Part shown: piece after piece, positions 1-30,903 of the stretch
Numbering within the stretch: position 1 is the first letter of the stretch
How the letters are laid out: each line of letters opens with the position of its first letter
From: Candidatus Parcubacteria bacterium
Lineage (GTDB): Bacteria > Patescibacteriota > Minisyncoccia > Minisyncoccales > JAUWXI01
Direction: 5' to 3'
DNA: 30,903 nucleotides
NCBI GenBank assembly: GCA_030616435.1
Contig: JAUWXI010000001.1
Coordinates: forward strand, 1 to 30,903
Position numbers and translations under genes: made by a program
Notes under the pieces: generated by a model
What the model was told of the DNA's origin: nothing
Database searches by the model: none
What the model saw: only the letters and a program-made list of their open reading frames with translations

Positions 1-1204
1 CTAAAATTCCTTTCCTCAAAACGGTCTGACGAGCTTTACTAGCCGCCATTCTTGCTCTAGCTGCCAAAATGCACTTTTCCATAATTGCCCTAGCATCCTG
101 AGGATTTCTTTCTAGAAAATCAAGCAAGGTTTCAGAAACAACTTGATCAACGGCTAAGCGGGCTTCTGGATTCCCCAATTTTGATTTCGTCTGGCCCTCA
201 AATTGGGGATCTCTTATCTTCACTGAAACAACTCCTGTCAGCCCCTCTCTCATGTCTCTACCTTGTAAGTTCTCGTCTTTCTCCTTTAAAAATCCTTCTT
301 TTCTAGCGAAATCATTAAGAGTTCTTGTCAAGGCGGCTCTAAAACCTGTCAGGTGAGTACCTCCTTCTTTTGTAAAAATGTTATTGGCAAAACTTTCCTC
401 AAGATTTTCATACTCTTTTATGTATTGAAAAGCTGCTTCTACTAAAACTCCATTTTTCTCTCCTGAGGTATAGAAGATTTTTCCATGGACCAGAGGAGCC
501 TCCCTGGCTAAGTATTTAATATATGATTTAATCCCTCCCTCAAAATAGAATGTATAACTTCTTTCCTTTTCTTTTCTTTTGTCGCAGACCTGAATCTTTA
601 ATCCCTTTGTTAAATAGGCTTGCTGCCTGAGATGATTTAAAATTGTCTGGAAATCAAAATCTATCTTTTTGAAGATTTCAGGGTCTGGTTCAAAGATTAC
701 TTTTACACCGCTCTTTTTACATTTTCCTATCTTTTTCACTTTTGTTTTTGGTTTTCCTCTCGAATACTCTTGAGCATATTTAAAACCTTCCCTACAAACC
801 TCAACTTTCATAAACTTTGATAAAGCACAGACTACTGACACTCCAACTCCATGAAGTCCTCCTGAAACCCTATAAGCCTTCCCTCCAAATTTAGCTCCTG
901 CATGCAAATAGGTCATAACGGTCTCTAGGGCTGATTTTTTTGTCTGGGGATGTATCTCCACAGGAATACCCCTTCCATTGTCTTCAACCTCAACTCTATT
1001 GTTTGGCAAAAGGCTAACCTTAATTGTGTCACAAAAGCCTGCCATAGCTTCGTCGATACTATTATCACAGGTTTCAAATACTAAATGGTGAAGCCCTGAG
1101 GGACCGGTCGAACCAATGAAAAGAGCAGGTCTCTTCCTAACTGGCTCAAGACCCCTTAAGACAAAAATATCTTTAGCTTCATAAGTGGATTTTTTCTTTG
1201 GCAT
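1..1204 (-). CDS. gyrB: DNA gyrase subunit B, N-terminal ~401 aa (runs off the left edge; not in the ORF track)
   Basis: Manual translation from ATG at 1204: MPKKKSTYEAKDIFVLRGLEPVRKRPALFIG...DNSIDEAMAG...EDNGRGIP...LHAGAKFGGKAYRVSGGLHGVGVSVV...EGGTHLTGF...PQFEGQTKSKLGN. These are GHKL ATPase and transducer motifs of GyrB/ParE. Confidence 0.93.
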   Translation of the reverse strand, partial: MPKKKSTYEAKDIFVLRGLEPVRKRPALFIGSTGPSGLHHLVFETCDNSIDEAMAGFCDTIKVSLLPNNRVEVEDNGRGIPVEIHPQTKKSALETVMTYLHAGAKFGGKAYRVSGGLHGVGVSVVCALSKFMKVEVCREGFKYAQEYSRGKPKTKVKKIGKCKKSGVKVIFEPDPEIFKKIDFDFQTILNHLRQQAYLTKGLKIQVCDKRKEKERSYTFYFEGGIKSYIKYLAREAPLVHGKIFYTSGEKNGVLVEAAFQYIKEYENLEESFANNIFTKEGGTHLTGFRAALTRTLNDFARKEGFLKEKDENLQGRDMREGLTGVVSVKIRDPQFEGQTKSKLGNPEARLAVDQVVSETLLDFLERNPQDARAIMEKCILAARARMAASKARQTVLRKGIL

Positions 1205-1219
1205 AATTATTTTCTTACT

Positions 1220-3268
1220 TTATTTTCTCACTTCCCAGTCTGGATTTTTCTCTAAAGTTTCAATAATTTTTTGATGGATTTTTTCAATTTCTTCTGATTT
1301 TAAAGTCCTATCTTCTGCCTGATAAACTATATGGAAAGCTAGGTTCTTTTTACCTCCTGGGATTTCTTCACCCTCATAGAGGTCAAAGAGGTCAACATCC
1401 TGAACCAGATCACCTCCGGCTTCATTAACCTTGTTTAAAACTTCAGCTACCTTTACCTCTCTTGGAACGAGCACTGCCAAGTCTCTCACAGCTGCAGGAT
1501 AAGGAGATACAGGCTTAAACTCTTGCTCCTCACAAGCTAATTTTTGCAATTTTTCAAAATCAAATTCAAACGCCAGAACCTGACCCTTTATCTCAAAATC
1601 CCTTGTTTCACCAAAAAATCCAATTTCTTTCTCCCCCACCTTAATTTCTCCACATTTTTTTGGATGCCAAAAATCTCCTTTTTCCTCAGGGGTTGGTTCA
1701 AAAATGTCATACCAAATATCTGCAAGCCCTAATTTTTCCAAAAGTAAATCAGTTATTCCCTTAATTTCTGAAAGCCCATCTTCTTTTTTTTCTTTCCTGG
1801 CAATAATCCCAGTTAGCATCCTTTTTTCCTCAACGCTCAACTCCTTACTTTTAACATTCGACTTTCGGTATACTTTTCCCAACTCAAAGATCTTTAATTC
1901 ATCGAAAAACTTAAAGTTCTCTCTTACATTCTTCAACAAATTAGGGAAAAGAGAAGGCCTTAAATACTTATATTTTCTACTTAAAGGATTTTCCAACTCC
2001 AACAAATTTTCTTTATCAAATGAAAACTTGTCTGGTGTTCCTTCACCTATAAATGAATAATTGTATACTTCAGTGAAACCTGCTGTTTTCAGAATATCTC
2101 CCACCTTTTCTTCCCAGAAAATATTCTCGTTTCTTTTGGGAGGAATAAGAGAAGCTTTAGGAAATATGGCAGGGATTTTGTTAAAATCTGTAATCCTTCC
2201 GATTTCTTCAATCAAGTCTTCTGGTAAAGAAACATCTAACCTGAAACTGGGAACTTCAACAATCAAATGTTCAGTTTCGTCTTTAAGAATTTTAAATTCC
2301 AGACTCTTTAAAATCCTCAAAATTTCCCTTTTTGAAATTTTTACTCCCAGTAACCTTTCCACATAATCCAAAACTAATCTAATCCTTCTTGGTCCAACTT
2401 TTAGAGGATAAAAATCAATTAAGCCTTTGGCTACTTTTGCACTAGCTCCCTTTTGAATTAAGAAAGCTGCTCTGTTAATAGCAAACTCTGTTAAATCAGC
2501 TGAAATTCCATGCTCAAAACGCCAGGAAGCATCTGTTCTCAATTTTAATGATTTGGAACCTCTTCTAATTGTCTTTCTTTCAAAATTTGCTCCCTCTAAA
2601 ACAACAATTTTTGTTTTTTTATCAATTTCTGGAAGCTTTCCTCCTTTTATACCTGCTATTCCCACTGGATCTTTTGAATCTGCAATCACTAAAATTTCTT
2701 TATCTAAATTAAATTTTTGATTATCTAAAGTCACAATTTTTTCCCCTTTTTTTGCAAACCTGACAACAATCTTTTTATCCTTTAATTTTTGAAGATCGAA
2801 GGCATGAAGAGGCTGGCCTGTTTCCAACATCACATAATTTGCAATATCGACAATATTATTAATAGGTCTTACCCCACAAGCTTCTAATCTTTCTTGGATG
2901 TATTTTGGAGAAGGACCGACTTTAACATCAGTGAAAACTCTTGCTGTATAGCGAGGACAAGTGTTTTTATCTCTAATTTCAATATTAACAAAATCTTTAA
3001 CTTTGAGCTCTTTGTCCTCTTTTGGTTTGGAACTTGGTATTTGGAATTTAGAATTTGTAATAACTGCTATTTCCCTGGCTATTCCAAGATGAGAAAAACA
3101 ATCTGAAGCTCTATTTGGCCTGACATTAATATCTAAGACCCAATCTGTGCCCTTTTTCTTCACTTCCTCTGCTTCAAAAGTATGTATTGTTAAAAGCTCA
3201 GCCAATTTTTCAGGCTTTGGTAATTTTCCTTTTACATAATCTTGTAACCAATTGTAAGAAAAAAGCAT
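1220..3268 (-). CDS. pheT: Phenylalanine--tRNA ligase beta subunit, short form lacking the B2 tRNA-binding OB domain
   Basis: PNRASDCFSHLGIARE, NNIVDIANYVMLETGQPLHAFD, LRTDASWRFE, PSFRLDV...DLIEEIGR, and a C-terminal FDX-ACB domain (VRDLA...DLYEG...KNLAFHIVYQ). Directly downstream of pheS. Confidence 0.97.
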   Translation of the reverse strand: MLFSYNWLQDYVKGKLPKPEKLAELLTIHTFEAEEVKKKGTDWVLDINVRPNRASDCFSHLGIAREIAVITNSKFQIPSSKPKEDKELKVKDFVNIEIRDKNTCPRYTARVFTDVKVGPSPKYIQERLEACGVRPINNIVDIANYVMLETGQPLHAFDLQKLKDKKIVVRFAKKGEKIVTLDNQKFNLDKEILVIADSKDPVGIAGIKGGKLPEIDKKTKIVVLEGANFERKTIRRGSKSLKLRTDASWRFEHGISADLTEFAINRAAFLIQKGASAKVAKGLIDFYPLKVGPRRIRLVLDYVERLLGVKISKREILRILKSLEFKILKDETEHLIVEVPSFRLDVSLPEDLIEEIGRITDFNKIPAIFPKASLIPPKRNENIFWEEKVGDILKTAGFTEVYNYSFIGEGTPDKFSFDKENLLELENPLSRKYKYLRPSLFPNLLKNVRENFKFFDELKIFELGKVYRKSNVKSKELSVEEKRMLTGIIARKEKKEDGLSEIKGITDLLLEKLGLADIWYDIFEPTPEEKGDFWHPKKCGEIKVGEKEIGFFGETRDFEIKGQVLAFEFDFEKLQKLACEEQEFKPVSPYPAAVRDLAVLVPREVKVAEVLNKVNEAGGDLVQDVDLFDLYEGEEIPGGKKNLAFHIVYQAEDRTLKSEEIEKIHQKIIETLEKNPDWEVRK

Positions 3269-3269
3269 A

Positions 3270-4295
3270 TTAAAATTGCTTCAAAAATCTTAAATCACCT
3301 GAATGGAACAATCTAATGTCATTAATCTTGTATTTCATCATAGCCAACCTATCTAATCCCATACCAAAAGCAAAGCCCTGCCAATTTTTTGGATCCAATC
3401 CTGAATTCTTGAAAACAGAAGGATGAACCGTTCCCGCCCCCATCATCTCCAGCCAGCCAGTTCTTTTACAAACAGAGCATCCTTTCCCTCCACAAACCAC
3501 ACAGGTTATAGAAATATCAAAAGAAGGCTCAGTAAAGGAAAAATAGTCAGGACTTAGTCGAACCTTTATAGGCTTTTTGAAGAATTTTCCGAAAAACTCC
3601 TGGATGACAGCTTTAAAGTTAGCAACAGAGATCTCTTTTCCTACCATTAATCCTTCAACTTGATAAAATTGCATTTCATGGGAAGCATCAGTTGCTTCAT
3701 GCCGAAAAACTTTACCTAGAGCAATAATCCTTAAAGGAGGTTTGTGTTTTTCCATATACCTAATTTGAACCGGGGAAGTATGGGTTCTTAACAGGAGTTT
3801 GTTCTGGCGAAGCCAAAGAGTATCCCACTCATCTCTTGCTGGATGGTCTTTTGGAATATTCAAAGCATCAAAATTGTACCACTCTGTCTCAATTTCGGGC
3901 CCCTCAACTACTTCAAACCCCATTTGTTGAAAAATCTGACAGACCTCTCTTTTAATTAAAGTTAAAGGATGTAAATGACCCAGAGCTATTTTTTTGCCAG
4001 GAATTGTAACATCGACCCACTCCTTCTTTCCGATGCCTTTTTTAGCCTGCTTTCTAATCTCTTGGATTTTTTTATCGAACTTTCCCTCTAAAACATTTTT
4101 CAACTCGTTAGCTTTCTTGCCAATTTTTTTCCTTTCCTCAAGGGGTAATTCCTTTAGAGAGCCTAAAATTAAAGAAAGTTTTCCTTTCTTTCCCAAATAT
4201 TTTTTGAAAACCCGATTTAATTCCTTAAGATTTTTGGCCTTTTCTATCTCTTTTTGGGCCAAAATCTTAATTGATTTAAGTTCATTTTTTACCAT
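3270..4295 (-). CDS. pheS: Phenylalanine--tRNA ligase alpha subunit
   Basis: GHLHP, NFDALNIPKDHPARD, LLRTHTSPVQIR, FYQVEG, FTEPS, CxxC-GGKG-CxxC insert, GWLEMMGAG, GFAFGMGLDRLAM. Confidence 0.98.
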   Translation of the reverse strand: MVKNELKSIKILAQKEIEKAKNLKELNRVFKKYLGKKGKLSLILGSLKELPLEERKKIGKKANELKNVLEGKFDKKIQEIRKQAKKGIGKKEWVDVTIPGKKIALGHLHPLTLIKREVCQIFQQMGFEVVEGPEIETEWYNFDALNIPKDHPARDEWDTLWLRQNKLLLRTHTSPVQIRYMEKHKPPLRIIALGKVFRHEATDASHEMQFYQVEGLMVGKEISVANFKAVIQEFFGKFFKKPIKVRLSPDYFSFTEPSFDISITCVVCGGKGCSVCKRTGWLEMMGAGTVHPSVFKNSGLDPKNWQGFAFGMGLDRLAMMKYKINDIRLFHSGDLRFLKQF

Positions 4296-4318
4296 CTTTA
4301 AACTGAAATTCTACCTTC

Positions 4319-4347
4319 ATTTTAACAAATTTTAAAGTAAAAAGCAA
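4319..4347 (-). promoter_or_regulatory. sigma70-type promoter for pheS-pheT(-gyrB)
   Basis: Minus strand reads TTGCTT (4347-4342), 17 nt, TAAAAT (4324-4319), with TG at the extended -10 position. Confidence 0.6.
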
Positions 4348-4390
4348 ACTTTCTACAAAACAAAAAGGCCAACAAATTTGTGTTAAAGGC

Positions 4391-4418
4391 TTGATTTTAT
4401 TTTAAAAAAGAGTAAAAT
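4391..4418 (+). promoter_or_regulatory. sigma70-type promoter for the tRNA operon, divergent from pheS
   Basis: TTGATT (4391-4396), 16 nt, TAAAAT (4413-4418), ending 5 nt before the first tRNA base. Confidence 0.5.
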
Positions 4419-4423
4419 AATAA

Positions 4424-4751
4424 TGCGGGGTAGTGTAGTAGTAGCATACGAGGCTCATACATATTGTGTGACCCAAGATAGAAACATCTTGTGGAAAAAC
4501 TCTCGAAATTGCTGGAAAGCCATAAGAGCTTTTCTTGCTACAACGCAATCCAAAAGGATAAACGTGAATGCTTTAAAAAAGAAAAGATTTGGTAATCAGC
4601 AGCCAAGCCTAATACAAAAGTATTAGGAAGGTTCAGAGACTATAATGAGAGCTCCCTCCTGGTATTGGTGGGAGATGGGATAGTCCATTCCCTTTAGAAA
4701 CAAAGGGTAGTAAAGAACCTCGTGGCCTTGGTGCAAATCCAGGCCCCGCAA
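4424..4751 (+). tRNA. tRNA-Met(CAU), initiator-like, split by a group I intron (exon 1 4424-4458, exon 2 4716-4751)
   Basis: Joined exons fold as a cloverleaf: acceptor TGCGGGG/CCCCGCA plus A73, D stem GTGT/GCAT, anticodon stem CGAGG/CCTCG around loop CT-CAT-AA, T arm CTTGG-TGCAAAT-CCAGG. The acceptor stem resembles bacterial tRNA-fMet. No encoded CCA. Confidence 0.9.
4459..4715 (+). ncRNA. Group I self-splicing intron (257 nt, no ORF) at tRNA position 36/37
   Basis: P1 CATAC(4456-60)/GTGTG(4466-70) with a U.G pair at the splice site; P2 CAAGAT/ATCTTG; P3 CTCTC(4500-04)/GAGAG(4647-51); core elements P AATTGCTGGAAA, Q AATCAGCAGC, R GTTCAGAGACTA; P7 GACTA(4638-42)/TAGTC(4681-85); P6a CCTAATAC/GTATTAGG; P8 CTCCC/GGGAG; P9 CCCTTT/AAAGGG; terminal G at 4715. 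Confidence 0.93.
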
Positions 4752-4825
4752 GCCAGAGTAGCTCAGTGGTTAGAGCAACCGTTTCATAAGCGGTAGGTTC
4801 GTGGGTTCGATCCCCACCTCTGGCA
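4752..4825 (+). tRNA. tRNA with CAU anticodon (elongator Met or lysidine-modified Ile2; not resolvable by eye)
   Basis: Acceptor GCCAGAG/CTCTGGC plus A73, D stem GCTC/GAGC, anticodon stem ACCGT/GCGGT with loop TT-CAT-AA, T arm GTGGG-TTCGATC-CCCAC. No encoded CCA. Confidence 0.93.
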
Positions 4826-4827
4826 CA

Positions 4828-4901
4828 GGGGGCGTAGCTTAATTGGATAGAGTGCTGCCCTGTCACGGCAGTGGTTGCCGGTTCGAGTCCGGTCGCCCCC
4901 G
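4828..4901 (+). tRNA. tRNA-Asp(GUC)
   Basis: Acceptor GGGGGCG/CGCCCCC plus G73, anticodon stem CTGCC/GGCAG with loop CT-GTC-AC, T arm GCCGG-TTCGAGT-CCGGT. No encoded CCA. Confidence 0.96.
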
Positions 4902-4907
4902 CAAAAG

Positions 4908-4943
4908 AAAAACATCCTGAGATTATCTTCGGGATGTTTTTTT
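4908..4943. terminator. Bidirectional intrinsic terminator between the tRNA operon and the convergent gatCA/HEPN transcript
   Basis: AAAAA-CATCCTGA-GATTATCT-TCGGGATG-TTTTTTT: a stem flanked by an A-tract on the left and a T-tract on the right. Confidence 0.8.
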
Positions 4944-4958
4944 ACTTTTTAAATCTGT

Positions 4959-5468
4959 TTAAAAAATCTCCAAATTTTTAAAAGTTTTTTCGTAAATTCC
5001 AATTACTTCTTTAGCTTTCTTTTGAGTTAATCTGTAACCTGGGTCATGGACAATATTATTTCTGATTTTGTGGGCTCCCCAAACATCCTCTAAGTTAGGT
5101 AAAACATTATCTGGTACTTTTTTCAATCTTTCTCCCAAACTCTCCCCAGAATACCCCATTCTTCCCAAAACATTATTTAAAAAACTGTCGGCTTCGATTA
5201 CGGCCAGTTTGTACTCTGAAGCAATTTTCGCCTCCAACCTCTTTTTGGTTCTTTCCCAAGTTCTCACCATTCTTCGTTTTTCAAAACCTTTAAAAAGGAA
5301 AGCTTGAACAGAATACTTAGGAAAGAAAAATTCCCACCAATTACTGTGTCTAATAAAATAGATGATATAGCCAATTAAAACAGAAGAAAGAGTCAAGAAT
5401 ATGATTTTTAAGAAAAGCAGTCTTTGCTGAAGCTCAGTAGATGTAATTTGAGAAATGACCTCATTCAT
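4959..5468 (-). CDS. Membrane-anchored hypothetical protein with a HEPN-like helical domain (likely start ATG 5468, overlapping the gatA end)
   Basis: One hydrophobic segment (LLFLKIIFLTLSSVLIGYIIYFI), then a helical domain with LAVIEAD...LGERL...AHKIRNNIVH (R-x4-H motif). Confidence 0.75.
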   Translation of the reverse strand: MNEVISQITSTELQQRLLFLKIIFLTLSSVLIGYIIYFIRHSNWWEFFFPKYSVQAFLFKGFEKRRMVRTWERTKKRLEAKIASEYKLAVIEADSFLNNVLGRMGYSGESLGERLKKVPDNVLPNLEDVWGAHKIRNNIVHDPGYRLTQKKAKEVIGIYEKTFKNLEIF

Positions 5469-6897
5469 TGATTTCTTCAAAAATTTGGCCTAATTGAAAG
5501 AGACTATCTTCATAAAAAGGCTTTCCGATGATTTGCAGACCCACTGGCAGTTTTCCAACCTTTCCACAAGGAATAGCTAAGGCTGGAAGCCCGGCTAAAT
5601 TCACTGAAACAGTTAAAATATCAGCCAAATACATCGAAAGGGGGTCTTCAATCCTTTCTCCTATTTTAAAAGGTAAAACCGGAGAAACAGGGGTTAAAAG
5701 AAAATCAACTTTTTCAAAGGCTTTGTCAAAATCCTCTTTAATTAAAGTTCTTACTTTTTGGGCTCTTAGATAATAAGCCTCATAATAACCTGCAGACAAG
5801 GCATAAGTTCCCAACATTATTCTTCTTCTGACCTCATTTCCAAATCCCTCTTCCCTACTCTTTAAATAAACATCTAACAAGTTTTTAGCCCTCGGCTCTT
5901 TACTCTTTGTTATTGAATAGCCATATTTTATTCCATCAAACCTAGCCAAATTTGCCGAGACTTCAGAAGGCATAACCATATAATAAGTGGAAAGAGCATA
6001 TTTTGTGTGAGGCAAGCTCACTTCAAAAATTTTTACCCCCAGGTCCTCAATTTTTTTTATTGCTTCTTTTACAAGCTTTTCTATTTCAGGATCAATACCT
6101 TCAATAAAGTACTCTTTTGGAACGCCAATCCGAAGAGCTGAGGGCTGAAGATTAAAGGTTGGAACTTGTTTTTCAATACTAGTTGAATCAAGAGGGTCTT
6201 TTCCTGAAATTGCATCAAAAACTATCTTTGCATCTTCAACTGTTTTTGTAATAGGTCCTATCTGGTCTAACGATGAAGCCATAGCTATCAATCCATACCT
6301 TGAAACTGCTCCATAAGTAGTTTTAAGACCCACCACTCCACAAAAGGAGGCTGGTTGCCTAACTGAACCCCCGGTTTCAGAACCCAAAGCATAACAACAA
6401 AGATTAGCTGCTACTGCAGCTGCTGAACCTCCAGAAGAGCCACCTGGAACTCGAGTTAAATCGTGAGGATTTTTTGTAGGAAAAAAAGCAGAATTTTCAG
6501 TAGAAGAACCCATGGCAAATTCATCCATATTTGTCTTTCCTAAAATTACAGCTCCCTTCTCTTTTAATTTCTTTATGACTGTAGCGTCGTAAATAGCTAT
6601 GTAATTTTCTAAAATCTCAGAACCTGCTGTACATTTTACATCCTTAACTAAGATATTATCTTTTAAGGCCATGGGAATTCCAGCTAAAATGGGAAGTTCT
6701 TTTCCTCTTGAAATTAATTCATCCACTTTTTCAGCCTGGGATAAGGCAAGATCTTTTGTTTGAGTCAAAAAAGATGAAATTTTCTTATCTTTCAAAGAAA
6801 TCTCATCTAAAAAAGCTTTCGTTAACTCTTTGGCTGAAAATTCTTGGTTTTTTAAACCTAAGTGGGCTTGTTTTATTGTAAGTTCACAAAGTTTCAT
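5461..6897 (-). CDS. gatA: Asp-tRNA(Asn)/Glu-tRNA(Gln) amidotransferase subunit A
   Basis: Amidase signature ALKDNI, GKTNMDEFAMGSSTENS, PGGSSGGSAAAVA, GSETGGSVRQPA; also NLARFDG, EVRRRIMLGTYALSAGYYEAYY. Confidence 0.98.
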   Translation of the reverse strand: MKLCELTIKQAHLGLKNQEFSAKELTKAFLDEISLKDKKISSFLTQTKDLALSQAEKVDELISRGKELPILAGIPMALKDNILVKDVKCTAGSEILENYIAIYDATVIKKLKEKGAVILGKTNMDEFAMGSSTENSAFFPTKNPHDLTRVPGGSSGGSAAAVAANLCCYALGSETGGSVRQPASFCGVVGLKTTYGAVSRYGLIAMASSLDQIGPITKTVEDAKIVFDAISGKDPLDSTSIEKQVPTFNLQPSALRIGVPKEYFIEGIDPEIEKLVKEAIKKIEDLGVKIFEVSLPHTKYALSTYYMVMPSEVSANLARFDGIKYGYSITKSKEPRAKNLLDVYLKSREEGFGNEVRRRIMLGTYALSAGYYEAYYLRAQKVRTLIKEDFDKAFEKVDFLLTPVSPVLPFKIGERIEDPLSMYLADILTVSVNLAGLPALAIPCGKVGKLPVGLQIIGKPFYEDSLFQLGQIFEEINE

Positions 6898-6906
6898 TTA
6901 AACTTC

Positions 6907-7200
6907 TTACCTTCTGAAAATTGATTTTACCTTCAAAAAGGTATTTTCTCTTTCCGGAAAAGCTTTGATTAACTTTTTAACTTTTTCAATGTCCAACTTT
7001 TTGGCTACATCTTCCCTGAATACATTTTCAATCTTTAGAGTATGGGAAGTAGGCTCGACATTTTTAATATCTACTTCTTTTAATTTTTCAATATAATCTA
7101 AAATCGAAGAGAGTTCTCTTTGAAACTTTTCGATTTCAGGCTCAGTCAAACCCAATCTGGCTAATTTTGCTATGTGTTTTACTTCTTCTTTTGAAATCAT
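6907..7200 (-). CDS. gatC: Amidotransferase subunit C
   Basis: MISKEEVKHIAKLARL...ILDYIEKLKEVD...VEPTSH...FRED; adjacent to gatA. Confidence 0.96.
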   Translation of the reverse strand: MISKEEVKHIAKLARLGLTEPEIEKFQRELSSILDYIEKLKEVDIKNVEPTSHTLKIENVFREDVAKKLDIEKVKKLIKAFPERENTFLKVKSIFRR

Positions 7201-7201
7201 G

Positions 7202-8254
7202 TTATTTAGGGGGTTCTATTTCTTTTGTCTCAACCAAGACTTCTCTTAATTCATCCAACTTTTCCAAAACCATTCCTGCTCCTCTAGCCACAGTGGTGAG
7301 AGGGTCCTCAATAATCTTTGTTGGAATCTTAGTTTCCTCGCTTATTAGCTTATCTAATCCCCTCAGAAGGCTTCCTCCACCCGTTAGATAAATACCTCTC
7401 GTCATCACATCTGCTAATAGTTCAGGTGGGGTTTCCTCTATAGTATCTTTTATAGCTCTGATTATTTGCTTGACCGATTTTTCCAAAGCCTTTCTAATGT
7501 CTGTATCTGAAACAAGAATTTCTTCTGGTAGGCCAGTTACCAAATTCCTACCCCTTAAAGGGAATGTCTTTTTTTCGTTTAAGGGCCAGGCAGAGCCTAT
7601 AGTAATTTTTACTAACTCAGCTGTCCTTTCCCCTATTAAGAGTTTGTTTTCTTCTTGACTCCAACGAACAATGTCTCGATTCAGTCTATCTCCTGCAATT
7701 CTCAAGGTCTTGGATACCACTATTCCTCCTAAAGAAATGATAGCAATTTCTGCCGTACCTCCTCCAATATCAACAATAAAATTTCCTCCCGCTTCTTGAA
7801 TTGGGAGTCTGGCTCCAATGGCAGCTGCCATTGGTTCTTCAATTAAAAATACTTCTCTGGCTCCTGCATTTTTAGCTGCATCCTGAACAGCTCTTTTTTC
7901 CACCTCGGTTACTCCGCAAGGAATTCCTATAATGACCCGAGGTCTAAGGCCAAAAGGAAACTTTCTTTTTTTAACCTTATTAATAAAATACCTTAGCATC
8001 TGCTCTGTTACTTCAAAATCAGAAACAACCCCTTCAACCAAAGGCCTTGTGGCAACGATATGGGATGGAGTTCTTCCTACCATCTTTTGAGCTTCTTCAC
8101 CAATAGCTAAAATCTGGCCTGTCTTTTTGTTAAGGGCGACAACAGAAGGCTCAAGCACCACAATACCCCTCCCTTTCACATAAACCAGGGAGTTAGCTGT
8201 ACCCAAATCAATAGCTATATCCTGGAAAAAATGGGAAAAAAATTTGTTGAACAT
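7202..8254 (-). CDS. mreB: Rod shape-determining actin homolog MreB, copy with N-terminal amphipathic helix
   Basis: IAIDLGTANS, RPLVEGVVSDFE, IEEPMAAAIGA, VDIGGGTAE, GGGSLLRGLD. Confidence 0.97.
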   Translation of the reverse strand: MFNKFFSHFFQDIAIDLGTANSLVYVKGRGIVVLEPSVVALNKKTGQILAIGEEAQKMVGRTPSHIVATRPLVEGVVSDFEVTEQMLRYFINKVKKRKFPFGLRPRVIIGIPCGVTEVEKRAVQDAAKNAGAREVFLIEEPMAAAIGARLPIQEAGGNFIVDIGGGTAEIAIISLGGIVVSKTLRIAGDRLNRDIVRWSQEENKLLIGERTAELVKITIGSAWPLNEKKTFPLRGRNLVTGLPEEILVSDTDIRKALEKSVKQIIRAIKDTIEETPPELLADVMTRGIYLTGGGSLLRGLDKLISEETKIPTKIIEDPLTTVARGAGMVLEKLDELREVLVETKEIEPPK

Positions 8255-8255
8255 A

Positions 8256-9332
8256 TTAAAAAATTCTCTGTATATCTTTTATTGTAGTAAGAATCATCAA
8301 GACTATCAATAATAAAAGAAAAATGGAGGTTATTGCGGTTTCCAGTTTTTCTGAAACCTTTTTTCCTCTTAATTTCTCAACGAATAAAAAGACTAATTTC
8401 CCGCCATCAGTAGGAGGAATTGGTAGAATATTAAAGAGGGCGACATAGATTGAAATCGTAGCCACAAACTGTAAAAAGTAATTTATGTTCTGGGAAGCTG
8501 CCTGACTTAATAAAGAAAAAACTCCTACAGGTCCCATTAACTCAATTCCTGTAGGAAGCCCCAAAAAAAGATTTTTGAAAGCCATTCCCCAGCCTTTAAG
8601 CGCAAAATAGGTTGTCTCTAAGGTAAAAAAGATGCCTCGGAAGAGGGCTTCTACAGGAGGATATCTCTTTTGGGCTGTCCTCACCAAGCCTACTCCCATA
8701 GGACCTTCCCCTGTTGGAGGGGAAACCCGAGGTGTCAAAGAAACATCAAAAATCTCTTTCCCTCGCTGAATTATCAAAGTAATCTCTCCTTCATGAGTTT
8801 GAATAAACTCTTTTACTTGACTAACCTTATCTATATTTTTAATTTCTAACTTTTGATTTTTGATTTTTACTATGACGTCCCCTATTTTTAATCCGGCTTT
8901 CTCTGCGGGAGACTCAGGTGCAAGACCCACAATTTGGACCTTAATATCTGCCAAATTTCCATTGGCTGTATCTGTTACTGCCTGGGTAAATCCCGAACCC
9001 ATAACAATACTGAACAAAACAGCAGAGATTATCCAGAAAGAAAGCACCCCTCCTAATATGACCAAAGCTCTTTGCCAGATAGATTTTGCTCCTAAGGCCT
9101 GAGGGTCTTTTTCTTTCCTCTCTCCATAAATTTTAACAAAAGCCCCAAGAGGAAGAAGATTTAAAGAATAAACAGTTTGGCCAATTCTTTTAGCAAAAAT
9201 TCTTGGAGGATAGAAAATTCCAAATTCTTCTACTTTTACCCCAAATTTTTTAGCCAAAATAAAATGGCCGAATTCATGAAGAATTAATAAAAAAATAAGG
9301 CTAAAAAAGGCAATGAGGAATGATAAAAACAT
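8256..9332 (-). CDS. rseP: Site-2 intramembrane metalloprotease (M50, RseP/RasP-like) with one PDZ domain
   Basis: HEFGH zinc motif in TM1, PDZ segment (SPAEKAGLKIGDVI), NILPIPPTDGG motif. Confidence 0.92.
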   Translation of the reverse strand: MFLSFLIAFFSLIFLLILHEFGHFILAKKFGVKVEEFGIFYPPRIFAKRIGQTVYSLNLLPLGAFVKIYGERKEKDPQALGAKSIWQRALVILGGVLSFWIISAVLFSIVMGSGFTQAVTDTANGNLADIKVQIVGLAPESPAEKAGLKIGDVIVKIKNQKLEIKNIDKVSQVKEFIQTHEGEITLIIQRGKEIFDVSLTPRVSPPTGEGPMGVGLVRTAQKRYPPVEALFRGIFFTLETTYFALKGWGMAFKNLFLGLPTGIELMGPVGVFSLLSQAASQNINYFLQFVATISIYVALFNILPIPPTDGGKLVFLFVEKLRGKKVSEKLETAITSIFLLLLIVLMILTTIKDIQRIF

Positions 9333-9334
9333 AA

Positions 9335-9889
9335 TTATTCCATAATTTCTTTTTTCTTTTTTTCCTCCAAATCATCTAGTTTTTCACTATATTCATCAAT
9401 CAATTCCTGGAGTTCTTTTTTCTTTCTATACTTGTCATCCTCTGAAATCTCACCTTCTTTAAAATTCTCTTGAATTTCCTTCCAAGCTTCATCCCTCCAG
9501 CGCCTTATCGTCCTTTTTACTATCTCCTTTCTCTCTGTCAAAACCTTTAAAAGTTCTTGCCGATACTCCTCGCTCATTGGAGGAAGGTAAAGTCGAATTT
9601 TATCTTTCTCAACAATTGGGTTCAACTTTAAAGAGGAACGGGAAATAGCTTTCTCTATAGGCTCAAGGCAAGACTGATCCCAGGGCTGAATTGTAATTTG
9701 TCTCCTGTCGGGACAAAAAATTGTCCCCAATTCCTTAATTGTCAGTTTTTCTCCTAAAAAATCAACCGAGATGTCTTCAACCAATGAAGGGGTGGCTCTC
9801 CCAACCCTGATTTTTGCCAGCTCTTTCTTAAAAAAGTCTATTACTTTTTCCAACTCAGGCTTTATTTTTTCAATAGGTTCTTTTTCCAT
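9335..9889 (-). CDS. frr: Ribosome recycling factor
   Basis: KIRVGRATPSLVE, IQPWD, LPPMSEEYRQEL, ISEDD. Confidence 0.96.
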   Translation of the reverse strand: MEKEPIEKIKPELEKVIDFFKKELAKIRVGRATPSLVEDISVDFLGEKLTIKELGTIFCPDRRQITIQPWDQSCLEPIEKAISRSSLKLNPIVEKDKIRLYLPPMSEEYRQELLKVLTERKEIVKRTIRRWRDEAWKEIQENFKEGEISEDDKYRKKKELQELIDEYSEKLDDLEEKKKKEIME

Positions 9890-10801
9890 TTAAATTCTTA
9901 AAAATAAGGTTTCTAAAGCCAATCTTTTATTAATATTACTTTGGGAAATCAAAGATTGAATCTCTGCTATCTCCTCAAGTATCTTTTTCATTTTTAAGAC
10001 ATCGTCAAAATCTTTTTTCTTTATCTTTGAAATCATACTCTGCCTTAGGTGGTTCAGCCAGATATCAAACACTTCTTTTAAATTCTCATTTTCTGCAGTT
10101 AAAACTTTTGCATAATGAAATCTCTGGGCCAAATTCCCTTTAAAGACTAAAAGGAATTCTTTAATCCTTGATTTGTATTCATTTAACTTTTCAGGATTTG
10201 AAAGAAATTCTATAGCTTGGCCTGGTCTTCCAGAGGAAAGTTCGACAATCTCTTGAGCTTCAGATTTTTTAATCCCTTGATTAATCAAATAATCCAAAAT
10301 CTTCTCTTTTTTTACAGGAAAGAATTTTATCTCCTGCACTCGAGAAAGAATAGTCTGAAATAAAAGAGAGGGGTGCTCACTGATTAGAATCAGACAGGTT
10401 TTCCCTGAAGGTTCTTCCAAAGTTTTTAAAAGACAATTTTGAGCTTGGGCAGTCATTAAACAAGCCTGGTCTATAACAGCAGTTTTCCATTGAAAATAGG
10501 ATTTTAAAGAAAGACTTTCTGCAAGTTGCCTTATTTGAGAAATCCCAATGCCTGTTTTCTCAGGCTTTATCAAGAAGAAATCGGGGTGAGCTCCTTTTTC
10601 TAAAGCTCTACAAGATTGACAGACTTGACAAGGTTTTTCTGAAAAATCTGAATTTTGGCAATTCAATAATTTTAAAAATTCAAAAGCAACTTTTCGCTTT
10701 CCCAATTTCCCTTCTCCAGAAAAGAGAAAAGCATGAGGAACCCTCGAATTCTGAAGCTGTCTTTTTAAAAAATCCCATTGTTTTTCGTGACCAATAATCA
10801 T
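9890..10801 (-). CDS. holB: DNA polymerase III delta-prime subunit
   Basis: HAFLFSG, degenerate P-loop GEGKLGK, zinc module LNC...PCQVCQSC, HPDF, AQNCLLKTLEEP. Confidence 0.92.
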   Translation of the reverse strand: MIIGHEKQWDFLKRQLQNSRVPHAFLFSGEGKLGKRKVAFEFLKLLNCQNSDFSEKPCQVCQSCRALEKGAHPDFFLIKPEKTGIGISQIRQLAESLSLKSYFQWKTAVIDQACLMTAQAQNCLLKTLEEPSGKTCLILISEHPSLLFQTILSRVQEIKFFPVKKEKILDYLINQGIKKSEAQEIVELSSGRPGQAIEFLSNPEKLNEYKSRIKEFLLVFKGNLAQRFHYAKVLTAENENLKEVFDIWLNHLRQSMISKIKKKDFDDVLKMKKILEEIAEIQSLISQSNINKRLALETLFLRI

Positions 10802-11805
10802 TTCTTCCGGGCAATACTTCTTTTATAAACATCTAAATTCTCCAATAAAATACCTGTTCCTTTTGCCACAGAAAAGAGTGGTTTTTCAACTCTTGTGCAG
10901 GGAACGCCAGTAGATTTGGAAATCATTTTATCAATATTTCTCAACAATGAACCCCCACCCGAAAGAAACATACCTTTATCTATAACATCAGCTGAGAGTT
11001 CAGGAGGGGTCTCTCTTAAGACCTCTTTTATAACCTGGACAATTGAATTCAAGACATCAGAAATCGCCTCACAAACTTCATTTGAGCTGACCTCAATGTT
11101 CTTTGGTAAACCCATAACCAAATCTCTTCCTTTAGTCTCAAACAGCTCTTCTTTTTTCAAGGGAAGAGCTGATCCTATTTTTATTTTTATTCTTTCTGCA
11201 GTCTGTTCTCCTATTGCCAGGTTATACTTTTCTTTAATGTAGTTAGCAATTGCCTCATCCATCTGGTCTCCAGCAATCCTTGCCGAACGGACACAGACTA
11301 TTCCTCCAAGAGAAATCACTGCCACCTCAGAGGTCCCTCCGCCAATATCTACAATCATATTGCCCGAACACTCATTGATAGGAATTCCAGCTCCTATAGC
11401 TGCCAGAATTGGTTCCTGGGCTGTATAAACTGCTTTAGCTCCAGCCGAAAGAGCGGCTTCAATTACTGCCCTCTTTTCCGTTGAAGTAATGCAGGCTGGA
11501 ACCCCTATCATCAATTCGGGCTTGAAAAATCTGAAAAGGCCCGTGCTTTTGTCAATAAAATATTTTATCATCGCCTGGGTTACCCTATAATCTGCAATCA
11601 CCCCTTTTCTCAAGGGCCTATAAACCTTTATTGTATCTGGAGTCCGGCCAAGCATTTTCTTGGCTTCATTACCAACCGCCAGAATCTTATTCTCTCCAAT
11701 ACTAACTGCCACCACAGAGGGCTCCTGAAGAACAATTCCCTTTCCCTGGACAAAAACCATGGAGTTGCAAGTACCTAAATCTATTCCAATTTTTTTAATA
11801 AACAT
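10798..11805 (-). CDS. mreB: Second MreB/Mbl paralog, without N-terminal amphipathic helix
   Basis: IGIDLGTCNS, RPLRKGVIADY, EPILAAIGA, VDIGGGTSE, GGGSLLRNID. Confidence 0.95.
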   Translation of the reverse strand: MFIKKIGIDLGTCNSMVFVQGKGIVLQEPSVVAVSIGENKILAVGNEAKKMLGRTPDTIKVYRPLRKGVIADYRVTQAMIKYFIDKSTGLFRFFKPELMIGVPACITSTEKRAVIEAALSAGAKAVYTAQEPILAAIGAGIPINECSGNMIVDIGGGTSEVAVISLGGIVCVRSARIAGDQMDEAIANYIKEKYNLAIGEQTAERIKIKIGSALPLKKEELFETKGRDLVMGLPKNIEVSSNEVCEAISDVLNSIVQVIKEVLRETPPELSADVIDKGMFLSGGGSLLRNIDKMISKSTGVPCTRVEKPLFSVAKGTGILLENLDVYKRSIARKK

Positions 11806-11806
11806 G

Positions 11807-13063
11807 TTAAATTCTTTTAATCTCAGCTCCTAATTTTCTTAGTTTTTCATCGATTTTTTCGTATCCTCTATCAATCTGATAAATATTATCAATTATTGTC
11901 TTTCCTTTAGCCATTAAGGCGGCAATAATCAAAGAAGCTCCCGCCCTTATATCCCAACTTGAAATTTTAATACCCGAAAGCTCATTTTTACCAAAGATAA
12001 GGGCTCGATGAGGATCGACCACCTCAATGTCAGCTCCCATCTTTCTTAATTCATGAACGAAATTTAGCCGATTTTCATATAAAGGGTCGTGAATTAAGCT
12101 TTTACCTTCTGCATGGGTTAAAAGGGGAACAACTATTGGCAAAAGATCTGTGGGAAAGCCGGGCCAAGGAAGAGCTTGAACTCTAACAGCTTTTAAATTT
12201 GGTGAAAAGCTAACTTTGATAGAGTCTTTACCTTTTTCAAACAAAACTCCTATCTCCTCCATTTTGGCTAAAAAGATATTTAAATGGTCCAAAATTACAT
12301 TCTTTATTTCTAAAGTTCCAGGAGTAACAGCTCCTACCACTGTAAATGTTCCAGCCTCAAGATAGTCTGGAATAATTCTGTGCTCAACTCCCTTTAGGTT
12401 TTTTTGACCCTCAATTTCAATAGTGTGAGTTCCTATCCCTTCAATTTTTATTCCCATTTCTTTCAACATTTCTCCTAAATCTTGAACGTGGGGTTCAGCT
12501 GCAGCTCCCAAAATCCTCGTTTTACCTTCAATCTGAGAAGCTGCCATCATTAGGTTCTCAGTAGCTGTCACGCTAAGTTCTTTTAGGACAATTTCTCCTC
12601 CCCTCAAGTCTTCACTTTTAAAAAGATAGGAGCCTCCTGTTTTTTCAATTTTAACTCCTAATTTTTTAAAGGCCTCCAGGTGAGTGGTAATAGGCCTTAA
12701 ACCTATTCTATCACCTCCAGGTCTTGCAAATTTAAAATTTTTAAATCTAGAAAGCAAGGGAGCTATCAAAAGAACTGAAAGTCTTGTCTTTTCTATTAAA
12801 TCAAAATCTATTTTTTCAGGATCAAGATTCACAGCCTCAATTTTCACTTTTCTTTTATCCAACCATTCAATATCAGCTCCCATTTTTCTTAAAACCTCAA
12901 GCAAACAAAAGACATCTTCCACTAATGGCAAATTGTCAATGACGCAGGGTTCTTTGGTCAATAAGGTAGCTGCTAAGACTGGCCCAGCATCATTTTTTGC
13001 TCCACCTATTTCTACTTGACCTTCCAGTGGCTTTTGTCCCTCAATCAAAAATTTATCTCCCAT
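11807..13063 (-). CDS. murA: UDP-N-acetylglucosamine 1-carboxyvinyltransferase, with Asp at the active-site Cys position
   Basis: GGAKN, PGGDRIGLRP, SVTATEN, AAAEPHV, IPDYLEAGT, PWPGFPTDL, YENR, DIRAGA, IDRGYE. Confidence 0.97.
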   Translation of the reverse strand: MGDKFLIEGQKPLEGQVEIGGAKNDAGPVLAATLLTKEPCVIDNLPLVEDVFCLLEVLRKMGADIEWLDKRKVKIEAVNLDPEKIDFDLIEKTRLSVLLIAPLLSRFKNFKFARPGGDRIGLRPITTHLEAFKKLGVKIEKTGGSYLFKSEDLRGGEIVLKELSVTATENLMMAASQIEGKTRILGAAAEPHVQDLGEMLKEMGIKIEGIGTHTIEIEGQKNLKGVEHRIIPDYLEAGTFTVVGAVTPGTLEIKNVILDHLNIFLAKMEEIGVLFEKGKDSIKVSFSPNLKAVRVQALPWPGFPTDLLPIVVPLLTHAEGKSLIHDPLYENRLNFVHELRKMGADIEVVDPHRALIFGKNELSGIKISSWDIRAGASLIIAALMAKGKTIIDNIYQIDRGYEKIDEKLRKLGAEIKRI

Positions 13064-13071
13064 AATACTCT

Positions 13072-13101
13072 ATTTTAACTTCAAATCTCTAAAATTGTCA
13101 A
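13072..13101 (-). promoter_or_regulatory. sigma70 promoter for the murA-led operon (near-leaderless)
   Basis: TTGACA (13101-13096), 18 nt, TAAAAT (13077-13072), 8 nt, ATG. Confidence 0.7.
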
Positions 13102-13108
13102 ACTCCCT

Positions 13109-13136
13109 TTGAAAAATCCTGAATTTTAATTAGAAT
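13109..13136 (+). promoter_or_regulatory. Divergent sigma70 promoter for the PEGA gene (leaderless)
   Basis: TTGAAA (13109-13114), 16 nt, TAGAAT (13131-13136), 6 nt, ATG. Confidence 0.6.
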
Positions 13137-13142
13137 TAAATT

Positions 13143-14498
13143 ATGACCAAAAGAACAAGGAATGTTTTGTTTTTAATCTTAACTATTTTATTCTTTTTGA
13201 TTGCTCCTTCAATTATCTTTTATTCTCAAGGCTGGAGATTTGATCCCAGAACAAAAAGGATAGTAAAAGTAGGAGGTTTTTATTTCAGAGTTTTTCCAAA
13301 AAGAGCTAGAATTCTTATTAATGGAAGAGAGTATAAGACAGACTATTTTTTTGGCTCACTCTTTATTGAAGGCTTCTTACCTAGGGAGTACCAAGTCAAA
13401 ATAGAAAAAGAGGAATTTTTATCTTGGGAAAAAAGACTTAAAGTTAAAGAAGAAGAAACTACCAAAGTAGAGGATGTCTTTTTAATACCCGAAACTGTAA
13501 ATTTTGAAATCTTGGCAAAAGGGATTAAAAATTTTGTTCCTTCTGAAGATCAAGAAAAGATGGTTTTGATTTCTGAAGATGAAGGCTGGCAGTTAAAACT
13601 TTTAGACCAGAAAGAAAATCTTGTAGCTCATCTATTAAAGGAAAAAGAAATTGAAGAAGGAGCAGAATTAGAAAAAATTATTTTCTCTCCCACAAAAGAA
13701 CTTTTAATAAAAGCGAAAACAAAAAAGGAAAGAAAATACTTTCTTTTAGACCTTGAGACAACTTCTTTGACAACTTTGGATTTTTTAGATTCTGATCTGG
13801 AAGAAATCTCCTTTTCTGAGAATGGCGAGAAAATATTTTTCCGCTCAGAAAATGAGCTCTTTGAAGCAGACTTAATTAAAAAAAGTTCTACCTCTCTTTT
13901 AGAAAAAGTTATTTGCTATAAGGTAAAAAAACCTTTTATTTACTATCTCGATGACTCGGGCTTTCTTTTCAAAACTGACTTAAAAGGAGAAAGGAAAGAA
14001 AAGCTCAATAGAGAGTCTTTTGAAATCCAAGAAAAAGACTACGAAATCTATATTTTCCCCTCTTTTATTTTTTTGAAAACAGAGGATTCTCTTTTTTTAC
14101 TTGACGAAGAAGAAGGGTCTTTCAAGGAATTCTCAGATTTTGTAAAAGAAATTAAAATTTCCCCAGATTCAAAAAAGCTGACCTTTTTTGGAAACCATGA
14201 GATTTGGATAGTCTTTTTGACCGAGATTGAAAAACAACCCCCAAAAGAAAAAGGAGAGAAACTCTTTTTAAGCAGGTTTGCAGGAAAGATAAATGAGGTC
14301 TATTGGTATACCCAAAATTATTTGATATTCAATATTGGAGAAGAGATTAAAATCTGTGAAATAGATGAAGTAGATAAAATTCAAATCTGGACCCTCAAGG
14401 ATATTAAAGGTTCCAAAATTTTCTTTAACGAAGAAAGTAAGAGATTGTACTTTCTAAAAGAGGGGAATCTTTTTGTTACAGAAAAATTGATAAAATAA
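13143..14498 (+). CDS. Membrane-anchored PEGA-domain protein with a probable C-terminal beta-propeller
   Basis: N-terminal TM (VLFLILTILFFLIAPSIIFY). PEGA-like segment GGFYFRVFPKRARILING...LPREYQVKIEKEEFLSWEKRLKV. Recurring TolB/WD-like blades (FSPT, FSENGEKIFF, ISPDSKKLTF). Confidence 0.75.
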   Translation: MTKRTRNVLFLILTILFFLIAPSIIFYSQGWRFDPRTKRIVKVGGFYFRVFPKRARILINGREYKTDYFFGSLFIEGFLPREYQVKIEKEEFLSWEKRLKVKEEETTKVEDVFLIPETVNFEILAKGIKNFVPSEDQEKMVLISEDEGWQLKLLDQKENLVAHLLKEKEIEEGAELEKIIFSPTKELLIKAKTKKERKYFLLDLETTSLTTLDFLDSDLEEISFSENGEKIFFRSENELFEADLIKKSSTSLLEKVICYKVKKPFIYYLDDSGFLFKTDLKGERKEKLNRESFEIQEKDYEIYIFPSFIFLKTEDSLFLLDEEEGSFKEFSDFVKEIKISPDSKKLTFFGNHEIWIVFLTEIEKQPPKEKGEKLFLSRFAGKINEVYWYTQNYLIFNIGEEIKICEIDEVDKIQIWTLKDIKGSKIFFNEESKRLYFLKEGNLFVTEKLIK

Positions 14499-14500
14499 TA

Positions 14501-15184
14501 TCAGGTATTAGATACTTTCTCCCAATCTTTTAATTTTGATTTTTCCACTCTTTGACAAAGCTCCTTATATTCACAGTACTGACAAGGCCATTTCGGCCAG
14601 TCTTTAAGTTCTGGAGGAATGAGAGGTATAGTATCTTTTCCAATCTGCTCTTTTAAAGTTTTGAAATCCTCCAAAAGTTTTTCAACTAAAGCAGGATCAT
14701 AGGTAATCTGAAATTCTTTTAATTCCTGGGTATCTTTGTTTTCATAAAGGAGGATCCCTTGGGGAACTTTAAAGTAATGTAAATAAAGCTGGATTTGTTT
14801 TACATGCTCGGGCTTTGGTTTTTCTAAACTTTTGAATCCATAACTTGAAATACTTTTGAAATCAACAACATAGGGCTTACCTCCTTCCAAGCCAATAATC
14901 GCATCTGCCCTCCCCGAAATGATTTCTTGGGGAGGAATTTTCACCTCTGCTGCCCTGACAATTCCTAAACTAAACAGAACACTCATTAACCTCATATGAG
15001 TGTAGTCACCTACATCGAAAATCCTCATAATTCTCGGCTCCATCTCTGCTCTCGGAGCTTTTTTAAATTTAAAAAAAATTTGTCGAGGACACTTGCCAGC
15101 ATCAGTGATATAAAAATGATCACCTCTTGCTCTTTGATCCTTTATTCTATCGCTATAAAATTGATTGATGAATTCTTTTAACAT
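14501..15184 (-). CDS. Solo Cas4/AddB-like PD-(D/E)XK nuclease with a four-Cys Fe-S-type motif
   Basis: KCPRQ, G-x-x-x-H (GDYTH), GRAD, VVDFKS, QIQLY, WPCQYCEYKELC. Confidence 0.85.
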   Translation of the reverse strand: MLKEFINQFYSDRIKDQRARGDHFYITDAGKCPRQIFFKFKKAPRAEMEPRIMRIFDVGDYTHMRLMSVLFSLGIVRAAEVKIPPQEIISGRADAIIGLEGGKPYVVDFKSISSYGFKSLEKPKPEHVKQIQLYLHYFKVPQGILLYENKDTQELKEFQITYDPALVEKLLEDFKTLKEQIGKDTIPLIPPELKDWPKWPCQYCEYKELCQRVEKSKLKDWEKVSNT

Positions 15185-15185
15185 A

Positions 15186-15590
15186 TTATCTTTTCTGCCA
15201 TTGAGCAGCCCTTCTTGCTCTTTTTAAGCCAAACTTTTTTCTTTCTTTCGCCCTTGGATCTCGTGTCAAGAAACCCTCTTTCTTTAATGTTTCTCTGTAA
15301 TCTGGTTTAAAAAGAATAAGGGCTCTGGCTATTCCGTGTCTTACAGCTTCAGCCTGGGCGTGGGGCCCACCCCCTTTCACCAAAACTGAAACCCCAAACT
15401 TTGAAAGACTTTTTATTGTTTTAAAAGGAGCTTGAGCTGTTTCCTGAAGGTCTAAAGTCGGAAAGTAATCCTTAAGATGTTTTTCATTAATTAAAAATTT
15501 TCCTTTTTCTTTTGTAAAAAGGCGAACCCGAGCTATAGCAGTTTTTCTTCTCCCTACACTTTCAAGATATTTTTTCTTCTTTTTTACCAT
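15186..15590 (-). CDS. rpsI: 30S ribosomal protein S9 (true start ATG 15590)
   Basis: GRRKTAIARV, VKGGG, QAEAVRHGIARAL, LTRDPRAKERKKFGLKRARRAAQWQKR. Confidence 0.98.
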   Translation of the reverse strand: MVKKKKKYLESVGRRKTAIARVRLFTKEKGKFLINEKHLKDYFPTLDLQETAQAPFKTIKSLSKFGVSVLVKGGGPHAQAEAVRHGIARALILFKPDYRETLKKEGFLTRDPRAKERKKFGLKRARRAAQWQKR

Positions 15591-15591
15591 A

Positions 15592-15939
15592 TTACTCAAA
15601 TTTTAATCTTTTTATTTGCTTTGCTCTCAATTTATTTTTTGGAAGCATACCATAAACTGCTCTTCTCAGAATCTCACCTGGATCTCTTTTGAAAATCTTT
15701 TCCAAGGGAACCTCTTTTAATCCCCCTAAATATCCTGTGTGGTGGTAATACTTCTTTTCTTTTCTTTTCTTTCCTGTCAGTTTGATTTTATCAGCATTTT
15801 TCACAATAACAAAATCTCCCATATCTCTGTAGGGAACAAAGTCAGGTTTTTGCTTACCCCGTAAAAGAATTGCAATTTCTGTTGCTAATCTTCCTAAAAC
15901 TTTTCCTGTAACATCGATTGTGTGAGTTCCACGTTTCAT
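15592..15939 (-). CDS. rplM: 50S ribosomal protein L13
   Basis: [46 protein letters not shown]. Confidence 0.98.
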
Positions 15940-16286
15940 TTTACTAATTCTATTATCGCCATTTTTGCTCCATCTGAATTTCTCGCTCCTAATTTTATAA
16001 CCCGAGTATATCCTCCCCTTCTCTTTTCATATCTTTTGGCTAATTCTCTCATCAATTTTTTCACTGTCTTCTTGGGAAGAGAAGCTAATAAGGATTTCTG
16101 GGCTGCAAGGGTTTGTTTTTTTGCCTTGGTGATAAATTTTTCTGTAATTCTTCTTGTTTCTTTTGCTTTAGCCTCAGTTGTCTTTATTCTCTCATGTAAA
16201 ATCAAAGAAGAGGCCAATCCTCTCAGAAGGGCCTTTCTTTGATCTCTTTTTCTCGAAAGTTTCCTTCCACTTTTTCTTTTTCTCAT
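15936..16286 (-). CDS. rplQ: 50S ribosomal protein L17
   Basis: [43 protein letters not shown]. Confidence 0.98.
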
Positions 16287-17200
16287 TTTTTTAATTCAAA
16301 ACCTGAATCTTTGAGAGCTTTTTTAATCTCTCCAATACTTTTATCTCCTATCCCTTTTAAACTGCGTAAGGTTTCTTCTTTTCTTCTTAAAAGTCCTCCA
16401 AGACTTTTGATACCATTTCTTTTTAGAATGTTAATTGTCTTTTCAGAAATCCCAAGTTTATCAATCTCAATCTTTTTTTGCTGATCTTTTTCTATCTCCT
16501 TTTCCTTTTTAATTCCCTTATCTATTTTTTCAGAAAAACAAGAGAAGTGATTTTTGAGAACTTTTGAAGCCTCTTTAAAAGCTTGCTCTGGGGTTAAGGT
16601 GCCATCTGTTTCAATTTCCAAAAGTAATTTATCAAAATCTGTTCTTTTCCCTACCCTAACATTCTCGGTTCTAAAGGCTACCTTTCTAATGGGCGTAAAA
16701 ACAGCATCCAAGATAATAACTCCGGGTTCTAACTTTTCTTGCTCTCTCCTTTCAGCAGGGAAGTATCCTAAACCCTTTTCGATTTTAACTTCCATTTCAA
16801 GACTGGTGTTCTTTAAGGTTAAAGTAGCAATATGAAAATTTTTATTTATCAATTCCACCTGGGGAGGTAATTTGAAATCTAAACCTAAAACTTTCTTCTC
16901 CCCAGAAACTTTCAAAGAACCTGTCTGAGGTTCTTCAGAAAAAACTTTGAAGCGAAGCTTTTTTAAATTCATTAAAATAGAAATTACATCTTCTAAAACT
17001 CCCGGAATAGTTGAAAATTCATGCGAAACCCCTTTTATTTTCACCTGGGTAATAGCAGCTCCTGGCAGAGAAGAAAGTAAGACTCTTCTTAAGCTATTTC
17101 CAATCGTTACTCCAAAACCAGGATAAAGAGGCTCAATTTCAAGCAAAATCCAGTTTTGTTTTTTCTCAACGATTTTCACTTTTGAGGGTAAAGAAATCAT
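16283..17200 (-). CDS. rpoA: RNA polymerase alpha subunit (true start ATG 17200; the ORF track start at 17278 lies inside rpsD)
   Basis: [60 protein letters not shown], alpha-CTD HhH segment. Confidence 0.98.
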
Positions 17201-17201
17201 A

Positions 17202-17828
17202 TTACTTTGAATAAAATTCAAAAATAGCTGGGATCTCAACTGGGGGAGCAGCCTCTTGGAGAGAGGGTTTTCCAACAACTTCCCCTGTTAATTTTTTGAT
17301 ATCCAAAGAAAGCCAGGAAGGTAGTTTCTCTTTTTTCAATTGGGATTCAAGGTTTCTAAAAACTCCTTTCTTTTCTAAACCGGGAATAAGGGAAATCTTG
17401 TCTCCTTTTTTTAATTGATAAGAAGGTATATTAACCTTTTTTCCATTTATCAGAAAGTGACCATGACTCACAAATTGTTTTGCCTGAGGCCTGGAAACAG
17501 CAAAACCCAATCTAAAAACAGCATTATCCAGGCGTCTTTCCAAAATCTCAATCAAGAACTCAGAAGTATCTGGAACCCTTCCCCTTTTTGCCAAAACCTT
17601 TTTTACGTAACTTTTAAACTGACTCTCTTTTAGATTATACCATTTTTTCAGTTTTTGTTTATCCCTCAGTTCTCTACCGAAATCAGATACTCTTTTTCTT
17701 CTTTTCCTCACTTTCCCTGGAGGATACGGTTTCTTCACAAGAGCACATTTTGGAGAAAAACAACGCTCCCCTTTCAAAAAGAGTTTTACTCCTAAACGCC
17801 GACAAATTTTACATTTAGATTCTCTCAT
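17202..17828 (-). CDS. rpsD: 30S ribosomal protein S4, zinc-binding form (true start ATG 17828)
   Basis: CKICRR...ERCFSPKC, LERRLDNAVFRLGFA, QFVSHGHFLING, EFYSK. Confidence 0.98.
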   Translation of the reverse strand: MRESKCKICRRLGVKLFLKGERCFSPKCALVKKPYPPGKVRKRRKRVSDFGRELRDKQKLKKWYNLKESQFKSYVKKVLAKRGRVPDTSEFLIEILERRLDNAVFRLGFAVSRPQAKQFVSHGHFLINGKKVNIPSYQLKKGDKISLIPGLEKKGVFRNLESQLKKEKLPSWLSLDIKKLTGEVVGKPSLQEAAPPVEIPAIFEFYSK

Positions 17829-17830
17829 TT

Positions 17831-18283
17831 TTAGACTCTTCTTAGTTTTCGAGGACGGCAACCATTATGAGGAATGGGAGTAACATCTTTTATAGAAACT
17901 ATATTCAATCCATGTCCTCCTAAAGACCTTAGAGCTGAATTCCTTCCTGAACCTATCCCCTTCACAAAAACAGAAACCTTCTCGATGCCAAGCTTTTTGA
18001 TAGCTTCAACTAAAGGTTCTGTGGCTTTTGAAGCTGCAAAGGGAGTTCCTTTTCTTGTCCCCTTGAAGCCAACTCTTCCAGCGCTTGTTCCGTATAAAAC
18101 ATTACCTTGAGAATCGGTCAGGGTTAAAATTGTATTATTAAAAGAAGAGGAAATATAAATATTTCCCTCTTTGACCTTTTTGGAAACCTTAACTTTGACC
18201 CCTTTTTTCAAGAGTGCCTCTCTCTCTTCTTTCTCTTTTAAGACTTCTTCTTCAGTTTTTTTAATGACTCGTTTCTTGCCCAT
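17831..18283 (-). CDS. rpsK: 30S ribosomal protein S11
   Basis: SFNNTI, GFKGTRKGTPFAA, KGIGSGR, DVTPIPHNGCRP. Confidence 0.98.
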   Translation of the reverse strand: MGKKRVIKKTEEEVLKEKEEREALLKKGVKVKVSKKVKEGNIYISSSFNNTILTLTDSQGNVLYGTSAGRVGFKGTRKGTPFAASKATEPLVEAIKKLGIEKVSVFVKGIGSGRNSALRSLGGHGLNIVSIKDVTPIPHNGCRPRKLRRV

Positions 18284-18285
18284 GA

Positions 18286-18675
18286 TTATTTTGGTGTCGG
18301 GGCTTTTCTTCTTCCCGATCCCACGGTCGTTCTTACATTGCCCCGAATGGTCCTTGAATTTGTCCTTGTTGTTTGACCCCTAACAGGAAGCCCTTTAATG
18401 TGTCTTACTCCCCGCCAACATTTAATGTCCTTTAATCTCTTGACCGCTCTCATTTGTTCTCTTCTAAGCCCTCCTTCAATCTTGTAATTTTTCTCAATAA
18501 TTTGTTTTAATCTGTCGGTTTCTTGAGTTGTCAAATCTGAAGCTCTTTTTTCGAGGTCAATTTCAGCCTCTTTTAAAATCTTTTCACTCAAAATCTTCCC
18601 TATTCCAAAAATATAGGTTAGGGCAATCTTTATTTGTTTCTCTTTTGGTATGTTTACTCCTGCAATTCTTGGCAT
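18286..18675 (-). CDS. rpsM: 30S ribosomal protein S13
   Basis: MPRIAGVNIP, IALTYIFGIG, RHIKGLPVRGQTTRTNSRT. Confidence 0.98.
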   Translation of the reverse strand: MPRIAGVNIPKEKQIKIALTYIFGIGKILSEKILKEAEIDLEKRASDLTTQETDRLKQIIEKNYKIEGGLRREQMRAVKRLKDIKCWRGVRHIKGLPVRGQTTRTNSRTIRGNVRTTVGSGRRKAPTPK

Positions 18676-18677
18676 AG

Positions 18678-18791
18678 TTATCCTTGTCTTTGTTTATGTT
18701 TGGGATTTTCGCAAATAACGTAAACACGTCCTTTTCGACGGACGATTTTACACTTTTTACAAATTTTTTTGACCGTACTTCTTACTTTCAT
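18678..18791 (-). CDS. rpmJ: 50S ribosomal protein L36, 37 aa, zinc-binding form (missed by the ORF track)
   Basis: Manual translation: [40 protein letters not shown] overlaps the infA TGA. Confidence 0.98.
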
Positions 18792-19015
18792 GGTTGTTTT
18801 AATCGATAAATAATTCTTCCTCTTTTTTTATCATGAGGGCTCATTTCTACCAAAACTCTGTCTCCTGGTAAAACTTTTATCCTAAAGCGCCTCATTTTCC
18901 CGGCAAGATAGGCTATAATTTCTTGCCCGGAATCCAGTTTAAGCCGAAAATTGGTGTTGGGAAGGGTTTCTAAAACCTGACCTTCTTCTTGAATAGTCTC
19001 TTTAGATTTTTTCAT
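18788..19015 (-). CDS. infA: Translation initiation factor IF-1
   Basis: [47 protein letters not shown]...GRIIYR. Confidence 0.98.
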
Positions 19016-19027
19016 TACCGTCTTTAA

Positions 19028-19056
19028 AAGATAACAAAGAATTTTACTTTAGTCAA
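19028..19056 (-). promoter_or_regulatory. sigma70 promoter for the infA-led ribosomal protein operon
   Basis: TTGACT (19056-19051), 17 nt, TATCTT (19033-19028) with TG extension; 12 nt from -10 to ATG. Confidence 0.6.
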
Positions 19057-20290
19057 GCACGGTCCTTATTCTAATTTTTTCAAGATTTTTCGGTATCTCT
19101 TTCAGCCAAAATGGCCAGAGTTTTATCTCAGCTTGTTTTATTTCAGGATGACTTTCCAGAAGAATTTTGGCTGTCTTTTTAGGTTTAGCAGCAATTCCTT
19201 TTTTTAAAAGGGTCTCCTCAAGAGGAGAATAAATCTCTGCCAAGGCAATTAAATTTAAATTAGCTTGCCCCTTTTCTAAATCCTTGGATTCAAGAAAGTA
19301 ATTTAGCTCAAGACTTCCAGGTTTAATTTCCTTTTCTTGAACTTGAGACAAAATGGCATTTTCGACAAATTCTTCAAGGTCTTTTTCTCTAAAAACAAGG
19401 GCTTTTAATTTCACCTTTATCTCACAAGTAAAAGAGTCTATTTTTTCTCCAACTTCAGCTTTACAACCTTGTTCCAAAACTTCCTTTAAAAGACAATCTT
19501 GGGCTAAAATAAAAGAATTTTCATCACACTTTTTTTCCAAGGCAGCTAAACTTTCTTCAAAAACTTCTTCTTCCAAAAGTTTTTCTGCTCTTTCAAGATC
19601 TTCTTTTTTAACCTGGGAAGCTTTTCCTTTAAAACCTCCTTTCATTTGAGAAAAGGATTTTGCATAAAAAGTAGTATACATGTCAGTTCCCAAAAGGCCG
19701 GGGATAGAAAATGTGGTAGGTCCTATGTTATACTCCTGGCCAGCCTCTGCTGCCCTGACCTTAATGTCGACAAAACCTGGCTTCAGCCTCCCTTCTTCAT
19801 ATTTTTGGCCTGGAATGGTAATTTTTTCTAAAGCTCTGAAAAGCTTTCCATCAGTTGAAAGAAATCTTGTGTTAACCACAAAGGTTCGGGAAGTAGTGGA
19901 ATATTCATTGTAAACTCTGACTATTCCTTCGGCCCGTTTTTCAGCTACATCCTCGCCCGTAGCAGGGAATTCTCTTGAAATAGTGCTTTCATCTTCAATA
20001 ATCTCAGCTGGAATGGTGTTTTCTTTCAACCTAACTAAAAGAGGTTCTTTAAATTCTGAATCCAAAAGCACCTTTTTTTCAAGATCAATCAATTCAGTTT
20101 TAGGTATTATTTCAATCTCAGCCTTCCCTAAGGCAAAAAAGAGAAAAGTTCCAAAAATAATTAAAAGGAGGATGAGAGAAAAAGCAATTTTTTTAGAAAA
20201 AGAAGGTTTTTTTTCAACGATTTTTCTCTCAGGTTCAGGTTTCACTAAAATTTTCTTGGGGGGTGAAATGTCAAAAAATTCTTTAGCCAT
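19049..20290 (-). CDS. Single-pass membrane protein with a baseplate J/gp47-like domain
   Basis: TM IAFSLILLLIIFGTFLFFAL, then AEGIVRVYN...NTRFLSTDGKLFR...IPG...VRAAEAGQEYNIGP, recognisable as the baseplate-J-like segment common in CPR hypothetical proteins (pattern recall, not a search result). Confidence 0.6.
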   Translation of the reverse strand: MAKEFFDISPPKKILVKPEPERKIVEKKPSFSKKIAFSLILLLIIFGTFLFFALGKAEIEIIPKTELIDLEKKVLLDSEFKEPLLVRLKENTIPAEIIEDESTISREFPATGEDVAEKRAEGIVRVYNEYSTTSRTFVVNTRFLSTDGKLFRALEKITIPGQKYEEGRLKPGFVDIKVRAAEAGQEYNIGPTTFSIPGLLGTDMYTTFYAKSFSQMKGGFKGKASQVKKEDLERAEKLLEEEVFEESLAALEKKCDENSFILAQDCLLKEVLEQGCKAEVGEKIDSFTCEIKVKLKALVFREKDLEEFVENAILSQVQEKEIKPGSLELNYFLESKDLEKGQANLNLIALAEIYSPLEETLLKKGIAAKPKKTAKILLESHPEIKQAEIKLWPFWLKEIPKNLEKIRIRTVLD

Positions 20291-20299
20291 AAGTTTTTA

Positions 20300-22111
20300 T
20301 CATTTTAAAATTGCTCTTATTCTTCTTACCCCGGTCCCACAAGGGCTTTCCTTCACGATTTTAAAAATACCCAAGGTTGAAGTCCTTTCCACATGAGGGC
20401 CTCCACAAACCTCTTTTGAAAAAACTTTTCCAGAACGCTCAACAATCGAATAGACCGTCACTTTTTCAGGATACTTTTCTTTAAAAAATGCTAAAACATC
20501 AGATTTTAACACTTCTTTAAAAGACATCTCTTCCTTTTTTACTATCAGATCTTCCCTGATTTTCTCATTGACCAGATTCTCCACCTTCTTTATTTCCTCT
20601 GGGGTTAATTTTTCAGGATGAGAAAAATCAAATCTTAATCTTTCCGGAGTAATATCAGAACCCATCTGTTTTACATGTTTTCCCAAAATTTCTCTTAAGG
20701 CAGCTTGTAAAAGATGGGTGGCAGTATGTAATCTCTTAGCCTTCTCTCTTTCCTCTTTGCTTTCTACTTGCTCAATGCCAATACCTCCAAACTTTTTTGG
20801 AGCACCAGCTCTGGAGATTTCCTTGTGAGTTTTAAGCTCTGTTTTAAAACCCACTTTATCAACCTTAAAACCTTTTTCTTTGGCTAATTCTTCTGTCAAT
20901 TCTAAGGGAAATCCATAATTTTGATAAAGATCGAATACCTCTTTACCAGTAATAATTTTAACCCTTTTGACTTCAAGTAATTTCTCAAATTGCCTGAGTC
21001 CTCTTTCTAAAGCCTTTCCAAATTTTTCTTGTTCTCTTTGTATTCCTGTAATTATATTTTCTTGTTTTGTCCTTACCTCAGGATATTCGTCCCCATAAAT
21101 TTCAGAAATTCTTTTTGCGGGTTCGACATACCAGTTTTTTGGCAGATCCAAAATTTTAGCATATCGAATACTTCTCCTTAAAATTCTCCTTAAAACATAT
21201 CCCTGCTCAACATTTGATGGCAAAACTCCTTCCGAAATTAAAAAAGCAGCTCCCCTCAAATGATCAGCCAAAATCCTAAATTCTCTTTTATTCTTCTCAT
21301 ATTTTTTTGAACACTGATTTTGAATTCCTCTTATAATTGGAAAAAAAAGATCTGTTTCATAATCTGAATTTTTTCCTTGAAGTACAGCCAACAATCTTTC
21401 AAAACCAATTCCTGTATCAACATTTTTCTCTGGAAGCTTTTCAAATCTCCCTTTCTCATCTTTATTGTATTCCATAAACACCAGATTCCAAATTTCTACA
21501 AAACGATCGCATTCACAATTAGGCCTACACCCCCCACCAGAAATGGTGGGGGGTCCTTTTTCACAAGGCTTGCCTGTCAAATCATAAAAGACTTCAGAAC
21601 AGGGGCCACAAGGCCCTTCCCTTCCCACCGGTCCCCAAAAGTTCTCACTCATCCCAAACTCAGAAATCTTTTCCCTTTTTATTCCCCTGCTTTGCCATAC
21701 TTTTATGGATTTCGCATCTTTTGGAATTTCTTTTTCTCCTTTGAAAACAGAAACCCATAATTTCTCTTTTGGAATTTTTAAGTCTTTTGTCAAAAATTCT
21801 AAGGCAAAATCTATTGCCCCCTCTTTAAAATAATCACCAAAAGACCAGTTTCCCAACATTTCAAAAAAAGTATGGTGCCAGGCATTTCCGACTTCATCAA
21901 GATCACCAGTCCTAAAACACTTTTGGATAGAACAAGCTCTTTTGTAGGAAGGCTTTACCTTTCCTGAAAGATAGGGCACAAATTGTTGCATTCCAGCTGA
22001 AGTAAAAAGTGAGGTTGGATCAGCCGGAATTAAAGAACTCGAGGCCACTATTTCATGCCCCTTTTTCTCAAAAAAATCCAAAAAAGCTTTTCTCAACTCC
22101 TCTGGTTTCAT
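20300..22111 (-). CDS. alaS: Alanine--tRNA ligase, compact 603-aa form
   Basis: LFTSAGMQQF, QKCFR, HHTFFEMLGNWSFGDYFK, GPCGPCSE, VDTGIGFER, DHLR, GYVLRRILRR; editing motifs HTATH and CGGPH. Confidence 0.97.
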   Translation of the reverse strand: MKPEELRKAFLDFFEKKGHEIVASSSLIPADPTSLFTSAGMQQFVPYLSGKVKPSYKRACSIQKCFRTGDLDEVGNAWHHTFFEMLGNWSFGDYFKEGAIDFALEFLTKDLKIPKEKLWVSVFKGEKEIPKDAKSIKVWQSRGIKREKISEFGMSENFWGPVGREGPCGPCSEVFYDLTGKPCEKGPPTISGGGCRPNCECDRFVEIWNLVFMEYNKDEKGRFEKLPEKNVDTGIGFERLLAVLQGKNSDYETDLFFPIIRGIQNQCSKKYEKNKREFRILADHLRGAAFLISEGVLPSNVEQGYVLRRILRRSIRYAKILDLPKNWYVEPAKRISEIYGDEYPEVRTKQENIITGIQREQEKFGKALERGLRQFEKLLEVKRVKIITGKEVFDLYQNYGFPLELTEELAKEKGFKVDKVGFKTELKTHKEISRAGAPKKFGGIGIEQVESKEEREKAKRLHTATHLLQAALREILGKHVKQMGSDITPERLRFDFSHPEKLTPEEIKKVENLVNEKIREDLIVKKEEMSFKEVLKSDVLAFFKEKYPEKVTVYSIVERSGKVFSKEVCGGPHVERTSTLGIFKIVKESPCGTGVRRIRAILK

Positions 22112-22119
22112 TATCCTTC

Positions 22120-22148
22120 ATTATAGATTAAAAATCCCAAACGGGCAA
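22120..22148 (-). promoter_or_regulatory. sigma70 promoter for alaS (near-leaderless)
   Basis: TTGCCC (22148-22143), 17 nt, TATAAT (22125-22120), 8 nt, ATG. Confidence 0.7.
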
Positions 22149-22181
22149 ACAAATTAAAGGTAAAACCGCTGTTTTGTAAAT

Positions 22182-22204
22182 AAAAAAGGCGACTAAAGTA
22201 GCCT
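22182..22204 (-). terminator. Probable intrinsic terminator downstream of the ykuK-like gene
   Basis: Minus strand AGGC-T-AC-TTTA-GT-C-GCCT followed by TTTTT. Confidence 0.5.
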
Positions 22205-22241
22205 GTTCCCTTAATAAATACCTTGTTAGTGTTTGCTGTTT

Positions 22242-22751
22242 TTAGGTGTATCTATCAGCTACGGTTGAAGCAACATAAGCTTCAGGCTTTATTTTGGGTT
22301 CAAAACCATTTCCCCGAATTAAACCGGTAATTTCTTTTACCATATCCCTTGTTGCCCCGTTTTCCCCGACGTCAGCATGAATATAGCGGAACTGATAATT
22401 TAAATTCTCAGGCAGCTTCTCAATTGCCTCTTTTAAATTTTCCTTCAAAAACAAAGCTAATTCACAAGATAGTAAAACCTCTTCTAAAACTCTTTGCTTC
22501 CAAGTATAAAACTTCCTTTCAGAATATCTTACCTTCTTGATAAAAAATCTTCCTCCCTCCCCTACTCTTAAAACAACAATGACCACAGGAAAATGGGGTT
22601 CTGTTCCTGAAGAAGAATCACATCCAACAATAACATCGTAAAACTTGCCAGGATTTCCTGACATATAATTTAAAATCTCATCCTGCACCTTATTTAATGC
22701 TAATCTTCCTCGAGTTGGATTATAGAAATAACCTTCTTTAAAATTACTCAT
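22242..22751 (-). CDS. RNase H-like YkuK/DUF458 family protein
   Basis: IVGCDS, VIVVLRVGEGGRFF, RVLEEVLLS, IHADVGENGAT, KPEAYVASTVADRYT match the acidic-residue pattern of this family (pattern recall). Confidence 0.8.
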   Translation of the reverse strand: MSNFKEGYFYNPTRGRLALNKVQDEILNYMSGNPGKFYDVIVGCDSSSGTEPHFPVVIVVLRVGEGGRFFIKKVRYSERKFYTWKQRVLEEVLLSCELALFLKENLKEAIEKLPENLNYQFRYIHADVGENGATRDMVKEITGLIRGNGFEPKIKPEAYVASTVADRYT

Positions 22752-22757
22752 TATGAA

Positions 22758-22786
22758 AGAATAACAAATTAAGGAGAGGGAATCAA
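22758..22786 (-). promoter_or_regulatory. sigma70 promoter for the ykuK-like gene (leaderless), overlapping the tpiA 3' end
   Basis: TTGATT (22786-22781), 17 nt, TATTCT (22763-22758) with TG extension, 6 nt, ATG. Confidence 0.6.
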
Positions 22787-23524
22787 GGCCCTGGCAACTT
22801 TTTTCACTAATTTAACAAACTCTTCAGCATCAAGAGAAGCGCCACCTACTAAAAGCCCATCCATTTTTGATTCTTTAATATAGCCTGCTGCAATTTCTGA
22901 ATTTAGGCTTCCTCCATAAAGGACCAGAATATTCTTTGCCATAGATTCCCCAAAAAACTCAGCGAGAATTTCTCTGATAGATGAATTTGCTTTTTTGGCA
23001 TCCTTAAAATCACAAGGATTCTTGGTTCCTATGGCCCAAACAGGCTCGTAAGCTATTATTAAATTCTCAAGATCTGATATTTTTATTATTGAAAGAGCCC
23101 CTCTTAATTGATTTTTAATCTCCTTTGTTTTAAATTCCTGATCTTTTTCTCCAATACAGAGAATTGGCTTTAATCCTTCTTTTAAAACTGCTTTAATTTT
23201 CTTGTTTATCATTTCATCGCTTTCTCCTAAAGCTCTTCTTTCAGAATGACCCAAAATTACATATTGACAACCCAAATTCTTTAACATTTGAGGAGAAATT
23301 TCTCCTGTGAAAGGGCCCTTTTCAAAAAAACAATTTTGGCCTCCAAACTTTATGGCTTTATGACTATTTGCTTTTAAGGCTAAAAGATAAATAAAAGGTG
23401 GACAAATTACCACCTCTACGTCTTTAATATTTTTTAATCCTTCTTTTACTGAATTAAAAAGCCTTTTGGCTTCAGTTGTAGTTACAGGATTACACTTCCA
23501 ATTTGCAATAACCAAAGGTTTCAT
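22769..23524 (-). CDS. tpiA: Triosephosphate isomerase
   Basis: ANWKCN, GHSERR, AYEPVWAIGT, LYGGS, LVGGASL. Confidence 0.98.
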   Translation of the reverse strand: MKPLVIANWKCNPVTTTEAKRLFNSVKEGLKNIKDVEVVICPPFIYLLALKANSHKAIKFGGQNCFFEKGPFTGEISPQMLKNLGCQYVILGHSERRALGESDEMINKKIKAVLKEGLKPILCIGEKDQEFKTKEIKNQLRGALSIIKISDLENLIIAYEPVWAIGTKNPCDFKDAKKANSSIREILAEFFGESMAKNILVLYGGSLNSEIAAGYIKESKMDGLLVGGASLDAEEFVKLVKKVARALIPSP

Positions 23525-24567
23525 ACTTTTTGTTTCCCCAAATATTCAGCTGCCTTTTCTGGCTCAATGGTGGAAATCTCCATGCAGGCCCCTAATTCAA
23601 ACCCAGCATGAATGGCGGTTTTGGGCAGAATTGTCCAGTGCCAATGGTAAAAGGAATAATCTTTACCGTCACAGGGAGCAGTATGTAAATAGAAATTATA
23701 GGCCGGATTGCCCAAGCCCTTGTAGAGTTTATACAAGGCTGTTTTGAAAGCTTCAGCTAAGGTTTTTTTCTGGCTTTCAGTAATTTTTTCAAAATATGGA
23801 AGGTGTTTCTTAGGAGAAATAATTACCTGAAAAGCCATTTTTGAAGCAAAAGGACAGATAACCAAAAAATCTTTGTTTTCAAAAATGATTCTTTTTTTTA
23901 TTTCTCTTTCCCACTTGGCCATCTGACAATACACGCATTGCTTATATTTTTTAAAATAGTTTTTTGAAGTCAAAAGAGCTTTTTTCAGATCAGTATCAAC
24001 AAGAGGGGTAGTGATGATTTGGGAGTGAGGATGATAAATTGAGGCGCCCGCCTCAGACCCATGATTGTGAAAAATAGAAATATAATTAACAAATGGTTTT
24101 TGTTTTAGCTCCAAATATCTCGTTTGATAAACATCAATAACTTCTTTTACTTGTTCTACTGCAAGAAGAGCCAAATGTTTATCATGATCCCTGGTTACTA
24201 CTATCTCATGAAATCCTACTGCCCTTATTGTTTGATAAAGATTGCCTTCTGTTTTTTTATCCAATTTATCGCTGGCAATAAAAGCAGGATATTTATTAGG
24301 AATTACGATGGTTGTCCAGTTTTTGGGAATTTCACCTTTGGGTCTCAGGAAAACCCTCTTTCCGTGGGAAAAAATAAGAGTTGGGGGCTCTTGGGTTTCT
24401 ATTTTACAAAAAGGACAATCTTTTTTGGGCCCTCTTTCTTTTTTCCTTTTTTCCTTTTTGAATACCTCTGGCCTTTTAGCTCTACCAGTAGCAATGACAA
24501 CCCAATCTTTGGAAGCCACATCAAAACGCAACTCTGAAGGAAACTTAGATTTTTTATTTATAGACAT
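23521..24567 (-). CDS. galT: GalT-family hexose-1-phosphate nucleotidyltransferase
   Basis: ELRFD...WVVIATGRAKRP, CPFC, NKYPA, GFHEIVV, HNHG.EAGASIYHPHSQ (H-P-H-x-Q catalytic motif), CVYC, GFELG. Confidence 0.88.
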   Translation of the reverse strand: MSINKKSKFPSELRFDVASKDWVVIATGRAKRPEVFKKEKRKKERGPKKDCPFCKIETQEPPTLIFSHGKRVFLRPKGEIPKNWTTIVIPNKYPAFIASDKLDKKTEGNLYQTIRAVGFHEIVVTRDHDKHLALLAVEQVKEVIDVYQTRYLELKQKPFVNYISIFHNHGSEAGASIYHPHSQIITTPLVDTDLKKALLTSKNYFKKYKQCVYCQMAKWEREIKKRIIFENKDFLVICPFASKMAFQVIISPKKHLPYFEKITESQKKTLAEAFKTALYKLYKGLGNPAYNFYLHTAPCDGKDYSFYHWHWTILPKTAIHAGFELGACMEISTIEPEKAAEYLGKQKV

Positions 24568-25273
24568 TTTTAATTAGGTTCCACCTAATTTTCAACAAAT
24601 CAAGACCCATTTTAACCATTGATTTGAATTTTAGCTTACTCTCGGGTTCATTTATCCAGACAACCGGAATTTCTTTAATTTTAAAACCTAATTTCTTGGC
24701 AATGACCAAAATTTCAGGATCAAATGCCCAACGATTGATTTTACATTTTGGAAATATTTTTTCTACCGCCTCTTTTGTAAATATTTTAAAGCCACACTGG
24801 GCATCCCAGATGCCCCAAAGCCCACAAGTAACTTGACTAAATAAATTAAAAACATCTCCCAACCTCCTCCTAATCCAGCTCTGAGGCACAGCAATAATCG
24901 ACTCTTTTAGATCTCTTGATCCAATAACAATATCATAACCTTTTTTGACCTCAGGCCACATTTTTTCTACCTGATCAATGGAAGTAGAATTATCGGCATC
25001 GGTAAATAGCCGGTATTCTCCTTTAGCTTCCAACAACCCTTGTCTAACAACAAATCCTTTTCCGTGATTTTCTTTATTATCAACCAATCTTAAATTTTTA
25101 ATTTTTACTTTTAAATCCTCAACAACTTCAGCTGTTTTATCCTTTGAGCCATCATTAACCACTAAAATCTCATAGTCATAAGGTTGTTTCCTTAAATAAC
25201 TATCGATAGAAGACAAGGTTTTTGGTAATCTCCTTTGCTCATTATAGGCTGGAACGATAACAGATAAGTACAT
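24554..25273 (-). CDS. GT2 glycosyltransferase, dolichyl/undecaprenyl-phosphate glucosyltransferase-like
   Basis: SVIVPAYNE, VNDGSKD, NHGKG, FTDAD, IVIGSR, DAQCGFK, FDPEIL. Confidence 0.9.
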   Translation of the reverse strand: MYLSVIVPAYNEQRRLPKTLSSIDSYLRKQPYDYEILVVNDGSKDKTAEVVEDLKVKIKNLRLVDNKENHGKGFVVRQGLLEAKGEYRLFTDADNSTSIDQVEKMWPEVKKGYDIVIGSRDLKESIIAVPQSWIRRRLGDVFNLFSQVTCGLWGIWDAQCGFKIFTKEAVEKIFPKCKINRWAFDPEILVIAKKLGFKIKEIPVVWINEPESKLKFKSMVKMGLDLLKIRWNLIKNVYK

Positions 25274-25281
25274 ATTGGTTT

Positions 25282-25290
25282 ATTCTATCA
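25282..25290 (-). promoter_or_regulatory. Possible extended -10 promoter for the GT2 gene
   Basis: TGA-TAGAAT (TGn plus -10; the TGA is the map stop), 8 nt, ATG. No convincing -35. Confidence 0.4.
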
Positions 25291-26034
25291 TAATTTTAAA
25301 CCAGTTAAAACCTGGTAACCTTCTTTTGTAATAGCTATAGTGTGTTCAAAATGGGCTGTGAGAGAACCATCTTTTGTTTCAAAAGCCCTGTCTGTTTCTT
25401 TAATCCGCCAATCCCCGGTTGTAACCATAGGTTCAATACAAAAGGTCATGCCTTCTTTGATTTTAGCTCCTGTTCCTTTTTTTCCATAATTTAAAATCTG
25501 GGGGTCCTCATGTAAATCCCTTCCAATACCATGACCTGTGAGTTCTCTGATAACATTAAATCCTTCCCCTTTCACATATCTTTGAATAGCATAAGAAATG
25601 TCCCCAAAAGTGTTTCCAGGTTTTGCCTTTTCTATCCCTCTTTTTAAAGCTTCTTTTGTTATCTCAATTAATTTCTGAGCTTCCTTTGAAATTTTTCCCA
25701 CAGGTAGGGTAAAAGCCATGTCAACATGAAACCCTCTGTAAGAAATCCCCAGATCTAAAGAGATAATATCCCCTGTTTTTAAAATCCTTTCTGAAGGAAT
25801 TCCATGGACAATTTGCTCATTAATTGAAGTGCAAAGAGCTGCCGGAAAGCCTTCATAACCTTTAAACGAGGCTTTAACTCCATATTTCAAAATGAGACCT
25901 TTGGCGGTCTCGTTTAATTTACTTGTCTTGATCCCTACTCCAACCTCCTCTTTCAATTTCTCCATGATCTTTGCTAAAATCTTTCCCCCCTGAGTCATTA
26001 TTTCAATCTCTTCTTTTGTCTTAACTGTGATCAT
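25288..26034 (-). CDS. map: Methionine aminopeptidase type I (true start ATG 26034)
   Basis: CTSINEQIVHGIP, SLDLG, DMAFT, GHGIGRDLHEDP, IEPM, AHFEHT. Confidence 0.97.
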   Translation of the reverse strand: MITVKTKEEIEIMTQGGKILAKIMEKLKEEVGVGIKTSKLNETAKGLILKYGVKASFKGYEGFPAALCTSINEQIVHGIPSERILKTGDIISLDLGISYRGFHVDMAFTLPVGKISKEAQKLIEITKEALKRGIEKAKPGNTFGDISYAIQRYVKGEGFNVIRELTGHGIGRDLHEDPQILNYGKKGTGAKIKEGMTFCIEPMVTTGDWRIKETDRAFETKDGSLTAHFEHTIAITKEGYQVLTGLKL

Positions 26035-27217
26035 ATTTTTCGAGAGCTTCAAGCCCTGGTAACTTTTGGCCAGAGAGAAATTCAAGAAGGGCTCCACCGC
26101 CCGTAGAAACAAAATCAAATTTCTCCCTTAGGCCAAATTTCTTTAAGGCAAAATTTGTCTCCCCTCCTCCGACTACTCTAAAAGCTTGAGAATTTCTCGA
26201 GATAGCATCGGCAATAAATCTGGTCCCTTCTGCAAACTGATCTTGCTCAATATATCCCAAAGGACCTGCCCAAACAATTGTTCTGGCTGTTTTAATCATC
26301 TCAGCAAAAATATTCCTTGTTTCTTCTCCAATATCCAAAATTCTTTCTTCTTTTCTAAGTTCTCCCAAAGGAGCTTGTCTCAGATAATCCTCTGTGGTAT
26401 TCAAGGAGGCAACAACATCTATTGGTAAGTGTAATTTTGGATTTGTAAGTTCAATTTCTTTGGCTATCTCTACTATTCTTGCAGAAGGTAAAACTCCCCT
26501 CAAAGAAATTCCTTTAGCCTTTAAAAGAGCTTCTGATAAAATTGTACCCAAAAGCAACAGATCAGCTTTCTTTAAAAAAGAAGGAACTGTCTTAATCTTT
26601 GAAGTAACTTTTGTCCCTCCAAGAATTACCAAAAAAGGCCTCTTAGGTTTTTTGAGAATTTTTGAAAGAACATTAATTTCTTCTTCTAAAAGCAAACCTG
26701 CTCCAGAAGGTAAATATTTGGGAACCTCAACAACCGAAGCATGAAATCTGTGGCAGACTGAAAGGGCATCGTTCAAAAAAAAATCTCCCAATCTTGAAAG
26801 GGCCTTTCCAAAAGATGGATCTCCTTGCTTTTCTTCTTTGTGAAACCTTAAATTTTCCAAAAGAACAATCTCCCCTCTTTTCATCCTATTTATCTTTCTT
26901 TCTATCCCCAAACCTACACAGTCTTTTAAAAAATTAATTTTTTGTCCAATAAGTTCTTGGAGTTTTAAGGCTGTCTTTTTTAAACTATACTTTGGAGTTT
27001 TTGTAGGTTCTCCTCCTAAATGACTTATTAAAATAGTTTTTGCTTTTTTCTTTTGTAAATATTTTATTGTGGGAATAGTTTTTTGAATTCTAAAATCATC
27101 CAAAATATCTCCTTTTTCATTCAAAGGAACATTGAAATCTACTCTCACCAAAACTCTTTTCTCTTTCAAATCAAATTCTTTTAAAGTTTTTATCTTTTTC
27201 ACTTTGTGAAAAGGCAA
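26021..27217 (-). CDS. pgk: Phosphoglycerate kinase, divergent (start uncertain, TTG 27217)
   Basis: RVDFNVP, LLENLRF, HRFHAS, ILGGTKV, LDIG, STGGGA.LEFL.G..LPG. Several canonical residues are changed (see findings). Confidence 0.9.
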   Translation of the reverse strand: MPFHKVKKIKTLKEFDLKEKRVLVRVDFNVPLNEKGDILDDFRIQKTIPTIKYLQKKKAKTILISHLGGEPTKTPKYSLKKTALKLQELIGQKINFLKDCVGLGIERKINRMKRGEIVLLENLRFHKEEKQGDPSFGKALSRLGDFFLNDALSVCHRFHASVVEVPKYLPSGAGLLLEEEINVLSKILKKPKRPFLVILGGTKVTSKIKTVPSFLKKADLLLLGTILSEALLKAKGISLRGVLPSARIVEIAKEIELTNPKLHLPIDVVASLNTTEDYLRQAPLGELRKEERILDIGEETRNIFAEMIKTARTIVWAGPLGYIEQDQFAEGTRFIADAISRNSQAFRVVGGGETNFALKKFGLREKFDFVSTGGGALLEFLSGQKLPGLEALEKYDHS

Positions 27218-28777
27218 TTACTTTTCTTCTTTTGCCTTTTTAAGAGCCTCTCTCAGTTTTTTCAAATCAGGCTTCTTTTTAGCTTTTTTAGGTTTAATAA
27301 AAGGAGTGGGTTCTTTCTTTATAGCCTCTCCTAAAGAAATTACTTGCTCTTTGACTTTTTCCCCTTTCTTTCCAACTTTTTTCAGACAAGATTTACAAAA
27401 AACTGGCCTTCCAGGCTCAGGCTTAAAAGGAACCTTAATTGCTTTTTTGCATACAGAACAAACAGCATCATATAAAACAGAAGTTTCCTGCGGAGAAACA
27501 GCCTCCAAAAAACCTGCCCATTTTTCAATTTTTCCCTCAATAACTGCTTTTTCTTTCCCAAACCTTTCTTGAGAAACCCTTATTATCTTTTCTTGGTAGG
27601 ATTCCTCCGGCTTTTTAAAGGGAGCTAAGGTGATAGCGGAAAATGGTCTGCCTGCTATCCCGTCTATCATCAACTTTAAATAGACATCATATTTTCCCAG
27701 ATTGACCAGGTCCTGAGCTGAAAATTCGGGAACAAATTCTTTCTCTAAATATTCAGCATCCTCTGCCCCTACTCTAAAAGAAAGCAAGGTTCCTATATTA
27801 CCAAAGACGGCCTCTCTGACTTTTTCATCAAGCTGAGCAATGTACTGATGAGCTAAAATTAAAGCTAATTTATACTTTCTTGCCTCAGATAAAATATTAA
27901 CAAAGGATTCTGTGGCAAAGTTTTGAAACTCATCTACATAAAGAAAGAAATCTTTCCTTTTAGATTCCGGCATATCAACCCTTGACATTGCAGCTAATTG
28001 CAGTTTTGCCAATAAGAGTCCGCCCAATAAAGTCATATTGTCTTCCCCGATTCTTCCCTTGGATAAATTGCAAATTAAAATCCCTCCCTTATCCATTATC
28101 TCCCTCACATTTATTGTTGATTTTACCTGGCCTACTATATTTCGAATAAGGGGGGCGGAAATGAACTGACCTACCTTGTTTTGAATAGCAGCTGTAGCCT
28201 CAACCTCGTATCTCTGGGTATAGCGGCCAAACTCGTTGACCCAAAATGACTTTACCATAGGATCTGTAATTCTCTCCACAACCCTTTTTCTGTATTCAGA
28301 ATCAGCCAACATCCGGTTTATTCCAAGCAAGGTTGTGTTCTGGTATTCCAAAAGGGCCAAAATGGTGTTGTTCAAAATATATTCCATACGGGCTGACCAG
28401 ACATCTGGCCAAATCTTTTTGAAAACTCCCATAAGACCTGAAGCTATCAAATGACGCGACTCTTTTGCCACCCCCTCCATGGGATTAAAGCCAATTGGAT
28501 ATTCCAGGTCAGCAGGATTAAAATAGACAACATCATTTATCCTCTCAGAAGGAACAAAATCTAATAATCTTTCTGCAGCTTCTCCGTGGGGATCAATAAA
28601 CCCCACTCCTCTCCCCTCTCTTATATCCTGGATAGCCATGTTTTCTAAAAGAACGGTTTTTCCCATTCCGGTCTTTCCAACAATATAAACATGACGCCTT
28701 CTGTCGTCTAATTTAATGCCAAATTTTTTCCTTAAATCCCTGAAAGTGGTCTCAGCAAAAAAATTAATGTGATTCAT
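27218..28777 (-). CDS. VirD4/TraD/HerA-family P-loop ATPase with a C-terminal CxxC-x17-CxxC zinc ribbon and Lys-rich tail
   Basis: HVYIVGKTGMGKT (Walker A), FIDPHG, LYVDEFQNF (Walker B), ARKYKLALILAHQY, CSVC...CKSC. Confidence 0.88.
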   Translation of the reverse strand: MNHINFFAETTFRDLRKKFGIKLDDRRRHVYIVGKTGMGKTVLLENMAIQDIREGRGVGFIDPHGEAAERLLDFVPSERINDVVYFNPADLEYPIGFNPMEGVAKESRHLIASGLMGVFKKIWPDVWSARMEYILNNTILALLEYQNTTLLGINRMLADSEYRKRVVERITDPMVKSFWVNEFGRYTQRYEVEATAAIQNKVGQFISAPLIRNIVGQVKSTINVREIMDKGGILICNLSKGRIGEDNMTLLGGLLLAKLQLAAMSRVDMPESKRKDFFLYVDEFQNFATESFVNILSEARKYKLALILAHQYIAQLDEKVREAVFGNIGTLLSFRVGAEDAEYLEKEFVPEFSAQDLVNLGKYDVYLKLMIDGIAGRPFSAITLAPFKKPEESYQEKIIRVSQERFGKEKAVIEGKIEKWAGFLEAVSPQETSVLYDAVCSVCKKAIKVPFKPEPGRPVFCKSCLKKVGKKGEKVKEQVISLGEAIKKEPTPFIKPKKAKKKPDLKKLREALKKAKEEK

Positions 28778-28794
28778 ATAATTAATTAAGTTGA

Positions 28795-30084
28795 TTACTC
28801 AATGGGTAATTCTGGTGGGGGTTCTCCTTTTTTTGCTTCTATTCTTTCCATGGTGGGGGCTGGAGCCACAAGCCTGCTTGGAAAGTGAAACAAAGAAGCC
28901 ATCTCTTCAATATTTAAAATAGAGGTTCCACCCTTGATGTTCCAGTAATCACTTGTGACAGGAGCTTCTGGCAGGAAAATTGGAGGAAGTCTTAATCTAT
29001 AAAGCCAGAAAATCTTTCTCTTTCTAGCATAAACCCTGGGTCCCTTGAGAACCTGAACTTTTGTTTTCGTCCTTTCTATACTTTTAAATCTATTAAGGTT
29101 TAGGGTTAAAAAGGAATTAAAAAAACCCATTGGCATTGAAGCATTGGGAACAAAATAGGCATCTCCTTTGCCCAAATAAAGCACCTTGATTGCTGTCTGA
29201 AAGTAGGATTTTGAAATCTTTTTCTCTATTGCTTCTACAATCTCTCTTTCACCCGGCGTCAACCTCATTTCAGGAGGAATGAGTTCTCTCTTTTCTTCAA
29301 CTTCCTTTGGAGGACCCTTAACCAAAATTTCTCCTGCCTCGAGAACGATAGGTTTTAATTTTGGTTTTTCTGGTCTTTTCACTAATTTATCAACAAGCTT
29401 TCTTCCCATTTCTCCTAAATCTATCTCATCAGCAGTAATGGGTCTTATCAAAAATTGAATCCACATTTGTTCTCCTTTTTTCAATTTTCCCATTCCCTCG
29501 AGTAAATTGGCCACAGGATCTACAACTTTTTCCTCTTTTTCTCTTGGAGGCACAAATTCTTTATAGGTTTTTATAGGATAGGAATCATCCTTTTTCAATA
29601 CCATGTCTCTACCCCACAAATCCCAATCTCCATTTGGAATGTCCTGGGGAACCTTTTTTGTGTAATCTTCAGCTTCAAAGATCTCAGCATCAGGATACTG
29701 AGAATAAATGCTTGATTCAACAAGGTTCTGATATTTTTTAGGGCTTCTAATAAAAAAATGGGGAACACCATCAATACTTACTATCTCCAAGGAAAGCCAG
29801 AGATTAATTTCCCCATCGATCCAGGTTTCTCTTGTGTTTGGCCCTCCATAAATTGCATGGAGACCTGAAAGTACCTGTTCCATGGCCTGAGGAGTTTTCA
29901 CCTGCTCAGCCGGTACCTTTATTTCAAGTAGAACCTGCTCTGTGCCTTTATAAAAAAGGGTTCTTTTCCACCAAAGCCAAAAATACAAAAATAGCCTTAT
30001 CAAAAGAAAAGGCAAGAGAACCCACCACCAGTTTTCCAAGATTTCAAAAAGAGAGGAAATTACTAAGAAAAATTCCTTTGTCAT
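28795..30084 (-). CDS. Membrane-anchored hypothetical protein, probable partner of the downstream ATPase
   Basis: N-terminal hydrophobic Trp-rich segment (WWWVLLPFLLIRLFLYFWLWW), then LLEIKVP...SLEIVS...YSQYPDAEI...YPIKTY...LNIEEMASLFHFP, as recalled from CPR proteins neighbouring or fused to such ATPases. Confidence 0.7.
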   Translation of the reverse strand: MTKEFFLVISSLFEILENWWWVLLPFLLIRLFLYFWLWWKRTLFYKGTEQVLLEIKVPAEQVKTPQAMEQVLSGLHAIYGGPNTRETWIDGEINLWLSLEIVSIDGVPHFFIRSPKKYQNLVESSIYSQYPDAEIFEAEDYTKKVPQDIPNGDWDLWGRDMVLKKDDSYPIKTYKEFVPPREKEEKVVDPVANLLEGMGKLKKGEQMWIQFLIRPITADEIDLGEMGRKLVDKLVKRPEKPKLKPIVLEAGEILVKGPPKEVEEKRELIPPEMRLTPGEREIVEAIEKKISKSYFQTAIKVLYLGKGDAYFVPNASMPMGFFNSFLTLNLNRFKSIERTKTKVQVLKGPRVYARKRKIFWLYRLRLPPIFLPEAPVTSDYWNIKGGTSILNIEEMASLFHFPSRLVAPAPTMERIEAKKGEPPPELPIE

Positions 30085-30903
30085 TAAACTATTCTATACT
30101 TTCCGTCTTTTCCTTTGGAAAAATACTTTTTCAGATTCATTAAAACAGTGTTCCTTTCAACGAACCTTTTCTTTAAAACTTCTTCAATAATTTTATCTTC
30201 TTCTATGGCTCCTTTTTCTTTTAAAATTCGAAAAATAACATCTTTTACCACTCCGGGCTCATAGCCCCATTCTCCTAAAGCATAGAGACCTCTTCCCACA
30301 AGAATAAACCTGTTGTCCTTTATTAACTCATTGTGAACAGTCTGGGGAAGAGCTTCTCTTTTCTTTTCAAAATCCAAATTATTGATTTGGGTAGCTACTT
30401 CTCTAAAATGTAAGGGTTCGCCTTTCTGTTTTAGAGCGATGTAGGCCTTATCCCTTATCCCTCTTGGATTAATCTCCCCCCACTCTCTTAAACCAAAGGC
30501 TCCCTGGGGGCCCTGTTCTATCCTCTTTGAGACCTCAATGTAAGAAAGTAAAGGTTCTTTTGAAAGAGGGGTTTTGAGAGAATCTTTAATTTCCCTTTCA
30601 TAAATTTCAAAAATATTCTCAAAAATCAGAGGAGAGCCTATCTTTTTAAATTCTTGCTCAATCCCCTCTATAACCTTAGTTGCTAAACCTAAAGATTCTT
30701 CATTTATTGTCCAAAGAGAATGGAGGTCAATATTTTCAGAAAATCTCTCAAAGTCCTCTCCCAAACTTAATAAAAAGTAAACATTGTTTTGAAAAATTCT
30801 TTCTCCTAAGTCATTTAAACACCTTTTTTCCTCTTTCAGGTCTCCTCTTTTTTTAAGATAATCAGCAAAATACTCCAGCGCTTCCCTGTAATTTTTCAAG
30901 TGC
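30084..30903 (-). CDS. Winged-helix DNA-binding protein with a HARE-HTH (RNAP delta-like) domain; 5' end lies beyond the window
   Basis: Frame is open to the window edge (CAC TTG AAA...). C-terminal AYIALKQKGEPLHFREVA...TVHNELIKDNRFILVGRGLYAL, followed by a second wHTH-like repeat. Confidence 0.65.
   Translation of the reverse strand, partial: HLKNYREALEYFADYLKKRGDLKEEKRCLNDLGERIFQNNVYFLLSLGEDFERFSENIDLHSLWTINEESLGLATKVIEGIEQEFKKIGSPLIFENIFEIYEREIKDSLKTPLSKEPLLSYIEVSKRIEQGPQGAFGLREWGEINPRGIRDKAYIALKQKGEPLHFREVATQINNLDFEKKREALPQTVHNELIKDNRFILVGRGLYALGEWGYEPGVVKDVIFRILKEKGAIEEDKIIEEVLKKRFVERNTVLMNLKKYFSKGKDGKYRIV

Follow-up and report, generated by a model that had tools for sequence, protein, structure and literature searches.

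A group I intron at position 36/37 of the apparently sole initiator tRNA gene of a Parcubacteria bacterium

A stretch of 30,903 nucleotides from a Candidatus Parcubacteria bacterium (contig JAUWXI010000001.1, referred to here in its whole length as the window) contains the two halves of a tRNA with the anticodon CAU, held apart by 257 nt. This raises the question of what separates the halves, which tRNA they form once joined, and whether the combination of host and insertion site is new. A preliminary description, made from the letters alone, had proposed a group I intron without an open reading frame (ORF) in an initiator-like tRNA, and had suggested that the combination may be under-described. 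The analysis presented here makes it very probable that the window carries a single initiator tRNA gene split at position 36/37 by an ORF-less intron of the fMet.5Ug class, with splicing predicted from sequence.

The Rfam group I intron model (RF00028, gathering score 50) matches the window at 4446-4707 on the forward strand with 88.8 bits and an E-value of 1.1e-21, and model positions 1-253 are all covered. This match is the only one to RF00028 in the host genome, an assembly of 433 kb in 75 contigs that is 92% complete. With introns allowed, ARAGORN calls a tRNA-Met(CAU) at 4424-4751 with a 257-nt intron immediately 3' of the anticodon, and deleting 4459-4715 in silico leaves a 71-nt cloverleaf with a perfect anticodon stem and the anticodon loop CUCAUAA. 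The junction, reading CUCAU, intron ending in G, and then AA, lies at insertion site 36/37, so that both the intron and its position, including the restored 7-nt loop, agree with what had been proposed. Pfam searches of the ORFs 4423-4626 (+) and 4633-4866 (-) for an intron-encoded endonuclease gave no match, and as both ORFs also overlap the tRNA exons, they are regarded as spurious. The 3' exon further holds the T loop UGCAAAU, the acceptor 3' strand, A72 and the discriminator A73, while CCA is not encoded; the discriminator, A4751, abuts G4752 of the elongator-type tRNA-Met with a spacer of 0 nt (Table 1). The tRNA-Asp gene is uninterrupted, as previously described. Just beyond the tRNA cluster, ORF 4959-5480 (-) encodes 173 aa, for which Pfam gives only a Cthe_2314-like HEPN domain at 18.6 bits (E 0.002), below the cut-off of 27.1; among the relatives examined, none has a homologue of this ORF next to its tRNA cluster.

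The DNA sequencing runs containing the stretch come from marine sediment and a cold seep. The RNA runs from the same samples had none of the sampled sequence words in common with the stretch, and three RNA runs gave zero reads of it and no exon joints, a result that says nothing about absence. A separate observation comes from run X1, where contig record 5 matches window positions 4674-4708 and stems from a different organism in the source sample that has an intron of this type; its intron ends in AAAG, after which comes an initiator-like 3' exon, AACCTCGAGACCCC...

Table 1 Features of the split tRNA locus and its intron, with window coordinates.
Feature	Position	Strand	Evidence
Promoter-like site, TTGATT + 16 nt + TAAAAT	4391-4418	+	Consensus scan; consensus match alone
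5' exon, initiator tRNA nt 1-36: U1, D arm, anticodon-stem 5' strand CGAGG, C32 U33, CAU	4424-4458	+	ARAGORN with introns, spliced cloverleaf, orthologues
P1, 4455-4461 with 4465-4471, splice-site wobble U4458.G4468	4455-4471	+	Pair counts
Group I intron, 257 nt, starts after U4458 (U-1), ends at omega-G4715	4459-4715	+	RF00028, 88.8 bits
P2 hairpin, GAAA loop 4481-4484, bulged U4492	4472-4494	+	7/9 pairs with 2-5 standard pair types
P3 5' strand, partner 4647-4651	4500-4504	+	5/5 pairs formed in 24/24, each with compensatory changes
P4 5' strand, partner 4596-4601	4510-4515	+	Nearly invariant, 23 to 24 of 24 paired
P5 (4520-4522 with 4590-4592) and optional long extension	4519-4593	+	RNAalifold, MFE, covariation
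P6 (4602-4604 with 4630-4632) and P6a hairpin (4608-4615 with 4620-4627)	4602-4632	+	Pair counts
P7 5' strand: G4636, bulged A4637, GACUA 4638-4642; partner 4681-4686	4636-4642	+	Invariant, 24/24
P8 hairpin	4652-4674	+	Compensatory changes at 7 positions
P7 3' strand, UAGUCC	4681-4686	+	Invariant, 24/24
P9 hairpin, GAAA loop 4697-4700	4690-4707	+	Compensatory changes at 4/7 pairs
3' exon, initiator tRNA nt 37-73: A37 A38, anticodon-stem 3' strand CCUCG, T arm	4716-4751	+	Spliced cloverleaf, ARAGORN, orthologues
Elongator-type tRNA-Met(CAU), uninterrupted	4752-4826	+	ARAGORN; RF00005, 68.9 bits
tRNA-Asp(GUC), without intron	4828-4902	+	ARAGORN; Rfam tRNA model
Terminator-like hairpin and T run at the end of the tRNA cluster	4906-4943	+	Consensus scan

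The secondary structure was assessed by counting base pairs in an alignment (A1) of 24 initiator introns from one order, the window copy included. Of the 60 pairs that RNAalifold finds on this alignment, 38 show compensatory changes, although the aligned introns are related and the counts of pair types do not represent independent events; the program also recovers the anticodon stem formed between the two exons. Folding of the single window sequence at minimum free energy (MFE) gives the anticodon stem, P1-P6a, P8 and P9. The compensatory changes support a predicted structure with P1, P2, P3, P5, the P5 extension, P6a, P8 and P9. U-1 and omega-G are conserved throughout (24/24), every intron ending in G directly before the exon AA, and the GUG guide is likewise found in all 24. 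The P1 pairs flanking the wobble covary, those on the intron side included, and P1 extends to tRNA position 33, which pairs with the base following the guide and covaries with it perfectly (U-A in 16 sequences, C-G in 8). Further into the core, P6 is invariant and P6a shows up to six pair types per position among the 24 sequences; outside P4, P6 and P7, the helices have between two and six standard pair types at a position. Only the 4 nt of J7/3 (UAAU, 4643-4646) lie between P7 and the 3' strand of P3, in agreement with the preliminary description, and the splice-site wobble, the P7 strands GACTA (4638-4642) and TAGTC (4681-4685) and the terminal G4715 that it had named are all confirmed by the sequence and the pair counts of the 24 homologues. 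In group I introns, P7 is the guanosine-binding helix, and by analogy the P7 of the window intron is presumed to play this role.

The intron has an optional P5 extension of ~65 nt, present in 13 of the 24 homologues and absent from 11. Its P5a helix (4529-4536/4579-4586), which had been recognised from the start, is lengthened by two more pairs (4537-4538/4570-4571) into a 10-pair helix with an A-rich bulge at 4572-4578, beyond which follow an inner helix at 4544-4546/4564-4566 and, at the tip, a hairpin at 4548-4551/4556-4559. The end loop reads AAAA in the window copy, whereas most relatives have GAAA or GUAA. RNAalifold, applied to the 12 sequences that align over the extension, agrees with the single-sequence MFE fold, and the extension shows covariation. 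The comparison with P5abc of larger group I introns suggests that this arm stabilises the core.

Other features could have the opposite effect. While a GNRA loop caps P2 in all 24 sequences and P9 in nearly all of them, the two GAAA loops of the window copy, flanked by A and C as first noticed, are closed by A.C, where relatives have G-C or A-U, and P8 of the window copy contains one U-U mismatch. P1 is short, and P10 amounts to 1 to 2 pairs at most (A4716 with U4467). Together, the short P1, the minimal P10 and the A.C-closed loops could weaken folding. A P9.0 pairing (U4688 and U4689 with A4713 and A4714) was considered and is not claimed, as one sequence covaries and two misfit. With P2 present, P7.1/7.2 absent and GNRA loops in L2 and L9, the architecture would fit subgroup IC3; the P4 and P7 strings differ from every IC3 seed of Williams 2020 (bioRxiv 10.1101/2020.01.27.920355) and are similar to the generic Rfam consensus.

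The anticodon CAU is shared by three kinds of bacterial tRNA, and the identity of the host tRNA therefore has to be settled beyond its anticodon. The gene order tRNA(CAU)-1, tRNA(CAU)-2, tRNA-Asp is syntenic throughout the order, in genomes with an intact as well as in those with a split tRNA-1. Intron-less tRNA-1 orthologues at the syntenic locus start with CGCGGGG and end with CCCCGCAAC, giving a C1xA72 mismatch on a GCGGGG/CCCCGC stem, the acceptor stem of E. coli tRNAfMet. By comparison, tRNA-2 has G1-C72 and canonical D and T loops and is elongator-like. The split tRNA could instead be a tRNA-Ile2(CAU), modified with lysidine and reading AUA, as is the host of the Azoarcus intron, with which it shares the anticodon, the site 36/37 and the CAU/GUG core of P1. 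Such a host would also fit a spliced tRNA that lacks three textbook marks of initiators, namely the 1x72 mismatch, the three G-C pairs of the anticodon stem and A11-U24. Yet the C1xA72 mismatch and initiator acceptor stem of the syntenic orthologues speak against it, and the lysidine synthetase expected for this reading, TilS (TIGR02432), scores over cut-off in none of 61 relatives, compared with 10 of 14 control genomes, and reaches at best a weak 21-bit PP-loop match in the host genome. Moreover, a gene for tRNA-Ile(UAU), followed by tRNA-Val(GAC), is conserved in the host genome and 19 relatives (in the host at C34:1325-1401, locus L054:126-202), and with tRNA-Ile(UAU) present a tRNA-Ile2(CAU) is not expected; AUA in this order is apparently read by a UAU anticodon instead of lysidine. 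The assembly contains just two CAU tRNAs, the second being the elongator-like one. A tRNA-Ile2 host is thus rejected as extremely improbable. Judged by sequence, the split tRNA is the initiator, and the sole one as far as the assembly shows; the initiator-type host proposed earlier is upheld by the orthologues, the lack of TilS over cut-off and the presence of tRNA-Ile(UAU).

This identity rests on orthology of the gene sequences and not on the textbook identity set, as the initiator of the host is atypical: U1 pairs with A72 and A29 with U41, the T loop contains G55, and the D loop lacks GG. Initiator tRNAs of the order more generally show the T loop UGCAAAU, with G at the expected U55, and a 7-nt D loop, AGUAGUA, that lacks the GG pair (orthologues in loci L007-L016). 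U33 is near-universal in tRNAs; many initiator tRNAs of the order carry C33. Searches of the 92%-complete host genome found neither methionyl-tRNA formyltransferase (fmt, TIGR00460) nor peptide deformylase (def, PF01327), both of which are present in 10 of 10 bacterial control genomes, and of 61 relatives, only 28 have fmt above its cut-off. Where fmt is missing, the initiator position 1:72 tends to be paired, as U1-A72 in the host and in relatives G032 and G051, and as A1-U72 in G006. The missing fmt and def, along with the paired 1:72, suggest initiation free of formylation. Among the other tRNAs of the host genome is an unusual 86-nt tRNA with the anticodon UGU and discriminator A (C43:16830-16915, locus L232:1331-1416; RF00005, 49.6 bits). 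It has a 15-nt variable arm with a GAAA cap and thus a class II shape, and it is absent from the 60 relatives searched; a normal tRNA-Thr(UGU) is also encoded (C58:10233-10305).

Whether the organism has a further initiator gene bears on how the split copy is to be read. The exon sequences match a single locus (4424-4751) in the 92%-complete assembly, and it could be argued that the intron or the split gene is in decay and no longer functional, with a working initiator residing in the unassembled 8% of the genome. The fragmentation into 75 contigs leaves room for such a gene, and both the P8 mismatch and the A.C pairs that close the two GNRA loops may be read as signs of decay. However, the catalytic-core elements are all intact and identical to those of the 23 homologues, the anticodon stem and cloverleaf formed by the exons are still perfect, and the window locus is the syntenic initiator locus. 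In addition, relatives with 100% completeness (G001, G240 and G294) likewise show the split copy alone. Decay is consequently considered very improbable, and the split gene is taken to be the working initiator.

The class to which the intron belongs has been listed before. Williams 2020 (bioRxiv 10.1101/2020.01.27.920355) distinguished four classical classes of tRNA introns, Leu.3Ug, Arg.5Ug, fMet.2Ug and Ile2.5Ug, all of them IC3, and added 17 classes to these. Among the seeds of that study is Yba21.fMet.5Ug, an initiator intron that has U-1 and omega-G and follows loop position 5, and the seeds also include Asp.4Ug and Asn.4Ug (35/36), matching the mention in the preliminary description of introns at 35/36 in Asn and Asp tRNAs. 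The placement in that description of cyanobacterial fMet introns at 33/34 and of the Azoarcus type at 36/37 corresponds to fMet.2Ug and Ile2.5Ug in the same source. Group I introns in tRNAs of the Candidate Phyla Radiation (CPR) have further been reported to hide these tRNAs from detection (Lui et al. 2021, PMC8172020). No experiments on the fMet.5Ug class were found in the literature, where it has been catalogued by software only.

The same-site split initiator is found in at least 24 of 301 genomes of the order, a lower bound obtained by BLAST with the pre-tRNA followed by a search for the exon junction (CAU, an intron ending in G, and AA). Most other genomes of the order have an uninterrupted initiator, among the matches listed by BLAST with the intron-less initiator. 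A scan for the core motif over one genome per prokaryote species retrieved at least 119 matching stretches, and in 68 of the 80 loci fetched from these, an initiator tRNA gene is interrupted at that same position. These loci are nearly all from Patescibacteria, including Staskawicz-, Kaiser-, Nealson-, Gribaldo-, Yanofsky- and Nomurabacteria, Paceibacterota and others. Together with the listing of fMet.5Ug, the counts at the order and species level show the combination of host and site to be catalogued and common, which removes the novelty that had been supposed for it. The initiator intron at 36/37 is under-described experimentally, yet neither rare nor uncatalogued, and the window intron is most probably an ordinary, well-preserved member of fMet.5Ug. 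Group I introns are frequent in the order as a whole, with a match in 65 of 151 genomes. They also occur in its tRNA-Asn(GUU) at 35/36 (L022, L025 and L021) and tRNA-Thr(UGU) at 33/34 (L024, L035 and L029), and the cores of these introns are 70-86% identical to the window intron over the short stretches aligned by BLAST.

In many relatives, a candidate mobility gene stands next to the split tRNA. Half of the intron-bearing genomes (12/24) have an ORF of ~230 aa, named family A here, between the initiator and the elongator tRNA, and another three (3/24) have an ORF of a second family, B, with a significant Pfam LAGLIDADG_3 match. Eight of the 24, the window locus included, have neither, and the remaining one ends at a contig edge; no homologue of either family is found within the window. 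Family A proteins have an N-terminal helix-turn-helix (HTH) and a conserved helix, LxxGxxxYWxEG. A Foldseek search of the AlphaFold model (pLDDT 81) against the PDB gave nothing significant (best E 0.045), and a profile comparison with the Pfam-positive family B aligned just the HTH. The top domain matches of the model in VIA-align all have LAGLIDADG folds, namely WhiA (Z 7.2 and 6.8), I-DmoI (6.7), an intein endonuclease (6.3) and E-DreI (5.8), although this range of Z, 5.6-7.2, lies under the level that excludes chance. Based on these middling fold matches and the LxxGxxxYWxEG motif, family A is probably a LAGLIDADG-like putative nuclease.

Copies of family A are found in 148 of 301 genomes of the order, where they often adjoin intron-bearing tRNA genes, those for tRNA-Asn and tRNA-Thr among them, and at least five adjoin uninterrupted initiator genes (G266, G182, G028, G083 and G276). 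As all four combinations of presence and absence exist, the intron and the putative nuclease gene are separable. The host genome itself has two family A copies, C2:3959-4621 (-) and C18:1215-1895 (+) (loci L230:936-1622 and L231:1215-1895), which are ~30% identical paralogues. Both lie flush with an intact tRNA-Glu gene, one immediately preceding tRNA-Glu(CUC) and the other immediately following tRNA-Glu(UUC), and no intron was found near either of them.

Compared with known systems, the window intron shares with the fMet.5Ug seed Yba21 the initiator host, the site 36/37, U-1 and omega-G, as well as, in strings compared by eye, GAAAUUGC.GGAAA, CAAUCAGCAGC, UCAGAGACUAUAAU and AUGGGAUAGUCC and the capping of P2 and P9 by GNRA loops. 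There is no difference of kind between them, the window copy being marked by the optional long P5 arm and its A.C-closed tetraloops. The intron of the Azoarcus pre-tRNA-Ile(CAU) (Ile2.5Ug, IC3) is similarly ORF-less and inserted at 36/37 after CAU, lacks P7.1/P7.2, and has both a minimal P1 (exon CAU, guide GUG and an intron-intron extension) and GAAA loops on P2 and P9. It differs in residing in tRNA-Ile2 instead of an initiator, in its core strings, UUCGGCG/CGCCGA and GUAGAGACUA as opposed to UUGCUGG/UCAGCA and UCAGAGACUA in the window intron, and in its J2/3 and J7/3, and it is without the 65-nt P5 extension. The cyanobacterial tRNA-fMet intron (fMet.2Ug) also splits an initiator anticodon loop, but does so at 33/34 and not at 36/37. 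Some of its copies contain a PD-(D/E)XK endonuclease, I-Ssp6803I in the case of Synechocystis, whereas the window intron is ORF-less and the LAGLIDADG-like gene of its relatives is free-standing, outside the tRNA. The pairing in these relatives of an ORF-less intron with a separate putative nuclease gene at the target gene resembles the 'collaborative homing' described for phages, unlike the window locus, which has no nuclease gene.

From these features, a maturation path can be proposed. The initiator, elongator-Met and Asp tRNA genes would be co-transcribed from a promoter near 4391-4418, and the intron would fold into its P1-P9 core, with P1 presenting the U4458.G4468 wobble. A free guanosine bound in P7 would then attack after U4458, whereupon the terminal G4715 would take the same site, and ligation of the exons would re-form the anticodon loop CUCAUAA. 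The tRNA would be completed by RNase P, by trimming of the 3' end and by addition of CCA. Mobility, now or formerly, would probably be provided by the free-standing LAGLIDADG-like gene that stands beside the tRNA in relatives. Splicing in the cell may, however, need more than the RNA. Many group I introns require protein help to splice, and a cofactor could be called for by the short P1, the P10 of 1 to 2 pairs, the AT-rich composition (40% GC) and the weakened closing pairs of the tetraloops. A real intron that is removed only with the aid of a protein is nonetheless rather unlikely, given that the core is compact and complete, that two GNRA loops and an added P5 arm usually stabilise the fold, and that no maturase-type ORF lies inside or beside the intron. 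Classical tRNA introns, furthermore, self-splice in vitro. The favoured path remains self-splicing of the initiator precursor.

With no further initiator gene detected, splicing of the intron should be a precondition for translation initiation in this organism, although at 92% completeness a second initiator gene may lie in the missing part of the genome. If the sole initiator matures only through a guanosine- and Mg-dependent ribozyme, the intron could throttle initiation, and it could be speculated that it makes initiation responsive to nucleotide and ion status in a bacterium that is ultra-reduced and apparently free of formylation. Such a role is quite improbable on present evidence; if true, it would help explain why the intron persists in many Patescibacteria even without a nuclease gene.

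For annotation, the consequence is more immediate. Default ARAGORN and the Rfam tRNA model both leave the split tRNA at 4424-4751 undetected and call just the two downstream tRNAs, as had been predicted for ordinary annotation. With standard tRNA finders missing the split gene, the genome would wrongly seem to lack an initiator tRNA, and the same gap affects at least dozens of Patescibacteria species. The 24 members from the order and the 68 further split-initiator loci constitute a comparative set, and the 24-member set provides a well-supported secondary structure, including the optional P5 arm and a guide that covaries with tRNA position 33, for a class hitherto listed by software alone. 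For the biology of the organism, the split initiator would add another essential, apparently single-copy gene that depends on ribozyme chemistry.
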